Under the pieces are notes generated by a model. That model saw nothing but the letters and a program-made list of their open reading frames with translations, was not told where the DNA came from and ran no database searches. A DNA stretch of 64,000 nt from Squalus acanthias (lineage: Eukaryota): the NCBI GenBank assembly GCA_030390025.1, contig CM059432.1, positions 70,372,001 to 70,436,000 of the forward strand, read 5' to 3'. The translations under genes were made by a program, and so were the position numbers. Positions 1 through 64,000 of the stretch are shown one piece after another. Position 1 is the stretch's first letter. The number at the start of each line of letters is the position of its first letter.

Positions 1-1309
1 AAAATTAATCACTTTGGATTTAAAACATTTTACTTTGTATACAACCCAGTCCCTGAATGGTACAAGTGTCACTTTAACATTCTTTCTCTTTGGTAAAAAT
101 TAAATAATCTTAGCAGCTTGACAAAGCTTGTGCTAATACAGTTGTGCCAACAATACAAGTATAAACTCCTGCTGTCTGAAACATTATGCAGAAACTGGCA
201 AAATATTGGATCCTTTCAATTAGAAGTGAAGCTCAGTGCCTCACAACATAGGCCCAACCTGTCCAGTTTCTTTGTTTCTCTCCTAAAGGTGGTGTCCCAT
301 GGGGAGGTACTGTTCTACCTATAATGGCAACCTTCTGGTGGCCAATCTAAGTTTGAGCCTAGACATCGAATATCAGACTACTTAACCAGGAAGCAGTCTT
401 CATAGGTACGTGCAGTCCACATATTTTGTAAGTGGTGTTACTGGATAATAAGAAATAAGCACCTTAGATAACTTTTTCCCTTTCCCCATTTTCCTAGATG
501 GGCTATTGGGGGAGGGGCCATGGATGCCAGTTGTACCATCCATAACATTTGGTTCAGCTGAGATCAGGTAATTCAGCAAAGACTGAGGATCACATCTGGG
601 GCCATATTGGTCTGTCTGTCTCATTAACAGGTGGCATAGTTACCCAGAGACCAAATGAAGCCACTTTAAAACTAACAGTTAGGAATAACTTCCAATAGTG
701 TTTTCACATGCACGCTCATGTCCAAAAAAACCCCAAAGAAAACACCAAGATTGTAATTAATGACAAGGAAGAGGATTCAGTGGCTCAACTCTTCCACTAA
801 ACTCCAATTTTCATACCCTACAGGAAAATATGCACTGCTTCAAACCTCTTGTGTACTGATCTCTTCAGCTTTATTAAAATAGTTAAGCCCAGGGTTTTAA
901 TAATTAAACTACAAACTAGTATTTAACAAAGCTGTATGTAAATACACTCAAAGCATTTTGCTCCCTTTTAATAATTAAAGGAATTTTATTTGTCTTCGGG
1001 ATATTTTAGTTGGCAAATAATTTGACACATTTTCACTTTTGTTTAAACTTATCACTTTGATACTTATAATGTTGAACGGTAGCACGCTTTAACTACTTTC
1101 AAAGGGAGCCGCATTAGTATCTCTTTAAAAAGTACTGTTAAAGTAATTACAATTAGCACTACCTTTTATGCCCATTTTTAGGGGGGGGGGGGGGGGGAGG
1201 AGGGGAAAGAGTCAAAATAGTAAGTTCTGACAGACATCACTGGAAACTGGCATACAAAAATAACAGCATTAAGGATCTTGAATTATCAGCAGAAGCAGTT
1301 AGTAACTCA

Positions 1310-2632
1310 GGATTAAGGAAGTGGTAGCAGGACATTTAGAAAATCATAATATAGTCAAGCAGAGTCAGCATGGTTTTATGAAAGGGAAATCATGTGACAA
1401 ATTTGCTGGAGTTCTTTGAGGATGTAACGAGCAGGGTGGATAAAGGGGAACCAGAAGATGTCGTGTATTTGGATTTCCATAAGGCATTCAATAAGGTGCC
1501 ACACAAAAGGTTATTGCACAAGATAAGAGCTCACGGGGTTGGGGGTAATATATTAGCATGGATAAAGGATTGGCTAACTAACAGAAAACAGAGTCGGGAT
1601 AAATGGGTCATTTTCAGGTTGGCAAACTGTAACTAGTGGGGTGCTGCAGGGATCAGTGCCGAGGCCTCAACTATTTACAATCTATATTAATGACTTGGAT
1701 GAAGGGACCAAGTGTAATGTAGCCAAATTTGCTGATGATACTAAGATAGGTGGGAAAGCAAATGGTGTGGAGGACGCAAAGAATCTCCAAAGGGATATAG
1801 ATAGGCTAAGTGAGTGGGCAAAAATCTGGCAGATGGAGTATAATGTGGGAAAATGCAAGGTTAGGAAAAATTAAAAAGCAAATTATTTAAATGGGGAGAG
1901 ATTACAAAATGCTGAGGTACAGAGGGATCTGGGGGTCCTTGTACATGAATCACAAAGTTAGCATGCAGGTACAGCAAGTAATTAGGAAGGCAAATGGAAT
2001 GTTGGCCTTAATTGCAAAGGGAATGGCGTATAAAAGTAGGTAAGTCCTGTTACAACTGTACAGGGCGTTGGTGAGACCACACCTGGAGTACTGTGTACAA
2101 TTTTGGTCTCCTTATTTAAGGAAGGATATACTTGCATTGGAGGCAGTTCAGAGAAAGTTCACGAGGTTGATTCCGGAGATGAAGGGGTTGTCTTATGAAG
2201 AAAGGTTGAGCAGGTTGGGCCTATTGGAGTTTAGAAGAATGATAGGGGATCTTATTGAAACACACAAAATTCTGAAGGGGTTTGACAGTAGATGCAGAGA
2301 GGATGTTTCCTCTCGTGGGGGAATCTAGAACTAGGGGGCATAATTTCAGAATAAGGGTGCACCCATTTAAAACAGAAATGAGGAGGAATTTTTTCTCTGA
2401 GGGTTGTGAATCTTTGGAATTCTCTTCCCCAGAGAGCTGTGGAGGCTGGGTCATTGAATATATTTAAGGTGGAGATAGACAGATTTTTGAATGGTAAGGG
2501 AGTCAAGAGTTATGGGGAGCGAGCAGGGAAGTGGAGTTGAGGCCAAGAGCAGATCAGCCATGATCTTATTGAATGGCAGAGCAGGCTCGAGGGGCCAAAT
2601 GACCTACTCCTGCTCCTACGTCTTTTCTTATG
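1310..2632 (+). mobile_element. CR1 LINE, 5'-truncated (RT to 3' tail)
   Basis: QHGF/LDF.KAF/FADD/RPHLEYC fragments; tail at ~2550-2632. Confidence 0.92.
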
Positions 2633-4889
2633 AAGGATGCTGTAGTAACTTTGTTATTTTGACTTAGGTTCCTTTGCACCAGGTTAGCAATTCTCTTAAT
2701 GGGGTCAACACTCTCTTTAAATATTCAGGAACACTCAAGAAATTAATGGATGCTAAAATAAAATCTGTTCTTTTTGAAGGATATGGCTAGTGAATTTTTA
2801 TCTTTATACCATCCTGTACAAAGCCTCTGACAAGGGCATGATGCACAGTAAAGTTATATTTCAATGGGGAGGTGAGGACATCCTCAGCACTTCAACAGCA
2901 CATTCCAGATAGCAGGAGTTGGCACTTGCACTGTCAAATGAACCAACTAAAATGCATTTCTATCATGAACCACTCACTACAAATAGTATAAATAGGTAAA
3001 TAAAAGACAATGTGTGTGTTTTAGGACAAGATTTAAAATAGTTTTCACCACTAACACAATTACAATAAGAAAAGTATTCAGGAAATCAGGTGTAACCTTG
3101 CAAAAAAAATGAAGACATAATCCTGAAATAGCCAAAGATTTAAAACAAGAACCCACACAGAAATCACAAATTTGTTTTAAAATGACATCTCTGATATTCC
3201 AGGAGGAAACATGGAAAAACCTCTCCTGTATAATTAAGTGATACTATTATAACAATTAACATTTAAACTTCAGTAGGAAATAGGTTTAAAATACATACAT
3301 AATAATCAACATCCAGGATATAATACAAAAACATACGTCATCCAGAGTAGGTTTGGATTCATAAGCTCAAATCCAACTTCTGTTCATGTACACCTGAGTA
3401 ATCCATTCCAGACCATCTTGTTATTTTATATAAAATATATAAACACATTTTTGATTTTTATTTAAAACCACAATCAATGGACTATCATAGTAAACAGAAT
3501 ACACAGGTCAATATACACTGATGTAACTGATAAAGTAATAGATGAAATTTTTTTTTTCACATCTAAAGTCCACATTCTGACATCAGAATATGAAAATGTT
3601 AAATACAGGAGTATTTTATATGCTGCACACAAACACTATAAAACATCACACAAATACATTCAGGCTTTAAATAACTCAATTGACTGCTTGGTAAAAAAGA
3701 ATTACCAGCATCACTGAATAAGTGATTGATAGATGTGGAATGTTTTGATTCATCTGTATGCAGGATTTGCTCACATGGAGCATTAGAGTCAAACATTTGA
3801 TGTTGCTCAAATGTTCAACTTTTAAAAGTATTAATTTTCCCCAGACAGTAACAGTGGATTGTGTAATATCCACTCAATTTCCAAAAAGGGATACTCACAG
3901 TAACATCAGAAATTCTGAGAACAGAAGGTATAGAAATTATAGAACGCAATGTGGGCAGTGTCTTTGAAGCTGAGCTTTTCAGAACAGGGAGTGCAGTGAA
4001 AATCAGCATACTGATTACTCTTTTGTATTGTGCTGGTGCTGCTAGCTCCTGATGTGGGAATCTTGCACAACTGGTAGCAATAACCAGAAATAAACTTGCT
4101 GTATTCACTAAAGCTGGTGGCCGTTCTTTTCATGCTTACTTTCTGACACCGAGTAGAAGGGAAGATTATGTGCTAGGAAAATGATTTTAAAATTCAGTCG
4201 TGTGGAATTTCAGCTTTGGAAATAGGTTAATTATTTAGACTATAACTTAATTATCTAGGTCTATTTCCACCATCATTCCTTGGACTTTCACTGACTCTCT
4301 TTTCTGTAAGTGCAATAACCAAAACTGTACACTATTCCACTTGTGGTGTGCAGCATTGAAACATCTCCACTGATTATTCCAGCACACCCTGACAAGCAAC
4401 TACTCCTAGCTTGTAAAAGTCGCCAATGTGGTTGAGTCTCGAAAAACCTTCCTGTTGCCAATTATACCAAAGCATTGCTACAGAGATGGTATGTTTTTTA
4501 GATCTGAAAAATTGCATGGATTATATATAAAGGGAAGGTAGCTGGAAACAGAAGTAAAAAAGTAAAATGGAAATTGAAAAAAATTAGAAACTGCAAGTGT
4601 CACTTAAACCAGAATTGATTGGTGCTAAATCTACTGATTTATATTTTAGCATACTTCTCGTCTATCAGAAGAGCAACTCTGTTAACTACCATTTCTTCAC
4701 CTATAAACACATGGATCTGATTCAAACAGATCTTCACTAGAAATACTGACATTAGGATGAAATTTTTTTTTGTTCCTAACGTTTTTCCAATCTATCCTCC
4801 CAAAGTTGAAAATTAGCAAAGCCATACCCCATAACTATTTGAATTTAATTGGAATGCCCCAATTTTGCAGGTCAATTTCTAAGTACCAA

Positions 4890-5988
4890 CATGGCTTAGC
4901 GGTAGCACTCACTTTTTTTTTTAAATATTCGTTCATGGGATGTGGGCATCGCTGGCAAGGCCAGCATTTATTGCCCATCCCTAATTGCCCTTGAAGGTGG
5001 TGGTGAGCCACTTCTTGAACCGCTGCAGTCCGTGTGGTGAAGGTACTCCCACAGTGCTGTTAGGGAGGGAGTTCCAGGATTTTGTCCCAGTGACAATGAA
5101 GGAACAGCGATATACTTCCAAGTCAGGATGGTGTGTGACTTGGAGGGGAACTTGGAGGTGCTGGTGTTCCCATGCGCCTGCTGCCCTTGTCCTTCTAGGT
5201 GGTAGAGGTCGCGGGTTTGGGAGGTGCTGCCGAAGAAGCCTTGGCGAGTTGCTGCAGTGCATCTTGCAGATGGTACACACTGCAGCCATGGTGGAGGGAG
5301 TGAATGTTTAAGGTGGTGGATGGAGTGCCAATCAAGTGGGCTGCTTGGTCTTGGATGGTGTCGAGCTTCTTGAGTATTGTTGGAGCTGCACTCATCCAGG
5401 CAAGTGGAGAGTATTCCATCACACTCCTGACTTGTGGATGGTGGAAAGGCTTTGGGGAGTCAGGTGGTGAGATACTCGCCGCAGAATACCTAGCCTCTGA
5501 CCTGCTCTTGTTGCCACAGTATGTGTGTGGCTGGTCCAGTTAAGTTTCTGGTCAATGGTAACCCAGAGGTGAGTCAGAAGGTTGTAGGTTTAAGCCCCAC
5601 ACCAGGGACTTGAAGCTGACAATTCAGTGAAGTAAGGGAGTACTGCACAATCGGCAGTGCTGTTTTTGGATGAGATGTTAAACCGAGCCCCAATCTGCCT
5701 GTTCAGGTGGATGTAAAATATCCCATTAGCACTATTCTAAAAGGATCAGAGGAGTTCCCGGGTCCTGCACAATATTTATCCCTCACTTCCCAACACTATC
5801 AACACTTCCAAAAACAGATTAATAGGGCAGTTATCTAATTTGCGGTTTGTGGGACCTTGCTGTGTACGTAATGTCTACGGTGTTTGTCTACATAACAGTG
5901 TTATTACTTTAAAAGTAATTCACTGTGCAGTGCTTTGGGACACCCTAATGTCGTAAAAGATGCTTTTTAAGAAAAATTATTTCTTTCA
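4890..5988 (+). mobile_element. tRNA-derived DeuSINE (SacSINE1-like), split by a LINE insertion between its A and B boxes
   Basis: TGGCTTAGCGG A-box at 4892; resumes at ~5570 with GAGTCAGAAGGTTGTAGGTTTAAGCCCC; Deu-like core GGATGAGATGTTAAACCGAG. Confidence 0.75.
4912..5569 (-). mobile_element. Poly(A)-tailed non-LTR retrotransposon 3' fragment (not CR1; clade not assigned)
   Basis: MEYSPLAWMSAAPT.LKKLDTIQDQAAHLI...SWNSLP; poly(T) at the left end. Second copy at ~59228-60030, and a probable endonuclease-region fragment at ~32405-32790. Confidence 0.8.
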
Positions 5989-8900
5989 GTCCTGAATTTT
6001 AAAACATTCTGGGGACTATTGTATCCTTTAAGACATTTTTCAAGTTACAAGAACTGGCCAATGGAGGTAATAAATTAAGCCCAAATTCCGTAAATTCTGC
6101 TTTTTCACACTTCTCAGTGATAACCCATACGCCATCAATGTGTCTAAGGTTAAAATATGTACCACCAAAATACAATACATATTAATCCATCTATGTAAAA
6201 AAATGCTAAAGAAAAAAAATTGTGCATTCCAATCAAAAATCCCTTAATTTCTACTTGGATCTGTGGACACCACAAGGAGGCATTAACTGACAAGAAACAC
6301 AAGTTGCTGTATAAAAATTACAATTAGTAGGCAATTTGAAAAATCCTGTGGACCCACAGTAAAACAAAGTGCCCCTAATTTGGCCACTTTTCACTGATTT
6401 TTTGGGTGTGTGACCCTGATTGACAGATGAATGGAGCCATTAGAGAGCACAGACAAAAATGCTTGATCTGAATAAGGGCGATGGCAGTTTGAGTGAAATA
6501 TGTAGGTCTCGCTCACAAGGATAACAGAAACTACAATTACTCTGTCCCCTTTAAGTATTCTGATTAAAAAATTGCAGACTGAGTTTAAAATATTACTAAA
6601 CATTTCTTTATGCAGATGTATATGAAATGTACTGTCGTTATTTTGGCTAATGGCAGGATTGAAAGATCAAAGAATTTTACAATCTTTGGGTTGAGAAGTC
6701 AGTATATTTGTTTGGAGAGGAAGGATCTGTTAACAGATTTATTTGAACACTTTTTTTTAATTGAAGGCTTAAGGACCAAACAATATTTGTATGTTTGCGT
6801 GTGCTTGAGGGTTATTTTCAGCAGAAATGAGTCAAGGTTGTCAAGCATGGTTGAGAGATTGTAGAAAAATGGAACAGTGCTGGAGGACAACGGGAGTTAA
6901 AATAGTGGATGGTGGCTCCAGTTATGGCATAATCATATTGAAGGACAGGGGCATCTATTTGACTAAGACAATATTTTACAGTATCTGGTCACTAAATTAT
7001 GAGTGCTGATGAAAATGATCTAACTCATATGACTGCTTCATTAGCTTTAGCAACTATTATAGCTGGACATTTAGGCAAATATAGTTTTGAAATACAAGTA
7101 TTCTAATAACTCTCATTCTGGTGCCTATTTGTTGGATAAACCTGTATTTCCTATATCCCTCGCACAACACCTAATTCTTCAGCCTGAATATGTCGATATA
7201 CCTCGAGCCCTTACCCTGAATGCTGCTCAGACGTCTACAACAACTTGCATTTACATTATGTAGAAAAATGTCCCAAGGTGCTTCACAAAGACATAAACAA
7301 AAATGGACGCTGAGCCAAAGGAGGAGATATTAGGAGGGATGACCAATAGCTTGGTCAAAGAGGTGAGTTTTAAGGAGGGTCTTAAAGGAGGAAATGCGGA
7401 GTGGTTTAAGGAGTGAATTAAGAGTGTGGGGCCTAGACGGCTGAAAGCACAGCCACCAATGGTGAGGCGAGCAGGGGGAACGCACAAGAGACCAGAGTTG
7501 GAGGATCTAGCTCATTGTTCTGAAGGCTATGGCAGTTACTACATTTAATGAAATACATTTTATAAATTAATTAGACTGATTGGCACAAATATTACACTGA
7601 AGAATTTACTTAGAATGAATGCCATTTATATATCTCGTTCATTTTTTTGCTGTAAATTTTCAGATATATCCCGGCTACTACCAGAGTTCCAGCATGTTTC
7701 TAAATCAACTGTTTAAAAAATAAATCAAATTGCAATTTTCAATATTCTCTTCTATTCATATTTAAGCATAATCAGGATAGTCATGATAAATTAACTGATG
7801 TATTTGGAACACAGATACAACTACTTTACGTGCCAATCTTTCCTTTTCCTCTAAAAGCTTAAAATATATACCACAATTTCCCAAACTGATCAGAATGCTT
7901 CCAAACTTAATTCCAAAAATTACAGTAATTGCAACCTTCAATATACAGAAACTTTTGCAAATTAATAGATTGCAATTTTTTGTTTGTTTCCACAAATTTG
8001 AGGCTATACTGGATTCGCTGTATACCCTGGAAATGCAGAGACAGTGCAAAATCCTTTAAAGCCAGATTGGGAGCTGACAAAGTTACACAGATTACAACTC
8101 ATTAAAACAGGCCAAGATAGACTGAACAGTTTTTTCATCCCTAGTAATTGCTTTGAGCATTCCCAATGTATGCAAACAGATGGTTGGACTCAACTTTAGG
8201 AAAGGTCTTGAATTGGTACGCAAACATGTCCCAAACCAATGAGAACTACAGCCCTCGCCACCTGTTACACAGCATACTAATGGGAGAGGACAGTTTGTTT
8301 TACTGAGATGTTATGTAGTGCATGAGCTACACTAATGGGCAACGTATAGGTGAGCAGATGACGACCATCTAATTAAAAACAGAAAATGGCAGAGAATGAA
8401 AGTTACAGGCTAACACGAGTGTATGTTCTGATATCAGACTGATTAATTTTCAAAAATTTCCAGTACTTCATCTGGTGTACTTATATTTTTAGTACATCAG
8501 TTTTGTTCTCTTTAGAGTTCCACCCACCCCCGAGTGTATAAAATGGATCTATTTCACCCCCATCTTTCCCCCCCCCCCACACAGATCTCGCTAGGTCACC
8601 TATCTTCTGTGGCAGGTTTGTTCCCAGTACTCCGCCAATGCCATTCTCCAGACATATGGCACCACGACTCCTGACAACCTACCCTCAGATTCCAAAGAGA
8701 GGCGTCTAGTCGTTGCTCAGTGTCTCTTCACAAAGATCAAGAACGTAATGGAGAGGGGCAACTGAACCTACGTCTCTCCACTCTGTCACTGCACAATGGC
8801 AGTCCAACATGCTATGCCACATTTAGTACTAAAACTTAGGAAATCAGGTAAGGACATTAATACTGGTGCAAAAGACTTTTTTCAACAAAATAATTTTAAT

Positions 8901-9010
8901 GTATAACAGGAGGCATTATTCAGTATTTGTATAGATATAGATACTTGAGAATGAAAAGAAAATGTTGTAAAAAAGTGTTCACTAAAATGTGTTCTCAAAA
9001 GTGTACAGAG

Positions 9011-9115
9011 TCATTCATTTTTTTGTCTCCAGTGAATACGTTCTAAAAGGGCCCGCAGTATATTTCCTGGTATTTTTTGGTGTTTGTCTATTAAGCCCTG
9101 CACAGCTTGCTTTGC
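9011..9115 (-). CDS. TMEM68: TMEM68 last coding exon
   Basis: Acceptor tttctag|GCA. AKQAVQGLIDKHQKIPGNILRALLERIHWRQKNE* with TGA at 9013-9011. Spliced CDS is 993 nt = 330 aa. Confidence 0.94.
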   Translation of the reverse strand, partial: AKQAVQGLIDKHQKIPGNILRALLERIHWRQKNE

Positions 9116-9654
9116 CTAGAAAGATGAAAAGATAACATTATGTGAGTGCGTTACAAATCACCTGAGCTGCACATCATAACACTGATGCGCTATAAGCATA
9201 TTACAGTTTTCAGTCAACCTGTTTCGATACATATTTGAGCAAGTACTTAATTTTATGCAAATTCTTCAATCCCTCCCCCATCTATTTAAAAATAGTCTTT
9301 CGGCCCACAGCAAACTATGGGGTACAGATAGTCTTCCTACACTAATTTGCCTATTTTAATCACAACTGGTCTTTGGGCACTGTGTGGCAAGAATGCAGAT
9401 GGACCCTCTGCAGTTTCCCTCCCCTTGGGTCTGCTTGGCATCTTCCAATCACTAAGCACAAATTAGGAACTCACCTTTGGAAGACTGCAGGTATAAGTCA
9501 TAGCATCTTACCACTTAGCTGTGAAGTCCATCAAGTATTTGTCTTCAGGATAGATAGTGGGGATTCAAAAATGGCTATTTTGGGAATGTTGTAGTTTTTT
9601 CCCCTAAATGATGTGCCCAATTGTATAACACATTGTAACAGGAAAATAAGTTAC

Positions 9655-9794
9655 CTTTTCAGCCAGCTCAGCAGCAGTTATATTGGGATCGTAAGGAATA
9701 GGATCTCCCAAATAGGTGCAAAACTTTACAGGAAAACCTCCATAAATAGGAACAAATGGCCATCTAAATTTTTCATACAACCATCTACATATAC
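9655..9794 (-). CDS. TMEM68: TMEM68 coding exon 5
   Basis: Acceptor ttaacag|GT, donor AAG|gtaact; 140 nt, phase 1-0. ICRWLYEKFRWPFVPIYGGFPVKFCTYLGDPIPYDPNITAAELAEK. Confidence 0.95.
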
Positions 9795-10724
9795 CTGTTA
9801 AAGATTTAAAAAATAGAAAATTATGCTGCAGGTTAAAACACTGTACAATGCTCAACCAGGTAAGCCACTAGATTATGCCATACAGACACACATTCCAATT
9901 TGAATAATGAAAATATGAACACATCTTGAGAATGGCTAATAAATCTTTAACCTAAACATGTCACTTTCAACTAGATCTAAAGATCTATGAACCTAATCAT
10001 TGTTACATTAAGACAACTACTAAATCAGCAATATTTATGGTTCCTTCAATTTGTTTTTAAAAAGAGCAAAGTGCCAATTTTGTCCTTTTTTCTTACATCA
10101 AAGCAATTGTGGTTGAGAAATGAATTAATGATGCAAATGGCAGACATGTTGATTTACACATTATACATTCAACAATTATGGAATTGCTATTCCTTTTTAC
10201 CCAATCCATTTGCAGCTTCAAGGAAATATATTTATCCCTTCTGCACCAAGGTTACTGTATCAATTCAGGTTAGTACCAGTATTATCCTGCTTTCATGTTT
10301 AAATCCATTTTTATTTGGCCGAGTGTGACCTGTATGATCAGAATGTTCATGATTCTAACATCAAAGCCAAAATTAAAGCATAACATATAATACAATGATT
10401 CATGATAGATTTGGTGTGAACATGGATCTCAGACAGAGATTTCAACAATGTGTCAAATGTCACTGCACAGCTGGTCATGTGTTAAGTAAAATACTTACAC
10501 CACTAGATAATGGCACTGGAGCAAAATTAAGTGCAAGTAAATGGGAAATGATTTAATTGTTCCACGGTGATATTCAAATATGAAGAACACTTCAATGTGA
10601 ATAAATCACCAAAAACTTATTCAACTGGTGGAACTGTAAAGTACATAGCCAATAGCTGAATTGCACATTAAATACATTACAAAATACAATTTAGATTTAC
10701 AACAGGAGCAAAGACGTTACTTAC

Positions 10725-10785
10725 CAAAACATCCCAATGTCCTAAATCCTTCTCGAATATTCCGTGTAAACATAGGAATAATGGG
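10725..10785 (-). CDS. TMEM68: TMEM68 coding exon 4 (short, absent from the ORF track)
   Basis: Acceptor tctttag|CCC, donor TTTG|gtaagt; 61 nt, phase 0-1. PIIPMFTRNIREGFRTLGCF(G). Confidence 0.93.
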
Positions 10786-12299
10786 CTAAAGATGGAAAAC
10801 AAAGTCATAGGGGCATAGGAACCATTTAAAACCTTTTACAAAAGCATATTGTACATCATAAAATCTTTTAGGAATATACATTTTAACCAATTAACACAAA
10901 TAATGCAGTGAAAAGGTGATTCATCGAATTATTCTGTACCTAGAACCAAGAATGGAACAAAATAAAGCATTAACATTCTTTTATTGTACTATATCGGAGA
11001 GGACAGGTAATACCATGCTGCTTAAGAGTGCCATATACAAAATGAATCATGAGATTACCAGCACGCATTGGAAACTGACACCTTCTGATATGATGAATTG
11101 GTTAATGATCATTTGGACTGCTGGACAAATTAATCACTATAACAGCATCCCAACCCATAGTGAATTTGTAGAACTTCTTGGCATAAGCTGGCACCACAGA
11201 ATAAATGATAGGCCAGGTCTGACTGACTGATTCCAGCAGCAATGTCTGAGTTCAGCATTAAAAAACCTCTCCTGACTTCCGGACGCTGCCATCAGACCCC
11301 CTCAGCAACTAAAAAAAACCCTATAATTTTACAGCACTAACATTTTCAACAGCGCATCGGGGAGCAGAATTTGTACAAACTACAGGCTTTTTTTCTGCTG
11401 ATCGCACTTCAATATTATTTGCAAGTGTTCTGCCTAGTTGCAGTATTGTGATACAAGTTGCTGTAGTGCACTCTACGTACTGCAGTTCCACAGAAGAGGG
11501 GTGATAATCACAACACCCATAATGTATATATCTCTCATACATACAGAATTTATCAAAAGCTAGAACTTCTCGGCCCAAGCTCTGAGAAAATAGTAGAATT
11601 TAAGCACCAGGCCCAGGGAGAAGGGCAGGGCTTGCAGTGAAAACTTCTTGGAAGCATTAGTAACATAAATTTAGCTAACTTTATGGGTAGGTTTAGTGTT
11701 TCTTTTCCATAATTATATAATTTGTGTATTTATTTTGGTATAAATTTAAATGTGTTATATGTATTGGGGTGCTTGAGAAAACAATATGACTACTCAAAGG
11801 ATTTGAAGAAAATGACTAGAGCAATTTGGCTGTTGGGTGGTTCCCAACTAACTTTAAATAGCTGCCTTACAGATGCAAGACTATTAATTATATACAACAA
11901 TTGCATTATAATGTGGAAAAAAAGTCACAAGACACTTCAGGTCAAGCCAGAAAGGAAGAGCTTAGGAGGGGTGACTGAAAGCTCGATGACAAAGAATTTT
12001 GAAAAGGTTTTTTAAAAGTGGAGAACCAGAGTTGCTTAGCTAATAAGCTCCAGTGAGTAGATCCGATGCAGCTTAAGTTCGACCACTAGTGGTGGTGAGG
12101 GGTGGAAAGAAGGGAGGAACCACACATTTGTGAGGGGATAAAGGACTCGAGAATGTTGCAGAGATAGGGTGGGGGTGAGACAGTGAGGGATTTGTAGATG
12201 AATTACAGCAGTGTAAAGGAAGTATTTCAGTATGGCCTACTCCTGCTCTTACTTCTTATGTAAGGAAGACTGGGTAGAACTAACGAACAACAAAGGATG

Positions 12300-13700
12300 C
12301 AAGACACTGGTGGGAGTTGTCGACAGACCTCCTGACAGTAGGGTTGTAATGGGAGGGATGCATAAAGAGAGAGATCAGGGAAGCATGTAGCAAAAACAAT
12401 GTAGTTATAATGGGAGATTTTAACTTTCACAGACTAGGAAAAACACAGCTCCAGTAGTAAAGTCAATAAATGTCTAGAATGTATTTGGGACAGTTTTCTA
12501 GAACAATATGTTTCAGAACCGACATGGGTACGTACAGGGCTATACTAGATGTAGTGATAAGTAACAAACCAGAATTAGTTAACAAGCTGAGAGTAAGGGG
12601 GCATCTTGCGAAGAGTGACCATATGATTGAATTTTGTATTAAGCTTGAGGGGGAGATGCAAGATTCACAAACCAAGTTATTAAATTTAAGTAAGGCAAAT
12701 TTTGAAGGGATGAGAAATGAATTGACCACAGTAAACTGGGCTGAACTGTTAATGGGTAAACCTACAACCAACAGTGAGAAGTATTCAAAGAATTATTTGG
12801 TACAATACAAAAGCAATACATACAATGGCAAATGTGTTACTTGTGTAGTTCAGCAACCATGGTCAACAAATGAGATCATAGAATCTTACAGCACAGAAGG
12901 AGGCCATTTGGCCCATCGTCCCTGTGTCGGCTCTTTCAAAGAGCCACCATAATCCCACTTTCCTGTTCTTTCCCCATAGCCATGTAAAACTTTCCTTTTC
13001 AATTATATATCCAATTCCCTTTTGAAAGTTACTATTGAATCTGCTTCCACCACCCTTTCAGGCAGTGCTTTACAGATCATAAATTTGCTGCACAGAAAAA
13101 ATTCCCATCTCCCCTCTGGTTCTTTTGCCAATTACCTTAAATCTGTATTCTCTGGTTACCGACCCTCCTGCCACTAGAAACAGTTTCTCCTTATTTACTC
13201 TATCAAAACCATTCATGATTTTGAACACCTGTCAAATCTCCTCTTAACCTTATCTGCTCTAAGGAGAACAATCCCAGCTTCTCCAGTCTCTCCACATAAT
13301 TCAAGTCCCTCAGCCCTGGTACCATTTTAATAAATCTCCTCTGTACCCACTCCAAGGCACTGACATCCTTCCTAAAGTGTGGTGCCCAGAATTAGACAAT
13401 ACTCCAGCTGAGGCCTAACCAGCTAAGAGACAGTATCAAGTTAAAAGAAAAGAATTACACAAATGCAAGAAAAAGTGGAAATCCAGCAAACTGGGAAAGC
13501 TATAAAAAGCAACAAAGGTATACAGAGAAAGTAATGAGGTGCATAAAGAAATGTGCAAGGGATATCAAAGTCAACAGTAAACGTTTTTATAAATATATTG
13601 AGAAAGAACGTGGTAAAAGGGAATGTGGGCCCATTAAAGACGTGTAGGTGAAACTGTAATGACCAATAAGGAAATGGTAGACTTGTTAAATGAACACTTT
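12300..13700 (+). mobile_element. Old CR1 ORF2 fragment interrupted by a minus-strand CR1 3' fragment (~12876-13422)
   Basis: GDFN, LD.V, SDH motifs in ORF 12470-12952. The insert has a tail of the ...GGCCTCCTTCTGTGCTGTA..ATTCTATG type. Confidence 0.8.
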
Positions 13701-14438
13701 AGCCTGGAATTTGCGGTAGAAATAATGGTGAGGCTATTGGCGCTCACCGTTATTAAGGAGTAAACCGGACAGCAACTTCCAGCGTCCGCACATGCGCAGT
13801 TAAACGTGGATATCAGGAAGTTGTTGTCAGAGTTGCCATGCTCCTCCAAAAGCTTTGCTACACCGGTATCTCGCCGAGACACTCAGCATTCAAATACATG
13901 CAACGGCGTGAAGTTGGGGTACTTACCCACTAAACACACCGGAAAAAGTTAGGGCTTGTGTAAGCGAATTTTTCACGTCGTGATAAGTCTTAATTACTGC
14001 CAAACAACCTTACTGGTACTTTTACAAGTGTGGAGTCTCATTCCTTCGGATTTTAATTATTGTTGGAGATTTTAAAAAATAATTTGTTTTAACTTTTTCT
14101 GTGTCTTTTATCTCTCACTTAATCCCATCTTTCATTCCCTCTCTTTATTGTGCTTTTTGTATATAATTTGGCATTGAATAAAATATTCTAACTGACACTT
14201 CCTGGTTCAGACTCTGCACGTCTCAGCAAGGTTTTCTTCAATCTGATTGGTTAAGGTGGCACACCATTGCTTGCCTTGTTCACACAGGTGCCAGATCCCC
14301 TGTAGAGGGCGCTGCACTGTTTTGGATTTCTAATAACCGCAACTTCCAATGCAAAAGCCCACGGAAAGTCTGTGGGCAAGTGTAAATGTAATGAACGGCT
14401 AGCGCCGTTTGTTCGCTACTGACCGCAAAATCCTGGCC
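13701..14438. mobile_element. Non-autonomous TIR element (MITE-like), family A
   Basis: Ends AGCCTGGAATTTGCGGT / ACCGCAAAATCCTGGCC. Interrupts the CR1 coding sequence LNEHF|VSIF. Confidence 0.75.
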
Positions 14439-14754
14439 AATGTATCCATTTTCACAGGATAAAATATCAATTGTTAGATAACCTTCTTAACTGTTAGGTG
14501 GTTGAATCTAGACAGAGTGGGGCCTATCAGGATGTGTACGATACCTCATTAACTGTTAGATGGCCTTAACTTGGTTAACTTAACTTATTAATGACATGCT
14601 TTGACTGTTGATTAGAGGGAGGTCACACCTAATTCTACATAAACAAGGACACAGTAGCCTGTGTAAGGTCATGGCTGGTTGAAGCTAGACAGAGTGGAGT
14701 CATTCAGGATGTATCAGTTGTTGGATAACCTTGTTAACTGTTAGATAGCCTTCG

Positions 14755-15372
14755 AGACCAAGGACAGAGGTGTCAGAGTGGGGGGAGAATTAAAATGACA
14801 GGAGACCAGAAGCTCAGGGTAAAGCTTGGGGGACTAAACAGAGGTATTCCGCAAAGCAATCACTCAATCTGCGTTTAGTCTCCCCAGTGTAGAGGAAACC
14901 GCAACATGAGCAGTGAATACTCTATCCTTGGCCTCCTACACTGTTCTAATAAAGCTCGAGGAACTGCCCCTCATCTTTTGATTAGGCACTTTACAGACTT
15001 CCGGATTCAACACTGAGTTCAACAATTTCAGATCATAACCACTGCTCCCATTTTTTCGGACAGCAACTGTTGGTAATGATTCTGCTATTGCCACTTACAC
15101 TTCCTCTGGACCCATCTTTTGTTTCTTTACTTGTTCCATTACCATCCCTTTTGCCTTGCACCATCACCCCTTTTGTCATTTAATCTCTCCTGCCTTCCAC
15201 CCTATCACAGACCTTCCCTTTTGTTCTTTCCTCCCCTCCCGCCCTTTCCCTGCCTCTGTACTTGCTTAAAACTTGTTACATCTCTAACATTTTTCAGTTC
15301 TGATGAAAGGACATCGACTTGAAACATTAACTGTTTCTCTTTCCACAGATGCGGCCAGACCGGTTGAGTATT
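14755..15372. mobile_element. Penelope-like element fragment with inverted 5' segment
   Basis: Minus piece 14755-14921 encodes C..CGFLYTGETKRRL (GIY-YIG). Plus piece from ~14922 encodes LGLLHC...GTLQ..G.N.EFNNFRS* followed by the terminal repeat with CTGATGA...GAAAC. Confidence 0.8.
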
Positions 15373-17010
15373 TAAATAGTGCCTTTAATGTAGGAAAATG
15401 TCCCAAGGCGCTTCACAAAAGTGGTATCCAACAAAATTTGACACCGAGCCACATAAGGAAATATTAGAACAGATGACCAAAAGCTTGGTCAAAGAGGTAG
15501 GTTTTAAGGAGCGTCTTAAAGGAGGAGAGGTAGTGAGGCGGAGAGGTTTAGGGAGGGAATTCCAGAGCTTAGGGTCCAGGCAGCTGAAGGTACAGCTGCC
15601 GATTAAAATTGGGGATGTGCAAGTGGCCAGGATTTGAAGACCGCAGAGATCTCAGAGGATTGTAGGGCTGGAGGAGGTTACAGTGATGGGGAGGGGCGAG
15701 GTCATGGAGGGATTTTGAAAACAAGGATCAGAATTTTTAAATTGAAGTGTTGCCAGACCTGGAGCCAATGTCTCTCTCTCTCTCTCTTAGGCAGTCCCTT
15801 GGAACCGAGGATGACTTGCTTCCACACTAAAAATGAGTTCTCAGGTGACTGATGAGTCCAATGCAGGACCTACAGTCTCCGTCACAGGTGGGGCAGACGG
15901 TGGTTGAAGGGGCGGGTGGGTGGGGTGCTTGACGTGCGCTCCTTGCACTTGGCTTCCGCTTGCTCCCGGCGAAGAAACTCGAGGTGTTCGGCGCCTTCCC
16001 GGATGCTTCTCCTCCACTTTGTGTAGTCTTGGGCCAGGGATTACCAGGTGTCGGTGGGGATGTTGCACTTTTCCAAGGAGGCTGAGGGTGTCCTTGAAGC
16101 GTTTCCTCTGCCCACCTGGGGCTTTCTTGCCGTGTCGGAGCTCCGAGTAGGGCGTTTGTTTTGGGAGTCTCTTATCGGGAATGCGGACGATGTGAGCCGA
16201 CATCGGAGCTGATCGAGCGTGGTCAAAGCTTCGATGCTGGGAATGTTGTCCTGAGCGAGAACACTGACGTTGGTGCGTCTATCCTGCCAATGGATTTGCA
16301 GGATCTTGCGGAGGCAGCGTTGGTGGTACCTCTCCAGTGCTTTGAGGTGCCTGCTGTAAATGGCCCATGTCTCTGAGGCATACAGGAGGGTATCACTACT
16401 GCTCTGTAGACCATGAGCTTGGTGTCGGGTTTGTGGTCCTGGTCTTCAAACACTTTCTTCCTCAGGCGACCGAAGGCTGCACTGGCACACTGAAGGCGGT
16501 GTCGGACTTTGTCATCAACGTCTGCCCTTGTTGATAGTAGGCTCCTGAGGTATGGAAAGTGGTCCACGTTGTCCAAGGCCTTGTCGTAGATTTTGATAAT
16601 CGGGGGGCAGTACTGTGTGGCGGGGGCCAAGCCAATGTAGTTCAGCAAGCACAGGGGTGATGGGTGAACGGGACTTGGTGCGAGTTAGAATACAGACAGC
16701 AGAGATTTGGGTGTGTTCAAGTTTATGTAGGGTGGAAGATGGGAGGACGGCCAGGAGAGCACTGGAATAGTCCAGTCTAGAGGTAACAAAGACATGGATG
16801 AGTATTTCAGCACCAGATGAGCTAAGGCAGGGACAGAGACAGGTGATGCTATGGAGGTGGAAGTAGGTGTCTTGGTGATGGAGTGGATATGTGGTCGGAA
16901 GCTCATCTAAGGGTCAAATATGACACCAAGGTTGCGAACAGTCTGGTTCAGCCTCAAGATAGTTGCCAGGGAGAGGGATGGAGTCGGTGGCTAGGGAACT
17001 GAGTTTGTGG
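15370..17010 (-). mobile_element. L2-clade LINE 3' fragment (host of the RTE)
   Basis: SFRPHIHSITK, ..SRLD.S. style sequence. Similar L2 fragments at ~7235-7505(-), 11880-12200(-), 23000-23860(-), 39480-40530(+), 53790-54230(-) and 58840-59200(-). Confidence 0.8.
15772..16629 (-). mobile_element. RTE-clade LINE, 5'-truncated, with (GA)n tail and 9-bp TSD
   Basis: HIVRIPDKRLPKQ..YSELRHGKKAPGGQRKRFKDTL and ASAAFGRLRK are RTE-type motifs. TSD AGCCAATGT at 15763-15771 and 16630-16638. Confidence 0.9.
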
Positions 17011-17435
17011 CATTTATCAGGGACAGAGTGACTGAGCACGTGGACAAGTATGATATGATCAAAGAGAGTCACCATGGATTTGTGAAGGGTAGATCATGTC
17101 TATTAATCTAATTGAATCTTTTGAGGAGGTCACTAACATGGTGGATAGGGGAGTGTCTATGAATGTTGTCTATATGGACTTCTAGAAACCATTTAAAAAA
17201 TAAAAGTGCACGGTACTGAAGGTAACTGTGATATGGGTTGGTAATTGGTTGGGAGGTAGGAGACAGAGTAGGGATAAAGAGAATGTACTCTGATTGTCGG
17301 GGAGTGACAAGTTTTGTTCCCCAGGAATTTTCACTAGGGCCTCAGTTTCTCACCATATTTATCAATGACTTGGATGAAGGAAGAGAGAGTTGTATATCCA
17401 CATTTGCAGATGATACTAAGTTAGGTGGCACATTA
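17010..17435 (+). mobile_element. CR1 RT fragment
   Basis: HGFVKGRSC, LGPQ, FADDTKLGG. Confidence 0.8.
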
Positions 17436-19487
17436 AGAGCAGGGGAAAGGTAAATTTACATAATGGGAATAGCTGATGATTTATTGTACCCTGTAATTGG
17501 AACCTATATTCCTATAAATATTTTAATTTGATGGGTGACCAGGTCCTCATACTCACCCATCAAAATAACCTAGCATCCACAGGAAATATGGAACAGACTT
17601 GTACATAATTACAGGATACAATAAATCCATAACTAAACCTGTCTTTCTCCTTTTGTCAAACCAGCAACTGTTCACTTCAATTGAGGGAATCGCCCATGTA
17701 AAGGGGATAGCAATCAAATTTTCCAAGACTTCCATTCAACCTGCTCCTTAACTGACAAAATGATGGTAGCCACCACAGGGCAAACTTTAGTTCTGCTGTA
17801 CTACTGCTGGGTTTGGTAAAGACTTAGCTCCATGTCTGAGTTCCATATAAATCTGACAAGTTCACAGGCTGCTTTAAAATGACAGGAAATTGCAAAATGA
17901 CCACTTGATTGGATCTATCCCAGATCATGAGCTTAATTTGGCTTTTTGACAACAGCTTCAGCAATCTGTTTCAGACGTTGTAAACTGGTATTGGAAACTT
18001 GTAAACTCCGTCCCCAACTGATGAATGCTTGCAGCATGGCAGCTTCCCAAATTTGTTCTATTATTACAAAAATTCCCATTTAGAATTTTGCTCATATCCC
18101 GTTCTCAGGGTTCTTTTAAACATTACTTCAAGCTAAATGCCCTTTGCAGTACAGTCAATTTGGAATAATATTAAGATCACCTCTTTCATAAAGTCAAAGT
18201 TTTAAAAACAATACTTGCGTCTGGCAAGTGATCTTGCAAGATAATTTACTAGCTTAGTTAATGGCCCGTGATGACATGAATGGTAATGCAATCATATTGC
18301 ATCACTGGTCATAACTGTTAAACAAAATGTTGATTAAAATCAATCTACATGATTTAAAAAGTTGCCAAAAAAAGAGGAACCACAAATTGACATTACAAGA
18401 ATGTGAACTTTACCCAGTACCCAACATGGTCTTATGTCTGCTGAGTTTTTCAACCAGGGGGATTCCAGATATTGAGCCTGGTCAAATCTGTTCAGATTCT
18501 TTAGAACTTGAAGTTACTTAGCACAGTACCTCAGAGTACAAAACACAGAACATTAGCAGTTTTCAGAGTTAGAAAATGGGTAAGTCTTCATTATTTAATC
18601 ATGGAAAATCTCATTATACATCAGTACTAAGAACATTGGCCCGGATTTTGTGGTCAGTGGTGAACGAACGGTGCTAGCCATTCAGTACACTTACCCACAG
18701 ACTTTCATAGAATCATCCATCACAGAAGGAAGCCATTTGGCCCATCAAGTCTGTGCCGGCTCTTTCAAAGAGCAATCCAGTTAGTCCCATTCCCCCACTC
18801 TTTCGAATAATGAACTCCCCTCCAACCAATACAATCTATTTACCACATCAGCAGACAACCTAAAGTCTAAAGGAGGTCTGGGAGTGAGACTTAAATCACC
18901 AGATAACAGCAGAGAATCTGTAGTAGTAAGGAATAGATCCTCATTACCTTCACATGCAGCAAAATGGCAGGGGGGGGGGGGGGGGGTGTGTGTGGAGAGA
19001 CTGGCACAAAGTCATAGTGAAGGTACAAATGCATCCCCCTCCCTGCTGGAAGTACGCTGAAGGGCTGTGGGGAGAACGGCATGCTGGTGGACTTAGTTTG
19101 TTCATGCCCTTTTATTTAGTCACTCTGGGCAATAATCCAGGAGCTTACAAATTATGACCAGTCTCTGAATCTTATTGCTGCTTAGAAATAAGGTGCATCT
19201 CCCTGATGTGAAGTGCAGCCCTCTCTGCAACAAATGTGAGAAGACCCTGTCCTGAATACCAGAGATCCTTTGCCCTGTCTAACTGAAATCACTCTCCTTT
19301 AGAACATTGCCCTCCAATGTATTGTCTTCCAACCATATACACCTTCACAGGATCACATATGAATGCATTAATATAAATGCAAGTCTTTCTTTGTACTTCA
19401 TTGGCTGTAAAGCACTTTGTGACGTCCTGAAAGGCGCTATATGAATGCAAGTCTTTCTTTTTTTACATTAAAGTGGCAAATAACATT

Positions 19488-21222
19488 ATAGAATAGTACA
19501 GCTCATAAGGAGGCCTTTTGGCCTATCAAGTCTGCACCAGCTCTTTCGAAGAGCAATCCAGTTAGTCCCACTCCCCTGCTCTTTCCCCATATCCCTACAA
19601 TTTTTTTCTCCTTCAAGTATTTATCCAATTCTCTTTTGAAGGCGACTATTGAACCTGTATCCACCACCCTATCAAGCAGTGCATTCCAAATCCTAACTAC
19701 TTGTTGCGTAAAAAAGTTTTTCCTCATGTCACCTGTGGTCCTTTTGCCAATCACCTTAAATCTGTGCCCCCTCGTTATCGACCCTTCAGCCATTGGAAAC
19801 AGTTTCTCTTTATTTACTCAATCTAAACCATTCATGATTAAACATCTCTATCAAATCTCCTCCTAGCCTTCTCTGCTCTAAGGAGAACAACCCGCGCTTC
19901 TCAAGTCTATCCATGTAACTGTAATCCCTCATCTCTGGAACCATTCTAGTAAATCTCTTCTGCACCCTCTCCGAAGCCTTCATGTCCTTCCTAAAGTGTG
20001 GTGCCCAGAATTGGACACAATACTCCAGCTGGGGCCAAATTAGTATTTTCTATACGTTTAGCATAACTTCCTGGCTTTTGTACTCTGCTGCCTCTATTTA
20101 TAAAGCCCAGGATCCCATATGCTTTATTAACTGCTTTGTTAACCTGTCCTGCCACCTCCAAAGATTTGCGCACAAACACTGCGCCCCCCCCACCCCTGTT
20201 CTTGCACCCCCTTGAAAATTGTACCATTTAGCATGCATTGTCTCTCCTCATTCTTCCTACCAAAATGTATCACCTTACTTTTCTGCGTTGAATTTCATCT
20301 GCCATGTGCACGCCCATTCCACCAGCCTGTCTATGTCTTCTTGAAGTCTATTACTATCTTCCTCAATGTTTACCACACTTCCAAGTTTTGTGTCATCTGC
20401 AAATTTCGAAATTGTGCCCTGTACCGCGAAGTCCAAGTCATTAATGTACTTCAAAAACAGCAGTGGTCCTAGTACTGAACCTTGGGGCGCTCCACTGTAT
20501 ACCTCCCTCCAATCCAAAAAACAGCCATTCACCACAACTCTGTTTTCTATCCCGTAGTCAATTTTGTATCAACGCTGCCACTACCCCTTTTATCCCATGG
20601 GCTTCAATTTTGGTAACAAGCCTAAAATGTGGTACTTTAATCAAACGCCTTTTGAAAGTCCATTTACACATCAACTGCACTGCTCTCATCCACCCTCTGT
20701 TGCCTCATCAAAAAACTCAAACACGATTTGACCTTAACAAATCTGTGCCGGCTCTCCTTTATTGGTCCATGTGGTTATTAATTTTCTCCCGGATTTTGGT
20801 TTCTAAAAACGTCCCTACCACTGACGTTAAACTGACTGGCCTGTAATTGCCAAGTTTATCCTTATCCCCTTTTTTGAACAAGGGTGTAACATTTGCATAC
20901 TCCAGTCCTTTGGCACCACCACTGTATCTAAGGAGGATTGGAAGATTGTGGCCAACACCTCTGCAATTTCTACCCTTACTTCCCTCAGCAACCTAGGATG
21001 CATCCCATCCGGACCGGGTGACTAAGTACTGCCAGCCTTCCTAATAACTCCCCTTTATCTAGCTTTATCTCATCCAGTATCCCAGCAACCTCCTCGATTA
21101 CCATAGTTTTGGCAAAGTCCTCTTTCTTGTTAAAAACCGATGCAAAGTATTCATTTAGTACCTCAGCCATACCTTCTGCCTCCACCAATAGATCTCCATT
21201 TTGGTCCCTAATCAGCCCCACT
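19488..21222 (-). mobile_element. CR1 LINE, 5'-truncated
   Basis: ORFs 19503-19793, 20275-20535 (PQGSVLGP, FADD) and 20985-21260; tail at the left end. Confidence 0.9.
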
Positions 21223-21890
21223 GCAAAAACCAGGCCATTAATTTTGAAAACACAATTCACAGTGGAACACAGATTGTGTTTTTAAAAAAATTAAACTCTC
21301 ATTTTTCTTTTTAAAACAAAAATGTAACTGCAGTATTCAAAAGTTAGCTGCAAAAGCCTTTATATCTACTATTGTTAATTCAAAATAAATTTTTGCTCAA
21401 TAAATTGATTATTTAGTATGAATTGAGCAATTTTAATGAAACAGCAGAGGTGATTCTGTTTTTGCATAATTTCAATTTGAATTAACAGACAATTTGAAGA
21501 AACATATAAAATTAGTCTACTAATTTAATAAGTAAATATATTTTTTTAAAGATTCTGTTTTAGTTGTAATTCCATACAAAATGACACTTGCTGTTATTTC
21601 TCTTGCTGTGTGCATTTGTACTAGTCAGTTTTCCCTATTTAGTCCTCTGTGCCACATACCATTCCTCAATTGAGAGGGGGGATAGGCAACCATTTCTCTG
21701 GGCTTGGCTAATGTAATTCAAATTAGATTCTCACTGCTTGGTCCCCCGTAATAATGAGACTGAGACTGGTTAAAACCCTTAATTGGAGAATCACCAATGC
21801 AAGCCCATTTTCTACCACTGAGTGTGCTGCACCACTGGCCACAAGTTAATTGAGATGGGGACCACAGCTTGTTTAAAAGTGCACATATTA

Positions 21891-22290
21891 AAAAAGACTT
21901 GCATTTATATAGCACCTTTCACGACCTCAGGACATACCAAAGCACTTTACTTTTGAAGTGTAGTCACTGTTGTAATGTAGGAAACGTGGCAGCCAATCTG
22001 CACACAGCAAGCTCCCACAAACAGCAATGTGATAATGACCAGGTAATCTGTTTTTGTGGTGTTGATTGAGGGATAAATATTGGTCAGGACATCAGGGATA
22101 ACTCCCCAGCTCCGCTTCAAAATAGTGCCATGGGATCTTTTACGTCCAACTTGAGAGAACAGACGGGGCCTTGGTTTAACGTCTCATCCAGAAGACAGCA
22201 CCTCAGACAGTGCAGCAGTCCTTCAGTACTGTACTGGAGTGTCAGCCTAGATTTTTGTGCTCAAGTCTCTGGAGTGGGACTTGAACCCAC
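21891..22290 (-). mobile_element. DeuSINE (SacSINE1-like); partial copies also at ~47925-48170 and ~62600-62700
   Basis: B box GGTTCAAGTCC, core GGATGAGACGTTAAACCAAGGCCCCGTCTG, tail GCTATATAAATGCAAGTCTTT. Confidence 0.8.
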
Positions 22291-22499
22291 TCTGCTTGGC
22301 AATTGATGCAATCACAATGCAATGGAAGTTACAAAGGGATCCACAGCCACCTTTTGGCTGGGAAGGATAGCAAACATGAGTAGCTATGAGTGATTTCCTT
22401 TGGGTAAGAGAACATTCAAAGTATATGGACAGACAAAATACAGACTGAAGTAGATGATAACATTCTCTAAAGAGAAAACCATAGCTTAGCTATACTCAC

Positions 22500-22693
22500 C
22501 ACTTGAGCATCAATTGCCACCTGAGCGAATCCCTTCCGACCACTCCAAAAGATGCTATACGTCTCATCACTAAAGAGTGCTTCACGGACTCCACCTGGTG
22601 AGATGGCCAGCAAGTGACCATTTTTCAAAGCTTTGACACACTCCTCTTGTGGACCATGCATAGCACTAAAAACTTCCAACAATAATTTAAACC
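22500..22693 (-). CDS. TMEM68: TMEM68 coding exon 3
   Basis: Acceptor ttttcag|GG, donor GTG|gtgagt; 194 nt, phase 1-0. FKLLLEVFSAMHGPQEECVKALKNGHLLAISPGGVREALFSDETYSIFWSGRKGFAQVAIDAQV, including the PGGVRE acyltransferase motif. Confidence 0.96.
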
Positions 22694-24747
22694 CTGAAAA
22701 AGAAATTTAGAAACCTGTTTACAAAAAGAGCAGAGTGACAAATGTGGAAAAAAAATTGAAGACATTACAAAATCTTTTATAGTATTGACCGAATATTATA
22801 GTCTCAAATAAAAGGGTTAAATATATACCACCACCGATTAGGCTGCCAAAAGTAACTAGATTTAACCTACTTTAACCTGAGCTCTTCTATTTATTGATTT
22901 AATGCTTATTAATTACACAACATTCTTGCTTCATTTGAAGCCAGTCACCAACACCTATCTTGATATTATGACATTATGTATTTCCTACAAAAATATAGCT
23001 CAACCAACAATTTACATTTATACAAGTATTTTGCAGTAACAAAACATCCTAAAGTACTTTACAGGGGGAGTGGTGGTTATCGAGCAGGAATTCATTAAGG
23101 GGAAGTAACCAAAGGCACTATCAAAAAGAATCATTTTTAAGGAGATTGTGGAAAGTGGGCCGAGGCATAGCAAGGAGAAGACTTTTAAGAAGGAAATTCC
23201 ACAGTATAGACAAGTGGTGACTGGTGACTCTGCATCAATGATACAATGGAAGGAAGGGCAATGTGCAACAGTCTAAAGTTCAAGATGGAGTGCTGTTATC
23301 CAAGGCTGTAGAAAAATGTGCCAGTAAGGTGGAGTAAGATCATAGAGGGATTTAAAGACTAGGACCAGGGTTTTAAGTTGATGGTTTGTTGGACAGGGAG
23401 CCAGTGGAGATTGACAAGAATAGGGTGGGGAATATATAGGACAGGATGTATGCCACAGTTTTGCACATTTTATTTGTAGGATGGAGCTGAAGAGGCCAGT
23501 GAAGAAAGCATTAGAGAAATCAACCCTCAAAGTGACAAAGGTATGGATGAGGATTTCAGTGGCAATGGGGTGATGCTCCAGAGATGGAAGCAAACCATCT
23601 TGCCAACATACATGACTGAATATTCAGCTCAAAACTGACAGGATAAGGAGTCTGTGCATCTGTGTGTTTAATCTGAGAAGCAGTAGCAGCAGTGTGGGAA
23701 GTGGAATCAGCATGTGAGGTGTAAAGTTGCTGATAGGAACTGAACTAGGTGTCTTTTGTCTGGTCAGTGCCGAAGAATGTTCTGGCTCATCCAAGACTTA
23801 ATGTCAGACAGCATAGCAACAGTCGTGGAATCAAAGGTGAAAGGGAAGAGAGTCGATCAATTAGCCAACAGATGGTAATCCTACTCTTCCCATTTTCCAA
23901 TCTATTCTAAATTTTTAAGTATTTCTCACACTCAAGTCATCTTTCTTCCTTCAATGGTGCCACACATTATTTCCTGGTGAAAATAGCAGAACAAAATCCT
24001 TTATATGTTGCAATAAGATTGTGTATAACAGATTGTGCAACAAAGACTTATTGCAAGAATGCACAGCCATTCCCAAACATCCCACCCAGATGCTGCAGAG
24101 AGGAAAAACATCTCGACGTGGGTAGCACCTGTCCCTGATCAAAACAACTTCTCATTCTCAATAGCAACTGCCATGGTACAATGGACAGATATTGTGTGGC
24201 ATAAACATATAAGTTGAGCAGAGCTTGAACTTGAGAATACAAATTGCAAATACTGTGCTAATCACTGATGTAGAATACAAAAAATGGGTACTTTCAGGAT
24301 GTAACATTGGTTCTGATGTTTCTGTCACTAACCCCACAGGCTAATGTGGAGTTATGGATTTTAAGTGAAATACTTGATTAAGGACATTTTCTAAATAGAA
24401 TGAAAGATTGTTTATTACCCAACTGGAAAAATTTCCATGAAATAAGGTAAGTTCAGTGGCAGAGCAAAGCTAAGCAACTGTCAAACCCAATGGTGCTAAA
24501 AGACCTTCACAAAAAGCAAATGCACCCTAATTACTTAGGATGTGATTAAGCACTTGGTAACAGATTTTGAAATAAAACGGACGATATATGGGTTCAGAAA
24601 TGTAAAAGTTTAAGAAATTGTAAGCTAGTTCTAACTTACACTGTGAGCCTTAGGAGACTGGCATGCACGTGTGCCAATCTCCCCAATTTATATTTCAATC
24701 TGATGCTCCTGCTCTTAGCTAAGGCCAATTTGCAGCCTGGGCACCCA

Positions 24748-24848
24748 CAGTTCTGATGAAAGGTCATTGAACTGAAATGTTAAATCTGTTTCTTTCTCCA
24801 CAGATGCTGCCTCACTTGCTGAGTATTTCAAGAATTTTCTGTTTTTAA
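24748..24848 (+). mobile_element. Penelope terminal fragment
   Basis: Same terminal sequence as 15295-15372 (TTCTGATGAAAGGTCA...CCACAGATGCTGCC...GAGTATTT). Confidence 0.75.
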
Positions 24849-24919
24849 TCACCCATCAATCATGTGCGCGCAAGCATGGTTTTATTACGACATGATGCGC
24901 ACAGGGTATCATTCCCATT

Positions 24920-25478
24920 TATAGAATCATAGAATAGTACAGCACAGGAGGCCATTTGGCCCCTCGAGTCTGCGCCGGCTCTTTCGAAGAGCAATCCAGT
25001 TAGTCCCACTCCTCCCCTCTTTCCCCATAGCCCTACAATTTTTTCTCCTTCAAGTATTTATCCAATTCCCCTTTGAAGGCTACTATTGACTTTGTATCCA
25101 CCACCCTATCAGACACTGCATTCCAAATCCTAACCATCGTGGCATAATAAAGTTTTCCATCATTTCGCCTGTGGTTCTTTTGCCAATCACCTTAAATCTG
25201 TGCCCGCTCGTTATCGACCCTTCAGCCATTGGAAACAGCTTCACTGTATTTCCTCGATCTAAATCCTTCAAGATTTTAAATACCTCTATCAAATCTCCTC
25301 TTAGCCTTCTCTGCTCCAAGGAGAACAACCCCAGCTTCTCTCGTCTATCCACGTAACTGTATTCCCTCATTCCTGGAACCATTCTAGTAAATCTTTTCAG
25401 TACTCTCTCCAAAGCCTTCACGTCCTTCCTAAAGTGCGGTGCCCAGAATTGGACACAATACTCCAGCTGGGGCCGAAC
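24920..25478 (-). mobile_element. CR1 3' fragment
   Basis: ORF 25083-25421 (LFSLEQRRLRGDLIE); tail similar to the 19488 copy. Confidence 0.9.
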
Positions 25479-26436
25479 TACTTTATTTTCCCCCCGAGTT
25501 TTTTTTTAAATGTGGGCCTGTGAACTAGAAGCAAAAAGCTCTTTTACTTGTGAACTGACATGCAGTGTTTAATGGGACAGCACAGGAGGCAGCTAACCCA
25601 AAAGCAATTCACAAGAATCACTTGCAAGAAAATGTGCATTCCAGCAACACTGGAACTACAGCGGCTGCATTCTCTACATCCGAGGGTGCTATTAGTCGCA
25701 GAATTGCATGTCTACTTTTGACAGCACCATCCCAATATAAAACTCCTAAAACTTTTAGGCAAAACACTGGCGTCCTTATATTTCGATGGTATAATGAAAT
25801 GGATAATGTCTTTCAGAGATCAGTCAACTGCAGTACATCTTTGCAGCTGTCTGGAAATAGATGTTTCAGACCAGTATGACCTGCTAAGACACAATAAGCA
25901 ATCTCTAGAGGCATAATTTCTGGGCACAATAGCTTGAGTTTGGTTAATAAAACAAAAAACTTCTAGGACAGACAATAATATAATAATTCAACTACATTGA
26001 AAAGGTAATTTAAAAAAATTATTTCTCTGCCAACACAACACACTTGATCTAACTGTGATTATGGACTGGAGAGCTGCTCTCACAGCTCTGCCAATCTTGC
26101 TGTCTATCCACCCACTAGATAGTAGGCCTGTGCCAGCTGTTTAAATTCCTGCATCCTATGGTGGGGAGAAGGAGGGGAGATCCTCAAAGGCAAATGACAA
26201 GTCTTTTCCTTCTTCCCCCCCCCCAACCCCCACAATGTGCAGGAGGTAACGGACTCCCCTCTGTTGTCATTGGGAAGTAGCCAGTGATCACTAAAATTAT
26301 TGATGTCTGGTACAAGGAAATAGAACACAAAGAAAGACTGTTTTTGTTAAATCACTGGAGATTATGGGGTGATTTGATAACCATGCTTGAAATTATGAAG
26401 GGATGAGATGGAGTAGATAGAAAGACTGTTTCCTGT

Positions 26437-27202
26437 GAACATAAGACGTAGGAGCAAGAGTAGGTCATGTGGCCCCTCGAGCCTGCTCCGCCATTCAATA
26501 AGATCATGGCTGATCTGATCTTGGCCTCAACTCCACTTCCCTGCCCGCTCCCCGTAACCCTGGACTCCCTTATCGTTCAAAAATCTGTCTATCTCCACCT
26601 TAAATATATTCAATGACCCAGCCTCCACAGCTCTCTGGGGAAGAGAATTCCAAAGATTCACAACCCTGAGAGAAGAAATTCCTCCTCATTTCCAATTTAA
26701 AAGGGTGCCCCCTTATTCTGAAATTATGCCCCCTAGTTCTAGATTCCCCAACGAGGGGAAACATCCTCTCTGCATCTACCCTGTCAAGCCCCTTCAGAAT
26801 CTTATATGTTTCAATAAGATCCCCTCTCATTCTTCTAAACTCCAATGAGTATAGGCCCAACCTGCTCAACCTTTCTTCATAAGATAACCCCTTCATCTCT
26901 GGAATCAACCTCGTGAACCTTCTCTGAACTGCCTCCAAGTATATCCTTCCTTAAGACCACCAAAACTGTACGCAGTACTCCAGGTGTTGTAACAGGACTC
27001 CCCTACTTTTATACTCCATTCCCTTTGCAATAAAGGCCAACACTCCATTTGCCTTCCTAATAACTTGCTGTACCTGCATGCAAACTTTTTGTGATTCATG
27101 TACAAGGACCCCCAGATCCCTCTGTACCTCAGCATGTAATCTCTCGCCATTTAAATAATAATTTGCTTTTTTATTTTTCCTACCAAAGTGGATAACCTCG
27201 CA
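26437..27202 (-). mobile_element. CR1 LINE 3' part (host of the intact + CR1)
   Basis: Reverse-complement tail at 26437-26520 and RT C-terminus; continues at 30538. Confidence 0.9.
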
Positions 27203-30200
27203 GTACTGGGGCAGGAGAGAGCTGTTCCGTTGGGACGGACTTCACTTGGCCAGTGCTGGGACTAGTGTCCTGGCGAATCGAATAACTAGGGCTGTGGAGA
27301 GGGCTTTAAACTAATTAGTGGGGGGGAGGTTTCAAGAGAGCAAAAAATAAAAATGACAACAGAGAGGGTCATAGACATAGGTAGCAGTAGGGGAATCACA
27401 AATCAGAGCGTGGCAGGAAGGGACAGAGTGTGTGGAGTAAAAGGTAAACTGGTAAAAAGTGAAAAAGCAGGAACTAAGTGCCACAAAGCATATTTGAAAG
27501 TTCTCTATCTGAATGCACGTAGCATTCGTAACAAAATAGACGAGTTAATGGCACAAATAACTACATATGGTTATGATATTGTGGCCATTACAGAAACATG
27601 GCTGCAGGGTGACAATGCCTGGGAATTAAACATACCAGGTTATTTAACGATCAGGAAGGACAGGCAGGAAGGAAGGGGCGGTGGGGTGGCTATGTTAATA
27701 AAGGAAGGAATCACTGTAATACAGAGTAATGATATTGGGTCAAAAAATCATGATAATGAAACAGTTTGGGTGGAGATAAGGAATAATAAGGGGAAAAAAA
27801 CATTAGTGGGCGTAGTCTATAGGCCTCCGAACAGTTGCAACTCTATTGGACGGAGTATCAATCAGGAAATAGTTGAGGCATGTAATAAGGGAACATCTAT
27901 AATTATGGGGGATTTTAACTATCATATTAATTGGACAAATCAAATGGGGCAGGGCTGCCTTGAGGATGAGTTCATTGAGTGTATTAGGGATGGGTTTCTT
28001 GAGCAGTATGTAACTGAACCGACCAGGGGGCAAGCAACCTTAGATCTGGTCCTGTGTAACGAGACAGGATTAATTAAAAATGTCCTAGTGAAGGATCCCC
28101 TTGGAATGAGTGACCATAACATGGTTGAATTCCATATTCAATTAGAGGGTGAGAAGGTTGGATCTCAAACAAGCGTGCTAAGCTTGAATAAAGGAGACTA
28201 TGAAGGTATGCGAGCGGAATTGAGTAGAGTGGATTGGGAAAATAGATTAAAGGGTAAGACGACACATGATCAGTGGTGTACATTCAAGGAGTTATTTTAC
28301 AACTTCCAAAAAAAATATATTCCACTGAAAAGAAAAGGGTGTAAAAGAAAGGACAGTCATCCGTGGCTAAGTAAAGAAATTAAGGATAGTATTCGACTAA
28401 AAACAAGGGCATATAAGGTAGCGAAATCTAGTGGGAGGACAGAGGATTGGGAAAACTTTAAAAGGCAGCAAAAAATAACAAAAAGATTGATTAAGAAAGG
28501 GAAGATAGATTATGAAAGTAAATTAGCAAAAAATATAAAAACAGATAGTAAGAGTTTTTATAGTTATATAAAAAGAAAAAGGGTGGCTAAAGTAAATGTT
28601 GGTCCCTTAGAGGATGAGACCGGGAAATTAATGGTGGGAAATATGGAGATGGCAAAAACACTGAATGAATATTTTGTATCAGTCTTTACAGTAGAGGACA
28701 CTAAGAATATCCCAACACTGGACAAACAGGGGGCTATAGGGGGAGAGGAGCTAAACACGATCAAAACCACTAAGGAAGTGGTACTCGGTAAAATAATGGG
28801 ACTCAAGGCGGATAAATCACCTGGACCTGATGGCTTACATCCTAGAGTCTTGAAGGAAGTGGCGGTAGGGATTGTAGATGCATTGGTAATAATTTTTCAA
28901 AACTCCCTGGATTCCGCTAAGGTCCCGGCAGACTGGAAAACTGCTAATGTAACACCCTTATTTAAAAAGGGCAGTAGACAGAAGGCTGGTAACTATAGAC
29001 CGGTTAGCCTAACATCTGTGGTAGGTAAAATTTTGGAGTCCATTATTAAGGAAACAGTAACAGGACATTTGGATAATCATAATTTAATAAGACAAAGTCA
29101 GCATGGTTTTACGAAGGGGAAGTCATGTTTGACAAATTTGCTGGAGTTCTTTGAGGAAGTAACATATAGAGTGGATAAAGGGGAACCAGTGGACGTAGTG
29201 TATTTAGACTTCCAAAAGGCATTTGACAAGGTGCCACACAAAAGATTATTGCTTAAGGTAAAAAATCACGGGATTGGGGGTAATATTCTGGCATGGATAG
29301 AGGATTGGCTATCTAACAGAAAGCAAAGAGTTGGGATAAATGGTTCATTCTCAGACTGGCAATCAGGAACTAGTGGTGTTCCACAGGGGTCAGTGCTGGG
29401 TCCCCAACTCTTCACAATCTATATTAACGATTTGGAGGAAGGGACCAAGTGTAACATATCAAAATTTGCAGATGATACAAAGATGGGAGGGAAAGTAGTG
29501 AGTGAGGAGGACATAAAAAACCTGCAAGGGGACATAGACAGGCTAAGTAAGTGGGCAGAGATTTGGCAGATGGAATACAACACTGGAAAGTGTGAGGTGA
29601 TGCACTTTGGCAGGAAAAATCCTAGAGCAATTTATTATCTTAATGGCAAGAAACTGGAGAGTACTGAAGTGCAAAGGGATCTGGGGGTCCTGGTGCACGA
29701 AACTCAAAAGGTTAGTATGCAGGTGCAGCAAGTGATTAAGAAGGCAAATGGAATGTTGGCTTTCATTGCTAGGGGGATAGAATATAAAAATAGGGAGGTA
29801 TTGCTTCAGTTGTACAAGGTATTGGTGAGACCGCACCTGGAATACTGCATACAGTTTTGGTGTCCTTACTTAAGGAAAGACATCCTTGCTCTCGAGGCAG
29901 TGCAAAAAAGGTTCACTCGGTTAATCCCGGGGATGAGGGGGTGGTCATATGAGGAGAGGTTGGGTAGATTGGGACTCTACTCATTGGAGTTCAGAAGAAT
30001 GAGAGGCGATCTTATTGAAACATATAAGATTGTGAAGGGGTTGGATCGGGTGGATGCGGGGAGGATGTTCCCGATGACGGGTGAGACGAGAACTAGGGGA
30101 CATAGTCTTAGAATAAGGGGCTGCTCTTTCAAAACTGAGATGAGGAGGAACTACTTCACTCAGAGGGTGGTAGGTCCATGGAATATGCTGCCACAAAAAG

Positions 30201-30537
30201 CTGTAGAAGCTACAACATTAATTAAATTTAAAACAGAAATAGACAGTTTCCTAGAAGTAAAGGGCATTAAGGGTTACGGGGAGCGGGCAGGAATTTGGAC
30301 ATGAGTCTAGGTTCGGATCGGTCATGGCCCTGTGGGTAGTGGAGCGGGCCCAGGGACTGTGTAGCCTGATTCTGCTCCTATTTCGTGTGTGCAATTCTGT
30401 TAGATGCAGGAGATGGTTCTGTGATAGATAGTAGATTGGCGGTTAGGATCAGATCAGCCATGATCTTATTGAATGGCGGAGCAGGCTCGAGGGGCCGATT
30501 GGCCTACTCCTGCTCCTATTTCTATGTTATGTTCTTA
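27203..30537 (+). mobile_element. CR1-clade (HER1-like) LINE, 5'-truncated within ORF1, ORF2 intact
   Basis: ORF1 C-terminus ...DGLHLASAGTSVLANRITRAVERALN* (stop 27312-27314), full ORF2, and CR1 3' tail GATCAGCCATGATC...GGCCTACTCCTGCTCCTATTTCTATG. Confidence 0.95.
27353..30304 (+). CDS. CR1 ORF2: AP-endonuclease + reverse transcriptase, 983 aa, uninterrupted
   Basis: APE motifs NARS, TETWL, YRPP, GDFN, SDHN. RT motifs [39 protein letters not shown]. The true start is uncertain (see findings). Confidence 0.95.
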   Translation: MTTERVIDIGSSRGITNQSVAGRDRVCGVKGKLVKSEKAGTKCHKAYLKVLYLNARSIRNKIDELMAQITTYGYDIVAITETWLQGDNAWELNIPGYLTIRKDRQEGRGGGVAMLIKEGITVIQSNDIGSKNHDNETVWVEIRNNKGKKTLVGVVYRPPNSCNSIGRSINQEIVEACNKGTSIIMGDFNYHINWTNQMGQGCLEDEFIECIRDGFLEQYVTEPTRGQATLDLVLCNETGLIKNVLVKDPLGMSDHNMVEFHIQLEGEKVGSQTSVLSLNKGDYEGMRAELSRVDWENRLKGKTTHDQWCTFKELFYNFQKKYIPLKRKGCKRKDSHPWLSKEIKDSIRLKTRAYKVAKSSGRTEDWENFKRQQKITKRLIKKGKIDYESKLAKNIKTDSKSFYSYIKRKRVAKVNVGPLEDETGKLMVGNMEMAKTLNEYFVSVFTVEDTKNIPTLDKQGAIGGEELNTIKTTKEVVLGKIMGLKADKSPGPDGLHPRVLKEVAVGIVDALVIIFQNSLDSAKVPADWKTANVTPLFKKGSRQKAGNYRPVSLTSVVGKILESIIKETVTGHLDNHNLIRQSQHGFTKGKSCLTNLLEFFEEVTYRVDKGEPVDVVYLDFQKAFDKVPHKRLLLKVKNHGIGGNILAWIEDWLSNRKQRVGINGSFSDWQSGTSGVPQGSVLGPQLFTIYINDLEEGTKCNISKFADDTKMGGKVVSEEDIKNLQGDIDRLSKWAEIWQMEYNTGKCEVMHFGRKNPRAIYYLNGKKLESTEVQRDLGVLVHETQKVSMQVQQVIKKANGMLAFIARGIEYKNREVLLQLYKVLVRPHLEYCIQFWCPYLRKDILALEAVQKRFTRLIPGMRGWSYEERLGRLGLYSLEFRRMRGDLIETYKIVKGLDRVDAGRMFPMTGETRTRGHSLRIRGCSFKTEMRRNYFTQRVVGPWNMLPQKAVEATTLIKFKTEIDSFLEVKGIKGYGERAGIWT

Positions 30538-32400
30538 TTTTCCCACATTAAACTCCATCTGCCAGATTTTTGCCCACTCACTTAGCCTATCTATATCCCC
30601 TTGGAGATTCTTTGCGTCCTCCACACCATTTGCTTTCCCACCTATCTTTGTATCATCAGCAAATTTGGCTACACAACACTCGGTCCCTTCATCCAAGTCA
30701 TTAATATAGATTGTAAATAGTTGAGGCCCCAGCACTGATCCCTGCGGCACCCCACTAGTTACCGTTTGCCAACCTGAAAATGACCCATTTATCCCGACTC
30801 TCTGTTTTCTGTTAGTTAGCCAATCCTCTATCCATGCTAATATACTACCCCCAACCCCGTGAGCTCTTATCTTGTGCAGTAACCTTTTATGTGGCACCTT
30901 ATCGAATGCATTCTGGAAATCCAAATACACATCTACTGGTTCCCCTTTATCCACCCTGCTCATTACATCCTCAAAGAACTCCAGCAAATTTGTCAAACAT
31001 GATTTTCCTTTCATAAAACCATGCTGACTCTGCTTGACTATATTATGATTTTCTAAATCTCCTGCTATCACTTCATTAATGATGCACTCCAGCATTTTCC
31101 CCAATGACAGATGTTAGGCTAACTGGTCAATAGTTGCCTGCTTTCTGTCTCCCTCCTTTCTTAAATAGGGGTGTTACATTTGCGGTTTTCCAGTCCGCCG
31201 GGACCTCTCCAGAATCCAGGGAATTTTGGTAGATTATAACCAATGCATCCACTATCTCTGCAGCCACCTCTTTTAAGACTCTAGGATGCACGCCACTGGG
31301 TCCAGGGGACCTGTCCACCTTTAGTCCCATTAGTTTGCCTACTACTTTCTCTCTAGTGATAGTGATTGTTTTAAGTTCACCCCCCCCACCACCCCAATAG
31401 CCCCATGATTATCCATTATTGGGATGCTTTTAGTGTCTTCTACCGTGAAGACCGATACAAAATATTTGTTCAAGGTCTCCGCCATTTCCCTGTTCCCATT
31501 ATTAATTCCCCAGACTCAGCCTCTAGGGGGCCAACGTTTTCTTTAGCTACTCTCTTCCTTTTTATATACCTGTAGAAGCTCTTACTGTCTGTTTTTATAT
31601 TTCTTGCTAGCTTACTCTCATAAGCTATCTTCTCTCTCTTTCATTTTTTTAGTCACCTTTGCTGCTTTTTAAAAATTTCCCAATCCTCTGGCCTTTCACT
31701 ATTCTTCGCAACATTGTATGCTTTTGTTCTCAATTTGATACCATCCTTTACTTCCTTAGTTAGCCACGGATGGTTCATCCTTCTCTTAGAGTCTTTCTTT
31801 CTCACTGGAATATATCTTTGCTGAGATATCTCCTTAAGTGTTTGCCACTGCTTTTCTACAGTCTTACCCTGTAATATATTTTCCCAGTCCACTTTAACCA
31901 AGTCTGCCTTCATACCTTTGTAATTACCTTTGTTTAAGTTCAGGACACTAGTTTGAGACCTAGCTTTCTCACCCTCAAACTGAATTTGAAATTCTACCAT
32001 GCTATGATCACTCTTCCCAAGAGGATCCTTCACTTCGAGATCATTAATTAATCCAGCCTCGTTACACATTACCAGATCTAAAATAGTCTTCTTCCTGGTT
32101 GGTTCCACAACATATTGTTCCAAGAAACCATCCCGTATACACTCTAAGAACTCTGCAAGTCTACCTTTGCCAATTTGCTTTGTCCAATCAATAGGAAGAT
32201 GAAAATCTCCCATGATTATAGCTGTACCTTTCTTACAAGCCTCTATCATTTCTTGATTTATTCTCTGTCCTACAGTGTGGCTACTGTTGGGGGGGGCCTG
32301 TAGACCACTCCCACCAGTGACTTTTTACCCTTATTATTTCTTATCTCCACCCAAACTGATTTTACATCTTTATCTTCTAGGCCAGTATCATTTCTCATTA
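30538..32400 (-). mobile_element. CR1 LINE 5' part (APE-RT) of the same host element
   Basis: ORFs 30535-31104, 31127-31330 and 31653-32249. Joins seamlessly to 27202 (gataacctcgca|ttttcccacatt). Confidence 0.9.
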
Positions 32401-33769
32401 CTGCGAGAGATTACTGTGGTTGACATCCAAGTCCCCCACTCTACAGTCTGCACTCTTGCTTTCCCAAATGGTGTTCAATATGGAGGAATACTGATACATC
32501 AGTTGAAGGGGGCAGCAATCAGCAATTGGTTTCCTTGGCCTTGCTGAAGCAATGAGAATTCATGGGGTCCCAAATCAACGTTGAGGATTCCCAGGGCAAA
32601 GCCCATCAGACTGTATACCACTGTGCCCCACCTCTATTAGGTCTATTCTGACAATGTAAACTGGGATGTTGGCTGCTTGATATGACTGAGTACAGCTATA
32701 TCAGGCTTTTGCACGTGGGACAGCTCTCACATCTTTAGACACCAGTCCCTAAACGTTGGCAAGGAGGGCTTTGCAGTGTCGACTGGGCTGAGACTGCCAA
32801 GAGTCTCTTGATCCATGGTCAACAGATCCATCCAATGTTTCTCATGATTCTGTAATGACTCTTTGTTTAATGCCATACCATTAGCGAACCCATTCAACAT
32901 GGAAAAATGTCAAATATAAGATGGCTAAAATACAAAATAAATATATTCCTATATGGCAAAAAGCAGGAACAAAGAATAGATTTCCATGGATAAATAGAGA
33001 TTAAGGCTAAATGGAAACTTAAAAAGGTATATGATAAAATTAGGGATAAAATGCTGAAGATAATTATGACGAATATTGAAGTTAGTGGATTATAGTGGAG
33101 GTGAAAAGTGAGATTAGAAGGGCTAAATGGGAATATGAAAAAAGGCCATCAGATAATCTAAATGGGTATAGTAAGGGCTTTTGAGCATATAAAAAGTAAT
33201 AGATTAACAAGAGGATTCAGGAGTGAATCTAATTGTGGCGAATGACAGTATGGAGGAGCTATTAAATAAATATTTTGGACTGGTTTTAACAATGATGATA
33301 GAAGTGAGAATGCAGGTGTACTTAGGGAACAACAGAGATAACTGTAGAAAAGGAATTGGTGCTTAAAAAAATTAGCAGAACTCAAAAGGTGGACAGGTCA
33401 CAGGCCCCTGATGGCATGCATCCTTGGCTACTGAAAGTTAAAGAGGAAATAATGCATTTTGGAAGGAAAAACAATTGCGCATTTACAAATCGATTGAAAG
33501 AAGCTGAAAGGCGTGGATGAACAGAGAAACCATGGGGTTCAAAAATATAATTATCTGAAAGTACAACTGCAGGTAGATAAAGCCATAAAAAGCACATTTT
33601 GGGTTAAATATGCAGGGACTTGAGTACAAAAGTACTAATAAATTTGTACAAAACATTGGTTAGGTCAGTTGAAATACCTTATAGAAAGACTTCCATTTAT
33701 GCAGCGCCTTTCATGACCTTGGGGGACCGACTATAGAAAGAACATTAAAGCCATAGAAAGTGTACATTT

Positions 33770-34182
33770 TAAATTGAGTAGATTGGGCCTAGACTCTGGA
33801 GTTTAGAAGAATGAGAGGTGATCATTGAAACATAAAAGATTCTGAGGGGGATTGACAGGGTAGATGCGGAGAGGCTCTTTTCCCCTGGCTGGAGAGTCAA
33901 GAACTAGGGGGCATAGTCTCAGGATAAGGGGTTGGCCATTTAAGACAGAGATGAGGAGGAATTTCTTCACTCAGAGGGTTGTGAATCTTTGGAATTCTCT
34001 CCCCCAAAGGGCGGTGGATGCCGAGTTGTTGAGTATATTGAAGGCTGAGATAGATAGATTTTTCTCTAGGGGAAATCAAGGGATCGGGTAGGAAAGTGGA
34101 GTTCAGGCTGAAGATCAGCCATGATCGGATTGAATGGCGGAGCAGGCTCGAGGGGCCGTATGGCCTGCTCCTTATTTTCTCG
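33770..34182 (+). mobile_element. CR1 3' fragment inside an older degraded CR1 (~32880-34500)
   Basis: RRNFFTQRVVNLWNSLP and a standard tail. Confidence 0.85.
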
Positions 34183-35611
34183 TGTACAGTGTAGATTCAC
34201 CAATATGACCACCAGTAATGGGAAACTATAATTTAGAGGAAAGACTTCAGATACTGTAACTATTTTCACTAGAGCAGAGAAAGCCAAGAGGAGATTTAAT
34301 AAGAGGTTTAAAAAAAATTATAAAAGGTTTTTATAGAGTGAATAGGGAGACTATTTTAAGGGAAAATTAAATACTTTAAGCAGGGGAAGATAGAAAGCTA
34401 TGGAGAGAGTAGGATATTCGGATTACTTTTGAATTTCTCTAGCAAATAGATGCCACAGATAATGGGACGAAAGGCCCACTTGTGCTGTAAACTTATTTGG
34501 TTCCATAGTATTTGCAGGGGAGCTGCCCACACAAAGAAGTTTGAAATCTACTGACTTATATTTAACAACTTACAACAAAATTTCCCATGTAGCTCTTTTG
34601 TCTACACAAAAGTGTAAAAACCAGCATAATAAGCGCAAATAAAGCACCACCAATAAGGTTAGAGTGTGGTGTGCTGTCTTCTGCATGGTGCTTCACTGAT
34701 CCTTTTGTCTCTGCTGCTTTGCTTTGTCCTCTTTTATTATGCACAACAGGGGTATGCCCATTGGGAAGGTCATGCCAGCTGCTTAGTTCTTCTGAACATG
34801 TGTGGATGGCAGGGATCTGAAAAATTTTGGGTGCACTGAAACCAACAGCATTTTGGCTAAGTACAGGGCAGGTTCAGTACTTTTAAAAAAAAACGCAAAG
34901 AAAATAGTTATCCAACACCAGAAAGCTGTTCGGCCAATATTGGGCGATTCGGGCTGTGCTGTGCCTAAATTTTTGTGCATAAACTTATGCCAGCACAGGA
35001 AACTCACGTGAGCTGATCTTTTGCATGGGGGAGGAGCTGTAAATGAGTAACAGAGGCCTTCAGCAGTATCCTGAAAGCAGTACAAACCATCAAAGAAATT
35101 CGCAAGCACTGATGTTTTTTTTTTGCATAAAACCACCCTAAATCAGTTATGTGCAAATTTCCTCAGGGGAAAGAAGGTGCAGCAACGTTCTTACGCCGGA
35201 AAATTCCAGGAAATTCTGCGCCATATTGCTGACAAACCAATATATTTTCTGCATTCTGTAGCGTTAATATTTGGATCAATTGCTGTTTTACCTCGCATTG
35301 CTTTATAAATTTCAATAATTTGACTCTCCTAATATGTTTCTCTAGAATGATGAACAAATCCTTCCATTTTCTTCCAATATAATTTACAATAGGAATCAAA
35401 GATAATCAGCATCATACATAAATTGCTTATGTCTGTACATCTGAAGACCAGTGTTAACCTGGTAAAAGCATTTAAAAATAATCCTCTTCAGCTGAAGATA
35501 TTATAACTATTTAGTGCAACATTCCAGTTCTCATTATGACACAAAGGAAAAGTTCAGGGATTGGTGCAGTTCAGTACTACCGGTAGCAATATAACAGATG
35601 AAAAATACATT

Positions 35612-36367
35612 GGGCCGGATTTTCCGATCGGAGGCTTCCTGCGTGCGGATGCCTCCGATCGGGAAAAATCTACGCACTTACCTGCTGGCTCCGTAGATCC
35701 TGAGACTTCCGATCCTGGGCCTCTCCTGGTCCGCCCACGCAGAGGCCCAGGTATCCCAGGGGCGCATGCGGTTCGCAAGCGTCCCTGGGATCACGTGGGC
35801 CAAGGGGAACCAATCAAAAAAGGGAATCCCCCTTCACACTTTTGACAATTCTCTACGCACAGATCTGTCAAAAGTATGAATGGGGATCACTCAAAAAAGT
35901 TAAACATTAAATAAATTTTAAAAAATAATGTATTTAAAATTAGTTAAAATGACATTAAATTAAATATTTTAAAGAAAATTAACTTTGAAAAAAATGTAAG
36001 TTTTTTTACGGGGCTAAAAATAAACTTACCTTTTTTAAAAGTATTTTTAAATTATAAATGAATGAAAAATTTTAAAAAAAAATTTTTTTAAAGTCTTATG
36101 CTGGTAAAAGCAGGCCTTAAGCCTGCTTTTACCAGGCGTAAGATTTTTTTTAAAGGTTTTCAGCGGGCGGAGGTTGTGCAGAAAATGGAACTCTGCCCGC
36201 AGAGGCCCTTCTCCCGGGCAGGCGGATGATCTGTCAAGAGAATTTTTAACAGATCGGAAGTGCCGGTTTTCAGTGCATGCGCTTCACATGTCTGAAACCG
36301 GCATTTGCGAGGCCCCTATGGGTGTGTACACACCTCGTACCCACCCATGGGGGTCGGAATATCCAGT
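35612..36367. mobile_element. Non-autonomous multi-hairpin TIR element, family B
   Basis: att|GGGCCGGATTTTCCGA ... TCGGAATATCCAGT|att. CpG-rich arms, AT-rich centre, about 10 inverted repeats. Confidence 0.7.
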
Positions 36368-37371
36368 ATTGTTTTCTCTCTCGCACCCCCACGCACGCAC
36401 GTGCGCAGATACACACGCACAATGTTATCAACACCAAGGTGAAAGATTAATAAGAGCCCTCTTTCAGCCTTTTTACAAATTGCACAAATACTCTGGTGTC
36501 AATCAGTTTCAGAGTTTATACAAGGATTTCTCCCTCATGGAAAAACTATTATAATCCCCAAATCTTTGTTTACTTGTCTTCTCATTTCTTCTGTTCTACC
36601 AACTTCACACTTTCTAAATCTGTACCTGCACACAATTCACCTCGCACATTCTCCGCCCACCCCCAAAGATAGTATTAAATGTTGATGTGCTGAGTCGGTA
36701 CAAAAGAGAAGGGAGGGTTTAAAGAGCACTGCATCTGCCGTTACACAAAATACACATCATGGCCAGTTTACCTTGGTCTTTTCTTTTTCATTGACACCTT
36801 ATTTTGGAGAAAATTGTGGGGAAGGAGGGGTGGAAAGTGAACAAGCCCTGACACAATTTTGGGAACAAGAGTTCCACAGCACTTGACATTACAATCTTTT
36901 TAAAGAGATTGACTCATTGTTTAACTGTAGACTTAAGTGACAGGCTAAAATTTAAGTTAAACTGAAATTTTCTTCAGGTCATGCTCAAACTAAACTCCAG
37001 AGTTAATATTTCACAAATTTTTGCACCGATCAAAGATGGGATGACAATATTTACATGTTTGATTCTTACTGCCATTTTGCTGGTTACTTTGCTTCAAAAG
37101 TATTTGAAGTGGAATAGTGTCACAATATTTGAAGTTATTTTAACAAGGCTGTCCATGCTATATGCAATCTCATTCCATAGCATTATCTGCTAAAGACATT
37201 TCTAAAATATTTAGAACAGGAAATTGTTAAAATATACACACTTCAGACAATTGGTACTTCCTACGTAATTTCAACTTTTGTAAAGCCTGCATCATTAAAA
37301 TTTGATATTATAACCTGTTTTGCAGAACATATAATCCCAGCAAGAATGTGCAAAAATAAAGTAAAATGTAC

Positions 37372-37539
37372 CTGGTAACTTAAAAAGAAAATGGTCAGCT
37401 ACAGAGTGGCAGGTTCTTCCTTTCTGGATAATTACTTTAGCTAAAAAATAGTAATAGTCTACAGGTATGGCCCCATGATAATAAACAATCAGAGCGGGCC
37501 CCGCATTAGGAATCTTTTCCAATCCATGAACTTCGTAAC
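37372..37539 (-). CDS. TMEM68: TMEM68 coding exon 2 (contains the acyltransferase H-x5-D motif YYHGAIPVD)
   Basis: Acceptor ttctcag|GT, donor CCAG|gtacat; 168 nt, phase 1-1. Translates as (G)YEVHGLEKIPNAGPALIVYYHGAIPVDYYYFLAKVIIQKGRTCHSVADHFLFKLP(G). Confidence 0.96.
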
Positions 37540-40500
37540 CTGAGAAAAGAGGAACAGAGTTAGCCTAATACTTAAAGAATGTATGTATTTTATGACAAGG
37601 GAGGATAAAGTCAGTTTAATTATGCTTATATAGGTTTTTGTAGACCGTTTAAGGCGGCATTTTAAGTGCTAAAAATAAGAGTTTACAAAATTATTTTGAT
37701 CTGGGCAATAAATGCTTTCAGTTATATATGCCAAGCTAGCAGTAGCAGATAAGCATTAATGGAGACTTCAGACAGTAATTTAAAATACAATTACATTGGA
37801 TTGTGTATTGATGTCTGAGTACATCGTCATTACTTTGACATGAGGAAAATGAGTCGCTGTACAATTTATATTCTGTACACCATCATATTGCTTTAATTAT
37901 AGTTAGCTATTGCAACTTCAATTCAACTTGTATTGTTTTCAGATTTATCGTTTCTATTAGTCTAAACTTGCCAAGCAAATCAAGAAAACAGTACCTACTG
38001 TACATTCATTTCCAGATCTGCCATTATCTATCAATTCTTCAGTGGTCTGTACCTTTCCTTTTTATAGAAAACATTTACGTTTTGCTAAGTGAATTAAAAA
38101 ACCCTACCACTTGAAAGAATATGAAAATACTTATTCCCTTTCACCTTTAATAAATGATGGCACATGGCTGATAGATGCAAACAGCACACAAGTTTATTGG
38201 CAGAGCTTTGTACATATATGGCAGTTGGCCAATTGTAGAACTGGACTTTATAGGCCTTTGTGCGGGATTGAAGTTTGCTTGATTACTCGATTAAGTTCAA
38301 GAAATAAAATGTGTTGTTTCACTGTATTCTGGTCTTTGTGAAACTAGAGATAATGGGGAACCAATTCAGCTTATTTTTTGAAATAATTTTAAATTACTGA
38401 ACATGACAGTAAATGCTCCTGCAGAAATGCCAAGTTCCTGAAATAAAGTAGTTAGATTATGAGAATGTGGACAAAATCATCCTCCTCATTCAAGAAAACA
38501 GTCAAATATTAGGTGTTTTATAATTTACTGAGGTTGCTTGCATATCTATAAAGGAAATTCCTAAGTGGAATTGTTGAATAGAATTGTGTACAAGTCCATT
38601 AAACACACACCTGACTTTTTATAGCTTACAATTTATAATGGATGCTGTTCGCAATAAAAAGGGACCCAAGGGAGTTACCTTTTCCTTTAACACCAACATG
38701 TCCAAAATCTCGATTACATTTTCATAGTTTAAGCACCACTCATTTTACAGTTCTTGCTGATTTTGGCCACATTAGGTTTCTCAATAGTTGTTTTTTTGAA
38801 TATACAGCTCGTTTACTCCACATTCTTCTGGCCTCTGACCCTGAACTTGTGTGTTTCCCCTTCATCCCATTGGCAGCAGAGCCTTCAACTTCCTTGGTCC
38901 CACTCTCACTAAACCCTGCCACCTGTCTACTTCTCTTTCAAAAGCCTTCTCAAAACCCACCTTACAACTAGACTACCTAATCTCTCTTTCCTTGGTTTGG
39001 GATTCATTTCTCTGTTTTCAGTTGTGAAGTGCCGTGGGACTTCTCTTTGCTACTTTAAAAGGTGCTGTATAAATGCATGTCGTCACCAATCACTCATGGA
39101 AAAAGCTTTCCCCCAGTTCTTCTACAAATTCTCAACTCCCTCACCTCCTCCTATTAAATCACTTCTGCAACTGATGGCCTGCTTAATTGCTCCCTTGCCT
39201 CTGCCGTTAATGTCCTCGTCCCCAGCAAATCAATAACTCTCCCACTCTTGTTGCTTTCCCGGCTTCAGTTGTGAGGATGTAGAATTCACATCCAGGGTTG
39301 GTGCATGAGGTGTAAACTATGTCAACATTCAAGATTAGACTGGATAGGTGAAGGTAAAGGGGTTGAAAGGATATGGAATCAGGGTGGGTAAACGTGATAA
39401 CTATTTATACATGGAAGATAAACACCAACACGACTGATTGTGCTAAATGGCCTGTTTCCATGTTGTAACTTTAAGTATTTCTCCCTTAAATCAAAGGGGT
39501 GCAAATGCAAGCGCAAACACAGCTGGGGCACAACTGGTCTAATCGCTAGGTCCAACTTGACACAATTCTCCTCAGCCAAAACAACGAGGATCATCTGAGA
39601 GTACAAGGACAATCCTAGGCTCCTTTTCCCATGACCAACCGCCCCGTAAACTCCACTTCCCTACCCTGTCTACTCAAATGTTGAATGTGAGGAGCTCATA
39701 AACTTCTTTAACTCCAAGATCATCTTTGGTCCTTTGATTTGAGGAAGTAATACAAAAGAAATACACCTGATTCTTCCTGCCCACCAATCCCTACCTCCCC
39801 GCAGTCTTCCAACCATTCTACTTCAGGAATCCCATCTCTTGCAGATTTCCCAACTATTCTCGCTGCTTTAGCAAACCGCATTTTATCCACAAGATCCACA
39901 TCGTGCTCCCTCAATCCACTCACCACTCAACTCCTGTCCAAACAACATCCTTTCATGGTTCCCAGACTAGCTAACATTGTCAATGGTTGCCTTTCCTCAT
40001 GCACGGTCAGAACTGCTATCAGCTCCTCCTCAAAAAAAAAGCACCTTTACCTATCTGTTTTCTCCCACTACCATCCTCCCTTAGGTTCTTGAATATGTCA
40101 CCACCTCCCAGCTTTGTACCCATCTTTACTACCATTTCCTGCTTGAATCTCTACAGTACAGCTTTTGCCCTTCTTGCAGCACTGAAAATGGCCCTACCCA
40201 AGTCATGAATGATATTCACTGTCACCATCCCTCCTTGTCCTTTCCGCAGTGCTCAATACAGTTGACTATGCCATCCTCCTCAAAGCCTCTCTGCCACTGT
40301 CTCCCTCCATGGGACTGCCCTTGATCGGTCAATTTCTAGCTATCCAATCAAAGCCAGTGCATTTCCAGCAACGGCTTCTCTCCCCTTCCCCACTGTCACC
40401 TTCAGAGGACCCCAAGGACTTATCCTCACACTCTTTCCCCCCCTCCCCCCAAACTCCTCTTCCTTATCTACATACTGCCCTTTGGTATAATCTGCAAGCA

Positions 40501-40902
40501 TGGAGTCAGCTTCCACACTTACAATAACACCTAGAACATAAGAGCATAAGAAATAGGAGCAGGCGTTGGCGATTCGGCCCCTCGAGCCTGCTCCGCCATT
40601 CAATAAGAGCCCCCGAGGCGTGGTAGGCCCAGAGCAGCGGAGGCAGCCCGAGGAGCGGCGAGCGGCGGTATAAAGGTGAGCTCGGGGGATTTTCCCTAAT
40701 CCAGGTCTGGGAGAGGGAAGCAAAAAACAATCGAACTGTGACATCACCAAGAAGCAGGTAAGTGATTGGTTGGTGAGTATTTTCCTTCTAAATTTTTCTA
40801 AACTTAAAATTTTGCGGTTTCTAGGGTCTCTGTTGTGTAGCGGGGACTACTGTTAAGAAAGGGCCCTTGAGTATATCATTTAATTGAAGTGAAATTGGTG
40901 GG

Positions 40903-40961
40903 ATTAATTTAATTTAATTAATTAATTAATTAATTAATTAAATTAATTAATCAATTAATTA
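40903..40961. repeat. (AATT)n microsatellite in the CR1 5'UTR
   Basis: Direct reading. Confidence 0.9.
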
Positions 40962-40972
40962 AAGGGTAATTC

Positions 40973-41898
40973 ATGGCAGGAGAGCTCCGCCCCGTGATAT
41001 GCTCCTCCTGCTATATGTGTGTGGGAAGTGTACCCAACTGCAGCTACTGATAGACCGCATTGCGGCTCTGGAGCTGCGGATGGATGCATATTGGAGCATT
41101 CGCGACGCTGAGAACGTTGTGGATAGCACATTTAGCGAGTTGGTCACACCGCAAGTAAAGGGTGTACAGGCAGGAAGTGAATGGCTGACCACCAGGCAGA
41201 GTAAGCGGTGCAGGCAGGTAGTGCAAGGGTCCCCTGTGGCCATCCCCCTCTCAAACAGATATACCACTTTGGATACTGTTGGGGGGGTGGGGGGGGGGGA
41301 GATGATTTATCAGGGGAAGGCAGCAGCAGCCAACTTCCTGGCACCATGGGTGGCTCTGCTGCACAGGCTGGGAGGAAAAAGTGTGGAAGAGCTGTAGTGA
41401 TAGGGGACTCAATTGTAAGGGGAATAGATAGGCATTTCTGTGGCTGCAAACGAGACTCCAGGATGGTGTGTTGCCTCCCTGGTGCAAGGGTCAAGGACGT
41501 CTCAGAGCGGCTACAGAACATTTTGGAGGGGGAGGGCGAACAGCCAGTTGTCGTGGTGCACATAGGCACCAACGATATAGGTAAAAAACGGGATGAGGTC
41601 CTAAAAGCAGAATATAGGGAGTTAGGAGGTAAATTTAAAAAATAGGACCTCAAAGGTAGTAATCTCAGGATTGCTACCAGTGCCACGTGCTAGTCAGAGT
41701 AGAAATAGGAGGATATTTCAAATGAATACGTGGCTAGAGGAATGGTGCAAGGGGGAGGGATTCAAATTCCTTGGACATTGGAACCGGTTCTGGGGGAGGT
41801 GGGACCAGTACAAACGGGACGGTCTGTACCTGGGCAGGGCCGGGACCGATGTCCTAGGGGGAGTGCTTGCTAGTGCTGTTGGGGAGGGTTTAAACTAA
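40973..41898 (+). pseudogene. CR1 ORF1 (zinc finger/leucine zipper + SGNH esterase), frameshifted
   Basis: Fragments in three frames. Frameshifts at the zinc finger, at the G-run ~41281-41299 and at the A-run ~41640. Confidence 0.85.
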
Positions 41899-44871
41899 AG
41901 TGGCAGGGGGTTGGGAACCTGAGCAGGGAGACAGAGGAAAGGGAAACAAGGATAAAAGCAAAAGACAGGAAGGAGAAAAACAAAAGTAGAAGGCAAAGAA
42001 CTCAACGGTTTAAATCAAACATGGTCACAGTAAATAATAATTCATATAGGTCTGAGAGCGTTAAAAAAACAAGCCTGAAGGCTTTGTGTCTTAATGCAAG
42101 GAGCATTGGGAACAAGGTGGATGAATTAGCTGCGCAAATAGAGGTAAATGAATACGATTTGATTGGGATTACAGCAACATGGCTCCAGGGTGGCCAAGGC
42201 TGGGAACTCAACATCCAGGGGTATTCAATATTTAGGAAAGATAGGCAAAAAAGGGAGGTGGGGTAGCATTGCTGGTTAAAGAGGGGATTAACACAATTGA
42301 GAGGAAGGATATTAGCTCTGATGATGCGGAATCTGTATGGGTAGAACTGAGAAATAACATGGGGCAGAAAACGTTAGTGGGAGTGGTATATAGACCTCCA
42401 AACAGTAATACGGAGGTTGGGGACGGCATTAAAAGGGAAATTAGAGAAGCATGCAGTAAGGGCACAGCAGTCATCATGGGTGACTTTAATTTACATATAG
42501 ATTGGGCTAACCAAATTAGTAAAAATACTGTGGAGGAGGAATTCCTAGAATGTTTACGGGATGGTTTTCTGGAACAATATGTCGAGGAACCAACCAGAGA
42601 TCAGGCCATCTTAGACTGGGTATTATGTAACGAAAAAGGATTAATTAGCAATCTTGTTGTACGAGGCCCCTTGGGTCAGAGTGATCATAATATGATAGAA
42701 TTCTTCATTAAGATGGAGAGTGAAGTAGTTGAATCAGAGACTAGGGTCCTGAATTTAAATAAAGGAAACTACGATGGTATGAGGTGCGAATTGGGTAGGA
42801 TTGATTGGGGAATGTCACTCAAAGGGTTGACGGTGGATAGGCAATGACAAACATTCAAAGACTGCATGGATGAACTACAGAATTTGTTCATCCCAGTGTG
42901 GCATAAGAATAAAACAAAAAGGGTGACTCAACCGTGGCTAACAAGGGAAATTAGGGATAGCATAAGATCCAAGGAGAGGGCATATGAATTGGCCAGAAAA
43001 AGCAGTAACCCTGAGGATTGGGAGCAGTTTAGGATTCAACAAAGGAGGACAAAGGGATTAATTAAGATGGGGAAAATAGAATATGAAAGTAAGCTTGCAG
43101 GGAACATAAAAACTGACTAAGAGCTTTTATAGATATGTGAAGAGAAAAAGATTAGTGAAATCAAGTGTAGGTCCCTTGCAGTCAGAAGCGGGGGAAGTTA
43201 TAATGGGGAACAAAGAAATGGCATGCCAATTAAATGCATATTTTGGTTCTGTCTTCACAAAGGAGGACACAAATAACCTCCCAGAGATGTTGGAGAACAT
43301 AGGGTCTGATAAAAGGGAGGAACTGAAAGAAATCAGTATTTGCAGGGAAATGGTGTTAGGGAAATTGACGGGATTGAAGGCCAATAAATCCCCAGGGCCT
43401 GATAATCTACATCCTAGGGTACTTAAGGAAGTGGCCCTAGAAATAGTAGATGCATTGCTGATCATCTTCCAACATTCGATGGAATCTGGAACTGTACCCA
43501 TGGATTGGAGGGTAGCTAATGTTACCCCACTATTCAAAAAAGGTGGTAGAGAGAAAATGGGGAATTACAGACTGGTAAGCCTGACATCGGTAGTGGGGAA
43601 AATGCTAGAGTCCATTATAAAGGATGTAACAGCTGAGCACTTGAAAAACAGTGACAGGATTGGACAAAGTCAACATGGATTTACAAAAGATAAATCGTGC
43701 TTGACTAATCTATTGAAATTTTTTGAGGATGTAACTGGGAAAATAGATAAGGGAGAACCAGTAGATGTGGTGTATTTGGACTTTCAAAAGGCTTTCGATA
43801 AGGTCCCGCATAAGAGATTAGCGTGTAAAGTTAAGGCATATGGGATTGGGGGCAAGGTATTGACTTGGATAGAGAACTGGTTGGCGGACAGAAAGCAGAG
43901 AGTAGGAATTAATGGGTCTTTTTCCGAGTGGCAGGCAGTGACTAGTGGGGTACCGCAGGGAGCTGTCCTTGGACCCCAGCTATTCACAATATACATTAAT
44001 GATCTAGATTAGGGAACTAAATGTAATATCTCCAAGTTTGCAGATGACACAAAGCTGGGTGGGAGTGTGTGCTGCGAGGAGGATACTGAGAAACTCCAGG
44101 ATGATTTTGACAGGTTGGGTGAGTGGGCAGAAGCGTGGCAGATGCAATATAACGTGGATAAATGCGAGGTTATCCACTTTGGTGTCAAAAACAGAAAGGC
44201 AGATTATCTGAATGGCAATAAATTGGGAGAAGGGTAAGTGCAACGAGACCTGGGTGTCCTTGTGCACCAGTCGCTAAAGGTAAGCATGCAGGTGCAGCAG
44301 GCGGTGAAGAAGGCAAATGGTATGTTGGCCTTCATAGCGAAAGGGTTTGAGTATAGGAACAGGGATGTCCTGCTGCAGTTGTACAGGGCCTTGGTGAGAC
44401 CACACCTGGAGTACTGTGTGCAGTTTTGGTCGCCTTATCTGAGGAAGGATGTTCTTGCCATGGAAGGAGTTCAGCGAAGATTCACAAGGCTGATACCTGG
44501 GATGGCAGGAATGACATGAGGAGAGATTGGGTTGATTGGGCTTATACTCGCTGGAGTATAGAAGAATGAGAGGGGATCTCATCGAAACATATAAAATTCT
44601 GACAGGTCTGGACAAACTAGATGCAGGAAGAATGTTCCTGATGGTCGGAGAGTCCAGAACCAGGGGTCATAATCCAAGGATAAGGGGTAAGCCATTTAGG
44701 ACAGAAATGAGGAAGAATTTCTTCACCCAGAGAGTGGTGAACCTGTGGAATTCTCTACCACAGAAGGTAGTTGAGGCCAAGTCATTAAATATATTCAAGA
44801 ATGAGTTAGATATATTTCTTAAAGCTAAAGCTATCAAAGGATATGGGGAGAAGGCAGGTACAGGGTACTGA
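41889..44871 (+). pseudogene. CR1 ORF2 (APE-RT), disrupted
   Basis: ORF-track pieces 42021-42266, 42269-42847, 42866-43120, 43137-44012, 44238-44519 and 44536-44871 are collinear with the intact ORF2 at 27353. Confidence 0.9.
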
Positions 44872-44960
44872 GTTTGGATGATCAGCCATGATCTCATCGA
44901 ATGGCGGAGCAGGCTCGAGGGGCTGAATGGCCTACTCCTGCTCCTATCTTCTATGTTTCT

Positions 44961-46070
44961 ATGGCTGATCTTCTACCTCATCTCCACTTTCCTGCACTAT
45001 CCCCATATCCCTTAATATTCAAAAATCTATCGATCTCTGTCTTGAATATACTCAACGACTGAGCCTCCACAGCCCTCTGGGGTAGAGAATTCTAAAGATT
45101 CACCACCCTCTGAGTGAAGAAATTTCTCATCTCGGTCCTAAATGGCCAACCCCTGGTTCTAGACTCCCCAGCCAGGGGAAACATCCTCCCTGCATCTACC
45201 CTGTCAAGCCCTCTAAGAATTTTATATGTTTCAATGAGATCACCTCTCATTCTTCTAAACTCTAGAGAATATAGGCCTAGTCTACTCGATCTCTGCTCAT
45301 AGGACAATCCCCCATCCCAGGAATCAGTCTGGTGAACCTTCGTTGCACTCCCTCTTTGGCAAGTATATCCTTCCTTAGGTAAGGAGACCAAAACTGTACA
45401 CAATACTCCAGGTGTGGTCTCACCAGAGCCCTATATAATTGCAGTAAGACGTCTTTACTCTTATACTCAATCCTCTTGTAATAAAGGCCAACATACCATT
45501 TGCTTTCCTAAATGCTTGCTGTACCTGCATGTTAACTTTCAGTGATTCGTGTACAAGGACACCCAGGTCCCTCTGAACAGCAACATTTCCCAATCTCTCA
45601 CCATTTAAAAAATACTCTGCTTTTCTATTTTTCCTACCAAAGTGGATAACTTCACATTTCTCCACATTATATTCCATTTGCCATGCTCTTGCCCACTCAC
45701 TTAGCTTGTCTATATCCCCTTGAAGCCTCTTTGTATTCTCCTCACAACTTACATTCCCACCCAGCTTTGTATCAGCAGCAAATTTGGATATATTACATTT
45801 GGTCCCCTCATCCAAATCATTGATATAGATTGTGAATAGCTAAGGCCCAAGCGCTGATCCTTGCCGTACCCCACTAATTACTGCCTGCCAACCCGAAAAT
45901 GACCTGTTTATTCCTACTCTGTTTTCTGTCTATTAACCAATCCTCAATCCATGCTAGTATATTACCCCCAATCCCATGAACCCTAATTTTGTTTAATAAC
46001 CTCTTGTGTGGCACCTTATCAAATGCCTTCTGAAAATCCAAATGCACCCCATCCACTGGTTCCCCCTTAT
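44961..46070 (-). mobile_element. CR1 LINE fragment (host of the full-length CR1; its tail end lies at 40532-40608)
   Basis: RT fragments 45092-46056. The tail is split as ...ccattcaataaga | atggctgatc... Confidence 0.88.
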
Positions 46071-46079
46071 CTAGCTATA

Positions 46080-46565
46080 GGAGTGAATTTTTGGCTTAAT
46101 GGCAGCATTCCTGCCTGTGAGTCAGAAGGTGAAGTGTCCGAGCCCCACTTCAGATAGCCCCTGCAAGTGAAGACTAGAATGTGGTCTCTAAATACTGGGC
46201 TGACATACAACATGGTTCTAGTGCTCGGAAGGAGTGACCACTGGCTCAGTGGTAGTATTCCTGCCTGAGTCAGAAGGGTTGGGTTCAGGCCCCAATCTAG
46301 ACAGGCCCAGCAAGCAGAGGACTGAACATTAGCTCTGAATGCTGGATTGATGTCCAGCAAGGTTACCTGCGTCCAATGGGTGCAGCTGGTTTCCCTTTAC
46401 AATTGTAAAGGGTAGGTGGTGGTCTTTAGCCTTGGTTGCAGCGCACTAGAAGGTTTTCCGAAGATAGGAATGGAAAACCCACTCAACTACGCTTCTAGTA
46501 AGTGGCTCAAGAATCTCATATGCGAGACTCGAGTTAGGGCCACGCAGAACCCTACGGATGGATGG
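46080..46565 (+). mobile_element. Dimeric tRNA-headed SINE, copy 1
   Basis: Two tandem A/B-box units followed by a unique 3' part; homologous to 60615-61105. Confidence 0.75.
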
Positions 46566-46569
46566 ACCC

Positions 46570-47467
46570 AGCTCTACCTTCCCTCCACTTCTCTTGACCC
46601 TTGACTGTCTCCAAGCTATCAGAACATTTTCCAACATCAAGTCATGGATGAGTAACAACTTTCTCCAGCTAAACATCAGAAAAACCCACACCACTATCTT
46701 CAGACACCACCACAAACTCCACTTCATTACCTCTGATTCCGTCCTCCTCCCTAGTCACTTTCTCGGGCTGAACCAGACTTTCTGTAATTGGTGTCCTGTG
46801 CTGAGCTGAGCTTTAAACCCTGTATTAAGAATGCTTACTTCCATCTCCACAACACTGCTCATTTCCGTCCTTCCCTCAGCCCCTCTGCTGCTGAATCCCT
46901 TATACATGCCTTTTTCACCTCCAGACTTGATTTCTCCAATGTTCTCTTTGCTGGTCTCTTATCGTCCACCCTCCATAAACTCCAACTTGTCCAAAACTCT
47001 GCTGCACATAGACTGCACCATACCAAGTCCCACTTTCTCATCCTTGCTGACCTACAGTGGCTCCCTACCATCCCCATCTCCCACCCAATCACATTTAAAA
47101 TCCTTACCTTCCTTTATAAATTCCCCCATGTCCTTACTCCACCCTATATCTGCAATTTCCTCAAGACCCATATCCCTTCATCCCTCTGACTTCAGCATTT
47201 TGTGCACTGCAGCATTCCCCCCCCTCCAATTTGCCCCACGACTGTGACAGAGCTTTCAGCTGCCTTGACCCTATTCTTTGTAACTGCCTACTGAAACCCC
47301 TCTGCCTCTCCACCTTTAAAAACTTCCCCAGGACCCACCTCTTTGGTCAAGCTTTCAGTCACCACTCAATTTCTCCCTTCCAGCCTGGCATGCATTTTTC
47401 TTGTACCTATTTGTAAAGCACCTTGAAATGTTCCTATGTTGAGGCACAATATAAATACAAGTTGTTT
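46570..47467 (+). mobile_element. L2-clade LINE 3' fragment
   Basis: IKSWMSNNFLQLN, LIHAFFTSRLDFSN, KLQLVQNSAA, LQWLP; tail ATATAAATACAAGTTGTT. Confidence 0.85.
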
Positions 47468-49395
47468 ATCTGTAGACATTAGGTCAGCTAATCACAGCCA
47501 TATTTGCCATTACCTACAATGAGATGTTTGGAAGTCAATTCTTCACTTAATGTACCTGTTACATAAAAATACTCTAGGTACTGTTTTAATTCTTACTAAT
47601 GCTAATAATTACAAGTCATCATGAAACAAGTAGACTGAACTAGTTCCAAAATTAATGTTGAACGGCACAACACCATACACATTTGACACAATTCCCAAGT
47701 TACACTTATGCTCGTGGGAAAACAGACCTCTCGTGGATTCAGTCTCCAAGCTGAAGAATAATCAGCATATTTTCAGGCAGTGAGGTGATATTTAACTAGC
47801 TTGTTGGTGTTTTTCCACTTGCATGATATACAAAGGAACTGCATTTGATATATATTAAACTTTCAGAAAGCTTTTGACAATGCTTCACATCAATGATTAA
47901 AGACTAGTTAAGGAAAATAATTGCGCTCTTGCAGTGCAGTCACTGTTGTTTGTAAGTAAAAGTAGCAGCCAATTTGCACACAGTATCTTAAAACATAAAA
48001 TGAGATAAATGACTAATCTCTTTTGATGGTGCTGCTTTACGGATAAATATTGGCCAGGACACTGGGAGAACTCATTGTTCTTCTTTGAATAGTGTCATGG
48101 GATTCGCCTGACAGACAGGGCCTCAAGTTTAACATCTCATTCAAAAGAAGCATCTTTGACAAAACAGCACAAGGAGTTCTGGAACAGTAGTTAAAATATG
48201 GCATTGGATAGATAATTGGCTTAAAAACAGGAAACTTTTAAAGCTGCAAAGAGGTTACAGCAGAGCACTTCATGGTTCAATTCTGGGACTACTTGTATTT
48301 TTAGTGACAGATGAATGCACCTCCAAGTTTGCCAATTATAACCAAAAAAGTACACAGTGTAAATATTTAAAAAATACAACCAAATTCAGAAGGATTGGGA
48401 TTTTTTTTAATAATTGGCCCAGTAGGTCACAGATGACTCAATTTGCATAATTGTTAACATTCAAGAAAGAACAAGGAACATGTGTTAAATGGAAGAGTTG
48501 CACAGTGACCTGATCAAGAAAAGCTTCTGGGTTATTGTGGTTTATTCTGTGAAACTGTCAGCCTAGTGTTTAGCTGCAGATTAAAAAACAAAATAAGGCA
48601 CTGGGTTGCATTAACAGAGGGCTAGAGTACAAATCAAAAGAAGTTGTATTGTTGAATATAAAGAATTGATCAGATTCCATCTGGACGACTGTGGATACCT
48701 CCAGTCACCTAATCATTAGAGGGATATTATACCAATGAGCATAACAATGATTATGGGCATCAGCAATCAATGAGGAAACATTAAGTTATTTATTTTCCTT
48801 TGAAAAAGAGGGGACTTCCAGTTGACCCAATCGACGTTTTTGAAATACAAAGGGGACTGATGAGGGTGATGCAGGCAAAGAAGTTCAAACACTGGATGAA
48901 AATTGAAAGTTAAGAAATTCAGATTAAGGAAGGAATTCAGAAGGACTATTTTTAAAATAAAAAGTGTAATTGGCTTTCTGGAATAAGATACCAAGGCAAG
49001 TCATTTAAACAAACAGTGTAAATGATTTCAAGAGGAACATGGCAAGAAGGCAGGTAAGTGGTAATGAGATCAGAAAGTCGGCCTCGTTAGGCACAAGCTT
49101 TTCGAGCTGCCAAACATTGTTATATTCTTCTGTTCTGCACGCTTAAGATATTCATACCTAATGTGGCCATGTATATTTCAAGATTAATAGAAGATATTTT
49201 ACTGAACATAAACTAGCCTATCATAACTTCAGAATCATCTCGTCGCATATAAAATAAGTTTGCAAGATTATAATCAATCTACTCACATTCCATAAGTACA
49301 AGATCAAGTCACTCCTTATAAACTATTTCTGCCACAAACAAAATTTTAGTTAGGATAGCAACATACAAATTATATTAAAAATGAAAACTGCTTAC

Positions 49396-49720
49396 CATGC
49401 CATATAGTTGCATGTCCATCCCACAGAGTTGCCAAAGTCTTCCTAGCGCCATCCCAAACATTATTCGAATAAGCCTCTTTTAGCTCTCTTTTTCTTTTGT
49501 ACACGTGCAGAAAAAGAATGGAAAGGTACAGGAACAGAATAAGAAACAATGGCAGAATGAAGACGATGATGAGGGGGGTGAAGACCCACAGGAGGTAGTC
49601 CAGGTAATTCAGGGAGCCTTCCAGGATTTCCAAGCCAGTCCATTTTTCCACTATGCCAATCATGTAGGACACAAAACTCCCACTTTGTCCATCCACATAG
49701 GATTCATCAGCAGTAGCCAT
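49396..49720 (-). CDS. TMEM68: TMEM68 (DIESL) coding exon 1, aa 1-108 + phase 1
   Basis: ATG at 49720 gives MATADESYVD...YLLWVFTPLIIVFILP...KEAYSNNVWDGARKTLATLWDGHATIWHG, which matches the recalled vertebrate TMEM68 N-terminus and TM segment. Donor G|GTAAG at 49396/49395; 325 nt. Confidence 0.95.
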
Positions 49721-50309
49721 ACCAAACAAACATCATCAAACATCAGTACAGAGACAGAGTTTGGGGATCATTACGACAGGTATAGCAGTATTCTCAAGAC
49801 TAAAACAGAATTCTTGGCCAACTGCAAGAACAGAAACAAATAGATGTTATGATCGCATCAAGTTAAAAAAAATACAGCTTAGAGAAAAGTTAGTTATTAA
49901 GCTTAAAACAAGTCATCACAAATCTTACAGCAGACAATATTAATTCGTACATAGTGGGATTATAACTAGATTTCTTAGGACCAAAAATGTGGAGGCTAAC
50001 CATTCATGAAATACTGCACTCCTATATCTTCAGTTGACATCCTCTTTCTTAGCCAAATAAATCCAGTTATGTTATATAACAGTCTGTACCTACTCAATTA
50101 ATAATTTTGTCCTACAATTGTAATTTTAAATCAAAAGTCACAAGAAATGTTAACATTTTCCACCGTAATACTCTAAAGCGCATGATATAACAGGCTAACA
50201 GAGATTCAAAACAGTATTTTAAAACCACTACTATGGTACAATGTGAATTTGAGGTGCACACAGCAAACATTTGAAAGTTCAAGAATGTCAATATTCCTGC
50301 AACTTTCCT

Positions 50310-51575
50310 AGAGTCATAGTGCCATAGTTATACAGCACAGAAAGAGGCCCTTCGGCCCATCGTGTCTGCGCCGGCCATCAAGCCCTGTCTATTCTAATTC
50401 CATTTTCCAGCACTTGGTCCGTAGCCTTGTATGCTATGGCGTTTCAAGTGCGCATCTAAATGCTTCTTGAATGTTGAGGGTTCCTGCCTCTACCACCCTT
50501 TCAGGCAGTGAGTTCCAGATTCCAACCACTCTGGGTGAAAAAGTTTTTCCTCAAATCCCCTCTAAACCTCCTGCCCCTTACCTTGAAACTATGCCCCCTG
50601 GTTACTGACCCCTCTACTGAGGGGAAAAGTTCCTTTCTATCTACCCTATCTATGCCCCTCGTAATTGTGTACACCTCAATCAGGTCCCCCCTCAGCCTTC
50701 GCTGCTCTAAGGAAAACAACCCCAGCCTGTCCAGTCTTTCTTCATAGCTGAAATGCTCCAGCCCAGGTAACATCCTGGTGAATCTCCTCTGCACCCTCTC
50801 TAATGCAATCACATCCTTCCTATAATGTGGCGACCAGAACTGCACACAGTATTCCAGCTGTGGCCTAACTAGCGTTTTGTACAGCTCCATCATAACCTCT
50901 CTGCTCTTATATTCTATGCCTCGGCTAATGAAGGCAAGTATCCCATATGCCTTCTTAGCCACCTTATCTATCTGTCCTGCTGCCTTCAGGGATCTATGTA
51001 CATGCACACCAAGGTCCCTCTGATCCTCTGTCCTACCATTCATTGTGTATTCCCTTGCCTTGTTAGTCCTCCCAAAATGCATCACCTCACACTTTTCAGG
51101 GTTAAATTCCATTTGCCACTGTTCTGCCCATCTGACCAACCCGTCTATATCGTCCTGTAGCCTGAGGCTTCCCTCCTCGCTATTTACCACTCCACCAATT
51201 TCCGTGTTATCTGCGAACTTACTGATCATACCTCCTACATTCATATCTAAATCATTAATGTACACGACAAACAGCAAGGGACCCAGCACCGATCCTGCGG
51301 TACACCACTGGACACAGGCTTCCAGTCACAAAACAACCTTCGACCATCACCCTCTGCCTCCTGCCACTAAGCCAATTTTGGATCCAATGTGCCAAATTGC
51401 CCTGGATCCCATGGGCTCTTACCTTCTTGACCAGTCTCATCAAAAGCCTTACTGAAGTCCATGTAGACTACATCAACTGCACTACCCTCATCCACACACC
51501 TAGTCACCCCCTCAAAAAATTCAATCAAATTGGTTAGACATGATCTCCCCCTGACAAAGCCATGCTGACTATCCT
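50310..51575 (-). mobile_element. CR1 LINE, 5'-truncated; an older minus-strand CR1 follows at ~51630-52460
   Basis: 262-aa RT C-terminal ORF 50501-51289. Confidence 0.9.
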
Positions 51576-52592
51576 GTCATCACTAGAGAAAAAAAATGAC
51601 AGATTTTCACAAACATGGCAAACCTTATGCATAGAAATTACAACACAGAAACAGGCCATTCGGCCGAATCAGTCCATGTTGGTGCTTAACCTCCGAGCGA
51701 GCAAACACATTTACCCACCGTTTCCATATCTCTTCAACCCCTTTTCCTTCATCCACCTATATGATCTAATTTTGAATGTTAACATAGTTCCACATCCTCA
51801 CAATTTTCTGTGTAAAAATGTTTCTCCTGCCCTCTGCTCTATTTCTTACATTTGAACATATCTATGGCTTCTCGTTCTGGACCCAACTACTGGAACCAGT
51901 CTGCTTCAATCTACCCTACCCATCCTTTCATAATTTTGAACACTTCTAGCATATTGTCCCATAATCTACAATGTTCAAATGAAAAAAAAATATTTTAAGC
52001 ATTTCTTTGTATTTGTATTTCCTCATACCAGGCAGTATCCTACTGAATCTGCATTGTACCCTCTCTAAAGCCTCAAAATCCTTCCAATAGTGTGGAGCCC
52101 AATACTGCACACCTAATCTAGGTTTTATAAAAGGTTGTGTATTGGCTCATCATTACCTCTTGGTTTTCATATTCTATACCTCTTGATAAACTTAACAGCC
52201 TCATCAATCTGAGATGCTATCTATAATCTCCTGTGAACCAGTACCCCCATATCCCTCTGCTCTTCCACAGCAATGAATCTAATTCCCGAGTATAATTACT
52301 GTTTTTTTTAAACCAACATGCATCACCATACACATACTGACATTGAATATCATCTGCCACTTTTTAGCCCATTCCCCAACCTTATCAATTTCCTTTTGCA
52401 GCTTCCTTTGGTATTCTAAGGAATTAACTATACCTCCTATTTTGGGATCACCTTGGAATCCCTGAAAATACATGAGTCGGTGCTGAATAATGAATAGTAG
52501 TTTTTCAAGATTGCAACCAGTTCTACTCTGTAGTCAAACTTTGAATTACACAGTAAATACTGCAACAGTTTCCCGCAGTAATTTGACATATT

Positions 52593-53278
52593 GGGCCGGA
52601 ATTTGCGGTGGGTAATAATGGCGAACTAACAGCGTTCGCCATTATTACCCCTTTGAACAGACCGCAACTTCAGGATGTAGCACCTGCTCATCTAAATGCG
52701 GAAATCCTGAAGTTGCGGTCAGTCATTCACTGCTCCGACACTGGCTGCGCTGTGCTTCCCTCACCCCCCCCACCCCAACTCAACCCATAGCCGGCAATCC
52801 GTGTAATAAGTGGATTAGGTGTAAATGTTAGGCCTTGTTGGATTAGGTGTAAATGTTAGGCCTTGTTGAATTAGGTGAAACGAACGTTATGGCCCTGAAA
52901 AACTAATTTTACTTTTGTGGAGTGTCAAATTTATCCATTTTAATAAAGATTACAATTTTTAAGAAACTTTGAAGTATGTGCATTATATTTCAGGTTCTAC
53001 TTTATCCCCACGAGAGCCACAATCTTTGTTTTGCTCTCTAACATTTTTTTTAAAAAGTCGGAGTAAAAGCAGGTTCTCATTTCCTGGTTCCCTGTGAGAA
53101 TTCTGCAATGTGATTGGTTGTTTAGACAGCTTGTTGATGTCACAGGGAATTGCCACGACACTGCACTGGAATCACTTATGCATCAAAAAAGGCAAACTTC
53201 TCGCCACAGAGATGGGCAGCTTTCTTCGGGGCCAGCGGCGAACACCTTTGCTTCATCACTGACCACAAATTCCAGGCC
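52593..53278. mobile_element. Non-autonomous TIR element, family A, with ATT target duplication
   Basis: att|GGGCCGGAATTTGCGGT ... ACCACAAATTCCAGGCC|att. A further end fragment lies at 18638-18706. Confidence 0.8.
52811..52877. repeat. 28-bp tandem repeat x~2.4 inside the TIR element
   Basis: TGGATTAGGTGTAAATGTTAGGCCTTGT repeated head-to-tail. Confidence 0.9.
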
Positions 53279-55590
53279 ATTATATGCACTGAAGCATATT
53301 GCACTGCAGAATACTGTAGGCAACCCTTTGCAGCTGGCCACTGGAGTCAGCATCGCCATATCTGTGAGGATATTAGTTCCAAGAATTAATGTTATAAGAT
53401 CATACACAACTTGTATGCGTTTCTGCCAACACACTTTCTTAGTAAAAATATATGTATGTTTGTTATTAACCAATCACCAAGAGATATGAAGCAAGCACTC
53501 ATTGCCGACAAGTGCATTATTTGTTGGTGGAGACCTTTCATCTGATGTGATTAGACTTTCACTTTTTTTCCTCTTTTGATTGAGAAAATGTACTGTCGCA
53601 GAAAGGAGCCAAGTAAAATTATAAACATACAGCAAGAAACAAAAAAGAACAGTTTACATTTCTCCTTATTTACAGAAAGATGCCTCAAACATGGTGTAGG
53701 AAAAAAAGTGGACACCAAGTAGGAGCTGAAAAGGGGACACAAAAAATGGGTTAAACAAAGTTTTTTGGGGGAAACTTTTGAAAGAGGAGAGGAGGACAAT
53801 ACAAAGGGATTTAAGGTGGGGGTTCCAAAGGGCAAAGTGGCTGAAAAAGCACCCACCAATGATGGGATAGATGGAGTGGGAACTGTGGCTGGTGATCATT
53901 GAGGATCTGAGTCAACTCACTGGAATATGAGAGCCAGTGAAGCTCCACAAGGATGGGAGTGAGGGAGGGAACACAGACTATGGTGTTATGACTGAGTTGT
54001 AGTTGGTGGAATGTGGAAGCAGAGTGGTTGGCAAGTTAATCCTTAAGGTGAAGCAGGCATGGATTTTGGTTTCAGCAGCAGTGGGAGAAAGGTAGGGATG
54101 GAGGTGGGTGATGCTTTTGGAGGTGAAAGAAAATATTCTTGGTAATGGATCAAGTGTGGAGATCAAATCTCAGCTTGGGGTCTAGCAGTACATCAATGGT
54201 TCTGCAACTTTGGACCTAGTCTGAGATGGGACTAGGGTGCTTGTAAAAGTAAAGGCCAGAGGCACGGCACCCAGCATTGACCCTAAAATCCAGACTGCTG
54301 TAGATGAGACAAGTAAAACTGTGGCCTCACTCTTAGGAAAAAAAAAACTGCACAAAATAAAGGTGACCATCACTTATGCTAAAATCTAGATTTAGAGAAT
54401 GCATTTCAGCAGACTTGATTGGTTGAATAGCCTGTTGCTGAGTTGTAGCATTCTATGATTCTAAAAGTGACAGATTGCAAACGTTTGGAGCTGTAAGTTT
54501 TTAATAACAGTCAGCCTCTAGTGTAAAGCTTAATTTTTTCATAAGAAGTCACACACAGCATCAGTACTTTGTTACCTGCCAGATTTTATCACAACGAAGG
54601 CAACATGTACTAGAGCTGATTAGTGTACCTCATTAGGAGTGGTTCATTTTAGTATTAAAAACTTACATTTTGAAGCATGTCACCCTTAAAAAGAATACAC
54701 ACCTCCAAATGCTTGCAATCTCTGTCACCTTTAGAATCATAGAATGCTACAGCACAGCAACAGGCTTTTCAACCAATCAAGTCTGTGCTGGTGTTCTTTT
54801 CTACGATTCATCTAGTCTCAATTTGCTGCTTGGTCCCTATACACTACAATATTTCCTAATTCTATCCAATTCCCTTTAAAATTAATTGACAGACTTCAAC
54901 AATGGTTTGAGACAGAGAATTTCACATTTAACCACCCTGTGTAAAAAGAATCTAAATACCCCCTTTAATTTTTTTTATCTTAAATTTGTACCCTTTCATT
55001 GACCCACAACAATTGCCACTCCTAACATTTCACCAAGGCTGACAGCTTTGATTTTTAAACACTATAATTTTACTATAGATTTCCTCAGAGAATATCTAGT
55101 TCTAAGCCAGCTTATCAGAGGTACAGAATGGAACATTGCCAAGGCATTATTTTGTTGTTAAAGGTCATATCCACAAGATGTCAACTGAACTCTAAAGGTG
55201 TTCTTATTGTCGCTCCACAAATCTATCTACCTATATAAGATCTTGGTAATAGGAGTCAAACAAATTCCAGTTTACCAACAGAACTTTCGGAATTTAATCA
55301 TGTAGACAATGAGTCTGAATTCCCCCTTGCACAAGAACCTTTTGTGCTACTCCCCCCTCAAGCAGGACATGAACACTGAAGTTGGGATGTGTTGGTACTG
55401 AATACAAAGCCAGAGTACCTTTCAGTGGGGAGAATGTTTTACTAAACATCATTCTAGAAACCAAAAATAGTAATCTTATTTGTGCATAATGTAACATTCA
55501 ACAAAACTGCTCTTTTCAGCTGAGAAGTTAATATACTTTAAGTCTCACTTTCAAAAATAACATTCATATTCATTAGGAATGACCACTTAC

Positions 55591-55662
55591 CTATATCTCA
55601 AAATTCTGATGCCATCCATTCCCAGTGCAGAGTCCACAAGTGGTTTGAGGTGCACTAGAGCA
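55591..55662 (-). other. TMEM68: Candidate TMEM68 5'UTR (non-coding) exon, 72 nt
   Basis: Flanked by tttatttatccag| and TAG|gtaagt in non-repetitive sequence between the promoter and the first coding exon. No transcript evidence. Confidence 0.5.
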
Positions 55663-56099
55663 CTGGATAAATAAAACATTAAACCATTGTTCATGCTGCA
55701 GCATATGTAAAATTGCAGATTTTTGCACACCATTACAGTTATACTGTTGCTATATTATACCTAAGGGGAAAATTTGGCTCTTTATAACTGCAACACAGTA
55801 TTTTAAAAAACTACCTTTAAACCAATTCTTGGAGGATGTTTGCACGACAGATTGCAGTACTGTCCAGTGCAATCTCATAAGAGCCTCTAGACACAAGCAC
55901 ACCCACGTACATCTTTGAACCCTATTTTGATTGACAGTTTTGACTATTGTGAATGACTGCGATGATACCCTTTTGATATTTCTTTCTTTGTCCCAGTTTA
56001 AACTTCAAAGCAAAGGGAGAGTTATAGCTGGGTCAGATCATTGATTAGTCTACCTGTTGCTATTTGGGCAGAGTAATGAAGGATTATGTTAAGAATTTT

Positions 56100-57310
56100 C
56101 CTCGCATCCCTCTTCCCCTCCAACTCTCACAACCCATCTCTGTCGCCCCTCACTCCAATGTGCTCCCCCCTCTCCTCCTCCCCCTCCACCCCCATCTCTC
56201 TCCTACCCTTTCACCCCTCTCTCCGCCACCCCCTCTCCCCCCCCCCTCCCTCTTCTCTCCCCTCTCTCCCCTCCCCCCCCCCCTCTCCCCTCCCCTCCCC
56301 CCCCCCTCCCCTCCCCTCCCCCCCCCTCCCCCCCTCCCCCCCTCCCCTCCCCTCCCCCCCTCCCCTCCCCCCTCCCCCCCCCCCTCCACCCTCCCCTCCC
56401 CCCCCCCCCCTCCCCTCCTCCACCTCCCCCCCCCTCCCCCTCCCCCCTCCCCCCCTCCCTCCCCCCCCCCCCCCCCCTCCCCCTCCCTCCCCCTCCCCCC
56501 CTCCCCCTCCCCCCTCCCCCCCCCCCCCCCCCCCCCCCCNNNNNNNNNNNNNNNNNNNNNNNNNNNNNNNNNNNNNNNNNNNNNNNNNNNNNNNNNNNNN
56601 NNNNNNNNNNNNNNNNNNNNNNNNNNNNNNNNNNNNNNNNNNNNNNNNNNNNNNNNNNNNNNNNNNNNNNNNNNNNNNNNNNNNNNNNNNNNNNNNNCCC
56701 CCCACACCCACCCTCTCTCTCCCCCCCACACCCACCCTCTCTCTCCCCCCCACACCCACCCTCTCTCTCCCCCCCACACCCACCCTCTCTCTCCCCCCCA
56801 CACCCACCCTCTCTCTCCCCCTCCCCACACCCACCCTCTCTCTCTCCCCCCACACCCACCCTCTCTCTCCCCCCCACACCCACCCTCTCTCTCCCCCCCC
56901 ACACCCACCCTCTCTCTCCCCCCCACACCCACCCTCTCTCTCCCCCCCACACCCACCCTCTCTCTCCCCCCCACACCCACCCTCTCTCTCTCCCCCCCCA
57001 CACCCACCCTCTCTCCCCCCACCCACCCTCCCTCTCTCTCCCCCCCACACCCCCTTCTCTCTCTCCCCCCCACACCCACCCTCTCTCTCTCCCCCCCACA
57101 CCCACCCTCTCTCTCTCCCCCCCACACCCACCCTCTCTCTCTCCCCCACACCCACCCTCTCTCTCTCCCCCACACCCACCCTCTCTCTCTCTCCCCCACA
57201 CCCACCCTCTCTCTCTCTCCCCCACACCCACCCTCTCTCTCTCCCCCACACCCACCCTCTCTCTCTCTCTCCTCCCCCCCCCCATCATCCCACTCACCCT
57301 CCTCCCTCTC
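56100..57310. repeat. C/T-rich low-complexity tract, assembly gap (N 56540-56697) and ~24-bp minisatellite CCCACACCCACCCTCTCTCTC(TC)CCC (56698-~57270)
   Basis: Direct reading. Confidence 0.95.
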
Positions 57311-57379
57311 CCTGTGACGCCGTTTCTCTAATTAGCTCCTCCATCGTTTACCATTCATGAACTTCCTGTCAAAGGGATA

Positions 57380-58030
57380 TCTTAACGGCTGCAGCCGGCC
57401 TCACCTACCTCCTAGGCCTGCCCCTAGCTTCAGGTTCGACTGCAGGCTCCACCTGTCACAGACCAGCAGCTGCTGTCTCGAGCCCCGCCGGGGAGCTCGC
57501 GCGCGCCTCACTCACTGCAGCTGCGCACTCGGGCACTTCCGGTGAGCAGGGTCAGAGGCGCGAATCGGTGGAAGAGCGCACAGACTGACCTCACTCACCG
57601 GAAATAGGAGCCGCGGCTGCCGGAAGTGTACGCGCAGGCGGCCGGGGAGCAAGAGCTGGAGCGTGGCGACGCTGAGATGCGATGAGAGGCAGCATGTGTG
57701 AGAGCTGGAACATGGTGGCGGAAATCTTCCTCTTTCTGGAAGGTTTCGGTGGTGAAGCAGAGCAGATCCAGTGCTTCTGCAGTAGGGCCTTCGTACAGTA
57801 AGTCAGTGGCGCGGCTTTGCCGAAGTTTGTGCGCGGACCGACAGTCCGAGTTATTGACCGCCTGTCCTCGCTTCCAGTTGCGGCGTGTCTGCTTTTCCCC
57901 ACCAACGCTCCAAACTGCACAGACTTGCGATACGTAAGAACCATAATGTGAGCCCAGATATAGCAAACCTTCACCCGCCCACGCTCCAGAAGTCGCTTCT
58001 CGTGCAGTAAGCTCACTCCCACGTTACTGC
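57380..58030. promoter_or_regulatory. CpG-rich bidirectional promoter shared by TMEM68 and TGS1
   Basis: Local CpG enrichment. ETS/GABP-type sites CACTTCCGG 57534-57542, CCGGAAAT 57598-57605 and CCGGAAGTG 57620-57628. Minus-strand donor candidates for TMEM68 exon 1 ending at 57599, 57516 or 57409. Confidence 0.8.
57694..57797 (+). CDS. TGS1: TGS1 (trimethylguanosine synthase 1/PIMT) exon 1 coding part; remaining exons not found in the window
   Basis: MCESWNMVAEIFLFLEGFGGEAEQIQCFCSRAFV resembles the recalled TGS1 N-terminus (..W..VAEMFLF....I.C.CSRAFV). Donor CA|gtaagt at 57797/57798, phase 2. Head-to-head with TMEM68, as in mammals. Confidence 0.9.
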
Positions 58031-59227
58031 ATTGATTTGGCACAGTGGGAAGAACAACTGCATTGGGTTTATTACCCCTCCTCCTCCTCCTCCCTCTAAC
58101 GGTGCTGAGCGACCACACTTCTTTTAACTGGTAACTGCTACGAAAACAGATCACAGGAATGAAGCAAAATGTGGGACAGACCGGAGGCTTGGGGAGCATC
58201 TGCTTGGTCAACCATTCTCTATTGGGGTTTCTGTCTCCTGTTAGAAGGAAAGAATCCTGAGTCCAACGTATAAAAGCAGACCGTCAGACGTTAGACATTG
58301 GGGTGGGGTTTCAAGCAACCCTGTAAACATCATAGAACCCTAGGTCAGTATATTATATATGTTTACTACCTCCTCTGTGTTCTTTCCCACGCCCTGTGCT
58401 CAACAGTTTAATAATTGCTATCAAGTAGATCTAATTACTGGGTGGATAGAAAAATGAACACTTTAACGAAGCATGAATTTCTTCTGATTCTTGGATCCCC
58501 ACAATTGTTGCTACCCGAGCCAGCTATTGAAGCTTGCTCTAGCTAAAGAAGATTAATGAGCACTGAAATGAGTCAACAGCACAAGATGTGACTGCTAAAG
58601 TTCTGAAAGTATGCACCCACTTGGGTGAAACTTTGAGGGAGCAAAATTGAGGTGTAGGATACTTGTCTATCCGCCCCAGTCCCGATGCTCAGCTTGCCTC
58701 TCCACATTTGCCTGTGTAACAGTCACACCATTCCAAAAGTAACTCAGTGTGATGGCTTTGAGGACTTTTGCTGATGTGATATGTAAATACATTTTATATC
58801 ATTCCTGCATGATACCTGATGATCACATGTACTATAACAACTTAGACTTCTATAGTCCATTAGCATAATAAAATGTCCCAACGTCTTTGAGGTGAAAAAA
58901 AGTAACTGGATACAGTAGTAGTGGGAGAAGAGTTGGGGTGGTGACCAAAAACAAAACCAGATATAGATTTTAAGGAGGATTTTGAAGATTGGGCAAGGTC
59001 TCAAGACAGGGATTTAGGGAGAGTGTGAGGCTGAAGCCTTTACTACTAAAGATGGAGGGAAGGGGTGCAAAGAGGCAGGGGATGTTTGTTGGAACATAGT
59101 TCTGAATGAGGTGGCAGAGGTAAGGAGGCAGGGACTTACGAATGAGGGCAAGAATTTTGTAATTCATGCATTGAGCCATGGGGGGGACAGCGATAATAAA
59201 GGAATTGTACTGAACTTCTAGATAGGA

Positions 59228-60030
59228 TTTTTAAAAATTCATTCATGGGATGTGGGCATTGCTGGCAAAGCCATTATACATCCCTAATTGCCCTTGAGAA
59301 GGTGGTGGTGAGCCGCCTTCCTGAACTGCTCTAGTCCATGAGGTGAAGGTACTCCCACAGCGCTGTTAGGGAGGGAGGTCCAGGATTTTGACCCAGTGAC
59401 GATGAAAGAACGGTGATATATTTCCAAGTCAGGATGGTGTGTGACTTGGAGGTGGTGGTGTTCACATGCACCTGCTGCCCTTGTCCTTCTAGGTGGAAGA
59501 GGTCGCGGGTGCTGTCGAAGAAGCCTTGGCAAGTTACTGCAGTGCATCTTGTAGATGGTACACACTGCAGCCACGGTACGCTGGTGATGGAGGAGGAAGT
59601 GAATGTTTCAGGTGGCAAGCGGGCTGCTTTGTCCTGGACGGTGTTGAGCTTCTTGAGTGTTGTTGGAGCTGCACTCATCCAGGCAAATGGAGAGTATTCC
59701 ATCACACTCCTGACATGTAGGTGGTGGAAAGGCTTTGGGGAGGTGAGCCACTCACTGCAGAATATCTTGTAGCCACAGTATTTATGTGGCTGGTCCAGTT
59801 AAGTTTCTGATCAATGGTGACCCCCAGGATGTTGATGTTGGGGGATTCGGAGATGGCAATGCCGTTGAATGTCGAGGGTCGGTGGTTAGAGTCTCACTTG
59901 TTGGAGATAGTCATTGCCTGGCACTTGTGTGGCGCGAATGTTACTTGCCACTTATCAGCCCAAGCCTGAATGTTGTCCAGGTCTTGCTGCATGCGGGCAC
60001 GGACTGCTTCATTATCTGAGGTGTTGCGAT
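59228..60030 (-). mobile_element. Second copy of the same non-LTR family
   Basis: Collinear with 4912-5569. Confidence 0.8.
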
Positions 60031-60614
60031 GATGGAGTTTTGGACAAGGTGCATTTTGTGATGGGTGGAAGGAGAAGAGTTATTTAATTGAGTCTGGGGA
60101 TGACGATGGATTTTTCCAGCAATATGAATGAGGTAGAAGTGGAGTCTGGTGATACTACTTGAACAGACAGCCAGAGAAATGGATGCTACCTGTGGCTGTC
60201 AAAATCTCTCATGCTGCAGTTCTGGCAACAAGCCTGTTGTAGTTGCCTTTGCCTCTGTCAGCATGGATTCATTGACAAAACTTGGCAGCTAACGTTTAAC
60301 TTGCCCTATGCCAGCACTTAAATAACCAATTCAAATGGTCCAGGCGTTACCCCCCATCAGTCACCTCTACGAATGCAGTAAGTTTGATTTGGCTGAATTT
60401 CTCGTTGCAAAGGACAAGCAGACCACTGGGTGGCAAGGAAAGCCTGCCTTGGCAGGGGCTATGATCTCAGATTGGGGTATCATTGCACCCTCAATTTGTG
60501 CACTGGAGGAATAGTTGCTCCCCAATGAGTGTTTTGTTCCCCCACCTAGATATATAGATCAACCAATGATTGAACACCAGAATGTGCACAAACAATAGTG
60601 GGTAAATGTCATTG

Positions 60615-61105
60615 CCCATCTATCTGTTGTGTTTGCCGTAAGGCAGGTCCTAATTCAAGTCTCAAACACGATATTCTTGTGCCACTTATTAGGGAAGAGT
60701 AGCTGAGGTGGTTTCCCGTTGCCTTCCTCTTTGAATACCTTCTGTTAGGTGGGCTGCAACCAAGGATAAAGCACTTCACTATCTCTTACGATGATGGGGG
60801 CCGCCCGCACCCATGAAATGCAGGTACCCCTGCTGGACATCAATCCAGTATTCCGAGCCGGCGCTCCAGTCTCCGCTCACCGGGGTTGTCTGAAGTGGGG
60901 CCTGAACCCAACCCTTCTGATTCAGAGATGGCAATACTGCCACTAAGCCAGTGGTCACTGTCAGACGTCATTGCCCTGCTGGATGCCAATCCAGTATTTC
61001 GAGATCATATTCTAGCCTCTACTCGCCTGGGCTGTCTGGAGTGGGGCTCGAACCCGTCACACTCTTGACTCGGAATTCTACCACTAAGCCAAAGGCTCAC
61101 TCCCC
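60615..61105 (-). mobile_element. Dimeric tRNA-headed SINE, copy 2
   Basis: TGGCTTAGTGG...GGTTCGAGCCC and TGGCTTAGTGG...GGTTCAGGCCC; 3' part GGAAGGCAACGGGAAACCACCTC. Confidence 0.78.
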
Positions 61106-61117
61106 TAAATGTCACTA

Positions 61118-61600
61118 TGTAGGAACAGCAGTAGACCATTCAGCGCCTCGAGCCTGTTCCGCCATTCAGTTAAATCATGGTTGATTTGTATCTTAACTCC
61201 ATTTACCCACTTCGGTTCCGTAACCCTCAATGCCCTTGCCTAACAAAAAATTCGAGTGATAATCTATCTATCTCAGTTTTGACATTTTCAATTGACCTAG
61301 CCTCAACAGCTTTTTGGGGGGGAATGTTCCAGATTTCCACTACCCTTTGTTTGAAGAAGTGCCTCCTGACATCACCCCTGAACTGCCCAGAACTGAACGC
61401 AGTACTCCAGGTGGGGTCTAAGAGCTTTATACAACTGGAATATAACTTCGAACCCTTTGTATTCCAGCCCATTTGAGATAAAGGCCAACATTCCATTAGC
61501 CTTTTTAGTTATTTTTTTGCACCTGTCTACTAGTTTTTAGTGATTTCTGTACATGGACCCCTAAATCCCTCTGCTCCTCCACATTTCCTAGTTTCTCCTC
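61118..61600 (-). mobile_element. CR1 3' fragment with internal deletion
   Basis: Tail at 61118-61190; RRHFFKQRVVEIWN. Confidence 0.8.
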
Positions 61601-64000
61601 ATCGTACCACTACCAAAAATATATATTTCTGCATGACAAACCATGAAGAACACTATTGGCATTCACTATGAAGGTATATGTAGCGCAAGACCTGATCTGT
61701 TATTCCTAACCAGACCTTCATCCAGATTTTATTTTAAAAGGTGTCTTGTGACAATATTAACTCCTGGATAGAAAATAATTGTTCAATGAATACATCCAGG
61801 TATAAACATTCCTAACAAGTTCAGGATGACTGTATTTCAACACAGTTAAAATTGTTTGCATCAGGTGACCACTTCAATTTTGGCTCTTCCAGTTTTGTTT
61901 ACCACTATTTGCAGTTTTCAGGTCTGCTGATTTCAGAAAGCCTACTGTGAAACTGCACAGCAATTATAAGTTCTGCCGATCTGAACCATGAAATTTTAAA
62001 CATTTCGTTCAAGGTTTTGTGTTAGAAGACAGCAGTTTAACTTGTTTTTGGCAATGTAAGTTTAAAAAAAAAAGAAAAGTTTGTGATAAAATTTGCTCTG
62101 GGACATTTAAGCTGCATTGACCTTGTTTTACAAACTTTCTTGAAATACCATCCGATGGGGATCCAATCCTAAATTTTAAAGACTGGTTCAGTTACCCAAA
62201 AGAAAATAGCAGTATCATTGCAAAAATTATTTATTAGCGTAGAGCAAAATAAATAATATCTCAGTAAGTTTAAAAAAATACCAAATAAACAGAAATCTGA
62301 TCATCTTGCAAACCCAATTTTGAAAACGTGTGCCTTGCATCACTCCTGTTGGCAGCCTTTTTTTTTAACCAAAGGCGTGCTGAGCACCTCACCCACATGT
62401 ACAGCCAGTAATAATGTTTTTGTTTTCCGGGCCTGTATGCACCTTCAGTGGAAATCTAGTGGGCAGAAACAAAATTGGAATTCTGATTTTTCAAATAGCT
62501 ATATGTGCATGTTTGATGGTTCTTATGTTGCCACCTGTGCTGTGAAATCCACCCTGCATTATAGTAACTTCTGTTTGAAGCTTATATTTTATAGATATGC
62601 ATAACGTGACTTGGTTCAGTCAGCAGTCTTATCTCTGTCAGAAGGTTGTGTATTTGAGCCCATTTCAGGACTTCAGCATAAATTCTAGCCTGACATTCCT
62701 GGTTGACCTTGCACTCTTACTCCGATGCCACTGAACCACTTCTACGAACACTTCAGCTGCTACTCTGCCCCTCCATTGGCGACTGAGTCCACCCCTGCCC
62801 CAGTTTAGAAAACTGGATTGCTGCACATAAACTGAGACACATGAGGTCTGTACTGACTTCCCAATGCAGTAAGATGTCCACTTTGGGGAAGCAGTGAACC
62901 GTATTACACAGGGCTTCAATAAAGCTGAACCAATTGTTATAAGTTTCCCTGGGGGTAGTATTTTTGCGAGGGCTCAGAGGGTAAGGGGTCTGGATGTAAG
63001 TATAGCATTCAAAATAATTATTTCTAGCATCATTATATCCAATTATATCTACATTTTAAGGACATCTTTTCTCATGTTGTCCCTCTGCTACTTGGAACCT
63101 AGTTCTCTATAACAGCCATACCTAATGTTGTATTTATTCCCAGCATCATCATCTCTAATTGTATCAACACTTTAATTTTTCCCATTTTGTCCCACTGCTA
63201 CTTGGAATGTCACTGAGCAGATCTAATAACAAAATGTGGGTGCAGACAATAACAATGATAATGTCTAAATTTGAAATGAGATATACCAAAAACATTTATC
63301 AATATGTAGCTGCACTGTGTACGTAAAGTGTGATGTTGGCTCCTATTGAATTTATTGCAGTGACCGGGAACTTTATCGGATGGGATTAAAGGGAACATGT
63401 TATAACAATGAAGATAATGGAGGTACAGTATTAAATATTTGGTTAAATGTTGATGATTACTTCTAGTAGTGCCTCTACTGTGCTTTTTTTTCATCTTTTT
63501 TGTATGTATCCTTTTTCCAAGTTATGTTTAAGATTTTTGGAATGTGCATTTTGTTAGTGTTATGTTAAACAATAATAAAGGCATTTGACATTTCACTTGC
63601 ATTACTATACTTATAGGAAATTTCTCAGTGCTGTAGTATGTGAGCTGAAACTTTGGGAATGGGTGAAAAGACTGCCTCTGGGAGTACAGCATTCTTTGAA
63701 ACTGCTCGAAGTTAGAGTTTAAAACTGAAGTGTGTATCATAAATAAAATACATGTGTGGTAGTAACATAGAAATAAACTAAGCAATATCCAACACGAATC
63801 CTCTGTTTAAATCTTCTATTGTGCTGAGGGCATGACCATTCCCACTTTTACTTTGTCAGTTTGTGGACTGTGTTGAGACCCATTTAATTAACTAGCTTTT
63901 ATACTTTTAACTTTTGTATAATTAAGCTTTTTGGGTTGGGGCATTTGCTTATTTTCAGTGATATTTCACTTTCAGCAAATTCACTATTTTCAGTGTTTTA

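Follow-up and report, generated by a model that had tools for sequence, protein, structure and literature searches.

A conserved slippery heptamer at the ORF1 stop suggests programmed -1 frameshifting into ORF2 in CR1 retrotransposons of vertebrates

How a LINE translates its second open reading frame is a long-standing question that has been answered for few elements, and there by reinitiation. CR1 is the dominant LINE of most non-mammalian vertebrates and is very common in sharks, reptiles and birds. A CR1 copy within a 64,000-nucleotide stretch of Squalus acanthias DNA (contig CM059432.1, positions 70,372,001 to 70,436,000 of the forward strand; hereafter the window) poses the question directly, as a first-pass annotation of this stretch had noticed that ORF1 ends on a U_UUA_AAC heptamer and had proposed that ORF2 is reached from it by a programmed -1 frameshift.

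The arrangement at the junction is as the annotation described it. ORF1 ends GCT TTA AAC TAA (27303-27314), with the heptamer (27305-27311, plus strand) in the ORF1 register and the UAA stop (27312-27314) adjoining it, so that after a -1 shift C-UA would be read as Leu. The -1 frame is that of ORF2 (27305-30304, plus strand), which encodes a basic linker, an APE domain from about 27494 and an RT domain; it meets no stop before its first ATG (27353), which comes 16 codons after TTT, and in total it is open from 27290 to 30304 (1004 codons, stop to stop). The G-run that had been placed about 8 nt downstream is a G7 at 27320-27326, after a gap of 8 nt, and forms part of a G-box (27320-27329, plus strand; here G7-A-GG), the conserved core of which, GGGGG at 27322-27326, occupies positions +11 to +15 after the heptamer and is a candidate stimulator.

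In calling this an ORF1/ORF2 junction, the annotation was right about the signal, with the correction that the copy holds only the final 37 codons and the stop (27201-27314, plus strand), which encode the C-terminal end of an SGNH esterase (DGLHL ... RALN*). As delimited by alignment to longer copies, the element is a young, 5'-truncated CR1 insertion (27201-30538, plus strand) nested in an older CR1 on the opposite strand. It is 98.7-99.7% identical to six longer genomic copies, five of which give 3342-base alignments (98.7-99.6%) and the sixth of which carries an insertion that splits the alignment into two pieces (99.3% and 99.7%). A 3' UTR (30305-30538, plus strand) closes with a short TATGT-type repeat and no poly(A), its end at 30538 reading TTTCTATGTTATGTTC. 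The older element is split by the young copy into parts at 26505-27200 and 30554 to about 32300 (minus strand), and no target-site duplication is evident around 27201-30538. Since the copy is a 5'-truncated insertion, the signal matters for the family and not for the copy itself. The family is young: all 150 scored esterase matches are 99-100% identical, many with an open frame of 321 codons, and both ORFs are open in four of six copies that were retrieved in full.

The full ORF1p of a sister copy (P0001) comprises a CxxC...CxxC motif, a helix at residues 27-67 and an SGNH esterase, with a Lipase_GDSL_2 match above the cut-off and similarity to PDB 4c1b (the ZfL2-1 esterase; E 1.2e-29); it is 318 aa long in the family, and its nearest named homologues come from rays and sharks, which points to a cartilaginous-fish host. 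ORF2 carries the domains PF03372, PF14529 and PF00078 (APE and RT). A zinc finger/leucine zipper plus SGNH esterase in ORF1, an APE-RT ORF2 and the lack of poly(A) are the features of canonical vertebrate CR1, and the same combination of zinc finger/coiled coil and SGNH esterase ORF1, APE-RT ORF2 and a tail without poly(A) is described in the available portions of PMC4120745, where vertebrate CR1 LINEs with an esterase ORF1 are type IVB, CR1 subgroup 7, and of the survey PMC13343379. In these same portions, the main text of the two papers contains no occurrence of frameshift or overlap and leaves the junction signal undescribed. A rough APE tree of our own loci, built with broken copies, separates only an invertebrate-type group. 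ORF1 further carries a short PxxLxNR(F/Y) motif in its disordered linker; from sharks to amniote-type copies this motif keeps a near-fixed distance to the heptamer, about 600-630 nt on the upstream side.

A single locus proves little here, and a chance origin of the motif together with the open -1 stretch is possible: TTTAAACTA has two matches in the 64-kb window against 1.27 expected, and the 13 codons between CTA and ATG would be expected by chance to hold 1.13 stops. Both matches, the one described above and a second at 41889, are CR1 ORF1 ends from different families, and no X XXY YYZ heptamer other than T TTA AAC stands in register anywhere in the 318-codon ORF1. The second match lies in a divergent CR1 that is full-length but decayed (about 40600-44960, plus strand), where the cassette (41889-41915, plus strand) includes GGT TTA AAC TAA and GGGGG at 41906-41910. 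The two families share a 5' UTR block, TGAC(G/A)TCA ... CAGGTAAGTGATTGGTTGGTGAG (40739-40780 in the window; about 2425-2470 in locus L333), whose motifs we take to be CRE-like, splice-donor-like and inverted CCAAT-like, and which is probably an internal promoter. Elsewhere in the window, at 56049-57360, six open frames (357-426 codons) overlap one another across the two strands, as is typical of a tandem repeat.

Comparative sequence tests across CR1 families lie far beyond chance. ORF1 ends were sampled via the DGLHLN motif, which lies upstream and clear of the junction site. Genome-wide there are 19,950 such anchors, 11,970 of which end YTN AAY TRR in register (Leu/Phe-Asn-stop), and T TTA AAY TRR accounts for 11,479 of these 11,970 ends, a count that is weighted by copy number. 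Among the first 100 anchors, taken as an unselected sample, Leu is in register in 63, every one of them T TTA, with an indel-displaced heptamer in 20 and a mutated or deleted one in 17; at Leu -22 of the same 100 anchors the codons are CTC (37), CTG (32), TTA (22), TTG (7) and CTT (2).

For the comparison between families we assembled 22 rows, comprising 14 CR1 families of this genome and eight amniote-type single copies from metagenome contigs; viral and genome contigs yielded no junction of use. The family clusters were built from the 155 of 180 anchors with a placeable APE, and their loci include 30 from a list pre-filtered for Leu-Asn-stop and two families that were fetched by targeted search. 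Median identity between rows is 54% over the 69 nt upstream of the site. Conservation beyond amino-acid need, which the first-pass annotation had proposed to test, is found for TTA and the preceding T: Leu -2 is encoded by TTA in 22 of 22 rows, and the third base of codon -3 is T in all 22 under four different residues (A 13, G 7, C 1, T 1), so that the synonymous variation that would have spoken against the proposal is absent. The control Leu -22, situated 20 codons upstream, is just as invariant as a residue (22 of 22 rows) and is written with six codons, Leu -14 with four. The AAC codon (21 of 22 rows) contributes little, because Asn -21 is also AAC in 12 of 12. A stop follows the heptamer directly in every row and its identity varies (TAA 10, TAG 11, TGA 1). 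On a tree, upstream third positions changed 4.7 times on average (1-9) and the two free heptamer sites not at all, although, the families being related, P values are indicative only. The residues E, Q, K, M and W are scarce at -3 (2 of 70), but equally so at -6, -7 and -11.

The junction is also widespread. Of 113 homologous proteins, 83 reach the last esterase helix and 73 end near the expected place, 70 of the latter with an LN terminus; named homologues include rays, sharks, a mormyrid fish, frogs, turtles and lizards. In a distant family (P0109) the ORF1 tail is five residues longer and the terminus is again YLN, and a fused copy of this type reads YLKLVGQGG into the APE, as the -1 relation predicts at the level of protein. 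When the consensus table of PMC13343379 was searched for TTTAAACTA, 17 of 23 matches lay at ORF1 ends, from alligator, crocodile, bullfrog, bowfin, halosaur, coelacanth, chimaera, rays and sharks, and rows labelled LINE/CR1 carry the same junction; as this search was conditioned on the motif, covered the first 400 characters per row and was scored by eye, it conveys spread, not frequency.

The relation between the two frames was the second part of the proposal, according to which ORF2 always lies in -1. This is so in 13 of 14 families. In 12 of them the family majority is -1 and stop-free, and family 3 becomes the thirteenth once more copies are included (14 of 23; mode 188 nt); old copies differ in G-run length, and of the in-frame readthrough that the first majorities had suggested for families 3 and 9, that of family 3 was rejected as an artefact of this. 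Family 9 is mixed, with copies distributed 9/7/7 by frame, and its mode and most intact copy are in -1. The linker from stop to APE measures 116-242 nt among families. From the heptamer to the first AUG or the APE start, the 12 clear families together offer 393 codons, and none of these is a stop in -1, compared with 32 and 34 stops in the other two frames and a shuffle expectation of 26.5; none of these majorities thus carries the stop before the first AUG that would have told against a shift. No AUG precedes the APE in families 5, 8 and 10 or in the amniote-type copy L069, and elsewhere the first in-frame AUG comes after 40-55 codons in five families, after 27 in one and after 0-20 in the rest. 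In the family of the window copy an ATG lies 41 nt after the stop and is kept in 34 of 34 copies. As the -1 linker is stop-free and an AUG is often absent or late, ribosomes must take up the frame of ORF2 where ORF1 stops, or close to that point. The open linker fits frameshifting and AUG-independent reinitiation alike, and it is the heptamer that favours frameshifting. Separately, four copies (L047, L065, L164 and L170) have a C-to-T change at +9 after the heptamer (TGG CAG to TGG TAG) that creates a stop in -1; the change turns up in isolated copies from at least two families, is missing from most sister copies and may mark a mutational hot spot.

Downstream of the stop, the conserved feature is the G-box, with G at +11 to +15 in 23, 23, 22, 21 and 20 of 23 rows and at +18 to +20 in 19, 21 and 17. 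In the -1 frame, +11 falls on the third base of a codon and is G in 23 of 23 rows, whether the residue is Q, K, G, W, L or S, and the Gly codon that follows it is GGG in 21 of 22 cases, versus 30 of 86 in ORF2. Such third-position conservation indicates that the box is kept as an RNA or DNA sequence. In the noisy bowfin, halosaur and bullfrog consensus rows of PMC13343379, over the portion of the table searched, no G-box is visible at +11. Folding of the 23 rows revealed no stem-loop 3' of the heptamer above shuffles (z -0.9 to +1.6), and ViennaRNA, which does not model pseudoknots, gave no stable first stem of one. There was no Rfam match at the junction. A G-quadruplex appears in the predicted fold of 12 of 23 rows, not including the family of the window copy. 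No long-range partner of the G-box is conserved, the best candidates lying at different places in each family; a C-rich partner about 650 nt upstream was rejected, as it consists of proline codons and lacks covariation. Folded frameshift stimulators are usually separated from the slippery site by a spacer of 7 nt. Counted from the stop codon, the gap to the G-box is 7 nt, and by analogy the spacing may be read either as that of a protein-bound motif (+11) or as that of a folded stimulator (7 nt).

These features invite comparison with viral signals. In the available sections of a 2016 review (PMC5009743), U_UUA_AAC is listed among the most shift-prone heptamers on mammalian ribosomes, and coronavirus (IBV-type) and retroviral signals have the same in-register U_UUA_AAC with a polymerase ORF in -1 downstream. 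The coronavirus parallel drawn by the first-pass annotation holds for the heptamer; on the 3' side, CR1 has a G-box at fixed +11 in place of a pseudoknot of coronavirus type. CR1 further differs from these signals in that the zero-frame stop comes at once, that no pseudoknot or stem-loop was found, and that the G-box occupies the place of the stimulator. Compared with a structure-stimulated -1 signal, CR1 has the heptamer and, in 13 of 14 families, the -1 ORF, and no pseudoknot or stem-loop was found in it 5-9 nt downstream. A closer likeness in position is to the arterivirus PRRSV, in which, as the same sections describe, a protein-bound CCCANCUCC motif lies 11 nt 3' of the nsp2 shift site: like the CR1 G-box it is a short, unstructured motif at +11. 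The likeness is positional only, since the CR1 box is G-rich and the arterivirus motif C-rich, and whereas the arterivirus has a binding protein and a -2 product, the CR1 signal is known from sequence alone. The review also states, in those sections, that natural use of G-quadruplex stimulators was not known.

Since ORF1 ends on a heptamer, a stop and spaced Gs, with ORF2 one base back, the enzyme is likely to be made by slippage. In our judgement the probable explanation is that a programmed -1 frameshift, for which the G-box is the likely stimulator, gives rise to an ORF1-ORF2 fusion as a minor product; we infer this from sequence, and strong comparative evidence supports what the first-pass annotation had proposed from one copy. 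Most ribosomes would stop at the end of ORF1 and release ORF1p (318 aa). In a minority, tRNA-Leu and tRNA-Asn would re-pair one base back at U_UUA_AAC or, alternatively, tRNA-Asn alone would slip with the stop waiting in the A site. The shifted ribosome would decode CUA as Leu and go on through a basic linker of 40-80 residues, giving a product of about 1315 aa (318 + 997) with the order zinc finger/coiled coil-esterase-linker-APE-RT. The two products would then stand in a ratio like that of Gag to Gag-Pol, and the enzyme would be held to the ORF1p particle. The least certain step of the scheme is the predicted slowing of the ribosome by the G-box, which would more likely act by binding a protein than as folded RNA.

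Of the alternatives, the one that survives best is termination at the ORF1 stop followed by nearby reinitiation, either at an AUG, as in SART1, or at any codon, as in L1, with the heptamer and G-box acting as a coupling signal and ORF2p made as a separate protein; we regard it as unlikely. It would explain the open -1 linker equally well, it accords with the failure to find a frameshift-type structure on folding of 23 rows and with the ATG kept throughout the family of the window copy, and it has precedents in the UAAUG of SART1 and the AUG-independent initiation of L1 (available parts of PMC3708506, PMC10275272 and PMC5009743). As in SART1 and mammalian L1, a bicistronic LINE mRNA would yield low-level ORF2, and one CR1 family even has UAAUG: this stop-start lies inside the slippery cassette of family 1 in 17 of 19 copies (including L155 and L174), and there is an AUG at +5 in L070 and L072. 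However, UAAUG is present in only one of 14 families, is absent from that of the window copy, and occurs in family 1 together with the heptamer, which that family keeps too. The codon following CUA varies widely (D, I, N, K, T, A, V, G, R, M), so the AUG is not the conserved part. Reinitiation also leaves unexplained both the perfect in-register X XXY YYZ and the -1 frame of 13 of 14 families. TURBS is the upstream UGGGA-type motif of reinitiation, and the codon table of 22 rows shows no conservation of a TURBS-like UGGGA upstream; nor did folding of 23 rows find a SART1-type downstream RNA structure at the CR1 junction. SART1 and L1 make a separate ORF2p, whereas CR1 conserves a slippery heptamer and not a start codon or downstream structure.

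Another constraint could have fixed the site, such as a protein need for the terminal Leu-Asn, an RNA-binding or packaging site or a DNA-level site, with ORF2 translated from a separate or internal start. L316 and N317 are indeed invariant in alignment A1, whose rows were mostly chosen among LN-ending proteins, and they close a predicted helix; as Leu316 ends a helix that is predicted with confidence, folding may require a Leu there, whichever codon encodes it. Yet a protein need is unable to fix synonymous bases, the ZfL2-1 esterase folds as a 171-residue chain and its alignment stops at query residue 312, LN tracks the stop and not the helix register (P0109), and the stop-free linker before the first AUG is left unexplained, which together make this reading very improbable. 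Least probable by our estimate, and close to negligible, is joining at the RNA level, whether by splicing (with ACUAA as branch point, or from a 5' UTR donor to ORF2) or by a polymerase that slips and inserts an extra base at the heptamer. In its favour, two families keep a donor-like CAG/GTAAGT in their 5' UTRs, and AG/G occurs near +10 in several. Against it, a pyrimidine tract is absent; the AG, which some rows lack, is no more than 3-8 nt away from the presumed branch point; and the branch consensus is broken by the TAG and TGA variants. The contigs of six presumed-RNA runs, a weak test because contigs drop rare forms, contain no GT..AG joint, no heptamer insertion and no splicing from the shared 5' UTR block.

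Programmed -1 frameshifting, if used by CR1, would not be the first case among LINEs. The annotation had set frameshifting, as typical of LTR elements and viruses, against the termination-reinitiation of the studied LINEs (L1, SART1). For CR1 it would be new, though for LINEs as a class it would not, because a review figure legend (PMC5911963) states that a -1 frameshift is needed for ORF2 in Dictyostelium TRE5-A and TRE3-A, APE-type non-LTR elements like CR1 that differ from it in lineage and ORF1 type. In the parts of the literature available, a +1 shift or readthrough has been proposed for Paramecium non-LTR elements and a frameshift within gag is stated for HeT-A (PMC5009743). We found no proposal of frameshifting for CR1 in the open literature; older subscription papers (1997, on chicken and turtle CR1), which lay outside this search, may have raised the idea.

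A different junction is seen in esterase LINEs of invertebrate type, which were recovered by a metagenome search and form the separate APE group. Among 45 such loci the APE start could be placed in 25, and it is in frame with the ORF1 stop in 20. A single UGA ends ORF1 in 18 of these 20 (L085, L086, L089-L092, L100-L103, L106, L111, L115, L135 and L142-L145), mostly as UGA-CUA or UGA-CCA, followed by a linker of 204-393 nt without a fixed AUG; no stem-loop 3' of the UGA stands out in 14 invertebrate-type loci (z -1.4 to +1.8). UGA-C is a known readthrough context. The sequences suggest that this junction is a candidate for readthrough and would offer a second route to the same ORF1-ORF2 fusion, which supports the idea that the fusion itself is selected.

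It is tempting to go further, and as a tentative proposal, one we hold to be somewhat less likely than otherwise, the CR1 polymerase may have been a Gag-Pol-like fusion since the jawed-vertebrate ancestor, with the unstructured +11 G-box as a new class of natural stimulator that is read by a protein (a host G-tract binder or ORF1p) or as a G-quadruplex. With invertebrate esterase LINEs fusing by UGA-C readthrough, recoding fusion would then be the rule for LINEs with an esterase ORF1. Family 1, with its UAAUG inside the slippery cassette, provides a natural case for telling frameshifting from reinitiation. If frameshifting is indeed how ORF2 is reached, the true start of CR1 ORF2p would be the ORF1 Met, so that its present annotation would be wrong, and esterase and reverse transcriptase would move together as one covalent chain. 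Deep conservation of a -1 site that has no pseudoknot would, moreover, hint at a stimulator of a new kind.
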